Assembly: GCF_963921235.1 (NCBI RefSeq)
Contig: NC_086097.1
Coordinates: forward strand, 25,174,001 to 25,238,000
DNA length: 64,000 nt
DNA from: Mobula hypostoma
Lineage: Eukaryota
Direction: 5' to 3'
The translations under genes were made by a program, and so were the position numbers. How positions within the stretch are numbered: position 1 is the stretch's first letter; each line of letters opens with the position of its first letter. A model generated the notes under the pieces. That model was given only the letters and a program-made list of their open reading frames with translations, ran no database searches and was not told the DNA's origin. Shown here in pieces: positions 1 to 64,000 of the stretch.

Positions 1-161
1 AATAACCACATGTTATAACAGTGGTGTGCAGAAAAGCACCTCCATATGCACAGCATGTTGAACCTTGAAGTGGATGGGCAACAGCAGCAGAAGATGATGA
101 ACATACACTCAGTGGCAGTTTATTAGGTAGAGGGGCAACCTAACAAAGTGGTCATTGAGTG
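1..161 (+). mobile_element. 3' part of a non-autonomous Tc1-derived element (same family as 61536-62102)
   Basis: Homologous to about 61940-62102. Terminal palindrome tacactcagtggcagtttattagg...cctaacaaagtggtcattgagtg. Confidence 0.8.
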
Positions 162-749
162 TGTATATACTGTATATGGAGGGGAGAAGCTGTACCTAAA
201 ACATTGAGTCTACAGACTTTTGTACCTCCTCTCTGATGGTAGTAATGAGAAGACATATCCTGGGTGATGGGTCCCATTAAATTTAAAATTTTAAACTAAA
301 TTTTAAGGATCCTATTTGATTTATTGTTTAACACGTTTATATTAAAAGAAAGTGAATTGAATATGTATATAAGCCACATTTTAACTATGAGAAATTAAGC
401 TGCAATGTTTGCACATAGAACAGTACAGCACAATACAGGACCTTTAGTCCACGATGTTTAGCTGATATTTTAACCCACTTCAAGTTCAATCGAACACTTC
501 CCTCCCACATATGCTTAAGCATTTAGTGTTTCTCAGAGAATTTGTTTGAAATACTATAATTTGAAAGAATTACAAGCAGTCACATGTGGTAAAGCCTATT
601 TCCTCTCCCCAAACTGCATTGCTTCTTGGGGATTTCTATTGTAGTGTAACCTTTTAAAGTATTCAGATTACACGAGCTGTCACTTTACATCAGAATACTC
701 TGAGGAATAAACAGATTCCAGAGGTGATGACAGCCCTATTAGTGAAGTA

Positions 750-1323
750 CAAGTCAAAGTCAAAGTCAAAGCAAATTTATTATCAAAATAAGTATATGTT
801 ACTATACACTACCTTGAGATTCATTTTCTTGCAGGCATTTACATGAAAAATAAAGAAATACAATAGAATGTATTAAAAAGCTAGATATAAACAATGGCTG
901 GCAAACAACCAATGTGCAAAAGAAGACAAATTGTGTAAAGAAAAAATAAATAATACTGAGAACATGAGTTGCAGAGTACTTGAAAGTGATTCAGTAGGTT
1001 GTGGAATTAGTTCAGAATTGTGGTGAGTGAGGATATCCATACATGATATCCTGATTCATGAGCCTGATGGCAGTAGAGCAATAAGTGTTCTTGCACCTGG
1101 TGGTGTGGAACCCAAGGCAACTGTATTTTCTGCCCAGTTATATTAGTGAGAAGAGAGCATGGCCTGGATGGTAGGAGTCCTTGATTATGGATGTTGCTTT
1201 CTTGTGGCAGCAAGTCCATGTAGATGTGCTCAGTGGAGGAGAGGGCTTTCCCTGTGATGGACTGGGCTTTATCCACCACTTTCTGTTGTCTTTTCCATTC
1301 CTGGGCTTTGGTGTTTCCATACC
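750..1323 (-). mobile_element. Degenerate Rex1/Babar-like LINE 3' end
   Basis: (ctttga)n-type tail at about 750-775. Remnant KAQSITG..CHKKATSIIKDSYHPGHALFSL typical of the Rex1 ORF C-terminus. Confidence 0.7.
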
Positions 1324-1423
1324 ACTACTACTACTATTACTATTACTACTATTACTATGACTACTACTACTACTATTACTACTACTACTACTACAACTAC
1401 TATTACTACTACTACTACTACTA
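1324..1423. repeat. (TAC/TAT)n microsatellite, forming the (TAG)n 3' tail of the adjacent RTE element
   Basis: About 33 trinucleotide units abutting the short 3' UTR of the RTE ORF. Confidence 0.95.
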
Positions 1424-2099
1424 CGTCCACTCAGGCCTAGGGGCCGTGTCGGGCATGATGACGGACTCTCCACTTCTCCCTCTCCCTCATCAGTGTGTTC
1501 AGTTCATCTACATTAGCTACGCCGCTGTCTTCTAGGAGCGTGTTGACCATAGTCTTGGAAGGGTGCCCAAGGTTCATCCTCCCGTGCTTGGGCTCCCATA
1601 TGATGACTAGGCTGGCAGGTAGCTCAGGGTGGCGTAGACAGTGCCCCACTAGTTGCAGTCTTCTCGCCTCGATTTTAGCGGAGAGCATCGGTAAGTTGTT
1701 ATAGAGCTCAACGTTCGTCATGTGCTGTTGCCAACTGACATCAAGAGCCATCCGGAGCATTCGTGTATAGCAACCATCTAGAGACTTTCGCATCATCTTG
1801 GTGAGTGTCCACGTCTCGCATCCGTACATGAGAATGGACTCTTTGACTGCTATGAAAATCCTCTTTTTAAGTCCTCTGGTCAGGTTTGACTTCCCGATTT
1901 CCTTCATGTCGTTCATAGCCCTCCACGCCAGCGCCTTCCGTATCTTTATGTCCTTCTCTGGACTCATCATTCTTGATCCGAGGTACTTGTAGTCAAAGAC
2001 TTTCTTAATGGCATCATTCACCATGGTCTTGAGAGTACCTTCGTCGCAGTTAAACGCCATGTACTCTGTCTTTTTAGCGTTCAGGTGAAGTCCAACTTT
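1324..2099 (-). mobile_element. 5'-truncated RTE-clade LINE with uninterrupted C-terminal ORF (1437-2060)
   Basis: Motifs GLHLNAKKTEYM, YKYLGS, ESILMYGCETWTLT, LDGCYTRMLR, RRLQLVGHCLR. Stop followed by about 12 nt and a trinucleotide tail. Confidence 0.9.
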
Positions 2100-4631
2100 A
2101 TTGCATTCTATTACCTGGCTGAATGATTGAATGAGCTGTCAGAACAGGTTTACTTTCAAAGTTGAAACTCCAAAGTAAATTTATTATCAAATTATATATA
2201 CCATATACAACCCCGAGATTCTTTTCCTTACAGACACCCACAAGTAAACAAAGAAATACAATAGGCGCTACAAAAACACACACATAACAAACATCCAGTG
2301 CATAAAAAAGGACAAATCATGCAAATAATAAAAAAGTAAACAAGTAATACATAGAACATGAGGTACAGAGAGCCACAGGTTGCGGTGTTCGGTCAGCGCT
2401 GAGGCGAGTTCATCGCAAGAGAGTGAGTGTATGTTTTGTGGAGGAGAACCAAACAGCAGCAAAGTGCTTGTTGATTTGGAAACAATGCCAACTCTCAGAA
2501 GCCCCAGCAGCTTTTTAACTGTCATTTGAAATATTTTTCAGCATCCACATGTGGTTGAAAAGAACACTTGCAGTGTATTGTGTTCACATTCTTTTTCGCA
2601 GCCACACAAAGTACATCACAGAGAATCAGTTAAGTTCAAGTGCAGTGACTGCAATGCCGACGGGCTTAACAAACAATAAAAAACAGGTGGGCAGCAATTG
2701 TTGGCATTGTAAGAAAAGCTTTTGTCTTAATGAATGCAGTGAGGGTGCAGGGTGAGGTCAGGATCATGCTGGCTATAGAGAGCTTCTTCTCATTCTAAAT
2801 TACAAAGTAAAGCCTTTTTCCACTTGTGCTTAGCTCATTTTTAATGTACTGACAGAATGCTAATCACCAAGAGTCTAGTGATACGTAATTGGCAATAGTT
2901 GGCTATCTTCAAAGTTTACAGTTCAAAGTAAATTTATTATCCAAGTATGTAGAAGTCACCACATACTACCTTGGGATTCATATTCTTGCAGGCATTCACA
3001 ATAGAACGAAGAAAAACAACAGACTAAACAAAGCCTACGCACAGAGATTGACAACCCAACTGCAAAATAAGGCAATCTGTGCAACAGAAAAAGAACTAAA
3101 TATAATTAATAAATATTGAAAACATGAGTTGTAGTATCCTCGAAACTAGACTGTTTAGAATTAAAAGCATAAATGGAGGGCTACGTTGGGTGGAACATAA
3201 ATGGAGAGCTATGTTTGATCTTAGATTACACCAAAGGGTTGGCAACATTATGGGCTGAATGGCCTGTACTGTTCTACATTCTATAACTCTTCAGGTAACT
3301 TGATGCAAGAAGGAGTGCCTTTTTCAGCATTTTACTAGTATGGTTGAAAGGGCAAGGAAACAAACAGCTACTACAGTGGATTTACACAATTCACCATTGA
3401 ATATCATGTCTACATCTCAGAATTCAGTTTCCCCTTGATAAACCCTGCCTACCCATCTCCCTGCTTTAGTAAAGCAGCCAGCATGATGAAAGACCCCACC
3501 CTGACAGACATTCTCTCTTTGTCTCTCTCCCATCAGGTGGAAGATACAAAAGCCTGAAAGTATGTACCAACAGGCTCAAGACAGCTTCTACCCCACTCTA
3601 ACAAGACTATTGAATGCACAACTTGTATGATAAAGTGAATTCTTGACCTCACAATCTACCTCATCATGCCCTTGCCTATAATTATAGCATATTATTCTGC
3701 ATTCTGTTACTACTTTTCCCTTGTATTACCTCAATGCAATGCTGTGATGAAATAATATGTTAGAAAAACAAATTGCAAGACAATGTTTCTCACTGTACTT
3801 CAGCACATGTGACAATAATAAACCAATTTACTGATTTATCCACTATTAAGCTCTAATGCAGTCAATGGAAGAAAATCCCGAAGCACTCACTGATATTGTT
3901 CAGATTCTTTTTTTTTTGCCTCCTGTACATCAAAACATGTATGAATTATACCATTTGCATTAACAACCAACACAACCTCATGATGTGATGGGGTCAGCCC
4001 CAAGTGTCACCACGCATTCTGTCCTCAATGCTCGCCAGAACAACACAGAACACAACAAGTAGCTAAGCATAGCAAAACAATCCCTGTTCCTTTCTCCCAC
4101 TTGCACATGAACAATCGTCCAAGCCTAGGACAGGCCATCTTTGGCCTCCAATGGACTCGTAGAATCACAGACAATAGGCCTCGACTTCCCTAGTAGCCTC
4201 ACAGAGACTCGCAGACACAGATGTGTGCAGAGTTTTCAGATTTCCAATCAACTTTTGGGCTCCAAACTTCTATGTTATGGCCCTTGTTTTATATTTGTCC
4301 CATGTGCAATTTCATCATTATTATTTCAATCTCTTCATCCTTTATGAACTATCCTGTCATTGCTGCCTGCATCCAATCAATCTTCTCCATTCACCAGCCA
4401 GTTTCCATCATCCATTCCTTCACATTGTGGAAATGCAAATGACATCTGTGGCAGCAACCCTCAGGAAGAAGAAACCCTTCACCAACAAATGACAACAAAA
4501 AAAAAAGACCAAAATCCTACCTAACGTTCTATGAGAGATGGCAGGACCTCATTGAAACGACTTTTTTTAAAAAATGTCTTAGAATTGTACAAAGTTTATA
4601 GATGATATGAGGAAAAGTTCTATCAGTACAG

Positions 4632-5128
4632 TACAGTACTAAAGTCTTACATACATATACAGTACAATGCTAGGGCGTAAGACATTTGCACAGTACTGTG
4701 GTAATTTTATGTATTGCACTGTGTTGCTGCCAGAACATAAAACAAAATTCATGACATTTGTGGGTAATGATAAATCCGATTCTGATATTGGTCTCTATTG
4801 TGGACTTACAGTGGGAAGGGAACAGGGAGAGGAGAATCATGGCTGAAAAAAGGGGAAGGGAGAGTGGAGGGAGTGGGAGCCATCAGAGAGACATTCTGTA
4901 ATGATTAATAAAGCAGTTGTTTGCAATCAAGTGACCTTGCCTGCTGTTTTGGGGCTGGAACCGTTTGCACCTGCACCAACCCCTGCCACCTGTCCCATGT
5001 CCCATGCCCCTCTCACGGTGCTCCACCTGCAGCATTCCCAACAGCCTTTGCTCCCACCAGATTTACAAATTGCTCTCTGCTGCACGTTGACAAATAAAGT
5101 ACTGTGCAGAAGTCTTAGGCACCATAGC
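4632..5128 (+). mobile_element. Composite MITE-like element bounded by cagtactgtgcaaaagtcttaggcac mini-palindromes
   Basis: Internal region homologous in reverse to about 22710-23050. TIR-like motifs at 4632-4699 and 5098-5122. Confidence 0.7.
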
Positions 5129-5130
5129 TA

Positions 5131-7625
5131 CAGTGTCTATAGGAAGTATTAACCCTTCCTTGGAAGTTTTCATGTTTTATTGTTTTACAATATTTAATCA
5201 CAGTAGATTTAATTTGGCTTTTTTTGACACCAATCAACAAAAAAAGAATCTTTCGTGTCAAAGTGAAAACAGATCCCTCCAAAGTGATCTAAATTAATTA
5301 CAAATATAAACATTACATAATTGATTGAGGAAGTATTCACCACCTTTAATATGACACTCTAAATTATCACTGGTGCAGCCACACAAACTGTTAGAGGAAC
5401 CCAACAGGCCAGGCAGCATCTATGGAAAAAAGTACAGTTGACGTTTCGGGCCGAAACCCTTCAGCAGGACTGGAGAAGAAAAGCTGAGGAGTAGATTTGA
5501 AAGGTGGGGAGAGGGAGAGAGAAACGTCTGGCGATAGGTGAAACTTGGAGGGGGAGGGATGAAGCAAAGAGCTAGGAAGTTGAGTGGTTAAAGAGACAGA
5601 AGGCAATGGAAGAAAGATGGGGGGGGAGAGGAGCACTAAAGGGAGGCGATAGGCAGGCAAGGAGATAACATGAGAGAGGGTCAAGGGGAAGGGAAATGGT
5701 GAAGGAAGGGCAGTGGAGGCATTACTGGAAGTTTGAGAAATCGAAGTTCATGCCATCAGGTTGGAGGCTACCCAAACAGAATATAAGGTGTTGTTCCTCC
5801 AACCTAAGTATGGCCTTATCCTGACAGTGGAGGAGGCCATGGATGGACATATCGGAATGGGAATGGGAAGTGGAATTAAAATGGGTGGCCACTGGGAGAT
5901 CCCACTTGTTCTGGCGGATGGAGCATAGATGCTCGGCAAAGCGGTCTCCCAGTCTGCATTGGGTCTCACTGATATACAGGAGGCCACAGCAGGAACACCA
6001 CACACAGTATTTGATCCCAACAGACCCACAGGTGAAGTGTCGCCTCACCTGGAAAGACTGTTTGGGGCCCTGAATGGTAGTGAGGGAGGAGGTGTAGGGG
6101 CAGGTGAAGCACTTGTTTCGGGTTTGCAAGGATAAGTACCAGGAGGGAGATCAGTGGGGGTGGCATAGGGACCGATCCCTGCGGAATGCAGAAAATGGGG
6201 GTGGGAGGGAAACATGTGTTTGGTGGTGGGATCCCGTTGGAGGTGGCATAAGTTTCGGAGAATTATGTGCAGGAGATAGATGCTGGTGGGGGGGTAGGTG
6301 AGGACAAGAGGAACCCTCTCCCTGATACAGCCAATTGGTTTCAGAAGTCACATCATTAGTTAAATGGAAATCACCTGTGTACAGTCACGGTGTTTCCATT
6401 GATTGTAGTAAAAATACACCTGTATCTGGAAGGTCCAGCTGGTGGTGAGTCAGTATCCTGGCAAAAACTACACCATGGAGACAAAAGAGGGCTCCAAGCA
6501 ACTCTGCAAAAAGCTTATTAAGAACTACAAATCAGGAGATGGGCATTTCCAAGTCAATAAATATCCCTTGGAGTACAGTTAAGTCAATCATCAAGAAACG
6601 GAAAGAATATAGCACACCTATAAATCTGCCTAGAGCAGGTCGTCCTCAAAAACTGAATGACTGTGCAAGAAGGGAGCTAGTGAGGGAGGCCACCAAAAGA
6701 CCTATGACAACTCTGGAGGAGTTGCAGGCTTCAGTGGCTGAGATGGGAGAGACTGCGCATATAAAAACTGTTGCCGAAGTGTTTCACCACTTCCAGCTTT
6801 TTAGGAGAGTGGCAAAGAGAAATGCCACTATTGAAAAACCTCGCATGAAATTTCAGCTAGACTTTGCCAGAGGCACATGGCAGACTCTGAAGTCAGCTGG
6901 AAGAAGGTCTATGGTGTGATAAAACCAAAATTGAACTTTTTAGGCATCGGACTAAACCCTGTGTTTGACATAAGCCAAACACGGCACATCATCAAACCAC
7001 ACCATCCCTACCGTGAAGCGTGGTGGTGGCTGCATCATGCTGTGGGGATGTTTCACTGCAGCAGGCCCTGGAAGGCTTGCAAAGGTGGAGGGAAAAATGA
7101 ATGCATCAAAATACAGGGAACTCCTGTAGGAAAACCTGATGCAGTGTTTGTTTTCCATCAAGACAATGATCCCAAGCATAAAGACAAAGCTACAAAGGAA
7201 TGATTAAGAACAGCAAAGTTAATGTCCTGGAGTGGCCAAGTCAGAGTCCAGACTTCAATCCAAATGAGAATTTGTGGCTGGACTTGAAGAGGGCTGTTCA
7301 CTCTCAATTCCCATGCAATCTGACAGACCTTGATCAGTTTTGTAAAGAAGAATGAGGAAAATTGCAGTGTCCAGTTGTGCAAAGATGATAGAGCGCTCTC
7401 CACACAGACTCAAAGCTGTAAGTGCTGCCAAAGGTGCATCTCCTAAATACTGTCCTGAAGGGGGCGAGTAATTATGCAATCAATTATTTTGTGCTAAATA
7501 ATTGTAATACCTTTAATCCAATTTGTAGAAATTTGTTTTCACTTTGACACGAAAGAGTCTTTTCTGTTGATCAGTGTCAAAAAGGCCAAATTAAATCCAC
7601 TATGAATCAATGTTGTAAAACAATC
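5131..7625 (+). mobile_element. Tc1-family (DD34E, IR/DR-type) transposon, degenerate and interrupted by a Penelope insertion
   Basis: Starts ta|CAGTG. The ~210-bp left TIR matches the inverted copy at about 7460-7625. Transposase from ATG 6475 has a paired-like HTH (ISKSINIPWSTVKSIIKK, GRPQK), FHQDNDPKH and WPSQSPDFNPNENLW, with frameshifts and stops. The right TIR is cut off by CR1 at about 7626. Confidence 0.92.
5382..6325 (-). mobile_element. Penelope-like element (Neptune-type) 3' half with GIY-YIG endonuclease and hammerhead-bearing terminus
   Basis: ORF 5722-6129: CFTCPY..HFTC..YCVWCSCCGLLYISET..RLGDRFAEH..PVATHFN..EQHLIF.LGSLQPDGMN. Target duplication cagcca at 5376-5381 and 6328-6333. 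Confidence 0.92.
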
Positions 7626-10170
7626 AGGTTGGTGTTGGATCACAAGGGAAGGAACTTGTTGAATGCCTATGAGCTAGCTTTTTAGAACAGCCTGTGCTTG
7701 CGCCAACTAGAGGCAGGCTATCTTAGATTGGGTGTTGTCTAATAAATCAGATCTTATTGGGGAGCTTAATGTAAAGGAACCCTTAGGAGGCAGTGATCAT
7801 AACATGACTGAATTCATACTGCAATTTTGAGAGGGAGAAGCATAACTCACATGTATCAGTATCACAACGGAATAAAGGGAATTAAAGAGGCATGAGAGAG
7901 GAGCTTGCCCAGGTGGACTGGAGGAGAATACTGGCAGGGATGATGGCAGAGCAGAGATAGCTGAAGTTTGGGAATAATTCACAAGTTGCAGGATAGATAT
8001 GTCTCACAGAAGTTGTTCTCAAATGACAGGGGTAGGCAACTGTGGCTGACAAAGAAAGCTAAGAACTGCATAAAAGCCGAGGAAAGAGCCTATAAGATAG
8101 CAAAAGTGAGTGGGAAATTGGATGATTGGGAAGTTTTTGAAATCTAACAAAAGACAACAAAAAAAAGCTATAAGAAGGGAAAAGGCGAAATATGAGGGCA
8201 AACTAGCCAATAATATAAAGCAGGATAAGTTTTTTCAGTTATATAAAGAGTAAATGGGAGGTGAGAGTTGATATTGGACCACTGGAAAATAATGCTGGTG
8301 AGATAGTAATAGGGGACAAAGAAATGACAGATTAACTTAATGAGTACTTTGCATCAGTCTTCACTGTAGAAAACGACTAGCAGTGTGCCAGAGGTCCGTG
8401 AGTATCAGGGAACAGGAGTGAGTTCCATTACTATTACAAAGGAAAAAGTGCGCGGCAAATTGAAAGGTCTTAAGGTGGATAAGTCAGCTGGACAAGATGG
8501 GCTACATCCCAGAGTCCTCAGAGAGGTTGTTGAAGAGATAACAGATGCACTGGTCATGATCTTTCAAGAATCACTTGATTCTGGTATGGTCCTGTGGGAC
8601 TGGAAAATTGCAAATGTCACTCGCTCTTTAAGAAGGGAGGAAGGCAAAAGAAAGGAAATTATAGGCCAGTTGGCCTAACCCAATAGTTGGTAAAGTGTTG
8701 GAGTCTATTATTAAGACCATAAGACATAAGACATAGGAGCAGAGATAGGCCATCTGGCCCATCAAGTCTGCTTTGCCATTCGATCATGGCTGATCCTTTC
8801 ATTCTATTTCCTCCTCAACCCCAGTTCCCGGTCTTCTCCCCGTAAGCTTTAAGGATGAGGTTTTGGTGTACTTGGAGACTAATGATACAATAAGTCAAAG
8901 TCAGCATTGTTTCTGTAAAGGGAAATCTTGCTTGACAAATCTGTTAGTTCTTCAAGGAAGTAACAAGCAGAGTGGACAAAGGAGAGGCAGTGGATGTCAT
9001 TTACTTGGATTTTCAGAAGGCACTTGAAAAGGTACCACACATGAGACTGCTTAACAAGATGAAATCCTATGGCGTTACAGGAAAGATACTGGCATGGATA
9101 GAAGAATGGCTAACAGGCAGGAGGCAGTGAGTGGGAATAAAAGGGGGCTTTTCTGGTTGGCTGCCGGTGCCTTGTGGTGTTCCTCGGGTCTGTATTGGGA
9201 CTGCTGCTTTTCACGCTGTTTGTCAACTAATTGGATAATGAAATTGGTGGCTTTGTGGCAAAGTTTGCGGATGATATGAAGATAGGTGAAGGAATAGGTA
9301 GTGCTAAGAAAGCAATACAATTGCAGCAGAACTTAGATAAATTGTAAGAATGGGCAAAAAAAGAGGCAGATATCATACAGTATTGGGAAAAATATGATAA
9401 TGTATTTTGGTAAAAGGAACAATAGTGTGGACCATTATCTAAATGGGGGAAAAAATTCAAACATATGAGGTGCAAAGAGACTTGGGAGTCTTTGTTCAAT
9501 ACTCCCAGAAGGTTAAGTTACAGGTTGAGTCTGCAGAAAAGAATACAAATGTAACATTGACATTTATTTCAAAGGGAATAGAATATAAAAACAAGGAGAT
9601 AATACTGAGGCTTTATAAGACACGAGCCAAGCCACACTTTGAGTACTGTCAACAGTTTTGGGCCCCATATCTCAGAAAGGGTGTGTTGTCATTGAAGAGA
9701 GTCCAGAGGAGGTTCATGAGGATGATTCCAGGAATGAAGGGGTTAACATATGAGAAGCATTTGGCAGATTTTGGCCTGTACTCACTGGAATTAAGAAGAA
9801 TGTGTAGGTATCTCATTGAAACCTACCAAATGTTGAACTGACTAGATAGAGTGGATGTGGAGAGGATGTTTCCTATGGTAGCGGTATCCAGAACTAGAGG
9901 GCACAGCCTCAAAGTTGAGGAGCAACCTTTTAAAACAGAGGTAAGGAGGATTTTTTTTTTTTTTTGGCCAGAGTGTAGTGAATCTGTGGAATGCTCTGCC
10001 ACAGACTGCAGTGGAGGCCAAGTCCATGGATATATTTAAAACAGAAGATGATAGTTTCCAGATAGGTCAGGGCATCAAAGGATATGGTGAAGACTGATGT
10101 ATTGGGTTGAGTGGGATCCGGGATCAGCCATGATGGAATGGTGGAGCAGGCGCGGCAGGCTGAATGGCCT
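7626..10170 (+). mobile_element. CR1 LINE, degenerate ORF2 (EN end, RT, 3' UTR)
   Basis: Remnants KSAGQDGLHPRVLRE, WKIANVT, VDVIYLDFQKA, KFADD, RPHFEYCQQFWAP and a CR1 3' UTR. Confidence 0.92.
8716..8848 (-). mobile_element. CR1 3'-terminal fragment inserted antisense inside the larger CR1
   Basis: (tcttatg)n tail, CR1 3' UTR motif, ttaag duplicated on both sides. Confidence 0.8.
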
Positions 10171-10504
10171 AACATAAATAAAGTGTATATCTCATACTTC
10201 ACAAATTTGCATAATTTGGATACAATTTGCATTACCTTTTTCTCTAGACTCTAACTGAACAGAGGATGCTGATGCAGTTGGAACAACTTCTCCTGATACC
10301 AGTGGGCTCAGACTATATGTGCAGGCCCAGTTGTCTGCCAGTTTGAGTCCTTCCAGTGATCAAATGGGGGAGCAAATTCAATGAGACAAATGGCCTAATT
10401 CTGCTCCTATGTCCTGTGGTCTTATAGTCAATGGAATTATTGCATTCTGTTGTCAACAAGTGTGCATGCCACAGCTCTTGAACTCTATCAATCTTACACA
10501 GGTT

Positions 10505-11000
10505 TTAAGGTCATAAGACCAGGAGACATAGGAGCGGAATTAGGCCATTTGGCTCATGGAGTCCGTTCCACCATTCCATTCTGGCTGATTTACTATCCCT
10601 CTCAAACCCATTCTGCTGCCTTCTCCCTGTAATCTTTGGCAACCTTACTAATTAAGAACCGATCAACCTCCATTTTAAATATAGCCCATGACTTGGCCTC
10701 CACATCATTTGTCACAATGAATTCCACAGATACACCACCCTCTGCTGCAGAAATTCCACTCATCTGTGTTCTAAAGGGTCACCCTTCTATTCTCTAGACC
10801 CTCTCCAATGCCAGGACATCCTTAAGGGGCCCAAAACTGCTCATAATACTCCAAGTGCAATCTGACCAATACCTTATAAAGCCTCAGCATTATTTCCTTA
10901 CTTTTTTGTTCTAGTCCTCTCAAAATGAATGCTAATATTGCTTTTGCCTTCCCTGCTACCAACTCAACCTGTAAGGTTACTTTTAGGGAATCCAGCAAGT
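10505..11000 (-). mobile_element. CR1 3' fragment(s)
   Basis: Antisense LRLYKVLVRLHLEYYEQFWAP and CR1 3' UTR. Confidence 0.75.
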
Positions 11001-11324
11001 TTCTTTGTAGCTCTGAGGAGGCTGAAGAGAGCTGGACCATGTACATCCAGACTCTCGACCTTCTGCAGATGCGCAGTAGAGAGCATCCTATGCATGGTAC
11101 AGAAGCAGAACTGCAGCAGACAAGAAGGCTCTACAATGGGCTGGTAAAACTGCTGAATGCATCACTGGCAGCAGCCTACCCACAATCAAGACATATTTAC
11201 AGAAAAGTGGCAGAAAAAGGCTATAACATCATGAAAGATCCCACCCACCCTTCTCATGGACTGTCCCAGTCCCATCAGTGAGTAAGCTATGTAGCATCCA
11301 TACCAGGACCACCAGAATTAGAAA

Positions 11325-11995
11325 TGATGGAGCTGACTAATTTTATAACTTTCTGCAACTTGTGTCGATCTTTTGCAGCAGCCCCACCCCATAGAAGATG
11401 GCGATGCAGCCTGTCAAAATGCTCTCCACAATATATTTGTAGAGGTTTTCGAGTGTTTTAGTTGACAAACAAAATCTCCATAAAGAAGGCTGTCTTGCCT
11501 TCTTTATAGCTGCATCAATATGTTGACACCCAGGAACTTGAAATTACTCACTCTCTCCACTTCTGATCCCTCTATGATAATTGGTTTGTGTTCCCTCACC
11601 CTGGCCTTCCTGAAGTCCAGAATCAGCTCTCTGGTCTTGCTGACATTGAGTTCAAGGTTGTTAGTGCAACACCACTGAATTAGCTGATATATCTCACTCC
11701 TGTACTTCTTTTTGTCACCATCTGAAATTCTGCCAACAATTGTTTTCTCATCAGCAAATTTATAGATACCACTTGAGCTGTGCCTAGCCACACGGTCATA
11801 GGTGTATATAGAGAAGAGCAGTGGGTTAGGCACACACCCCTGTGGTGTGCCAGTGTTGATTGTCAGTGAAGTGGAGATGTTATTTCCAATCCACACAGAT
11901 TGTCATCTTCCGGTTAGGAAGTCAAGCATCCAGTTGCAGAGGGATGTACAGAGGCCCAGATTCTGTAGCTTTCTGATAAGGACTGTAGGAATCTT
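11325..11995 (-). mobile_element. Rex1/Babar-like LINE RT fragment
   Basis: ORF 11504-11896: TGTPQGCVPNPLLFSIYT..KFADEKTIVG..LNVSKTRELILDFRK..FKFLGV. Confidence 0.85.
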
Positions 11996-12149
11996 ATAAA
12001 CTATCTTACGTATTTATATTTATTGTTTTTATTTATTATTGTGTTTTTTATCTTCTTGTGTTTTTATTCTGTGTGCCTTCAGATCCAGAGTAACAATTAT
12101 TTCATTCTCTTCTACACTTGTGTACTGGAAATGACATTAAACAATCTTG

Positions 12150-13650
12150 ACATCTTCTCATGTCTGAATTTTCTCCAATTAGAAAATAGCCTACTCCTTC
12201 TACCAAAGTGCATGACCATACATTTCCCTACATTATATTCCATCTGCCGCTTCTTTGCCTGTTCTTCTAATCCTGGCTGCTGCAGAATCCTGGCTTCCTC
12301 AACACTACCTGCCCCTCCATCTATCTTAGCATAGGCAATTGTTTAGCATCTGCAAATATGGCCACAAAGCCATCAATTTCATCATCCAAATCATTCACAT
12401 ACAACTTGAGAAGAAGCAGTCCCAACACCAACCCCTGGAAAATGCCACTAGTCATCAGCCCCAACCAGAATAGACGTCCCTTTATTCCCATTCTTTTCCT
12501 CTTGCTGGTAATCTAATCTACTATCCATTCTAGTATCTTCCCTGTAATACCACAGGCTTTAATTCTGTTTAACAGCTTCCTCTGCAGCATTTTGTCAAAA
12601 GCTTTCTGAAAATCCAAGTAAACAACATCCACTGACTCTCCTTTGTCTAACCTGCCTGTTATATCCTAAAAGGATTCCAACAGATTGGTCAAGCAAGATT
12701 TCCCTTTAAGGAAACCATGCCCACTTTGGCTTATTTTATCATGTGGAAACCATAGAAAGGGTGCAGAGGAGATTTACGAGGATGATGCCTGGATTGGGGA
12801 GCATACATTATGAAAACAGGTTGAGTGAACTCGGCCTTTTCTCCTTGGAGCAATGGAGGATGAGAGGTGACCTGATAGAGGTGTATAAGATGATGAGAGG
12901 CATTGATTGTGTGGATAGTCAGAGGCTTTTTCCCGGGGCTGAAAGGGTTGCCACAAGAGGACACAGGTTTAGGGTGCTGGGAAGTAGGTACAGAGGAGAT
13001 GTCAGGGGTAAGTTTTTTTACGCAGAGAGTGGTGAGTGTGTGGAATGGGCAGCTGGCAACGGTGGTGGAGGCGGACACGATTGGGTCGTTTAAGAGACTT
13101 TTGGATAGGTACATGGAGCTTAGAAAAATAGAGGGCTATGGGTAACCCTAGTAACTTCTAAGGTAGGGACATGTTTGGCACAACTTTGTGGGCCGAAGGG
13201 CCTGTATTGTGCTGTAGGTTTTCTATGTTCTTATGTGCCTCCAAGTGCTCTAAAAACCATCTTTAATAATAGACTCCAACATCTTGCCAACCACTGAGGT
13301 CAGGCGAAAAGGCTTATAATTTCCAGTCTTTTACTTCCCTTCCTTAAGAGAATGGAAGGTAAAAGTATTTTCCAGTTCTCCAGAACCATTCCAGGATCTA
13401 GTGATTCTTGAAAGATCACTATTAATGCCTCTACAATCCTTTCAGAGGCCTTTATCAGAATACTGCGGAGTAGTCCATCTGGTCCAGGTGACCTCTCTAC
13501 CTTCAGACCTTTCAGCTACCCAAGGACCTTCTCCTTAGTAACAGCAACTACATTCACTTCTGCACCTAACCCCCCACCCCCCCGGCATTCTTGAATTTCT
13601 GGCATACTACTGGCATCTTCCACAGTGAAGACCAACTCAAAATACTTATT
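12150..13650 (-). mobile_element. CR1 RT fragment, interrupted by a younger plus-strand CR1
   Basis: Antisense similarity to about 8330-9500 (dispersed CR1 ORF2). Confidence 0.8.
12746..13232 (+). mobile_element. Younger CR1 3' end nested in an older CR1
   Basis: ERVQRRFTRMMPGL..RMRGDLIEVYKMMRG..FFTQRVV. ctatgtt-type tail. TSD atgtg at 12741-12745 and 13233-13237. Confidence 0.88.
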
Positions 13651-13688
13651 AATTTATTAAGTATATATAATTGCCCCCCCCCTCTCTC

Positions 13689-13689
<1 letters not shown>

Positions 13690-13769
<80 letters not shown>

Positions 13770-13770
13770 C
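13690..13770. repeat. Compound (TA)n(TG)n(TA)n(CA)n microsatellite
   Basis: Direct inspection. Confidence 0.95.
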
Positions 13771-14889
13771 TTTTGTAGGTTGTTGTAATATATTGTTTGT
13801 TGTATTTTATATCATATTAGTGGCAATGTGGGTGCACTGTAGCATCATAACTAGCATAATATTTTGCAAGATCAGTATTCAATTCCTGCGTGGTCTGTAA
13901 GGAGTTTGTGCATTCTGCCTGTGACCACGTGCGTTTCCTACAGGTGCTCCAGTTTCCTCTCGTATTCCACAAAAAAGACATACTGCTTAGGGTTAGTAAG
14001 TTGTGGGCATGCCAGAAGCACGGCAATACTTGTGGGCTTTGTTTTGCAATGCCCAGATCTCAAGAATATTCAATACAGGAACATATGTGATAGACAGTGT
14101 CATTTGGTCCTCACTGTAACCCCAAGGAGAATGGTACAAAAGTTCAATTTTACTGTCATTTAATCATACACATGCATACAATTAAACAAAGCATCGGTTG
14201 TCTGAGGCCAAGGTGCAAAACACGGTAAATATAGTCATACACAGCAAATATAGTTTCACAAAATAATATTAGCACAAGTTACTGAGTAACATGCTGAAGG
14301 TTGACAGGTTGATGTAAAGTGCAAGGTGCATGCTTATGTAAGACAGTGTAATGTTACTGGTATTATTATAATAAAACAAATAGTCGTATGAATATATGAA
14401 AAATGACCAGTGCGGGATGAAACTGTATCAGTGAGTTGAGGAGGGCAGAGGGGAAAGGGCAGGACATTCAGACATGGTGTACATGTTTGCTGGGTGACAG
14501 CAGGATTTTAAGAAGTCTAACAGCTTGGGAGAGAGGGGGTGGAAGAAGCTGTTACCCAGCCTGATAGTACTGGTTCTTAAGCTACAGTACCTTCTGCCTG
14601 ATCGCAGGAGATTAAAGAGACTGTAGGAAGGACTAGAGGTACAGTGTATACAACGCTTCTGATATATGTCCTGAGTAGGGAAGGGGGGGAAGAGAGACCC
14701 CCAAAAGACATCATTTTTGGCCTTGCTGCCCTTAAGCATGCCTTTTCTTTCAAAAAAAAATTACAAAGGACAACTATGCAGATAACAAGTTTCAAATACT
14801 TCTGATAAGTGTCTGAGATTCCATGTTTTAGAAATAAGGCTTTTTTCATAGAAATCTCAGCGTAATTCAATGCTTTTGTATTTAGTAGA

Positions 14890-15930
14890 GCCATAGAGTT
14901 ATCAGGCACTATAGAAATAGGCCCTTCAACCTATCTAGCCCATGCCAAACTGTTATGCTGCTGAGTCCTACCAACTGCACCTGGAATACAGCATTCCAGC
15001 CCACCCCCCACCATCCCTGTACTTATCCAAACCTCTCAAATGTTGCAATCAAATTCATATCTACCACTCCCACTGGCAGCTTGTTTCATACCCTCAACAC
15101 CCTCAGAGTAAAGCAATTCTCCCTCAGGTTCCCTTAAATTTTTCACCTTTCACCCTAAACTTATACCTCTAGTTCTAGTCTCACCCAACCTTAGTGGAAA
15201 ATGATTGCTTGCATTTACCCTATTTATGTTGTTGTTGTTGAGTGTCGTCTAGTCGTTGTCGACTCACGGAAACATTAGTTGTAGTTGTCCATAGGGTTTT
15301 CCTGGCAGTAAATTGCCTGGCCTTGCTTCCGCGCAGCTGCTGCTGTTGCCCAGGTTGGAACCTGGCCGGATTCGAACTTAGAACCATCTGCCTCGAGGTC
15401 CATTGCTGATGCCACTACACCACCAGCCAGCCCCTACCCTATCTATACTCCTCAAAATTTGGAATACCTTTATCAAATCTCCCCTCATTCTCCTACACTC
15501 TAGCGAATAAATTCCTAACCTATTCAATCTTTCCCTGTAACTCAGGTGCCCAAGTCCCAGCCACATCCAAGTAAATTTTCTCAGTACTCTTTCAATCTTA
15601 TTGATATCCTTTCTGTAGATAGGCAACCAGAACTGCATACAATACTCCAAATCTAGCCTCACCAATGTCTTGTACAACTTCAACCTAACATCCCAATCCT
15701 GTACACAATACTTTGATTTATGAAGGCTAATGTACCAAAAGCTTTCTTTATGACCCTATCTACCTGTGACACCACTTTCAAAGAATGACAGACCTGTACT
15801 ACCAAATCCCTCTGTCTTACCACACTCCTCAATGCCCTGCTGTTTACCATGTAAGTCATACCCTGGTTTGTCCTCTCAAGGTGCAACACTTCACACTGTC
15901 TGCATTAAAACTTCATCTGCCATTTTTCAA
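14890..15930 (-). mobile_element. CR1 3' region interrupted by a SINE
   Basis: KLYKTLVRLDLEYCMQFW..RMRGDLIKVFQIL on the minus strand. Confidence 0.85.
15228..15434 (-). mobile_element. tRNA-derived SINE with RTE-type 3' end and (CAA)n tail
   Basis: A box TGGTGTAGTGG, B box GTTCGAATCC, 3' end gagtcgacaacgactagacgacac+(caa)n. TSD taccctat(t/c)tat at 15216-15227 and 15435-15446. Confidence 0.85.
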
Positions 15931-15990
15931 TCCTTTTTTTTGCAGGTAGTATTTGGATTTGCTGTGAAAACAACCATAAAGCATCTTTAC

Positions 15991-16068
15991 CTCCAGATCC
16001 CAGATGCTGTCCAACGTACTCAGTCTCTCTGGTACTGATTCAAAATGGTCCAGTGTCACTTGTGTGCC
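15991..16068 (-). CDS. CEP128: CEP128-like internal coding exon (78 nt, phase 0-0): GTQVTLDHFESVPERLSTLDSIWDLE
   Basis: Acceptor cagtttgttctgcatttag and donor GAG|gtaaag. Open frame. Resembles recalled human STQVALDHLESVPEKLSLLEDFKDFR. Confidence 0.85.
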
Positions 16069-16739
16069 CTAAATGCAGAACAAACTGTAAGTATACTCAG
16101 ACTCACACAGTTCGTTCAAACAGACCACAGTAGTAAGACCAACGTGATCAATTAAACATAATTGTGGAACTGTGTGCTGATTATTAACAGTTTACATGGA
16201 GGCTAAAGTTCCCCTTCATAGCAGAACCTGTAGATCACGCTTCTCATTGGTGACAGAACGTATGAGCCAGAGTTGCACAGCAAACAATGCAAAGCTTTGT
16301 TCTCTTTTATTAGTGAAAGCAAAAATTCAAAGATGCAACTGAAAAACAAAAACTGCACATGTACGGAATCTGAAATAAAATTAGAAAAGACGAGAAGTGC
16401 TCTGCAGGTCAAATAGCCTCTGCAGAAACAGAAACTGGCTTAATGTCTCAGGTTGAAGACCTTTTGTTAAATGTGGAAAAGTGGGAAGGGAGAATGGGTT
16501 AGAGATGGATAGGACAAATGGACTGTATCTTACAGGGAGGGAGCAGGGTTTCCAAGGTGATATCATATTTACAGAGATATAATTGATAGATAAATGAGGG
16601 GGTGGGAGAGAGGGAGAGAGGGAGAAAGAGACAGAACAAACAAAGGGACATATGAAAACCTGTGAAACATGGGTCAGAGCTGCTTCTGACATGTGAAAAA
16701 ACAAAATTGTTGAAGATAGTATTTCGAAATGGCAATGTG

Positions 16740-17230
16740 GACGTAGAACAGTACAGCACTGTACAGGCCCTTTGGCCCACGATGTAGTGCCGACTTTTTA
16801 ACCGACTCCAGGATCAATCTAATCCTTCCCTCCCACATAGCCCTCCATTTTTTCTTTCATTCATGTGCCTGTCTGAGAGTCTCATAAATATTCCTAATGT
16901 AACTGCCTCTTACTCCATCTCTGGAAGGGCATTCCACGCACTCACCACTCTCTGTGTTTTAAAAAAAACACTTAGCTCTGACATCCCACCTGTACTTTCC
17001 TCCAATCCCCTTCACAGTTGCCATTTCCACCCTGGGAAAAAGTCTCTAGCTATCCACTCTATCTGTGCCTCTTATCAACCTGTACTCCTCTATCATGTCA
17101 CCTCTCACCTTCCTTCACTCCAGAAAGAAAAACCTTAGCTCATTCAACCTATCCTTACATGCTGTTTAATCCAGGAAGCATCCTGGTAAATCTCCTCTGC
17201 ACCTTCTCGAAAACTTCCATCTTGTGTCTA
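16740..17230 (-). mobile_element. CR1 3' fragment
   Basis: Antisense CR1 3' UTR (acaggccctttggcccac) and ORF end. Confidence 0.75.
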
Positions 17231-19339
17231 TCAACAACCTCACAGAATCCAGCAACATTGGGCTCACTATTCCCTTTGTCTATCAATCCTTCTGCAACTT
17301 AAAACTACACCTTTTTTCCACTTTTCCAATTCTCATTAAGGATCTTCAGATTGAAGCATTAATTCTATCTCTCTTACAAGTGCCAAATGACCTGCTGGAT
17401 GTCTGTTATTAATTGGCAGGAACGCCCATGGTCCTCTCTTGACGGAAAACAACCTTTCATTTTGTTCCAAAGCAAGGAAGACGATGGGATGAGAAGGATA
17501 CAAATGTAGTGAGGGAAAGGTGGTATCATTTTTCAAGCTCATCTACAATTGTCTTTGTACCTCAACCACCTCCTCTCACAAACGTGTTGATCCATGCTGG
17601 GCTAACATGTCAGGGCCAGACACATATTTTGCCAATTTGACTATTCTTCATGGGAGACCTCAGGAAGCAAATACACGAGGGGGTGTGCAGTGATGAATCA
17701 TTAGTAAGTAAACCACAAACCTGCCACTTTCAATTGAAAGTCATCCAATATTGGAAAGGAATGAAGAAGCTGCTTTACACTAGTTCACTAGGGTTACTAG
17801 AGAAACAAACAGCCTTACACACTAGCTCTTTGGCTTTCAAACCTTAGGCTGCTCTGCTGAGTATAACTACTGCAGAACAGTCACCAACCAAGTCCCTCAA
17901 GATTATAATGACATGCTGGAGGCCCGGCCTGGGGTTAAACGACCGTGCATGTGCATGAGTAGGAGAGAAAAACAGGGCACATTTTTGCTATTGTTTGTTG
18001 CTGTTGTGTTCTGTGTTGTTCTGTTGAAACATTATGGGGATGCTATGTTGACACTGGAATGTGTGGCAACACTTGCGGGCTGCCCCCAGTGCACCCTCAG
18101 CTGTGTTGGTTATTGACGTAAACAACACATTTCACTGTGTGTTTTGTTGTACACGTGACAAATAAACTTGACTTAATTTACAATGACTAACTAACCTACT
18201 AACTGTCACATCTTCGATCTGTGGGAGGAAACCAGAGCACCTACACAGTCACTGGGAGAACGTACAAACTCCTTGCAGACAGTAGCGGGAATTGAACCCA
18301 GGTTGCTGGTGCTGTAAAGTTACGCACTAATCTGGGGTCCTCATTCATCACAATCATCACTGAGTCCTGGGTCAATACTGAAGATCGAAGCTTAAAGGTT
18401 GATTGGTACTACAGACCGAAGCTTGAAGGTCGATCGGAAACCAGAAGTCAAGGCCCAGTGGATTGAGCCCCTGAGTCTGTGAATCCTTGAAAGCCAACTG
18501 GGGATATCAAAGGCCCAATCTGTAAATCTATGAGGAAGGAATGGTACTTCTTTTGCTGTTGTTGCTTTGTCACTTGGTATGCTCTGTTTTTGTTGTGTTC
18601 TGTGTTGTTCTGCCGAGCACTGCGGGTGTGTTGGTTGTTAATGCAAACGACACGAGTCACTGTCTTTCAATGTACACATGACAAATAAACTTGAATCTTG
18701 AATCATTTGCGTGCTGCTGATAATGTGATGGACTGGATACATACTGCAATAGTCAGGAATAATATCAACATGGGTTTTATAAGTGTGGAAGTGTAGGGTC
18801 ATCTAATTTCAACCTGGACTTCTAAATCCAGTAAGTATTGACCATGTGAAAGAAAGCTTCACTGTGCCTCTACCTCACGGTGTCCTGAAGTGGAAAGCAT
18901 GCCAGCTTTCAATAATCCAATGAGCACAGCATGCACTGAAAAAGCTCATGAAACAGTTTATTTTAACCAGACCCCCAGACATGCTTTTTTACAGTAGCTG
19001 GCCAGAGAACACATTAAGATCTGTACAAGTGACAACATACTACAAAGGTAGAAGATCAGAAGTAAAGAAGGAGAGAGAGGGCAGGTCATTGGCACACAAA
19101 CCCTGCATTGGACAATGATATCTTCAGTGTGAAGGTGTCTACAATCGTCTTTAAATAGCATATATAGTCTAAGGTTAGGTATGGAAGGATGAAAGGATAC
19201 ACAACAATTATTCATGAATTAGATGCTGTTAAAGGCAACATCAAAGAAATAGGCTAAAAGAGCTCTTTTAAAGAGGCAAAGGCATTTACAGGGAGATGTC
19301 CAGAGCACAGCTAGCATTAATTATATTAGATTAGATTAA

Positions 19340-19635
19340 AATAGATTAAATTAGGTTAAATTAGATTAGCGTTTCCACTTTGGAACATACAGTGAAGTGT
19401 TTCATTTGCATCAAGTCAAATCAGCAAGGATTGTGCTGGGGCAGCCTGTATTGTCACCATGCTTCTGGCACCAACATAACATGCCCACAACTCAGTAACC
19501 CTAACCATATGTCTTTGGAATATGGGAGGAAACCCATGCAGTCACGGGAAGAACATACAAACTCCTTACTGAGAGTAGTGAAATTGGACCCGGGTCAATA
19601 GTGTTACAGTACTGCTACACCACTGTACCACCCCT
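19340..19635 (-). mobile_element. V-SINE/HE1-like tRNA SINE with non-CR1 tail
   Basis: Core ggtttcctcccatattccaaagac. Similar copies at about 13820-14040, 28950-29230, 40010-40220, 54000-54320 and 56760-57030. Confidence 0.75.
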
Positions 19636-19994
19636 TCCGCCACTGATGGTAGAAAAGGGATAGAGATATTACAAAGAAGGCCTGAGTGAAATATTGTCAT
19701 TCAATGGCACATTGACAAGAATATTAAATTTAGTATGTTCTTGCCACTGAACTAATGTAAGGCTTTATCTAAAGTTATGTATCAGTTGAAATTAGAATGT
19801 GACTAATTCTATTCTGGATAAATCCCATTTGTGATTGATGTAATAGAGTGAGTAGAGGAGGTGAGGCATGTTTTACAGATATCACAGTAGATGTTAATTC
19901 ATCATTCCAACAATAGTGAACTGGAGGCAGAGACAGAGATAGCAAGAAATGGCATCAATAGTCCTGACAAAAGGTTTTTGTCTTTGTTTCTCTT

Positions 19995-20640
19995 CCCACA
20001 GGTCAAAGTCAAAGTAAATTTATTATCGAAGTACATGCTGTATGTGTCACCGTATATTACTTTGAGATTCATTTTCGTGCAGGCATTTGCAGGAAAATAA
20101 ATACAGTACAACTTATGAAAATCTGTACATAAACAAATACTGACAATCAACCAATGTGCAAAAGAAGACAAATTGCCTCAATAATAAATAAATAAATAAA
20201 TAAATAAAATATAAATAAATAAATAGGCAGATGGATGAATAAATAAATGTGCAAGTAAAAAAATAAACAAACGGATAGATAGATAGATAGATAGATAAAT
20301 GGATGAATGAATGAATGAAAAATCATTAAAAATGACAACATGAGTTATAGAGTCCTTGAAAACAAGTCCATAGGTTATGAAATCAGTTCAGTGTTGAGGT
20401 GAGTGAAGTTATCCTCACTGGTTAAAGAGACTAATGACAGTAGGATAGTAACTGTTCCTGAACCTGATGGTGTGGGACCCAAGGCTCCTATACTTCCTGT
20501 CTGATAGTAGTAGCAAGAAGAGAGCATGGTTGGATGACAGGAGTCCATGATGATGGATGCTGCTTTCTTGTGGCAGTGCTCCTTTGTAAACATGCTCATT
20601 GAGGGGGTGGGCTTTCCCTGTGATGGACTGCTGCATATTC
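19995..20640 (-). mobile_element. Rex1/Babar-like LINE 3' end with internal (AAAT)/(AGAT) microsatellite
   Basis: CHKKAASIIMDSCHP..LLLSDRKYRSL..FRNSYYP remnants and a ctttga-type tail. Confidence 0.75.
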
Positions 20641-20953
20641 CCTATGGTTTCTGTTTTTGCTCTTGAGTTTTTTTCATTTTCATGGCTCCGATAGGATAGG
20701 ACTTTCAGGGAGCTAGTATTAGCATGAGGGGCTGTAGTTGCTCTTTTGTATTGTGAAGGTAGAACTGTACTATTGTAGACCAGAGAAATAGTTTTGAAGT
20801 TTTGTGCGGATCATAAAAATAGCAAAGAAGGAAAACAATTTCAGAAGCTTGCACAGGAGAATTTTCTTGCTTTCTAAGGTTCCAGTGCAATGAGAAAGGA
20901 GGTATTTCTGGATCTGAAGAATCCCTCACTGAGGATCTGTCAAGAGAGGAATA

Positions 20954-21585
20954 TACACAGTGGCCACTTTATTACATGCAGGAGTGAAATCCAGTGTGGT
21001 CTTCTACTGCTGTAGCCAATCTACTTCAAGGTTTGATGTTTTGTGTATTCTGGATAACTATTACTTATGTGTTGTCTTTTACATACTGGTTATTTTAATT
21101 TATTATCAAAGTTTATATATACTTTGATAGTATATTATTTTCAACTTTGAACCTTTTTTGAACTGTTATAACAGTTAGTTATTTGAGTTACTGTCACCTT
21201 CCTGTCAGCTTGAACCAGTCCAGCCATTCTCCTTTGACCTCTCTCATTAGCAAGGTATTTTTGCCCACAGAACTGCCACTTTCTGGATGCTTTTTGTTTT
21301 CTGCACCATTTTCCGTAAACTCTGGAGACTGTTGTGCATGGAAATCCCCAGAGATCAGCAGTTTCTGAGATACTCAAACAATTCTGTCTGGCATCAACAT
21401 TCATTCCACAGTCAAAAGTCACTTAGATCTCATTTCTTCCCCATTCTGAGGTTTGGTCTGACAACAACTGAAGCTCTTAACCATGTCTGCATGTTTTAAT
21501 GCACTGATTCTCTACCACATCATTGGCTGATTAGATATTTGCATTAACAAGTAGGTGAACCTGATAAAGTGCTGACTAAGTGTAT
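20954..21585 (-). mobile_element. Non-autonomous Tc1-derived element (family of 61536-62102)
   Basis: Reverse-complement homology to 61536-62102. Degenerate TIRs at both ends. Confidence 0.8.
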
Positions 21586-21829
21586 AGGGAACAGTGGTCA
21601 AGGTAAATAAGCTTTAATTAAACAATGGGAAAGGAATAGGGACAATTCAAAGTGAAAGTATTTAGTTAAAGTTCAAAGTAAATTTATTATCAAACATTGA
21701 AAAGATGGCTACACTTAGATTAGTCACCAGGTTTGGACACGCCACAAACTAGGTTCGTGAGTCAAGGTAAGTAAAAAATTGCAGAGCTATGGACCAGAAT
21801 CTTCCAAATGTACTTTGATATAGCGCCTG

Positions 21830-22420
21830 TATTGATTACAGGATTTGGGATGTTATATTGAAGTTGTATAAGACATTGATGAAGAAATATTTGGGGTATT
21901 GTGTACAGTTCTGGTCACCTACCTAGAGGAAACATTAAAAGAGTGCAGAGAAAAATTTACAATGATGTTGCCATAATTTGAGGTCCTGAATTATAGGCAA
22001 AGGGTGACTATGTTAGAAATTGTTTCCATGAAGCACAGGAGATTGAGAGGAGATTTGATAGAGGTATACAAAATTATGAGAGGTATAGACAGAAGAAATG
22101 CAAGCAGGCTTTTTCCACTGAGGTTGGATGACTATAATTAGAAGTCATAGGTTAAGGGTTAAATGTGAAATATTTAAGAGGAACATGAAGGAGAACTTCT
22201 TTACACAGAGGGTGGTAAGGATGTGGAATGAAGTGCCAACAGAAGTGGTGGATGCAGGTTCAATTCCACCTTTAAAGAGAAATTTGGTTAAATACATGAA
22301 TGGGATGGTCATGGAGGGTGAGAGTGCAGGTGTAGGTTTGATGGATTGGGCAGAATAACAGTTCAGCATGGACTAGATGGGCTGAAGGGCCTGTTTCTGT
22401 GCTGTAGCACTCCATGACTC
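21830..22420 (+). mobile_element. CR1 3' fragment
   Basis: LRGDLIEVYKIMRG..FFTQRVVRMWN and CR1 3' UTR. Confidence 0.8.
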
Positions 22421-22640
22421 TAAATGCAAATGTTGAGCTCTTGTTCAAGAACACAATGGAAGAATAAATCCAACAATCACCGACCAGTCAATTAAATCTC
22501 AGCAGGATCAGAATCAGGTTTATTAACACTGGCATGTGACGGGAAAGCTGCAAAAAATAGCCTAAGGCAATATAAAAAAGCCAGCACAGAGAATTAATAA
22601 AAAAATCCCAGACCAGATTTGCAAAAAAAAAATCGAAGGA

Positions 22641-23099
22641 TACCATACCGTGCAAACGTCTTTGGCACATATGTATAGCCAGGGTGCCTAAAACTTTTGC
22701 ACAGTACAGTATCGTATTTGTCAATCTAGAGCAGAAAGTAAGTTTGTGAATCTGGTGGGAGCAAAGGATGCTGGGAATGACAAGGGTAGAGCACCATGGG
22801 AGGGGTGTGGTGCCAGAGAAGGAGTGCCGGGGGTGGAGGGTGGCACAGGTGCAGACACATCAGCCCTGAGACAGCAGCCAAGGTCATTTGAGGCCAAACA
22901 ATTGGTTTATTGATCATTACAGAATGTCTCTCTGGTGCTTCCCACTACTCCCTCCCCTCTCCATATCAGAATCAAGTTTATTATCACTCACATGTCGTGA
23001 AATTTGTTTCTTTTTGCAACAACAGTACAACGCAATACATAAAATTACTACAGTACTGTGCAAAAGTATATGTGCCTAAGACTTTTGCACAGTACTGCA
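22641..23099 (-). mobile_element. Composite MITE-like element (second copy of 4632-5128)
   Basis: Mini-palindromes at 22641-22711 and 23049-23099 (cagtactgtgcaaaagt..tgcctaagacttttgcacagtactg). Confidence 0.72.
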
Positions 23100-23243
23100 G
23101 ATGCTGTATAACTAATTTGATCAAATGTTTTGTTCAGTTAACAGACAGTGCAATGGATGAATATCCACTAAACGTACTGTACAATTCATTGATTTGACAG
23201 TTTGTTTATACACTATCATATTTTTGTCTTAGTAATTTTATAA

Positions 23244-24045
23244 GAATCAGGTTTATTATCTCCAGCATGTGTAGTGAAATTTGTTAAATTAGCAGCAGCA
23301 GCTCAATGCAATACATAATACAGAAAAAAAATAATAATAAGTAAATCAATTACAGTATATGTACACTGAATAGATTAAAAATCGTGGAAAGAACAGAAAT
23401 AATATATATTAAAAAAGTGAGGTAGTGTTCACAAGTTCAATGTCCATTTAGGAATCAGATGGCAGAGGGGAAGAAGCTGTTGCTGAATCACTGAGTGTGT
23501 GTCTTCAGGCTTTTATGTCTCCTATCTGATGGTAACAGTGAGAAAAGGACATGCTCTGGGTGCTGGAGGTCCTTAATAATGGACGCTGCTGACTAAATTT
23601 ATGACCCTCTGCAGCTTCTTTCGGACCTGTGCAGTAGCCCCTCCTCCATACCAGACAGTGACGCAGCCTGTCAAAATACTCTCCACAGTACATCTATAGA
23701 AGTTTTTGAGTGTTTTTGTTGATAACAAATCTCTTCAAACTCAAATGAAGTATTGTCGCTGTCTTGCCTTCTTTTTAACTGCATCAATATGTTTCGCTGA
23801 ACACCTATGCTCTGTCCACCAGAGAAAGCAGGATCTCGCAGTGGCCACACATTTTAATTCCATGTCCCATTCCCATTCTGACACGTCTATCCACGGCCTC
23901 CTCTACTGTCAAGATGAAGCCACACTCAGGTTGGAGGAACAACACCTTGTATTCCGTCTGGGTAGCCTCCAACCTGATGGCATGAATATTGACTTCTCTA
24001 ACTTCTGTTAATGCCCCTCCTCCCCTTCTTACCCCAACCCTCATT

Positions 24046-24108
<63 letters not shown>

Positions 24109-25640
24109 TTTCCACTTTCTTTCTCTCTCTCTTTTTTCTCCCTCTGTCCCTCTCACAATAACCCCTTGCCTGCTTTCCATCCTCCGGGCTCCCCTCCCCC
24201 CTTCCCTCTCTCCCCAGGCTTCCCGTCCCATGATCCTCTCCCTTCTCCAGCCTCGTATCCCTTTTGCCAATCAACTTTCCAGCTCTTGGTTCCATCCCTC
24301 CCCTCCTGTCTTCTCCTATCATTTTGGATCTCCCCCTCCCCCTCCTGCTTTCAAATCTCTTACTATCTCTTCTTTCAGTTAGTCCTGACAAAGGGTCTCG
24401 GCCGGAAACATCAACTGTACCTCTTCCTATAGATGCTGCCTGACCTGCTGCGTTCCATCAGCATTTTGTGTGTGTTGCTTGAATTTCCAGCATCTGCAGA
24501 TTTCCTCGTGTTTGTGTTGATATGTTGGGACCAGGTTAGGTCCTCAGAGATTGACACCCAGGAATTAAAACTGCTCACACTGTCCACTTCTGATCCCTCT
24601 ATGAGTATTGATATGTGATCCCTCATTTTACCCTTCCTGAAGTCAACAATCAGCTCTTCCGTCTTACTGACGTTGAGTGCCAGGTTGTTGCTGTGACACC
24701 ACTCCACTAGTTGGGATATCTCTCTCCTGTACGCCTTCTCATTTCCATCTGAGATTTTACTAACGATGGTTGTATCATCAGCAAATTTATAGATGGTATT
24801 TGAGCTATGCCTAGCCACACAGTAATGGGCTAAGCACACACCCCTGAGGTGCACCAGTGTTGATCGTCAGCGAGGAAGAGATGTTATCACCAATCCACAC
24901 AGATTGTGGTCTTCTGGTTAGGAAGTCGAGGATCCAGTTGCAGAGGGAGGTACAAAGGCCCAGGTTCTGTAACTTCTCAGTCAGGATTGTGGGAATGATG
25001 GTATTAAATGCTGAGCTATAGTTGATGAACAGCATCCTGACATAGGTGTTTGTGTTGTCCAGGTGGTCTAAGGCCGTGTGAAGAGCCATTGAGATTGCAT
25101 CTGCCGTTGACCTATTGTGGTGATAGGCAAATTGCAATGGGTCCAGGTCCTTGCTGAGGCAAGAGTCCAGTCTAGTCATGACCAAGCTCTCTCACAGCAT
25201 TTCATCATTGTAGATGTAAGTGCTGCCGGGCGATAGTCATTAAGGCAGCTCACATTATCCTTCTTAGGCACTGGTATAATTGTTGCCTTTTTGAAGCAAG
25301 TAGGAACTTTCACCCGTAGCAGTGAGAGGTTGAAAAATGTCCTTGAATAGTCCTGCCAGTTGGTTGGCTTAGGTTTTCAGAGCCTTACCAGGTATTCCAT
25401 CGGGACCTTCCACCTTGCGAGGGTTCACCCTCTTTAAATACAGCCTAACATCGACCTCTGAAACAGAGATCACAGGGGTCATCGGGTGCAGCAGGGAACT
25501 TCACAGCTGTAGTTATATTCTCCCTTTCAAAGTGAGCATAGAAGGCATTGAGTTCATCTGGTAGTGAAGCATCGCTGCCATTCATGCTATTGGATTTTGC
25601 TTTGTAAGAAGTAACGTCTTGCAAACCCTGTCAGAGTTGT
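23244..25640 (-). mobile_element. Rex1/Babar-like LINE (RT plus 3' end) interrupted by Penelope
   Basis: [65 protein letters not shown], with a ttctga-type tail. Confidence 0.9.
23794..24519 (+). mobile_element. Penelope-like 3' fragment (GIY-YIG C-terminus, 3' UTR, degenerate hammerhead at 24381-24416)
   Basis: FAEHLCSV..VATHFNS..RLEEQHLVFRLGSLQPDGMNIDFSNF. TSD atatgtt at 23787-23793 and 24520-24526. (ATTT)n inside the UTR. Confidence 0.9.
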
Positions 25641-26899
25641 AGTAATTTAGTCTTAAATTACATGGCTGATTTAATGGAGCACTAATACATCTGTAGCTAA
25701 ACCAGCAGAAAAAATGCATTTAATTCATGGTAAGTAAACACTGAGTAAAAATTGGCCAAAATTTGACTAATTGCATGCCTTAAGACCAAGGGGCTGTCTA
25801 TTGAACGGGTTTTAAGATCAAGGAATTGCTGGAAAAATTATTTACACAGACAAATTTTAACATTAATTAAAATGTTAAGTTATTTATAAAGTTGGAGCTT
25901 GATAACTTCCTTATCTGAAGACTTGTGGTCGGCTGTCAAAAGCACTTATAGACATAAATAATAACCAAGTCAAAATTTATATATAACATTTGAAAGCTTT
26001 AATTGGGCAATTGTCTCTACTCTAAAATCTGCCCATCAAATTTTCAGGATTCTGATTAACTCTGATGTTGCTCTGCCAAGAATTCTTTATCGTGGTAACA
26101 GCCAAATATCAAGCAAAACTGCATTGCATTAATGACAATAGGTTGGTTCATTAAATAGAGCATTTAATAAACTTCAAAGATTCAAAGTACATTCATTATC
26201 AAAGAATGTATAAATTATACAACCTTGAGATTTGTTAGCTTACAGGTAGCCACAAAGCAAGAAACCTGAAAGAATCCAATTTTATAAAATAAAAGACCAA
26301 CACCCGATGCGGAAGAGTAAGGGAAAAAAAACACACAAAACATGTGAACAATTGAAGTGAGCAACAACAGTCCAAACCAAGTTGAGTCCTCAGATCTAAA
26401 CCCTGAAGCAGCCACGAGTAGGCCCAAAGCCTTGCTTATCAGTTCATCACATTTGCAGAGCACAACAGCTAAGACAGTATTCATAGCCTCAGTGCCATGG
26501 AGAGAGCAGTGACCCACCGCGGGGAGCGAGCGAAATTGTCTCTTGCTTTGGATCCCAACACCCTGTCTTTACAGTCTACCTAGGCCAGCGTTTAAATTGA
26601 CCAAACAACCGATCATAGCTCGCATTCTAACTTGAAAGGTTCTGGTACTGTTGAGAGAGGAGTGAACAATGCAGAGATCGAGTGAAGTTGGCTCTTATCT
26701 CCAATCTGGGCCGGCGTTTAAGTTGTCTAAACAGCGGATTCTGCCTTGCACTACAACAAGGCTACTCTGAAGGGCTTGAGGCCTAGACCACACAGCCTAG
26801 CAACTCACTTCAAGCCCACATTACACCGACCAGCCCGAAGCTGCTCTCAAGCTCTTCAAATCATTTTGGTGCCCAGAGCAATCCAACCTCCCACCAAGG

Positions 26900-27780
26900 T
26901 CAGTTGTATGGGCATCGGAAGGGGCATTTAGATAGTGGAATTGATGGCTTTGTGGCAAAGTTTGTGGGTGATATGAAGATAAGTGGAGGGGTAGGTAGTG
27001 CTGAGGAAGCAATGCGATTGCAGCAGGACTTAGACAAGTTGGAAGAATGAACAAAAAAGTGGCAGATGGAATACAGTATTGGAAAATGTATGATAAAGTA
27101 TTTTGGTAAAAGGAACAAATTCAAACATCAGAGGTACAAAGGGACTCGTGCAAGACTCCAAGAAGATTAAGTTACAGGTTGAGTCTGTGGTAAAGAAGGC
27201 AAATGCAATGTTTATTTCAAGGGGAATAGAATATAAAAACAAGGAGATAATGCTGAAGCTTTATAAGACACTAGTTTGGGCCCCTTATCTCAGAAAGGAT
27301 GTGTCCAGATGAGGTTCACGAGGATGATTTCAGGAATGAAAGGGTTAACATATGAGGAGCATGTAGCAGCTTTGGACCTCTACTCACTGGAATTTAGAAG
27401 AATGCATAGGGATCTCATTGAAAATTACCGAACATTGAAAGAACTAGATAAGATGGATGTGGAGAAGATGTTCCCTCTGCTGGGGTATCCAGAACTAGAG
27501 GGCACAGCTTCAAAATTGAAGGGTGACCTTTTTGAACAGAAGTAAGGAAGCCAGAGAGTGGTGAACCTGTGGAATGCTTTGCCTCAGACTGTGGTGCAGG
27601 TCAAGTGCATGAGTATATTTAAAGCAGAAGTTGATAGATTCCTGATTAGTTAGGGCTTCAAGGGATATGATGAAAGGGCAGGTGTATGGGGTTGAATGGG
27701 ATCCGGGATCAGCCATGATGAAATGGCAGAGCAGACTCGATGGGCTGAATGGCCTTATTCTGCTCCTATGTCTTATGGAA
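26900..27780 (+). mobile_element. CR1 3' fragment
   Basis: Collinear with about 9220-10170. Confidence 0.85.
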
Positions 27781-29237
27781 CTGCTCTACCCCAACTTCTC
27801 CAGTCTGAATGGCTCACTCCATCTGCAACACACCAGCCCCCTAACTCATCCCCAGAACTCGCCTCGTTATCACTTGCCCCCTTACTGTTTGTGGCGAGAA
27901 TTTAATAAAATTTACTTCAGAAAAGGTAGTTTTAGCGATGTTTTAGTTGAATTTCTTGCCATTTGAACTATCAATGAGCTGACACATGCATTTGGTAGCG
28001 CCATCTTAACCATAAGTATCTTTGCTGTAAACAGAATATACTGTAGATTGTATGATCCAAGCAGGGTTGCGTCAATCTAAGTTGCTGTAGGTGAAATTTT
28101 TGTACATTTGACTCAGTAACCTTGTTTGCGGCCTGGTGACTAACCCAAGGGGTCAGGACAAGCCTTTGCAACTTGCAAGGAGGGGATAGGCAGAATTGAT
28201 CCCCTGTACATAAGGGGAAAAGCTGCTCCAAAGATTGCTGGGTCAAATTACTATTTGAAATCTTCTAGAGGAAGAAAATATACATATAGATAATAATTAA
28301 AGTGTGGAGCAATACAAATGAGGATGATCATTCCCATCATAGGGGCAACAAAAACATGGTTTAGGTGAGAGGAAGGTGTTTTAAAAGGGATCTGAGCTGT
28401 AAGTTTTGTTTTACATACAGATATCTGGAACTCTCTGACAAAGGAGGTAGTGGAGTCAGGGACAATCACTGCTTCTAAGAGACATTTAGACAAGTACTTT
28501 AGCAGGATTGGTGGAGAAAAGGGATGAGTGAAGATCGCAAAAAGAGGGTGGCATGGACAGGATGAGTCAAAGGTCCCGTTTCTATCCTCTGCAACAAAAT
28601 GACTGTGAATCTATTATTTGAACATCATGATCCCTGATGTGATTATCTTCAAAGTCTGGGTTAGACAGATATACTGACATGCGAGTTGAAGTTACAGTTG
28701 CAAATATGTAATAGGATCATTGGGCTACGCAGATCACATTCATACAAGATAGTTTGTACAGTTTATTATATTATTCTTATTTGTAATATTTAGCCAATCT
28801 TAATAAACTTTTAAAGGGGTTTTCCATTGTGCAAATCAATGAGCTTCAACTAGTTTTAACCTACCCAGATGGGTTTAGGTCAAACTGAGAGAACAAATTT
28901 AAGAGGCATCTATTTACATGAAAAGGCCAGTCACAAAACATTTGAAAGAAAAAGGTTTGCTCTATTTGTCACACGTACATTAAAATATCGAAACATACAA
29001 TTAAATATGTCATTTTCATCAAATGATATCAGGGATCATGCCCACAAGCGTCACCATGCTTCCTGCACCAACATAGCAGGTCCACAACCTGCTGACCCTA
29101 ACCCTACATCTTCAGAATGTGGGAGGAAACCAGAGCACCCAGAGGAAATGGGAATAATGTACAAACTCCCTACAGAGTGGCAGGAATCATATCTCGATTG
29201 CAGGTGCGGTAAAGCATTTGCGATAGCCGCTACGTCG

Positions 29238-29252
29238 TGCACACACACACGT

Positions 29253-29295
<43 letters not shown>
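29238..29295. repeat. (CA)n microsatellite, read as (UG)n just downstream of the microexon donor
   Basis: Direct inspection. Confidence 0.95.
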
Positions 29296-29296
<1 letters not shown>

Positions 29297-29328
29297 CACA
29301 AAGACAAACACTCTGAGAAAGTACTCAC

Positions 29329-29352
29329 TGTTTCCAAATCTGCGATCCGATC
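29329..29352 (-). CDS. CEP128: CEP128-like 24-nt microexon (phase 0-0): DRIADLET
   Basis: Acceptor ttttcatttattttgtatag and donor ACA|gtgagt. Resembles recalled human DRVIALET. Continues the coiled-coil pattern of the previous exon. Confidence 0.82.
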
Positions 29353-32084
29353 CTATACAAAATAAATGAAAATATGAATCACCCAACCTGCTCTTAAATA
29401 TTTGACATCTATATATGAACTAAACCATTATAACTTAAAGCAAAATTAGACACACTAAAAGTACACAGTTATTATCAGCATCTTTAGATGGAAAGCACAA
29501 GTCTATGTTTTTGAAGTAAAGTGAGTAATCATGGTTTGTAGCATTCTACCTGAAAGAGTGATAGAAGCAGATTCAATAGTAACTTTCAAAAGGTAAACAG
29601 AGTATGTACAGGAGAAGTAAATCAGAAACACAAGCGATTCTGCAGATTCTGGGAATCCAGAGCAATACACACAAAATAAGACCAAAAGACCATAAGACAT
29701 AACAGCAGAATTAGGCCATTCAGCCCATCAAACCTGCTCCGCCTTTCCATCATGGCAGATCCCATATCCCACTCCACTCCATACACCTGCCTTCTCGCCA
29801 TAGCCTTTAATGTCCTGGCCAATCAGGAAACTATCAACTTATGCCTTAAATATACCCATGGACTTGGCCTCCACCACAGTCTGTGGCAGAGCATTTTACA
29901 GATTCACTATTCTCTGGCTAAAAAAATTTCTCCTTACATCTGTTCTAAAAGGTCGTCCCTCAATTTTGAAGCTATGCCTCAAAATGATGGAAGAACTCAG
30001 CAACTCATGCTGCATCTATGGAGAAGAATACACAGTTCACTTATGGGATGAAGGGTCTTGGCTCGAAATGTCAACTGTTTATTTCCTCCTCATAGATGTT
30101 GCCCGACCTGCTGAGTTCCTCCAGCATTTTGTGTATGTTACTATACGTGAGAAGCAATGCTTTGCAGAACCATGTAGAACCTTTGACAGACATGAACAAA
30201 ACTAAACATGACTGTGGAATAAATATTCAAAGCCATCAACACTCTTGACACTTGGCTTTTACCTTCAGCTGGCCTTCCTAATACCACTTCTGACTACCTT
30301 TATATGGCTTTTCTGATTCATCTAACAAAAAATAGTTCATATTCACGATTACAGTCTCTGGCTCGGCACATTCCTGGAGGTGGTTATGAAATGATCTCCC
30401 ACCAATAACTGCCCCATCCTGAGAAATAACATTTTGCTCCCAATTTCCATATTTTTGTAATTAACTAGAGATATGACAAAGAATCAGGTACTCTGCGAAC
30501 ACTGTGCACACTAGGATTTTTGCTGTTCCTCTTCCTATCACCCACTCATTCAGCACAACCTTTCCCACTCCCGTGCTTGTCTACCTTCTCCTGCATAGTT
30601 CAAGTATTTCATGCGCTCAGCAGTTCCACATTCTTATCACTCCAGGTGTTAAAAACATTAATTCTCTATGTTATCTTTGGGTGATACAGGCTGGCTTCTA
30701 GCTCATCCTTAGAAACAACCTATTTGTACTTAATGTGAACTTTTTAAAAAACCTCTTTTAGCTAACCCCCCAGTCTTTCCCTAGTAAGTATGATGTAAAT
30801 TTTCGGATATCCTCCTCTTCAGCGTTTTTCACATTTTTTTGAGGGGCCACTATATTAATTCATGGTATGGAGTTCAGAAGTGGGCATGGTATTTTAAAAG
30901 TGTGGCCTAACAAACATTCAGGGCAAGTATATAACATCTACTCTCCTTTCCAATTCTATCTTTGTAGAAATAAATTTAAAATACCTATATTGTCATGCTA
31001 TGACCATCAAAATTACTGATACTTCTAGTTTTCCTTCCATCTTATTCAGGCCCAGTGATTATGATACTAAACTGTTTCCCAGAATATTACAGCTTCTAGA
31101 CATACCAAAGCCGTCTGCTTTTTACAGATGCTCCTACATACTTCCAGGTTTTTCTGTTTAGATTTAGATTTCCAGCACTCATTGTATTTTTCCTTTACAT
31201 TTTATTGCCAATTTATAAAACTTTTCTATAAATAGAATCACTTTCACGTTCCAGCTTATCACAGTTATGTTTAATATAGGCAAGTGCTGAATTAGCATGA
31301 TATGCAGTTCCAAAACACAAAAGCAAATTTCAGGACAGACGCTGTAATAATCTATCACTACTTATTCTGAATTCTACTTTCTTCACTGCTTCAAAATTCT
31401 GGAGGAACTCAGCAGCCCAGGGTGCATCTATGGAGGGAAATGAATAGTCAATATTTCAGGCCGAGGCAGTACCATCCAAGGTCTTGAGACAAAACTGTGC
31501 ATTTCCCTCCATAGATGCTGCCTGACCTGCTTAGTTCCTCAACCATTTTGTGTGTGTTGTTTACAAAATCCAACTGAGATGACTTTTAATCCAATGGATG
31601 CAGAGTACTGGGTGACATTCCAGCAATGCCTGACACCAAAACAGGAAGCTATCAAAGGACAGCCAAGGAGTCACAGATTCTTACAGCATGAAAATAGACC
31701 CTTCAGCCCAACTCATCCTTGCCCACTCTATTTCCCAGAGAGCTAGTCCCATTTGCTGGCACTTGGCCCATTGCAGACATCTGGCCTCCAATCTCCAGTC
31801 CCTGGCCTGGACTCACAGGCTCAAACTAGGGCAAGTGTGGCCACACATTCCAATGCCACATAGCATGTCTATTATGTTCGGCAGAACATCACAGAACAAG
31901 AGACACTCTCGTCTCAGAAATTCAGACGTGTTATACATGTTTTTAAGTGCTTTGATACTGAACTTAAAATTGATCGCTAGTAGTAATCAACAGCTCATAT
32001 TGAAACTGTTGTATTTTGCAACTTCAGAAGATTAAACTAATTCAAAGGTGAACATAGGAATCCGGGAATAGGAGTCTAACTTTG

Positions 32085-32770
32085 TGCTTACTTTAAGCAA
32101 GGTGCACATGTATCATGTGGTAGCATGATAACATAGGCAATTCGCATATTTTTACATATAACCCATAATTACTTATTTAAATGAACAAAGCAATATACAC
32201 ACACATACACACAAGATTATTCAAATATTACTTATATATTAAATACACAACATTCCTCCCTGCTTTGCTATAAACTCCAACTTAATACTGAATGTATCTC
32301 AGCTATACACACAGTATACCATATACTACACCTACTGTACAGACATCCACAGTATTGTAAACTTAAAATTGTCCCATTCAGGCCTAAAGATTTAATCACT
32401 GTGGAGGATTTCTTACTCTTGTGGGATTGCATCTTTCCTGACAAGGGGGATCACTCTGCTTGGCAAGTAAGTCTTGTGGCTATGAAACATTCTCAGGTTC
32501 TGGGACCTCCCCTGTGGTGATTAACCAATTTCCCCTGGGATCAATAAAGTATGACTATGACTATGAGATTGTAGGAACTGACTCAGAGACTGCAATAAGT
32601 GGTTCTGACAGCGGTAGCCACTTTTCTTCTCCAACAATTGACACTGCTCTCCTCTACTGATCGACGTGATGTCTCCAGATGACATCAGATGCAATCTCTA
32701 CTGTGTCGGAGAGTGGTCCAGTTCTGTCCTTAATCTTTCTGAGTACCCACTTTTGATTACTTCTATAGTT
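32085..32770 (-). mobile_element. Gypsy LTR retrotransposon 3' end (integrase C-terminus, PPT, start of 3' LTR)
   Basis: Minus strand reads NYRSNQKWVL..KDRTGPLSDTVEI..WRHHVDQ and PTRVRNPPQ*LNL. PPT gcagggaggaa (32263-32253) is followed immediately by TGTTGTG at 32252. Confidence 0.75.
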
Positions 32771-33160
32771 GATGAACAAACTCTTCTCGGGCTTTCAGTC
32801 AGGTACAGGTATCGATTTTAACTGAAGTTTCGATGACAAACTTTGCCATTGTCATCAGTGAAGATTCCTGGGCATGTCTAATCAAGTGGAATTAATATCC
32901 CCGTCGTCCGTCCCTCCTGATTGGCTAGTCCCCATTAAACCAGGTCTCCGCTGTCCCACCTTGTTTACAATCAAATTCTAGTTTTTATTTACAGCAAGGC
33001 CTTTGGCTTTGTTAAAATCCTTTTCCTCTAGCTTTACTTCAATGGCTTCCTTCACGAGGCTGTCCCAAAAACCAATGGCACTGCACAGTAGTTTTGTGGC
33101 ATCAAGTCAATCCTATGGCCATTGCGAATGCAATGTTCTGCTACCACCAATTTCTTGAAG
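32771..33160 (-). mobile_element. Second Penelope family (Poseidon-like) 3' fragment with its own hammerhead motif
   Basis: VAEHCIRNGHRID..TKLLC..FWDSLVKEAIEVKLEEKDFNK. Motif CTGATGA-caatggcaaagtttgtcatc-GAAA at 32858-32828. Confidence 0.75.
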
Positions 33161-35090
33161 TTAAAAGATTGGCAAGCTTTTACAAACCAACAGAAGACAA
33201 CTAATAAGTCATAAGAAGGTAAAGATAGAATATGAAAGTAAGCTAGCCAGTAATATTAAAGAGGATACCAAAAGTTTCTTCAGATGCATAAAGTGTATAA
33301 GAGAGGCGAGAGTGGATATTGGACCGCTGGAAACTGATGCTGGAGAGGTAGTAATGGGAGACAAGGAAATGGCAGATGAACTGAATAAGTATTTTGCATC
33401 AGTCTTCACAGTGGAAGACACTGGCAGTATGCTGGAAGTTCCAGGTCTTAGGAGTCATGAAGTGTGTGAAGTTGCCATTACTAGGGAGAAATTTCTTGGA
33501 AAACTGAAAAGTCTGAAGGGATATAAGCCACTTGGATTAGATGGTGTACACCCCAGGGTTCTGAGAGAAGTAGCTGAAGAAATTGTGGAGGCATTAGTAA
33601 TGATCTTTCAAGAATCATTAGATTCTGGAATGGTTCCAGAAGTCTGGAAAATTGCAAATGTCATTCTACTCTTCAAGAAAGGAGAACGGCAGCAGAAAGG
33701 AAATTATATGCCTGTCAGTCTGACCTCAGTGGTTGGGAAGATGTTGGAGTAAATTATTAAGAATGAGGTCTCAGGGTACTTGGAGGCACAGGATAAAATG
33801 GGACGTAGTCAGTATTGTTTCCTCATGGGAAAATCCTGCCTAACAAATCAGTTGGAATTCTTTGAAGAAATAACAAACAGGATAGACAAAGTAGAATAGG
33901 TTGATGTTGTGTACTTAGATTTTCCAGAAGGCCTTTGACAAGGTGCCACATGAGTTTGCTTAAGAAACTACGAGTCCATGGTATTACAGGAAAGATCCTA
34001 ACATGGACAAAGCAGTGGCTGATTGGCAGGAGGCAAAGACTGGGGACTGGGAATAAAGGGAGCCTTTTCTGGTTAGCTGCCAGTGACTAGTGGTGTTCCA
34101 CAAAGGACTGCTTTGGGACCTATTCTCTTTACATTATATGTCAATGATTTAGATGATGGAACTGATGGCAAGGTTTGTAGATGATACAAAGGTAGGTGGA
34201 GGGGTAGGAAGTTTTGAGGAAGTAGAGAGGCTACAAAGTACTTGGACAGATTAGGAGAATGGGCAAGGAAGTAGCAGATGGAATACGGTGTTGGGAAGGA
34301 TATAGTCATGCACTTTAGTAGAAGAAATGAAAGGGTTGACTTGGAGAGAAAATACAAAAATCTGAGGCACAAAGGGATTTGGGAGTCCTTGTGCAGGATT
34401 CCCTAAAGGTTAATTTGCAGGTTGAGTCTATGGCGAGGAAGGTAAATGTGATGTTAATATTCATTTCAAGAGGACTACAATATAAAAGCAAGGATGTAAT
34501 GTTCAGACTTTATAAAGCACTGGTGAGGCCTCACTTGGAGTATTGTGAGCAGCTCTGTGCCCTTACACATCTTAGAAAGGATGTGCTGAAAATGGAGAGA
34601 GTTCAAAGGAGGTTCACAAAAATGATTCCAGGATTAAATGACCATTTAATGGCTCTGGACCTGTATTCACTAGAATTCAGAAGAATGAGGGGTTAAAACC
34701 TACATTGAAACCTATTGAATGGTGAAAGCCTTTGCAAGAGTGGATGTGGAAAGGATGTTTCCTATGGTGAGAGTGTCTAAGACCAGAGGACACAGCCTCA
34801 GAATAGACGGATGTCCTTTTAGAACAGAGATGAGGAGGAATTTCTTTAGCCAAAGAGTAATGAATCTGTGGAATTTGTTGCCACAGGCAACTGTGGAGAC
34901 CAAGTCTTTATATATATTTAAGAGAGAGGTTGATAGGTTCTTGATTAGTCAGGGCATGAAGGGATACGGACAAAAGGCAGGAGATCAGGGCTGAGAAAAA
35001 AAACGCATCAGCTATGATGAAATGGCGGAGCAGATTTAATGGGCCAAATAGCCTAATTCTACTCCTATAGCTTATGATCTTATAGTCTTA
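33160..35090 (+). mobile_element. CR1 LINE, degenerate ORF2 and 3' UTR
   Basis: ORFs 33312-33752 (DGVHPRVLREVAEEI..WKIANV..YMPVSLTSVVGKMLE), 34379-34696 and 34719-34994. Confidence 0.92.
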
Positions 35091-35569
35091 AGACCATGCT
35101 TTATGTTATTAATACATTTATGCTGTGGGTATTTTATTTTCTTCAGACTTTCTCAAACTATGCTAAGTATTCTTTTAATTTCATTATACAAACGAATATT
35201 TCATTTCTGCTGTTTAAAGTAAAAATTCAGTGATTGATAAGTTAAGCTTGTTAAATCAGCCAATAGGATTTGTCTTGGGAACAATCCAGAGAGAGCGTGG
35301 GAAAATGACAAGGAGACATTTTATTCCTTTTCAAGGGAGAGCGTGGGATCGAAGAAGGAGAATGGAAATAGTCAACGAACATTAGATATGAACACGGTGA
35401 AACGTTCACAGAACTATTTGGAAGGACAGATAACTTTTAGTTAGCACATGACACTAAAGAAAGTTTGACCTTTTTCCTTGGGATATTGCGTGAAAATTTG
35501 TTTCTTGGGACAGGTTCTTCAGTGCAAAACCATTTCATGTTGTGACTAAACGAAGTGAAGTAAATTGGA

Positions 35570-35767
35570 AACAACAGGAATTCTGCAGATGCTGGAAATT
35601 CAAGCAACATACATCAAAGTTGCTGGTGAACGCAGCAGGCCAAGCAGCATCTATAGGAAGAGGCGCAGTCGACGTTTCCTGACGAAGGGTCTCGGCCTGA
35701 AACGTCGACTGCGCCTCTTCCTATAGATACTGCTTGGCCTGCTGCGTTCACCAGCAACTTTGATGTA
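35570..35767. mobile_element. Palindromic non-coding Penelope-terminus insertion
   Basis: 71-bp inverted arms (35608-35678 and 35699-35769) with one mismatch. 14-bp TSD tgaagtaaa(t/c)tgga at 35556-35569 and 35768-35781. Confidence 0.88.
35679..35710 (+). ncRNA. Minimal type I hammerhead ribozyme core (Penelope-type)
   Basis: CUGACGA-AGGGUCUCGGCCU-GAAACGUC-GACU: conserved core, stem II hairpin, loopless palindromic ACGU stem III and GUC cleavage triplet. The 5' strand of stem I is replaced by the inversion junction. Confidence 0.75.
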
Positions 35768-35849
35768 TGAAGTAAACTGGATTGATTAAGCAACAATGAG
35801 CTACAACGATTATCTCCTTTATCATTACACTGGAAAGGGATAGGAACAG

Positions 35850-36350
35850 ACAAGTTAGGAAAGCGTTTAATTGGAGTCAGGGGAAATATGAAGCTATCAG
35901 GCTGGAACTTGGAAGCATAAATTGGGAACAGATGTTCTCAGAGAAATATATGGCAGGAATGTGGCAAATGTTCAGGGGATACTTGCGTGGTGTTCTGCTT
36001 GGGTACGTTCCAATAAGACGGAAAGGATAGTAGGGTACAGGAACCGTGGTGTACAAAAGCTGTTGAAAATCTAGTCAAGAAGAAAAGAAAAGCTTATGAA
36101 GATTCAAAAGACTAGGTAATGATAGAGATCTAGAAAATTATAATACTAGCAGGAAGGTGCTTAAGAATGAAATTAGGAGAGCCAGAAGGGGCCATGAGAA
36201 AGCTTTGGTGAGTAGGATTAAAGAAAACCCCAAGGTGTTCTACAAGTATGCGAAGAGCAAGAGGATAAGGCATGAGAGAACAGGACAATCAAGTGTGACA
36301 TTGGAAAAGTGTGTATGGAAGCAGAGGAGATAGCAGTGGTACCTAATGAA
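35850..36350 (+). mobile_element. CR1-like ORF2 internal fragment
   Basis: Remnant LKNEIRRARRGHEKALVSRIKENPKVFYKY. Confidence 0.75.
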
Positions 36351-36619
36351 TACAATTTTGTTCTAAGTTTATACTGGTGTGAACTAGCGAACAGTAAATT
36401 TGCGTTTGGTTCAGTGTTCATACAGTAACTGGCTGTGTTTTCCCTTGGTAGGAACATTCAAACTTTTATGTTTCTATATACCCAAAATCATATTTACCCT
36501 GGACTTATTTAATGGAAATGACCTCTTTCATCATCATTCCCATGCTTTGTCGAGTTACGTTGCTGTTAGTTTGAATTCACAGCAATAGCTAACTCATTAT
36601 GAGCCTATGGTGAGAGAGT

Positions 36620-36890
36620 TAGATTTATTTATTGAGATACAGCACTGAATAGGCCCTTCGAGCCCGTCGAGCCACGCCGTCCAGCAACCCACCAATTTAA
36701 CACTAGCCTAATTGCAGAACAATTTACAACAACCAATTAACCTACAAACCTGTATATCCCTGGATTGTGGGAGGAAGCTGAAGCACCCAGAGGAAACCCA
36801 TGCGGTCACAGAGAGAACGTACAAGTTCCTTAAAAGCAATGTCGGGAATAGAACTCGGGTCACCTGAACTGTAAACCGATAGGACTTAAC
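36620..36890 (-). mobile_element. HE1/V-SINE-like SINE with CR1-type tail
   Basis: V-core gggtttcctctgggtgcttcagcttcctcccacaatcca. Tail gggctcgaagggcctattcagtgctgtatctc. Similar copy at 51010-51260. Confidence 0.75.
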
Positions 36891-38390
36891 TCCATTTAGC
36901 ATGACGACATAGATGACAAATTATTTTGCAATTAAGTTACTGATGCTGATTAATCTGAAATGTTTGGCTCAAATTGCTGCTGGGTTAGGATTTTGTGCAT
37001 TGATACATATTCACTATAGATGTGCATGCTTAAATATGGGTTAGCTGGGGAAACTACAGCTGGACACTCAAACTCACCTTCATCTTCATTTAATTTAATA
37101 TAATGTCCTGGTGACAGTGATAAATTTAATAGGCTCATTGTCCCAGTGGATTGGTTAGGAGCAAAAGTGAAATTTCCATCTGCTAACCTGGTTTTCCTTC
37201 TCCACTCCTTTCAGAAATGGTGATTGATGGGCCCAGATTGAGCCTCAGCCAAGTTACTAATTTTCAGTAACAAGTATAGTTAGAAGCATCAGTGGCCTTC
37301 GTAATCACAGGGGTAGTGGGAAGGGTAGGTGCAGAGAGTGAGGATGGATGCTGAGGTTTCGTTTCTTCCTGTCCCCACAATCCATAGTTGTTGAGAATCA
37401 GAATCAGAATTAGGTTTAGTATCACTGGCAGCAAAAGATGTACAGTTCGAGTGATCTCTATACCAGCAAAAGACCAAGGTGCAGGAGGTATCTAATAAAG
37501 TGGCCACTGAGTGTATACCTGGATATAGTGCAAAAAGAGAGCCAAAATTAGTGATGTAGTGTTCATGGGTTGGTTGATTGTCTGTTGAGTGTGTGTCTTC
37601 AGGCTCCTGTACTTCCTCCCTGATGGTAGCAATGAGAAGAGGCATGTCATGAGTGAAGAGAGTTCTGAATAATGAGGCAACACTTTTTGAAGATGTCCTC
37701 GATGCTGGGGAGGCTAGTGCCCAGATGGAGCTGGCTGAGTTTACAATCCTCTGAAGATTTTTCCCACTTTAACCTACATAAAAAACTCCTAGTCTTTAGC
37801 TCATTCCCCTGCCTGCATACAAAAAAAAAGACAGGCTACATCCAGTTTGCCTTGTATTGTCCTGTCATGGTAGGGAAAGTGTTGTCTAATTAGAACAAGC
37901 AAGCTCAACCAATTAGACACCTTTACCTTACTGTTATGAGATTATTGAATGGTTCTCTGGCACAAGGTGGACTCCTGACTTCACAATCCACCTCATTGTA
38001 ACTTTATACCTATTGTCTGCCTGCACTGCACTTTCTCTGTAGCTGTTACACTTTATTTTGCACTCTTTTATTGTTTTTTTGATGTGTATGAAAAGTATGC
38101 TAGATGGGTTTTTCACTGTACCTCATTACATGTGACAATAATCAAGCAATTCCAATTCCAACTTGAAGAGAGGAAGTCTCCAAAACAAAATGTTTGGCAA
38201 ACTTAGGGACAATGTCCTACTGAGTATTGTACACTTTACACATATCAACTTTTAATTCACTCATACTGAAGGGTCACAGACACAAGTGCTAACTGCTTCT
38301 CTTCCCAAAGATGCTGCCTGATCTGTTGAGGTTTTCAGCATTTCCTGTTTTTTAGTTTTCAGTGAAGATTGTGTTGGGCATCCTGCAAGT

Positions 38391-40008
38391 CCCCCACCCT
38401 GCTCTCATGACTATACCCCTCCCCCACACAAAACCACCACAGTGGGCTTCACGGCTGAACAGGTGAGAAGACCGCTGACACGTCTCAACCCAAGCAAAGC
38501 TGCAGGACCGGATGGTGTCAGTACCAGGGTGCTCAAAGCCTGTGCCCCTCAGCTATGTGGAGTACTTCTCCATGTATTCAACCTGAGCCTGAGGCTCCAG
38601 AGGGTTCCTGTACTGTGGAAAACGTCCTGCCTCGTCCCTGTGCCGAAGACGCCGCACCCCAGCGGCCTCAATGACTACAGACCGGTGGCATTGACCTCCC
38701 ACATCATGAAGACCCTGGAGAGACTTGTTCGGGAGCTGCTCCAGCCTATGGTCAGGCCACACTTATATCCCCTCCAGTTCGCCTACCAGCCCCGACTAGG
38801 AGTTGAGAATGCCATCGTCTACCTGCTGAACCGTATCTACGCCCACCTGGACAAGCCAGCGAGCATTGTGAGGGTCATGTTTTTTGACTTCTCCAGTGCG
38901 TTCAACACCATCCGCCCTGCTCTGCTGGAGGAGAAGCTGACAGCGATGCAGGTGGATGTTTCCCTGGTGTCATGGATTCTTGATTACCTGACTGGCAGAC
39001 CACAGTACGTGTGCTTGCAACACTGTGTGTCTGACAGAGTGATCAGCAGCACCGGGGCTCCACAGGAAACTGTCTTGTCTCCCTTTCTCTTCACCATTTA
39101 CACCTCGGACTTCAACTACTGCATAGAGTCTTGTCATCTTCAGAAGTTTTCGGATGACTCTGCCATAGTTGGATACATCAGCAAGGGAGATGAGGTTGAG
39201 TACAGAGCTACTGTAGGAAACTTTGTCACATGGTGTGAGCAGAATTGTCTGCAGCTTAATGTGAAAAAGACTAAGCAGCTGGTGGTAGACCTGAGGAGAG
39301 CTAAGGTACTGGTGACACCTGTTTCCATCCAGGGGGTCAGTGTGGACATGGTGGACAATTACAAATACCTGGGGATACAAATTGACAATAAACTGGACTG
39401 GTCAAGGAACACTGAGGCTGTCTACAAGAAGGGTCAGAGCTGTCTCTACTTCCTGAGAAGACTGAGGTCCTTTAACGTCTGCTGGACGATGCTGAGGATG
39501 TTCTATGAGTCTGTAGTGGCCAGTGCTATCATGTTTGCTGTTGTGTGCTGGGGCAGCAGCTGAGGGTGGCAGACACCAACAGAATCAATAAACTCATTAG
39601 TAAGGCCAGTGATGTTGTGGGAATGGAACTGGACTCTCTGACGGTGGTGTCTGAAAAGAGGATGCTGTCTAAGTTGCATGCCATCTTGGTCAATGTCTCC
39701 CATCCACTACATAATGTACTGGGTGGGCACAGGAGTACATTTAGCCAGAGACTCATTCCACCGAGATGCAGCACAGAGCATCATAGGAAGTCATTCCTGC
39801 CTGTGGCCATCAAACTTTACAACTCCTCCCTTGGAGGGTCAGACACCCTGTGCCGATAGGCTGGTCCTGGACTTATTTCATAATTTACTGGCATAATTTA
39901 CATATTACTGTTTAACTGTTTATGGTTCTATTACTATTTATTATTTATGGTGCAACTGTAATGCAAACCAATTTCCCCCGAGGGTCAATAAAGTATGACT
40001 ATGACTAT
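38391..40008 (+). mobile_element. Young 5'-truncated Rex1/Babar LINE with near-intact RT (ORF 38442-39563, frameshift to 39545-39859)
   Basis: KAAGPDGV, NDYRPVALTS, PLQFAYQP, MFFDFSSAFNTI, GAPQETVLSPFLF, KFSDDSAIVG, YKYLG. Tail tcaataaagtatgactatgactat. aagt duplicated at 38387-38390 and 40009-40012. Confidence 0.95.
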
Positions 40009-40259
40009 AAGTGCCTCTGTGCTTTCGACACCAGTGCAGTGGCCCCACAATTTACTAACCCTAACTGTACATCTTTTGGAAAGTGGGAAGAAACCACAGC
40101 ACTCACAGGAAACCCACATGGCCAGGGGAAAACGTAAAAGCTCCTTACAGACAGCAGCAAGAATTGAACCCCAAAGCTACAACTGGCACTGAAAAACATT
40201 GCACTGACTGCTACACCACCCTGGAAAGGCAAGCAATGAAAGATTAGGCCTGTTAGGGA

Positions 40260-41130
40260 CCAAAGGGCAATCATGGTGGTACAGGCAAACTACATTGGAG
40301 GCTTTTAAGAGGTGTTTGGATAGGCACATGGATGTAAGGAAGATGGAGGGATAGGGATATGATGTAGGTAGGAGGAATTAGTGTTTGGTTGTATTTGATT
40401 TGTTTTTTAGCTGGTTTGCCACAACACTGTAGGCAGAATGGTCTGTTCCTGTGCTGCACTCTTCTATTTTCTGTAAGATGCTACATGGAAAGTTAGTCCA
40501 ATAAGATTAGAGCCCTTCACAATTAGCAAAATGGATCCAAAGTTGGCTTGGATGTCAGAGGGTGATGGAGAAGGTTTGCTTCTGTGATTGGAAGCTTGTG
40601 ATTAGCAGTGTACCACAGGGATCAGTGCCAGGAACCCTTTTGTTTATCATGTATTCTATTATTTTGAACGTGGAACTAGGAGGCTGGTTTAGAAGATCAT
40701 ACAAAAAGCGTTGGTATTGTTGACAGTGAGGAGGATAGTCTTAAGTTACAGAATGATGTTGATCATCTGGTAAATTGAGCAGAGCAATAGTAGATATAAT
40801 TTAGCCTCAGTTAATGTGATGTGATGCACTTTGGAAGTCAAGTAAGAATACAACGGTAGAGAGTTTGGCGCATGTCCAGAGAAAGGTGGCAACACCGACA
40901 GATACTGCAGGAAAGAGAATATATGAGATGCTGGCCTTCATTATACAGGCCTAAGGATGTAACTGCATGGATTTCATTGATCAACTCTATAAAACCTTAG
41001 TTGGGTCAAGGTACTATGATCTGTTGTGGTCACTATGCTATAAGAAGGACATCATTGAGACTGGATAGGCTTGGAGTGGAGGGGTCTGAGGGGACACCTA
41101 ATATATATGAAATTATGAGGGGCATAGACA
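40260..41130 (+). mobile_element. CR1 fragments
   Basis: CR1 3' UTR (40260-40470) and a degenerate RT remnant (about 40480-41130). Confidence 0.65.
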
Positions 41131-42169
41131 GAGCTGTGGGTCCCTCCACTGCCTGGTAACATCATTCCTTTTATGCTCTCATCCATCTTGGTGGCTTCAT
41201 TAGGGGATTGGAGGTGGAGAGGGTCAGTAACTTTAAATTCCTTGTCATTATCATATGAGAGGATCTGTCCTGGGACCAGCATACAAGTGCCATTACAAAG
41301 AAGGCATGGCAACACCTCTACTTTCTTAGAAATTTGCAAAGATTTGGCATTCCATCTAAAACTTTGATGATCTTTTATAGATGCACAGTGGAGAGTATCC
41401 TGGCTGAAGATCTCATGGCCCGTTTGAAAACACCAATGCCCAAGAATGGAAAAACCTATACAACGTTCGTTGTTCATTTAAGTACCAAAGCATCTCTAGA
41501 TACTTTCTTTGCACGTGCTGTTGCTACGAGAGCTGCTGATCGACAGTGATCAGTCCTGACCTATGAGGTTCTCTCTGCATGGCCTTTCCTCACGGATGTG
41601 CAGATTAGTACATTTATTGGCCTTTTTAAGTTGCCCCTAGGTAGGTAGATTTGAAGAATCTAGGGTGAGTTGACGGAAATGTTTGGGAGCACTGGTTACA
41701 AAGAAAATTAGTGAGGAAGTAGGATTTCTTTATGAGCCTTTAATAAGCCAATGTGATTTTCTTCTGTCATTAGTAAATATGAACATCATATTATTCTATG
41801 ATTCTATGTGCAAATGGGATTACTTGCAAAGTCCAATCTAACAGATGTGGCTTAACGGCTTTCTTTTTTATAACATTATTGTTTGTCACTTATAAAAAGA
41901 ACTCTCTATCTCCAAGGAAGTGCTAAAGAACAGAATATAATGTCTATATTTTTGTTACACATTTTTGTTCAAAGGGATTAGAAGCAACCAAGAGGACAAT
42001 ATATGAAACCAGTGGAACAAATTATTTGAACACACAATGGACATCAGGAAAATGCACAGACTTAACATCTATTCTGGCCCAACATATTGATGCAATTATG
42101 AAGAAGGCAAGCCAGCAGCTATATTTCATTAGGAGTTTGGGGAGATTTAGAATGTCACCAAAGACTCTA

Positions 42170-43700
42170 GCTCCTGAAGTCAATAATCAGTTCCTTGGTC
42201 TTGCTGACATTGAGTAAGAGGTTGTTGTTATGGCACCACTTAGCCAGATTTTCAATCTCCACCCTCTATGTTGATTCATCACCACCTTTGATTTGGCCTA
42301 CAGCAGTGGTGTCGTCAGCAAATTTGAATGTGGCATTAGAGCTGTGCTTAGCCATACAGTCATAAATGTAAAACAAGTAGAGTAGTGGGCTAAGCACACA
42401 GCCATGTGGTGCACCCGTGCTGATGGAGATTGTGAAGGAGATGTTGTTGCAAATCCCAACTGACTGGGGTCTACAAGTAAGGAAATCGAGGATCCAGTTG
42501 CACAAGGAGGTATTGAGGCCAATGCCTTGAAGTTTATTGATCAGTTTTGAGGGGATGATAGTATTGAATGCCAAGCGGTAGTCGATAAAGGGAATTCTGA
42601 TGCACATATCTTTGCTGTCAAGGTGTTCTAGGGTTGAGTGAAGAGCCAATGAAATGGCATCTGTTGTGGATCTGTTATGCTGGTGGACAAACTGGAGTGG
42701 ATCCAAGTTGCTTCTCAGGCAAGAGTCGACGTGTTTCATCAGCAACCTCTTAAAACACTTCACCACTGTGGATGTAAGAGCTACTGGACAACAGTCATTG
42801 AGGCAAGTTACCATGTTCTTCTTCGGCACCGCTGTAACTGAAGCCTGCTTGAAGCAGGTGGGTACCTCAGACTGCTGAAGCAAGAGGTTAAACATTTCAG
42901 TGAACACTTCAGCCAGTTGATCAGCACAGGTCTTTAATACCCGGCCAAGTACTCCATCTGGGCCGGACTCTCCCACAGGTTCACCCTCCTGAAGAATGCT
43001 TTCACGTTGGTCTCAGGGACAGAAACCACAGGATCATCAGGGGCTGTTGGAGTTCATGATGGTTCCTCCAAATTTTGATGGTCAAAGCGAGCACAGAAGA
43101 CATCAAACAACACAAACAACAGGAATTCTGCAGATGCTGGAAATTCAAGCAACACACATCAAAGTTGCTGGTGAACACAGCAGGCCAGGCAGCATCTCTA
43201 GGAAGAGGTACAGTCGACGTTTCAGGCCGAGACCCTTCGTCGAGCTCATCTGGAAGTGAAGCCCTGTTGTCACCTATGTCGCTTGATTTTACTTTATAAG
43301 AGGCACGTAGAACGTAGAAATCTACAGCGCACAATAGAAACTGCCTAGAACTTCCCTAGTGCATAGCCCTCTGTTTTTCTAAGCTCCATGTACCCATGCT
43401 GCAGGTGATAGCATTCAAACCCTATCGCAAGTGTAGAGCATCCCTCATTGATTCAAGTTCAGTCCGGAATTGCCACTTCACCAGTGAGATGGCTTTCCAG
43501 AGATCGTACCTGGACCTCTTGTAACATTTTTTGATCACCAGACTTGAATGTCTCTGACCTGGCTCTCAGTGTATTGCAGATCTGATGGTTCATCCAGGTC
43601 TTCTGGTTGGGGAAGACTCTGAATGATTTTGTGGGGACACAGTTGTCTATGACTGTTATAAAGTTATAAAGTCTGTGACAACTGTGGTGTATTCATTACA
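42170..43700 (-). mobile_element. Rex1/Babar-like LINE RT fragment with Penelope-terminus insertion at about 43107-43241
   Basis: ORF 42266-42976: GPDGVLGRVLKTCADQLAEVFT..LDPLQF..AFNTIIP..KFADDTT. Confidence 0.88.
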
Positions 43701-45261
43701 CACCATTAAAGCAATAAACTGGAAGCATGCAGAGAAGGTTTACACTGGAACTATTTTCATTGGAGCATAGAAGAAATTGAGGGTGACCTTACAGGGATGT
43801 ATAAAATCACAAGGTGTATATATAAGGTAAATACACACAGTCTTTTTCCCAGGGTTGGGGAATCAAGAGCTAGGGGAGATTCAGTTCAAGGGGAGAGATT
43901 TAGTAGGAAACTGAGGGGCAACTCTTTTACCCTGAGGGTGGTCCATCTATGAAATGAGCTGCCAGTTGAGGCAGGTACATTAACAACATTTAAAAAGTAC
44001 TTGAACAGGTACATGGATAGGAAATGTTTATGAGCCAAACACGGACAGATAGAAACAACTTAGATGAGGATCTTGGTCAGGCCGATTTCTATGCTGCATC
44101 ACTCTGTAACTCTGAAGAGGTGAGAGGAGTATCTCAGCCTTCATATGTCAAGGAGTTACAATGATAAGGAAGCCTCCAACCTGCAAGGAGTTCTGGAAAG
44201 GGAGAGGGATGAAGGTGGAAGAGGCTGTATATAAACACTTTTGCATTTAAGGTAGCACTGTATGTCATGTATGATTAATATATGTTTATGTTACCTAATA
44301 ATAGTCCTCATCTTTCAATATACTGTGCTGCCAGTGCAAAAGTTAGTTTTCAAGGCAGTTAAACCCTGCATCCATGCCAATGACAACATTGAACTTGAAC
44401 TGAGAAACCCTCCCCCTTGGGATGTATCCAACATGGTGATTTACTTGAGAAGGAGATTTTCTGTACTAGAAGAATCTACTGTTTGAAATCAGCCAGAATA
44501 CAGTTTAATTAAATAAACAGAGAGCAGGTGAACCCCTGCATCATTGGTGAGTCCAGAGTTTGAGGCCCGGTGTTCTGGGTCCTTATTCATCATCACTGGC
44601 ATGTCCTGGTGTCGATACTGAAGATCGAAGCCCAAAGATCTATCAGAAGTCTGGAAGTCGAGGCCCAAAGGCCACAGCCCTAAGTATTCAAGTCCACTGG
44701 GGAAGTCGAAGGCCCGTTTTCTGCGAGTCCAAGTCCACTGGAGGCTGGAGGCCAGAGACAACCTATCCTGGGGCTATTGTTGTTTTGTTGCTTGTTGTGC
44801 TCTGTTTTGTTGTGTTCTGTGTTGTTCTGACAAACATTGCTACGTTGGCGCTAGAATGCGTGAGACACTTGCTGGCTGTCCCCAGATCTTCCTTAGGTTG
44901 TGTTGGTTGTTAATGCAAGTGACACACTTCACTGTGTGTTTCAATGTACATGTGATAAATAAATGAATCTAAATCTGGAATATTCAAAGATCTCAAAGTA
45001 CATTCATTATCAAAGAATGTATAAATTATACAGCTCTGAGAGTTGTTTGCTTACAAGCAGCCACAAAGCGAGAAACCTGAAAGAAACCCATTAAAAAAAA
45101 TAAAGACCAACACCCGATGGGCAGAGAAAGGGGATAAAACACACAAATCATGCAGACAATAGAAGTGAACAACAACATTCCAAACCAAAATGAGTCCTTA
45201 GATCCAAATGACAGAGCAGCCCAGAGTAGGTCCAAGCCTCGGTATCAGTCCATCATATTAG

Positions 45262-45925
45262 TGCAGACATCCCACCCTACAAAAACTCATTTCAGGGAGG
45301 TAGCACCATCAATTTGCGGGAGACTCCTGAAACTTCTGGGAGAGGTGGGATATCTGCAATAGAGTAGCTCCTTAGCAGCTAGCCAGCTAGTTTAAATAAA
45401 GTTAGCTATGCTAATGAACGAATGACACCTGTTAAATTCACCTCAACATGTCTTTTCCAGTCTTAACCCACCATGGGCAATAGAAAAGTCATTGTTACAA
45501 ATAGCACAGCGAGCAACACTGTCATTATTTTTGACCCCTATTAGGCAGGGGTACACTTTAGTGTAGTCTGGGGTGACGTACGTTTTATATTTTTTTGGGA
45601 ACACTCTGCCACTCTGACTTTTTTTGGAACTCTCTCGCTCTCGCTCTTGGTCTCGCGTGCTTGCTTTCTCACTCTCACTCTCTCTCGCGCTTGCTTTCTC
45701 ACTCTCACACTCTCTCTCTCGTGGTCGCTCTCACTCGCGCTCGCTCTCTCGCGCTTGCTTTCACACTCTTGCGCTCACTCTCTCACGCTTGCTTGCTTGC
45801 TCTCGCGCTCGCTTGCTCGCTCTCTCGCTCTCTCTCATGCATTCTCGCTCGCTCGCTCGCAAAAAAATCAATTTCCGGGACATTGTATATAATTTGCAGG
45901 CATTAAGGAGCCTCCCAGAAGGAAG
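45262..45925. mobile_element. Unclassified DNA-transposon-like insertion with internal (CTCG/CT)n tract
   Basis: 15-bp inverted repeat tgcagacatcccacc / ggtgggatatctgca (45262-45276, 45344-45358). CpG-rich low-complexity tract at 45630-45860. Follows a LINE-3'-UTR-like segment that is homologous to about 26175-26440. Confidence 0.45.
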
Positions 45926-46559
45926 TCCATTAATAATGCATTTGATCTGTGTTTTTCTTTGGCTGAATTTCAATTCTTGAAAGCTTAACCCCTCAACTAA
46001 AGTGCCTGCTTTTGCTCGGTGAAAAAAGAACATTCTAACTCCAAGTCAGAACAGCCTAGACTTAATACAGAGAGCAAAGCCAGAGGCTGAAATCCAGAGC
46101 CTAACAAGCCTGGAGGTAGAGGCCCAAATGTCAGGTCTGCAAATCTGGACCAGGGACTGGAGAAAGGAGGCACGATGTCTGCAAGTCTCAGACTCTGGGG
46201 TCAAGGGCTGGAGGACTGGAGTTGGCCTGTCCTGGGGTGGAGGCCTGTATGTATATATATGAGGGGGTTGGTGTACAGGAGGGTGGGAAGGGGGCTTGTT
46301 TGGATGTTGCCTTATTTTGTCCTGTTTATATTGTTGTTGTCTATGTTGTTCTAATGAATATTGTGGGCATGCAATTTTGGTGCCAGAAAGTATGGTGACA
46401 CTTGCGGGCACATCCTAGGGTGTGTTGGTTGTTAATGCAAATGACGCATTTCATTGTATGTTTTCATCTACATGTGATAATCTGAATCTGAAATCAAAAC
46501 CCTATCCAATTATTTAAACAATAATCTGGACTGACGCTTCTAGAGAAAGGCATTTCTAA

Positions 46560-47110
46560 TGGGATTTTCACTTCTCTTTCAAAATATCCCATGGTACTTG
46601 ACAACCACCGAGGTACCTCTTGAACAATAGTCACCTGTTGTAGTGTAGGAAATGTAGTATCTAATTTGCTCAAACGATGTGAGTATGAGTGGATAATCTG
46701 TTTATTTTAATCAATAATGACTCAGGGATAAGTATTGGATAATGGTAACTACCCTGTTCTTTTGCCACCATTGTCTATCAGGAGCTTGCATATTCTCCCT
46801 GTGAATGCACAGGTTTCCTCCAGGTGCTCCGGTTTCCTCCCACATTACTGACGTAGGTTAATTGGTTACACGTAATAGGGCTGAAGTGCCTGTTTCTGTG
46901 CTGTATCTCTCTAAAAAAATAGTGCCACTAGAGCAATTACATCCATCTGCAGAAACAGATGGGACAGCAACTCATTGTTGGAATTGATCCATTGACAATG
47001 CAATATCTCACTGGACTATCAGGTTAGAAATTTACACGTAAAACTGGAGTGGGCCCCAAACAAAGAATTTTATGACTCGTGGCTATGGCTATGGCATCAC
47101 AAACTGAACC
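46560..47110 (-). mobile_element. Ancient DeuSINE (SacSINE1/AmnSINE1-like), interrupted by a V-SINE at about 46762-46915
   Basis: Antisense of recalled Deu-domain motifs (cccactccag.., gtggcactattt, tacttatccctgag, cagattatc, cctacactacaaca). Confidence 0.6.
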
Positions 47111-47129
47111 TGACACAGTAAGTGTTAGA

Positions 47130-47430
47130 TTGAGAGAGTTTTGTGATGTTGTAGTTACCATCTTTCAATGAGAAACCAAATTTAGATTACATCAACACTT
47201 TGATCCCGTGGCACCATTTTAAGTAAAGCATGGAAATTTTTCTCAGTATCCTGGCCATCAACATTACTAAAATGGATAATGTGATCATCATCTCATTCCT
47301 GTTTCTGAGTCCCTGTTGTTTGCAAATTAGCTGATGGTCTTACAACATTAACTACACTTTTAGAGTACTTCACTAACTGTAAGGTAACTTCAACCTTCTT
47401 AAATCCAAAAGATGCTCTATAAATGTAGGA
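47130..47430 (+). mobile_element. Ancient DeuSINE (SacSINE1/AmnSINE1-like)
   Basis: gatcccgtggcaccattt..tcctggcca..caacattactaaaa..gcaaattagctg..actacactt..agtacttca..ctgtaa, matching the recalled Deu-domain consensus. Confidence 0.65.
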
Positions 47431-47647
47431 CCATTCTGTTTTTCTCTCTAAAAGTCTTTTGCACGGTACAAACACAATAATTAATTTTAGGATTGAGTTC
47501 AATGGATTTGGTGGACACTTCAAGATCTTGGTCAGGTCCAACAAATCCTGGATACCTGTCGATGGCAACACCATCAGTTAACAACGAAACAGCATATGAT
47601 TTGAAGAGTAAGAAAGTAGGCAATCTTCTCTTGGGCTATTTAATTTA

Positions 47648-48210
47648 ACCATAAGACACAGGAGCAGAAGTAGGTCACTCGGCCCATCGAGTCTGTGCTG
47701 CCATTCAGTCATGGGCTGATCCAATTTTTCCAGTCATCCCCACTCCCCTGCCTTCACCTCATACTCTTTGATGTCCAGGCTAAGCAAGAACCTATCTATC
47801 TCTGCCTTAAATACACCCAATGACTTGGCCGCCACAACCACTCGTGGCAACAAATTCCACAGATTTACCACCCTCTGACTAAAGTAATTTCTCTGCATCT
47901 CAGTTCTAAAAGAACGCCCTTCAATTCTGAAGTCGTGCCCTCTTCTCCTAGAATCCCCTACCATGGGAAATAGCTTTGCCATATCTAATCTATTCAGGCC
48001 TTTTAACATTCGGAATGTTTCTGAGATCCCTCCTCATTGTCCTGAACTCCAGGGAATACAGCCCAGGAGCTGCCAGACGTTCCTCATATGATAACCCATT
48101 CATTCCTGAAATCATTCTCGTGAATCTTCTCTGAAGTCTCTCCAATGTCAGTATATCCTTTCCAAAATAAGGAGCCCAAAACTGCACATAATACTCCAAG
48201 TGTGGTTTTT
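47648..48210 (-). mobile_element. CR1 3' end
   Basis: EYYVQFWAPY..ERLQRRFTRMI..FSQRVVNLWNLLP. Confidence 0.88.
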
Positions 48211-50528
48211 CAAAATTTGAATTGTTTTCATTCTAAAATCCTTTGACACAAATTATTCACCATGACCTTGGAAGAATAGGAGCAAGTAAAGGATGGATTA
48301 TATCTACATGTCAAAGGGAAACCTAGGAACATTAAACATTTTGATGGCATATTCTATAGCTTAATAATATTCCTACTGTTACCAATTTTTACAGATGCAG
48401 CACATGAAGTATTCTAACCAGATGTATTGCAGTTAGGTACGGTATTACCTCTGCCCGTGACCTCAAGAAACAATAGAGAGTTGTGGACACAGCTCAGCAC
48501 ATCACGAAAACCAGCCTCCCCTTCATGCACTCTGTCTATACTTCTCGCTGCCTCAGTAAAGTAGTTAAAAATAATCAAAGTCCTCCTCCACAATGAATAT
48601 TCTCTCTTCTCCCCCTCCCATCAGGCAGAAGATAAAGAAGCATGAAAGCACCTACCACCAGGCTCAGACACATCTTCTATTCCTCCATTGTAAGAGCATT
48701 AAATAGTCCCCTAGTGTGATAAAATGGACTCTTAACCACAATCTACCTTGTTATAATCTTGCACCCTTTGTCTGTATGCACTGCACTTTCTCTGTAACAG
48801 TAACATTTTATTCTGCATTCTGTTAGTACTTTCCTTTATACTACTTCAGTGCACTGTTGTAATAAAATGATATGTAGGGATGGCATGTAAGACAAAGTTT
48901 TTCAGTGTACCTCATACATGTGATAATAATAAAACAATTTATCAATTTAAGCTAAATTTCAGGGCCAAAGGACAAATACATTGTACAGTTATGATCAAAA
49001 AACGTCCACTCACCACCTCTTTGAGGGAAAATGTAATAAAGATTAATTTGTTAATGCAACAATGAAAAACATGCAGTCACTAAATTACTGATATAAGCAT
49101 GGCAAAGAAGGTCATTAAGGACCCTCACCATCCAGAACAAGCCCTCTTCTCATTACGACCAATGGGAAGGAAGTACACACTCAACAGTTTAGGAACAGCT
49201 TCTTCCCCTCTGTCATCAGATTTCTGAAAGGTCCGTAAACCCACAAACACAACCTCACTATTCTGTTCTCTTTTAGTAATACTTATTTTTATAATTCTTA
49301 TTGTAACGTATAGTAATTTTTACTATGTATTGCAATGTACCCTACTGCAAAACAATGGTGGGAAGGGCTTTGCCTTTGACAGAGAGGGCTCATTACAATG
49401 ACTTTTCTGTTCCTGGGCACTGGTGTTTCCATACCAGGTTGTGATGCAACCGGTCAGGATATTCTCCACCTACATCTATAAAAGACCCACCTCATCCACA
49501 CTGACCTTTATTCCAATCGACACTAATTCAATTTGACAGTATCAGAACGGTATCCTACTGAAGAATAGGAAAGTTATTGATTTACATTATGATATCTCCC
49601 AGAGGACAAAGAAACCATGCAGTAACATATCCTGAGGGATACCTTTTGAGCGAATTCTCTGCTATTCATTCTTCTAATGTAAAAAATAATGCTTTCTACT
49701 TATTTAATAAAGAAGCATATTTAATAACTGGAATTATCTTGGTGTCATATTGCCATACACACACTAACATCCCCTATGGCCAAACTTGTCTATAATTTGT
49801 CACTCAGTGAGCTAGTCCCATCTGTCTGCATTTGGCCCAAAGCCCTTCAAATCACTTCTATCCATGTATTTATCTAAATAGCTTTTAATTGTTGCTTATG
49901 TACATAACACATAATGTACACAGATGGAAGTGGTTCGAAGGGCTTTGGACCAAGCCACTATTTCTGGTAGCTCATTTCAAATACGTACCAACCTTTGCAT
50001 GAAGAAGCTGCCTGGATGTCCCTTTCAAACCTTTCACATCTGATCTTATTTCTAGCATAGCCTCCCTGAGGAAAATACTTTCATATCTATGCTGTTCATA
50101 ATCTTATATACGTGTCAGGTCACCACTCAATCTCCTTTGTTCCAGGGAATAAAGTCCAAGTCTGTACTTGTAATGTGCATTAGGCTCTCTTGAAAAGTAA
50201 GGCACTTTTAGAAATCAAAAATAGAACAGCAACTCCCACCTTCTTATTCTGGCTTCTTCCCTCTTCTTTTCCAGCCTTGATGAAGCGTCTTGGCCAGAAA
50301 TGTCAACTCTTTATTCCTTTCTAAAGATGCTGCCCAACCTGCTGACCCTCCAGCATCTTATGCACGTTATTCTGGATTTTCAGTGTCTACAGAATCTCTT
50401 GGTTTTATTTAAGTGATGTATGGTTGATTCATTGTGGGATGGGATGGGGGAAGAGACCTTTCTACTGTCCTTCATGATTGCACACCTCATTTAGATCTTA
50501 AGTCATGCCAGGAATTAGCTTTACTCAC

Positions 50529-50578
50529 CTGCAATGTTCTCATCTCTTCATCCTTTCGACACATCTTTTGCAATAATT
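50529..50578 (-). CDS. CEP128: CEP128-like internal coding exon (50 nt, phase 1 to 0): (E)LLQKMCRKDEEMRTLQ
   Basis: Minus-strand acceptor ttccttattgttctttaacag and donor CAG|gtgagt. Open frame. Resembles the recalled human CEP128 segment DLLEETQRKDEEMGSLQ. Splices in phase with the next two exons. Orthology is from memory, not BLAST. Confidence 0.85.
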
Positions 50579-51271
50579 CTGTTAAAGAACAATAAGGAAA
50601 CAAGTACTATTATAAAAATATAGCACCATACATCCTTATATCATTACTCACAATGGTTGTCATAAGCAATGCAATTATTACCATGCATTTCATCTTCTAA
50701 CCTATCAAAATCTCCTTGCATAAACACAAAAAACTCTGCCAATGTTGGAAATCCAAAGCAACACACATACAATGCTGGAGGAACTCAGCAGGCCAGGCAG
50801 CATCTGTGGAAATGAATATATAGTCGACATTTTGTACTGAGACCCTTCTTCAAATCACCTCCTTATGATATCTCCAGAGAACGAAGAAACCATGCAGTAA
50901 CATATCCTGTCACTAACTCAAGATACTGCCTGGCCTGCTGAGTTCCTCCAGCATTTTGTGTGTGCTGATCCCATTCTAGAAAAGTTTTTTTTTAAATTTT
51001 TACTTTTATTTCTTTAGGGATCCAGCACAGTAACAAGCTTTTCTAGACCAATGAGCCTATGCTGCCCAATTACACACGTGACCAATTAACCAACTAACCC
51101 ATACATCTTGGGAATGTAAGAGGAAATCAAAGTACCCGGAAGAAACCCACACAGTCACAGGGAAAACATACAAACTCCTTATAGACAGCGGCAAGAACCA
51201 AACCAGGGTCACTAATGTTCTAATATCATTACACTCACCGCTATGCTACCGTGCTGCCCCAGTTCTGAAAA

Positions 51272-51890
51272 TTAGATTAGATTAGATTCAACTTTATTGT
51301 CATTTTGCTGAGTACAGATACAAAGCCAATGAAATGCAGTTAGCATTTAACCAGAAATGCAAAGAATAGTGTTATTTACAAAATAACTACGAATAAAAAG
51401 TAAGTGCTACAGCATACAAATATAAAAGTACTGAGACAGTACAATATGGGTGCAATACTGCTTAGCGCTGTGATGTGAGGTTCAGCAGGGTCACAGCCTA
51501 AGGGAAGAAGCTCTTCCTGAGCCTGCTGGTGCGGAAGCAGAGGCTCCTGTAGCGCCTACCGGATGGGAGGAGAGTAAAAAGTCCATGGTTAAGGTGAGAT
51601 GCATCCTTGATAATGCTTTATGCCCTGCCCAGGCAGCATTTATGGTAGATGTTCTCTATGGTGGGCAATTGGGTGCCGATAATCCACTGGGCCGTTTTCA
51701 CCACACGCTGGAGTGCTTTGCAGTCCGATATAGGACAATCGCCATACCATACTGAGATGCAGTTGGTGAGTATGCTCTCAATGGTACAGCGGTAAAAGTC
51801 TGTCAGTATCCTGGGATAGAGGTGAGCTTTCTTGATACTCTGCAGAAAATAAAGGCGCTTTTGCACCTTTTTGATCAGGATGGAGGAGTT
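51272..51890 (-). mobile_element. Rex1/Babar-like LINE 3' end with (TCTAA)n tail
   Basis: KKVQKRLYFL..FYRCTIESILTNCISVWYG..LQRVVKTAQ. Confidence 0.85.
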
Positions 51891-51894
51891 ATCT

Positions 51895-52460
51895 TGGAAC
51901 ATAAAACAGTACAGGCCCTTCAGCCCACTCTTTGCTGAACTTCTAACCTACTCCAAGATCAATGCAGCCCTTCCTTCCCAAATAGCCGTCCATTTTTCTA
52001 TCATCCACGTGCATATCTAAGAGTCTCTTAAATGTCCTTAATGTATCTGCCTCCAACACTTATCCCTGGCAGCCTGCTCCACATACCTACCAATCTCTGT
52101 GTAAATAACTTGCCCCTGGCATCTCCCCTATGCTCCCTTCCCAACATCTTAAAGTTAAGCCCCCTTGTATTAGCTGTTTCTGCCTTGGGAAAATGTCTTT
52201 TGCTATCCACTCAGTCAATGCCTCTCTTCATCTTGTACACTTCAATCAAGTCATCTCTCATCCTCCTCCCCTCCAAAGAAAAAAGCCCTATCTCATTCAA
52301 CCTATCCTCATAAGACATGTTTTGTAATCATCCTGGTAAATCTCCTGTGCCCTCCTGGTTTACCCTCTGTAAAAAGCTTCCACAACCTTCCAATAATGAG
52401 GTGACCAGAACTGCAGACAATATTGTGCATCTCAGTTGCAACATTACCTCATGGCTCAGA
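51895..52460 (-). mobile_element. CR1 3' fragment
   Basis: Antisense CR1 ORF end and 3' UTR. Confidence 0.8.
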
Positions 52461-52573
52461 TTTAAGAATTTAAATCTCGTTCTCCAACCACCTCCTACGG
52501 CCCCTCCCCTGCCTCTCTCAGGATCTCGTTCAGCCCTGGAACTTTCAAAGAACTCTGCTCTCCCCCTGCTTAT

Positions 52574-53300
52574 AAATCAGAATCAGAATCAGAATCAGGT
52601 TTATTATATGATGTGAAATTTGTTAACTTAGCAACAGCAGTTCAATGCAATACATAATCTAGCGGAGAAAAAAATAAATAAAATAATAATAAACAAAATA
52701 AAAATAACAATAATAATAAATAAACAAGTAAATCAATTATGGTATACATATATTGAATAGATTTTTTAAAGTGTGCAAAAGCAGAAATACTGTATATTTA
52801 AAAAAAAGTGATGTAGTGTCCAAAGATTCAATGTCCATTTAGGAATCGGATGGCAGAGGGGAAGAAGCTGTTGCTGAATCGCTGAGTGTGTGCCTTCAGG
52901 CTTCTGTATCTCCTTCTTAATGGTAACAGTGAGAAAAGGACATGCCCTGGGTGCTGGAGGTCCTTAATAATGGACGCTGCCTTTCTGAGACACCGCTCCC
53001 TAAAGATGTCCTGGATACTTTATAGGCTATACCCAAGATGGAGCTGACTAGATTTACAACCTTCTGCAGCTTCTTTCGGTCCTGTGCAGTAGCCCCTCCA
53101 TACCAGACAGTGATGCAGCATGTCAGAATGCTCCCCACGGTACAACTATAGAAGCTTTTGACTGTATTTGTTGATATGCCAAATCTCTTCAAATTCCTAA
53201 TAAAGTATAGCTGCTGTCTTATCTTCTTTATAACTGCATCCATATGTTGGGACCAGGTTATATCCTTAGAGATCTTGACACCCAGAAACTTGAAATCTTT
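52574..53300 (-). mobile_element. Rex1/Babar-like LINE 3' end with (TTCTGA)n tail
   Basis: FKFLGVKIS.DITWSQH..QQLYFIRNLKRFG..ILTCCITVWYG. Homologous to 23244-23790. Confidence 0.88.
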
Positions 53301-53534
53301 TGTGCTCTCTAATTTTGATTGTTCTATCCAGGTGGCCATATTTCAAAGCCTGTTTCCATTGGCCCATCAGTCCACAGATGTATGGTCCTTTAGGATAATC
53401 CTGAAAACCTGCTTGATCTGGCTTTAAGTTGCCCACCCTAAGGTCTCCTTGTTTCATAATATTCCTTTGAAGCACTTTGGGTTGGTAAACCATATTACAG
53501 GCGAGAGTCCAAAACCTGGCCATTTGTGTATAAC

Positions 53535-53770
53535 TGCGTAGTGGTTAACATAATGCTATTACAGTGCTGGCGACCCAGGTTCGATCCCACCACTGTCTAT
53601 AAGGAGTTTGTACATTCTCCCCATGAACGCGTGCATTTCCTCTGGGTGCCCCAGTTCCCTCCCACATTCCAAAGATGCATGGATTAGTAGGTTAATTGGT
53701 CACATGGGTGTAACTGGGCAGCGTGAGCTCATTGGGCCGGAAGTGACCTGTTACGGCGCTGCATCTCTAA
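53535..53770 (+). mobile_element. Well-preserved HE1/V-SINE-like tRNA SINE
   Basis: A box gcgtagtggtt, B box ggttcgatcc, V-core tttcctctgggtgccccagttccctcccacattccaaaga, CR1-type tail. Confidence 0.8.
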
Positions 53771-54960
53771 ATGGCCACAAAAAGGTGCCACGTTACCGGA
53801 CTGTAACGTTGATAATGAATGTCCAGTATGCTATGGAGGACCTAGGGCAGATTGTAAAGAAGAGGTATACAATACAGGAACCGATATCAAGAATTCCTGA
53901 GAGGAGATTAGAGTATCTGGCTAGCAGCCAGCATATACACCACATGGATTTACAGAATTCATGCTCAAACTCCTAACATCAACACATGAAAACCTGAAAC
54001 AGATTAGCTTTATTTGTCACATGTACATTGAAATATCGAAACATACAGTGAAATGCATCATTTGTGTCAATGACCGGCACAGTCCAAGGATGTGCTGGGG
54101 TAGCCCATAAGTGTTGCCATGTTTTCAACGCCAACACAGCATGCCCACAACTTCATAACCCTTACTAATCTGTTCATATTTAGAATGTGGAGCTCCCAGA
54201 GGAAACCCACTCGGTCATGGGGAGAACATACAAACTCCTTACAAACAGCAGTGGGAAATGAAACCCTGTCGCTGGCCCTGTAAAGTGTTGCGCTAAGTGC
54301 TATGTCACCATGTCACCCACTCCTAAACCTGCTGTGCCAACAGCCAAATTGTTCCAAAACAATCAAAATATTGGCTTCGACTTGGCATTGTATATAACAG
54401 CACAGGCATAGCCATACGCAATAAGGAAAAAAAAGTAATGTTCAAATTCAGCCAGGGCAATCAAGATTAAATCTCTTGTATTTGTTGGCTATTAGGTTCT
54501 TGCAGTAAATACCAACAATCCGACCTGCCTATCATGAAATTCATGAATGTGAAATTGTTACAGATTGACTCCAGGTTAATAGTTACTTTTGGAAGAAAAG
54601 CAGGCTTAAAAATAGAAAGGTCCATCTGGAGATATGGACGTCCTTCTTCGAAGCTGGAGATGAAAGCACAATGCCATGGGCTACGCATGAAGAAGGCAGC
54701 TGTATTACGAGGAAGCTGATTAAGTCACAAAGACACCCCAGGGTTCTGCACAGCCAGAAAATTACTTAAAAACTATAGTGAATGTTTTGTAACAGCAGCC
54801 AGGAGCAAAGCAGTGAATGAGTGGACAATCTATTTGTTTTTTATATTGTCATTTTGCATGGAAGCAGGCTATTTAGACCCCATGATCAGTGGGCATCCAT
54901 ATGTATTAACCCTACGAACAACACTTGGACCAAGGATTAAGAAATACACACACACACACA

Positions 54961-55349
54961 CTTCTTCTTCTTCAGTTGTCCATCGAAATCCGATGACGAC
55001 GTCCACTCCTTTAACGGTGAGATCTTTGATGACTATACAGTCCTATCCTGGACCCACAAGCTCTAATACAAGTGGGACATGTATATGTGGTAGTGGTGGC
55101 AACCCTGACTGCATTTCTCCTGGCTCTCTTTTGCTGCCTTCTGGTTGTTCTTTCCATCTCCAGAACACGAACCCCATCCCTACACAGCTGTCACCAAGTG
55201 GTACGGTCAGCAGCAACATCCTCCAGGTCCTCGGGTCTGATCTTGCACTTCCTTAAAGCATTCTTCATCTGATCCTTATAGCGCTTCTTCGGCCTTCCAG
55301 TTGAGCGTCGACCATGATGTAGCTGGCCGTATAACACTCTGCGGGGTAG
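54961..55349 (-). mobile_element. RTE-clade LINE 3' end with C-terminal C2H2 finger and (GAA)n tail
   Basis: LPRRVLYGQL..GRPKKRYKDQMK..AADRTTW..YTCPTCIRACGSRIGLYSHQRSH*. Flanked on both sides by (CA)n. Confidence 0.88.
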
Positions 55350-57026
55350 ACACACACACACGCACACACACACACATATACATACACATGCATTTATATT
55401 TATATGTATATAAGTATATAAATATATAAATGAGTGATTTAAATATATAAATGGTGGTATAAAAGGTAATATAAACATACATAATGCAGAATGCAGTGTT
55501 ACAGTTACAGAGAAAGCACAGTGCACGTAGACAAATAAAATGCAGGATGCCACAAACAAAGTGGATCGGCAAATGAAGAGTTCATCTTTTAATGATGAGA
55601 GGTCTTTTCAGGAGTCTGATAACAGTGGGATAGAAGCTGTCCTTGAGCCTTGCGGTACATACTCTCAGGTTTTTGTCTATTCCACTTGAGGAAAGAGGGG
55701 AGCAGGAAGAAAGTCCGGGATGGGTGGGGTCCTTTTTATCGCTTGACTTCTCTGCCACAAAATAACAAATTGAATGCCATACCCGGCAGTGACTTATACT
55801 GCCCGGTAAAGAGACTCCAGTGTAGACTCAGCCAGCTCCATCACAGGCACAGGCCTCCCCTCCATCAAGGACATCTCCAAAAGGCAGTTCCTCAGGAAAG
55901 CAGCATCCATCACTGAGAACCCTCACCATCTGTAACACACTCTCTTCTCATTACTACCATCAGAGAGGAGCTTAAAGATTCAAAGTCAAATTTTAAGAAT
56001 AGCTTCTTCCCCTCCTTCAGAAAGACCATCTTACTAATTTATATTATTTATTTTATTTTTATATTGTGGCTTGTTGTAATTGTTATGTCTTGCTCTGTAT
56101 TGCTGCCACAAAACAACAAATTTCATGATGTATGTCAATAATCTTAAACCTGCTTCTGATTCTGTCTTCGATTATGTTGACTGATTTCCTAGTTCAGCAG
56201 GGCGTGTAGACAGAGTCAATGATGAGGGAAGGCTGGTTTGCGCAACAGACTGGGCACATGCAGCTTTTAGTTTTGATAAAACTATCAAGTTGATCCACAC
56301 TTTGGCTGGTGAATATGATTAGATTAGATCAATTAGATGAGCTTTATTTGTCACATATACATTAAAACATCAAAATATGTTGTGAAATGGCTTGCAAAAC
56401 ACCACACACAAAATGCTGGAGGAACTCAGAAGGCCAAGCAGCATCTATGAAAAGGAGTAAACGGTCAACATTTCAGGCCGAGACTCCTCATTGGGACTTT
56501 TTCCAGATACCCTACCTGGCCTACTGGGTTCCTCCAGCATTTTGTGCATGTTGCTTGGATTCCCAGTATCCGTAGATTTTCTCATGTCAGTAAAATGTCT
56601 GCTAGCTTCATCCCACTGCCTTTCCAGTCTTGATGAAGTGTCTCAATCCGAAATCCCCGCTGTTTATTCCTCTCCATATATTCTGCCTCTCCTGCTGAGT
56701 TCCTCCAACATTTTGTGTGTGTTATTCCGGATTTCCAGCAACTGTAGAACCTCTTGTGTTTATACAGTAAAATGTGCTGTTTGCATCAACAAACAACACA
56801 GTCTGAGAATGTGCTGGGAGCAGCCCACAAATGTCACCATCCTCCATTGCCAACACTGCGTAACCACAATTTACTAATGCTAACCCCTGCTACTTTGGAA
56901 TGTGGGAGGAAACTGGAGCACCTGAAGGAAGCTCACATGGTCATAGGGTAAACATATAAAGTTCTTACAGACAGCAACAGGATTGAACCTCAATTGCTGG
57001 CACTATAACGGATTATGTTAACCGCT

Positions 57027-57800
57027 ACACACACACAAAATGCTGGAGGAACTCAGCAGGTCAGACAGCATCTTTGGAAAAGAATATACAGTTGACGTTT
57101 TGGGTCAAGACCCCTCTTCGGGACTGAAAAGGAAGGGGGTAGATGCTAGAATAAAAAGGCAGGGGAGAGGAAGGAGGATAGCTAGAAGGTGATAGATGAA
57201 GCCAGGTGGTTGGAAAGATAAAGGAAGGGCTGGAGAAGAAGAAATCTAAAAAGGTGAGGAGAGTGGGCCACGGGAGAAAAGGATGGAGGAGGGAACCTAG
57301 AGGAAGGGGATAGGCAGGTGAGAAGAGGTAAGAGGCCAAAGTGAGGAACAGAAGAAAAGGAGAGGGGGAGGGAAAACTCTTTTTACCAAATGGAGAGATC
57401 AATATTCATGGCATCAGGCTGGAGGCTACCCAGAAGGAATATCAGGTTTTGCTCCTCTATTCTGAGGGTAGCCTCATCTTGGCACAAGAGGAGGCCATGG
57501 ACTGACATGTCAGAACGGGAATAGCAATCAGAATTAAAATGTTTGGCCACCGGGAAGTTCCGCTTGTGGCGGATTGAGTGGAGGTGCTCAACAAAGCAGT
57601 CCCCCAACTTACAGTGGGTCTCACCAACGTAGAGAGATACATTGTGAGCACCAAGCACAATAGACGACCCAGCAGGCTCACAGCTGAAGAGTTGCCTCAC
57701 CTGGAAGGACTGTTTTGGGCCCTGAATGGAGGTGAGGGATGAGGTGAATGGGCAGGTGTTGCACTCAGACCACTTGCAGGAATAAGTGCTGGGAGGGAAC
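57027..57800 (-). mobile_element. Penelope-like (Neptune-type) 3' fragment with GIY-YIG remnant
   Basis: LYVGETHCKLGDCFVEHL..PVAKHFNS..EEQNLIFLLGSLQPDAMNID. Homologous to 5382-6130. Confidence 0.88.
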
Positions 57801-57960
57801 TGCTAACCACTACACCACCATGCTGCCCCTGCAGAAGTAATAGGGAGTAGTTCTAGAGTTTTGAACCTCAGATAGTCAATCAGCCTAGAAATATTCCTGG
57901 AAATACAATTTCATATCAGTCACATTGGCATGGATGCAAGAGTTTCATTCCTTTGTACAC

Positions 57961-58014
57961 CTTTCAGCAGAACTGTCACCAGCATCTCATCATGTACAGA
58001 TCCCAGTTTGAAAC
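57961..58014 (-). CDS. Candidate 54-nt cassette exon (phase 1-1): xFKLGSVHDEMLVTVLLK
   Basis: Strong acceptor ccttttctttttgccag and weaker donor AAG|gtgtac. The only open frame has the phase of the host intron. Lies in non-repetitive DNA. No recalled counterpart in human CEP128. Confidence 0.3.
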
Positions 58015-58699
58015 CTGGCAAAAAGAAAAGGTCAACAAAACGTCGCTCTCCGTGTCCTGCTTGCAGGTGATTACAAAAAGCAGCTCCGTGATAAAATGCA
58101 GCGCTGCCTTAGGAAGATGTGTCAATGTCAGCATGTAGCCGACTGTGAAAGGATGAGGGAAAAGAGGAGCCTTCCCTCTGACAAGCTCATCCATCAAACA
58201 AGGTGGAAAGCCGCTCCAGTGTTTGATTCTAAACTGCTTGTGAGCTAAATTGCAGAGTACAGCAAGACGCCCGAAGCAGAATTTGTTCTCATTATGCTGA
58301 CTCTGTACTGAGAATGCTTGTTTATCAAAACTCAAGGTAGAAGAAAGAGGGGAAAAATCAGCCTGATAAAGGAAAAAAAAAAGCTGCTGCTTTTATTAGA
58401 GCAAAAGACCCAGTTGCTTGTGCCTACCTTTGATTAATAGCACAACCAGTTTTAGGACACCCTCGACTCTCTGGAGTAACATGCTAATCCCAGGACCAAT
58501 GATGGCATGTTGATGAAAAGCCACTCAGGACAAGCATCATGAACTTAAACCAATACATTTTGGTAGCAATGCACTGAATAAATGCATGGATTTCCAATTT
58601 CTCTGGTAACGAACCTGTGACTAATGAGGGACCACAAACAGAACCCTTTTCATTGACCAACTGTTATCCTGGAATTTAGAAGATTCAAAGGGAATTGCA

Positions 58700-59410
58700 A
58701 ACGTGAATGGACAGGCAGATGTCAGAAGAGGGATCTGGGAATACAAATCCATAATTCCTTGAAAGTGGCATCACAGGGCCGTAAAGAAAGCTTTTGACAC
58801 ATTGGCTTTCACAAATCAAAGTACTGAATACAGGAGCTGGACTGTTGTGTTGAAGTTATATAAGATAATGGTGAGGCCTAATCTGGAGTATTGCATACAG
58901 TTCTGGTTGCCTACTTGCAGGAGAGATATCACTAAGATTGAAAGAGTACAGAGAAAATTTACAAGGATGTTTCCAGAAAGTGTTATAAGTTATAAGGAAA
59001 GGTTGAATTGGTTAAGACTTTGTTCCCTAGACACTAGAAGAATGAGGGGGGATTTGATAGAAGTATTCAAAACGATGAGGTGTATAGATAGGGTAGATGC
59101 AAACAGGCTTTTTCCACTGAGGTTGGGTGAGACTAGAACTAGAAATCATAGGTTTAGTGTGAAAGGTCAAATATTTAAGAGGAGTGCAAGGGGGAACAAC
59201 TTCACTCACAGAGTGATGCAACTGTGGAATAAACTGCCAGCAGAAATGGTGGATGCAGGTTTGATTTTAACATTTAAGAGAAATTTGGATAGGTGGAGTA
59301 TGAAGAGTTACGGTTCAGGCGTGAGTCTATGGGACTAGGCAGACTACAGTTCAGCACAGTCTAGGTGGGCCAGAGGGTCTGTTTCTTTGCTGTAGTGCTC
59401 TATGAATCTA
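58700..59410 (+). mobile_element. CR1 3' fragment
   Basis: ORF 58802-59338: LYKIMVRPNLEYCIQFW..RMRGDLIEVFK..FTHRVMQLWN. Confidence 0.88.
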
Positions 59411-59714
59411 TGCCAAATTTTGGATCAACACACACACACACACACACACAATGCTGGAGAAACTCAGCTGCACAATCAGCATCTAACAAGGGAAATGGAT
59501 AGTTAACATTTCAGGTGGAGACACTTCATCTGAACTGAAAGATAGAGGAAAAATAGCCAATATTAAAGATAGAGAGAAGGGGGCAGGCAAGAGGTAGCAG
59601 CCAAAAGGAGAAGAGGAGGTAATAGCTCTGCCTTACTTGTTTTAAATCCCATCTCAGCCTCATTCAAGCTGCTTCAGCCTGAGCAATGGATTTGTAACTT
59701 ATCACTTACACCCT

Positions 59715-60240
59715 GCTGGAACATTGGAGAGGGTCCAGATGAAGTTCACAAGGAGGTTATCGGGTACATGCGCTGAGTAGTATGAGCAGTTTGGCCTGCT
59801 ATACAAGAAAGGATTTGCTGGCATTGGAGAGGGTCCAGAAGAGGTTCACAAGAACGATCCTGGAATGTATGAGGAGCTTAATAATCAATTCTGTGAATTT
59901 CACACATTCATCACCCTCTAGCTAAGAAAGTTCCTCCTCAAATCTCTTCTCAAGATCCTGGAATGTATGAGGAGCTTTTGATGGCTCTGGGTCTATACTA
60001 ACTGGAGTTTAGAAGAATGGTAGTGAGGGGAGGGGAAGATCCCAATGAAATCTATCGAATATCAAAAAGCTGAGCTAGAATAGGCGTGGAGACGATTCCT
60101 ATTGTGGAAGAGTCATGGACCAGACAGCAGCACCTTAGAATACTAGGACGTCCCTTGAGATGAGATTTGAGGAGGAATTTTCTTAGCCAGAGGGTGATGA
60201 ATGTGTGAAATTCACAGAATTGATTATTAAGGGTGTCAAA
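59715..60240 (+). mobile_element. Rearranged CR1 3' fragment
   Basis: ERVQKRFTR remnants with internal direct and inverted duplications. Confidence 0.75.
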
Positions 60241-61535
60241 GGTTTGTTTAAATACATTTATTAATGAACAGGAAGGAGATAGAGTGCCTAGTGACCTGGT
60301 GTCATAACAACCACCTTTCCCTCAATGACAACAGAACAAAAGAGCTGGACATTACTTTAGGAAAGGGCACCTGTTTACATCAATGGTCGGGAGCATTGAA
60401 ACCTTCAAGTAACCAGGAGTGAACATTACCTACAGCCTGTCCTGGTCCAACCATGTAGATTTCATGGCCAAGAAAGTGCAGTAGTGCCTTTATTTTCTCA
60501 CAGACGCAAAAGAAATTTGGCCCGTCCCCTTTAAATTTTAATAATGCATCATAGAAACCATCCTATCATGATGCATCACAGTCTGGTATGGCAACTGCTT
60601 TGCTTGAGACTGCAAGAAATTGCAGAGAGTTGTGGACACAGAAGTCAGCCTCCCCTCCATGGATACGGACTGCAACAGGGGAGGGGCGGTGATACGTGAG
60701 TGAAGTAGGGAGGAAAGTGGGAGTGATTTATAGAGCTGGGAGGTGATAGGTGCAGGTGACAAAAGTCTGAAAAAGGTGGAATCTGATAGGGGAGAATGAT
60801 AGACTATGGGATAAAGGGAAAGAGGTGGGGAAGGGAACCGGTGGGAGAAGTCTGTGGGTGATGGTTAATGGAGAGGGTGGGAATGGGAAAGTGAGCGATG
60901 GGTGATAAAAGCGGGGAAGGGTCACCCCTCATCTGGATCCGTCTATCTCCTGCCAGTTCCTGCACACCCCTTCCCGCTTTCCTTTTTTAAACCTGGCTAT
61001 CTTCTTTATTCTTTCTTACTTCTCTTCTAATATTTGTATATCTGTGCACTTGTAATGCTACTGTGACACTGTAATCTCCTCTGGGACCAATAAAGTATCT
61101 ATCTATCTATCTCCCCTCTTTCTTTCCAGTCTTGATCAATTGCCAATTCCCTTCATAGATGCTGAGTTCCTCCATCGCCTTGTGTGTTGCTCCAGATTTC
61201 CAGCATTTGCAGTCTCCAGTGATGAAAGCTGTATTGCTTTCCACAGGACATTTCTCAGTCTGGGATGCCAGGCATAACTACATTTATTACTTCCATTTTA
61301 GATTTCCAAACCTTTTCTCCTTCACATAAATATGATAGAACTTAAAAATTCTACTCAGAATATGATATATCCCCAGTGGACTTCTATTCTCTCATATTAC
61401 TTAAGTGTTACAGACAGTGATATAAAATATTTACTCCATCAACAATAGTATCTGTTCAAAAGTTGCAGTTTGTTATCCATTGTAGACAATTTTTTCTCTC
61501 TCTCGTGTGACTGTGAAAGAAATAACTCATTTTTA

Positions 61536-62102
61536 CACTCAGTGGCCACTTTATTAGGTACACCGGTACACTTGCTTATTAATGCAAATATCTAACCAGC
61601 CAATCATGTGGCAGCAACTCAATGCATAAAAGCATGCAGTCATGGTCAAGAGATTCAGTTGTTGTTCAAACCTAACATCAGAGTGGGGAAGAAATGTGAT
61701 CTAAGTGATTTTGACTGTGGAATGATTGTTGGTTCCAGATGGAGCAGTTTAAGTATCTCAAAAAGTGCTGATCGCCTGGGATTTTCAGACGCAAAAACCT
61801 CAAGAGTTTACAGAGAATGGTGTGAAAGTAAAAACATCCAGTGAGCGGCAATTCTGTGGGTGACAATGACTTGTTAATGAGAGAGGTCAGAGGAGGATGG
61901 CCAGACTGGCTCAAGCTGACAGGAAGGCAACAGTAACTCAGATAACCATGTGTTACGACAGTGGTGTGCAGAAGAGCATCTCTGAACGCGCAACATGTCA
62001 AACCTTGAAGTGGATGGGCTACAGCAGTATAAAACCACAGACATACACTCAGTGGCCACTTAATTAGCTGCAGGGGGCACCTAATAAAGTGGCCATTGAG
62101 TG
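61536..62102 (+). mobile_element. Internally deleted non-autonomous Tc1 derivative with three TIR copies
   Basis: TIR cactcagtggccactttattagg after TA. HTH remnant GKKCDLSDFDCGMIVG..SISKSADRLGFS..SRVYREW. Extra TIR copy at 62046. Confidence 0.88.
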
Positions 62103-62829
62103 CATAGTCCTTTACACAATTTGGGGAAGTCCCAATGGGCTCTGCAGGCCATTAAGTATTTCTATTAGAAGCGACATTACTGTTCTAATCCAGGCAACAC
62201 AGCTAGTTTTGCTCAATGAATATTCCACAACAATAGCTCATTCACAAATATGCAAATTGCCATCAAACCACAATGGGGAAAAGGCAGAAAACTACAATGT
62301 ATAGTCATGAATAACACAACAGGAAGCTAAAACAACTTCATTCAAATTATCTGTCAAATACTCTGCACTGAGTCATAGCTCCTCTGTATAGGTATAGCCT
62401 AGGATATGTATGAGTGTTTCAAACTCTGATTTCTGACAGTTTTCAGTGCAGGCAAACCATGGTCCAAACCAGCTTAGCTTTACTTCCCAGGATCAAAAAT
62501 CTCTGTCAAATCTTAATAGCAGAGTACACAAAAGAAGACTCACTTCAGTTATACCACTAGTTTGCATTGTTGATTAAAATGTGAATGGCAAAATATATCC
62601 CTAAGCCTATTATGCTGCTGACATAAAAAAGAATTGAAATACTACAGTGTAAGCATATCCTGTGGGGAGTACAAAATTAAAAAATTCATAAATAAAAGCT
62701 AGTCACTAATTAAAGCATGTGCAAATTAGGAAAAACATCATCACTAGGAGCTTTGGGAATGTGGAACATACTTAAACGTAGGAATTGATGAGGTAATTGG
62801 TGACCCTGCATAAAAGGGAGGGAGGAATG

Positions 62830-63130
62830 GAAGCAACACACACAAAATGCTGCAGCTCAGCAGGTCAGGCAGTATCTATGGAAATAAATAAACAGTCTAC
62901 CTTGTAGGCTGAGTACCTTCTTCAAGACTGAAAAGGAAGATGTCAGAATAAAAAGGTGGGGGTAGGGGAAGGAGGGGAGCTGGAAGGGTATAGGTGAAGC
63001 CAGGTTAGTGGGAAAGGTCAAAGGCTGGAGAGGATGGAATCTAATAGGAGAGAAAAGTGGACTATAGAAGAAAGGGAAAGTGGAGACACCTGGGGGAGAT
63101 GAAGGCAGATGAGATGAGGTAAAAGGTCAG
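62830..63130 (-). mobile_element. Penelope-like 3' UTR fragment with degenerate hammerhead
   Basis: Homologous to 57027-57360. Confidence 0.75.
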
Positions 63131-64000
63131 AGAGGAAAAGTAAGATCCATTAATAGAATTCATTGCAGAGAGCTGGAAGGCATGGAGTGTGAACACTGTT
63201 GTTTAAAATGCACTGTCCCTGCGCTAAATTCTTAATAATCCTACCACTATTGTTAGTATTCTTTGATAACTTGATTTCAAATTTTGTTGCATATTCATTA
63301 GCACCAAGCACCAAAGGGAACCCACTACGGCACAAGCACCATCGATATGTCAACTGGAGGTGCTGCCTCAAGAACACAACATTCACTATCAAAGATCCCC
63401 ACTGTTCAGGCCAAGATATCTTCTCGCAGTGACTATCAGGCAGGAGGTACTGAAGCCTGACATCCCACACCACAAGTTCAGGAACAGCTACTTCCTTTTA
63501 ACTATTCATCTTTGAACCAACCAACAAAACTCTGGTCACTACTGTTTAGCATGATCACTTTCATCACTTTGCACTAAAATGGACTCTTTGTTTTTTCCTA
63601 GTACTGTTCTTTCTTGTAACAATTGAGTATAATTTATATTTGATTTATGTTTTCCTTGTGAATGCTGCTTACCCGATGCTATGTGCATATGATGCTGCTG
63701 CAATTAAGTTTTTTATTTTATCTAGGCACACACCTCAATAAATTTTGGCATTTCCCATTCAATTCAATCTAACATGTGTCATTTAATTAATTTAATAACT
63801 TGATCCATGTCAACCTATCTATACTGATCAGCAGACAGCTGAAGAGTTCAGCAGATTCCAGCCTTGTTCTGATCATCTTTGACAATGCTCTGGCCTGCAC
63901 CATCACTGGGGTAACACAACAGCGTGGCAATTGATATAATGCTATTACAGCATCAACAGTCCGGCTAAGAAACTTATATGTTCTTCCCATGACTACATGG

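What the first reader, a model, noticed from the sequence alone, without database searches (positions are those of the whole stretch)
35556..35781. Palindromic, TSD-flanked, hammerhead-carrying non-coding retro-insertion (retrozyme-like mini-element)
Seen: a ~200-bp insertion between 14-bp target duplications, made only of the Penelope terminal sequence. It folds into 71-bp inverted arms (one mismatch) around a 20-nt spacer. Spacer plus right arm read CUGACGA-stem II-GAAACGUC-GACU, an intact minimal hammerhead core. Known: Penelope-like elements carry minimal hammerheads in their terminal repeats and often leave inverted termini. Inference: this is a young, ORF-less unit mobilised in trans, possibly a distinct non-autonomous family. 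Transcription from either strand would give a long dsRNA hairpin inside the host intron.
Basis: partly seen in the sequence, partly recalled or inferred. Interest (0 to 1): 0.75.

Follow-up and report, generated by a model that had tools for sequence, protein, structure and literature searches.

The report
Mirror-image Penelope retrotransposon stub
This 198-base mirror-image insertion is two back-to-back copies of the end of a very common Penelope-like jumping gene, a known layout found thousands of times in this genome, likely built afresh at each landing, and its ribozyme motif has lost one stem and is predicted to be inactive.

Summary
The palindrome is real: 71-bp arms with one mismatch, a 20-nt spacer and a 14-bp target duplication (13/14), which uninterrupted copies of the host repeat carry once. 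It is the end of an abundant endonuclease-bearing Penelope-like element (PLE; 63,448 exact 31-mer hits), inserted twice head to head; only one arm carries the ~38-nt 'tail'. The hammerhead core letters are intact, but the junction removes helix I (2 bp left) and the hairpin buries GAAACGUC. No host exon was found, so 'intron' is unproven. The layout is described for PLEs. Likely mechanism: both nicked target strands prime reverse transcription, one at each start site; 31 of 31 resolvable inverted insertions have exactly one tail. This scan already reported the same thing at other loci of this genome.

The parts
35556..35569 (+). Left target-site duplication (14 bp)
   Evidence: present once in 6 of 9 uninterrupted paralogues of the host repeat
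35570..35607 (-). PLE 'tail' (about element +92 to +130; +1 = C of CUGACGA), on this arm only
   Evidence: two end classes (+85 to +100, +128 to +134) in 100 sampled arms
35608..35678 (-). Left inverted arm: pLTR copy +21 to +91, truncated at GAAAC, lacking the 5' half of the hammerhead
35677..35678 (.). Inversion junction with 2-bp microhomology shared by both arms (element -1/+21)
35679..35710 (+). Minimal hammerhead motif: CUGACGA, helix II, GAAACGUC (predicted cut after 35706) and the 3' strand of helix I; the 5' strand of helix I is missing
   Evidence: sequence; folding; min-HHR definition in PMC4209133
35699..35769 (+). Right inverted arm: pLTR copy +21 to +91, ends at the short (tail-less) end; last 2 bp overlap the TSD
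35768..35781 (+). Right target-site duplication (13 of 14 identical to the left)
35200..35812 (+). Older dispersed repeat that the element landed in (interrupted at the TSD; left limit not mapped)
   Evidence: 39 other genomic matches at 75-87% identity; flanks continuous in paralogues

Best explanation
The insert is two head-to-head, 5'-truncated copies of the end of an abundant endonuclease-bearing Penelope-like retrotransposon, likely assembled during one integration event rather than copied from a palindromic master. Shown: the parent family encodes an RT-like region and a GIY-YIG endonuclease upstream of the same terminal repeat, with the hammerhead in the sense strand. Inferred: the endonuclease cuts both target strands about 14 nt apart; each 3' end primes reverse transcription, one at the outer start site (the arm with the tail) and one at the inner site (the arm without); both cDNAs stop early, most often at the 5' edge of the hammerhead, and are joined through a few complementary bases (2 here). 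The hammerhead in this copy is predicted to be dead: helix I is gone and its 3' half is locked in the 71-bp stem. My odds: by-product rather than separate family about 0.9; two-ended priming as the route about 0.6.
For: Family size: 63,448 exact hits to a 31-mer of the arm, 26,312 to the native hammerhead with helix I. Parent ORF in L053 and L138: GIY-YIG PF01541 E=4e-4, 20.9 bits, just under the 22.6 cut-off; RT-like motifs read by eye. Inversion is routine: 42 of 100 consecutive arms have an inverted partner, about 34 of 92 insertions, with arms up to about 1.1 kb that include ORF ends (L138). Junction spectrum: 3,182 compact palindromes; 31 breakpoint pairs in the first 50; class counts 591, 116 and 27. 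Among the 27: tail on either arm 12/12, four main haplotypes (8, 6, 4, 4) also seen in native copies (11, 7, 5, 4 of 30), 23 different TSDs. One-tail rule: 31 of 31 resolvable inverted insertions, 3 unresolved, p=5e-10 against 50%. Both arms share a haplotype in 49 of 63 loci against 21% for random pairs. In this copy neither arm contains the other. The anole PLE protein cuts and extends both strands, starts at two sites that bound the tail, and does not need hammerhead cleavage (PMC11167929).
Against: The exact junction does recur 27 times, so some copies could descend from one another. A fold-back intermediate trimmed by the endonuclease on either side would give the same one-tail, either-arm pattern. 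Arm concordance could also come from later gene conversion or from one subfamily being active at a time; 14 of 63 loci have discordant arms. The RT piece had no Pfam or PDB hit; the Atlas gave mostly HTH_animal clusters, RVT_1 in only 19% of one. The in vitro work is on a Poseidon-clade element, not this family. No orthologous empty site was bridged.
Confidence: 0.8

Rival explanations
1. Same by-product status, different route: self-priming (fold-back) makes a hairpin intermediate and the endonuclease then resolves it, leaving the tail on one arm at random.
For: Self-priming was proposed for PLE head-to-head repeats (PMC3846280 passages); the tail was ascribed to endonuclease resolution (PMC8557442 passages). 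It explains arm concordance (49 of 63) directly.
Against: Fold-back without later trimming cannot make this copy or 12 of the 27, where the tail is on the arm lacking the 5' bases. In vitro, the tail ends are RT start sites. The same 5' stop cluster occurs in non-inverted copies (9 of the 20 ends at -5 to +3).
Confidence: 0.25
2. A distinct non-autonomous palindromic family: a master with this junction is transcribed and moved in trans by the PLE protein.
For: 27 loci share the exact junction with different TSDs; PLE proteins can act in trans on pLTR-flanked cargo (PMC3846280).
Against: Both tail polarities, four haplotype backgrounds shared with ordinary copies, variable short ends, and a junction that is rarer than two others and sits on a 2-bp microhomology at a truncation hotspot.
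Confidence: 0.07
3. A retrozyme-like unit whose hammerhead self-cleaves and makes a circular RNA.
For: The conserved core letters and the palindromic helix III of PLE minimal hammerheads are present (PMC4209133).
Against: Single unit, not tandem; one motif only; helix I reduced to 2 bp with pairing probability 0.0; GAAACGUC paired at 0.98 or more in the long stem. Even intact single minimal hammerheads showed no cleavage (PMC4209133).
Confidence: 0.03

Closest known systems
Endonuclease-positive PLE insertions with an inverted 5'-truncated pLTR, one-sided 30-40 bp tail and TSD (PMC8557442; Adineta Pen2a in PMC3846280)
   Same: Head-to-head pLTRs, tail on one end only (38 nt here), TSD, hammerhead in the pLTR, 5' truncation.
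   Different: Extreme truncation: no ORF sequence remains; TSD 14 bp against 8-10 bp in Adineta; tens of thousands of young copies allow counting.
Anolis Poseidon element PAc (PMC11167929)
   Same: Two end positions bounding a tail; hammerhead apparently copied through uncut.
   Different: The element here has a C-x4-C-x2-C linker before GIY-YIG (read), a Neptune/Nematis trait in PMC8557442; clade not tested by a tree; no biochemistry on this family.
Minimal hammerheads of metazoan PLEs (PMC4209133)
   Same: Core letters, extra base before helix II, palindromic loop-less helix III.
   Different: Helix I is 4-5 bp in the native family but 2 bp in this copy; the core is buried in the hairpin.
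Non-LTR retrozymes (PMC7229834; bioRxiv 10.64898/2026.07.22.740005)
   Same: Small, non-coding, PLE-related, hammerhead-bearing.
   Different: Retrozymes are head-to-tail tandem repeats with a complete type I hammerhead per unit; this is one head-to-head unit with a broken motif.
L1 twin priming (recalled, no call)
   Same: Inversion made by priming from both target nicks, joined by microhomology.
   Different: In L1 the two cDNAs copy different parts of the RNA; here both copy the same part, giving a palindrome.

Membership tests
EN+ Penelope-like element insertion | Parent ORF with RT followed by a C-terminal GIY-YIG endonuclease | tested here: met
   L053/L138 ORFs; PF01541 E=4e-4, just under cut-off; RT by motif reading only, no Pfam or PDB hit
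EN+ Penelope-like element insertion | pLTR with a minimal hammerhead | tested here: met
   26,312 exact native copies with helix I; helix I pairs at 0.76-0.81 in a 52-nt native fragment but 0.002 in a 194-nt one
EN+ Penelope-like element insertion | Inverted 5'-truncated copy at the 5' end | tested here: met
   This locus; 42 of 100 sampled arms
EN+ Penelope-like element insertion | 30-40 bp tail on one end | tested here: met
   38 nt here; 31 of 31 resolvable inverted insertions
EN+ Penelope-like element insertion | Target-site duplication | tested here: met
   12 bp or more in 22 of 27 and 39 of 50 loci
Neptune clade | Cys linker between RT and EN, and RT phylogeny | tested here: inconclusive
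   Linker seen but shared with Nematis; no tree built
Non-LTR retrozyme | Head-to-tail tandem units, each with a hammerhead | tested here: not met
   Single head-to-head unit; 3 of 100 sampled arms have a tandem neighbour
Non-LTR retrozyme | Complete type I hammerhead fold | tested here: not met
   Helix I 2 bp, probability 0.0; no Rfam hammerhead hit
Non-LTR retrozyme | Self-cleavage and circular RNA | not testable with these tools
   Needs bench assay or stranded RNA reads
Distinct non-autonomous family | Junction repeated with different TSDs | tested here: met
   27 loci, 23 different TSDs of 11 bp or more
Distinct non-autonomous family | Shared termini and shared diagnostic bases | tested here: not met
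   Tail on either arm 12/12; four haplotypes shared with ordinary copies

The most novel reading that the evidence does not exclude
The thousands of young palindromes in this genome are an in vivo record that a PLE protein primes from both target nicks at once, one at each of the two RT start sites of one RNA, and that copying stops preferentially at the 5' edge of the uncut hammerhead. One junction class (116 exact copies) rebuilds the hammerhead with a helix I of 60 bp or more and could be a better ribozyme than the parent.
Probability: 0.5. Interest if true: 0.5.

Novelty: new member of a known kind. Interest (0 to 1): 0.22.

Why it matters
The locus itself is ordinary. As a population, these insertions let one test how Penelope-like elements make inverted ends, which the papers read here leave open (self-priming versus priming from both strands): the strict one-tail rule with the tail on either arm, and the stop cluster at the hammerhead's 5' edge, are predictions that the existing in vitro PLE assay can check. 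Thousands of long perfect hairpins would also be a large potential source of double-stranded RNA if transcribed, which was not tested.

Tried and rejected
Rfam over 34500-36800: only mir-3926 and mir-1538, far below gathering scores, generic hairpin matches. Host gene: 279 ORFs of 38 aa or more outside repeats gave three weak Pfam hits, all under cut-off; 54% of the window matches other fetched loci; exons shorter than that or without Pfam domains would be missed, so intron versus intergenic is open. Expression: no RNA holder listed; contigs of a run guessed to be RNA cover only the repeated parts. Orthologous empty site: a second organism's contig matches the left flank but stops at 35535, and no contig bridged the site; a contig that runs on into right-flank-like sequence matches paralogue L238, not this locus. 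Ribozyme cleavage as the source of 5' ends: only 3 of 63 ends lie at +29, the predicted cut-product start. PDB and Pfam searches with the RT piece found nothing. No earlier notes near this locus. Literature: 'Penelope' + 'twin priming' + 'inverted' gave 2 papers, neither on PLE mechanism by title (listing only); other searches were made; subscription papers are not in the library, so absence from print is not shown.

Full report
Observation. The window holds inverted arms at 35608-35678 and 35699-35769 (71 bp, one mismatch) around a 20-nt spacer, between direct repeats at 35556-35569 and 35768-35781 that match at 13 of 14 bases. The hairpin folds at -150.4 kcal/mol, z = -19. The insert is 198 bp. 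The target is an older dispersed repeat (39 other matches at 75-87%); 6 of 9 fetched paralogues pass from the left flank to the right flank with one copy of the 14-mer, which confirms the duplication. Below, +1 is the C of CUGACGA (35679): the left arm is antisense +21 to +130, the right arm sense -1 to +91, joined over 2 shared bases.

Parent element. A 31-mer of the arm has 63,448 exact hits in the 3.48-Gb genome and the native hammerhead context 26,312. Longer copies run upstream into broken ORFs with RT-like motifs, a C-x4-C-x2-C linker and a GIY-YIG domain (PF01541 E=4e-4, 20.9 bits against a 22.6 cut-off). The RT piece had no Pfam or PDB hit, and the Atlas gave HTH_animal clusters with RVT_1 in 19% of one, so RT rests on motif reading. 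The hammerhead is in the ORF's sense. The linker fits Neptune or Nematis (PMC8557442 passages); no tree was built. Earlier notes call the host a ray; I did not test that.

Family or by-product. It does not show a family. The tail is on the arm lacking the hammerhead's 5' half in 12 loci (as here), on the other arm in 12, unresolved in 3. Short ends range from +82 to +99. Six diagnostic sites give four main haplotypes (8, 6, 4, 4, plus 5 singles), the same four that dominate 30 native copies (11, 7, 5, 4, plus 3 others). Compact palindromes with any junction number 3,182, a lower bound. The first 50 on contig C1 show 31 breakpoint pairs and 39 spacers; the commonest pair has 13 and this junction 1, the window itself. 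Genome-wide class counts are 591 (-2/+3), 116 (-3/+29) and 27; the patterns differ slightly in length, so the ratios are rough. In the first 100 consecutive exact arm hits, 42 have an inverted partner, about 34 of 92 insertions, and L138 has the same layout with arms of about 1.1 kb that include ORF ends. The locus is the short extreme of a continuum.

Mechanism. Three patterns were measured. First, 31 of 31 resolvable inverted insertions have one tailed and one tail-less arm (3 unresolved; p=5e-10 against free choice), with the tail on the shallower arm in 13 and the deeper arm in 10 of the 23 where depth differs; lone arms are 26 tailed and 32 short. Second, both arms share a haplotype in 49 of 63 loci (13 of 76 dropped for short measurable arms) against 21% for random pairs. 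Third, 20 of 63 5' ends between -60 and +57 fall at -5 to +3 (p=2e-8, interval chosen after seeing the data), 9 of them in non-inverted copies, while only 3 lie at +29, the predicted cut site. The anole PLE protein cuts and extends both target strands, starts at two internal sites that bound the tail, and uses uncleaved RNA (PMC11167929, parts 1-2 of 4 read). I infer that each nick primes at one start site, both cDNAs stop near the hammerhead's 5' edge, and they join by microhomology. In this copy neither arm contains the other, so plain fold-back cannot make it. The rival is self-priming (PMC3846280 passages) followed by endonuclease trimming of one arm (PMC8557442), which the genomic data cannot exclude. 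Arm concordance may also reflect gene conversion or successive subfamily activity.

Ribozyme. The core letters match PLE minimal hammerheads (PMC4209133, parts 1-2 of 4). In native copies helix I has 4-5 bp; here the junction replaced its 5' strand, leaving 2 bp, with pairing probability 0.0, and +22 to +28 are fully paired in the long stem. Native helix I forms at 0.76-0.81 in a 52-nt fragment but at 0.002 in a 194-nt one, so folding models are only a guide. Rfam found no hammerhead. That paper saw no cleavage for a single minimal motif. This copy is predicted inactive. By contrast the 116-copy class joins through helix I itself: in L200 helix I pairs at 0.93-1.0 and continues into the arms, and 19 of 30 fetched copies keep the core, although part of the core is still mispaired in the predicted monomer.

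Context. No host exon was detected, no RNA holder was listed, and no contig bridged the orthologous site. Intron location, transcription and dsRNA stay open.

Comparison and novelty. An inverted 5'-truncated pLTR, a one-sided 30-40 bp tail and a TSD are standard for endonuclease-bearing PLEs. Non-LTR retrozymes are tandem repeats with a complete hammerhead per unit (PMC7229834 passages; bioRxiv 10.64898/2026.07.22.740005, part 1 of 5); this locus fails both points. No supplements were read. My searches did not turn up a paper deriving PLE palindromes from two-ended priming, but the library is partial. Eight earlier notes of this scan describe the same kind of insertion elsewhere in this genome, several with the same mechanism; my reading was noted before I saw them, and they are not independent evidence. 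Verdict: real, ordinary PLE by-product; new member of a known kind; interest 0.22, resting on the population-level test of the mechanism.

Noticed in passing
L199-L228 (116 loci genome-wide): A junction class joined through the hammerhead's own helix I, so the motif is rebuilt with the whole arm as an extended helix I; 19 of 30 fetched keep the core; tail again on either arm (11/11, 8 unresolved).
   Followed up: partly
sample of 100 arms on G000:C1 0.07-4.1 Mb: 5' ends cluster at -5 to +3, the 5' edge of the hammerhead, in inverted and lone copies alike; RNA start or RT stall not told apart.
   Followed up: partly
window 43115-43241: Second young copy of the same family, not inverted, with tail, 5' end at +3.
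   Followed up: partly
window 24301-24512: Older-subfamily copy with helix I intact and upstream 3' UTR.
   Followed up: no
window 5397-6150, 50732-50953, 56414-56757, 57383-57802: Further decayed PLE pieces, two with GIY-YIG-like translation.
   Followed up: no
L138 997-3435: Large head-to-head PLE insertion with arms of about 1.1 kb that each include the ORF end.
   Followed up: partly
L012, L020, L021: The two arms differ at subfamily-diagnostic sites; possible mixed templates, mosaic repair or later mutation.
   Followed up: no
L003: Three-part structure: an extra antisense piece precedes the junction.
   Followed up: no
L100 and L101; L061 and L168: Pairs with the same junction; L100/L101 lie 4 kb apart and L061/L168 share 5' flanks, probably duplicated with surrounding DNA.
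   Followed up: no
window 6449-7203: Translation looks like a Tc1/mariner transposase fragment (recognised by eye, not tested).
   Followed up: no
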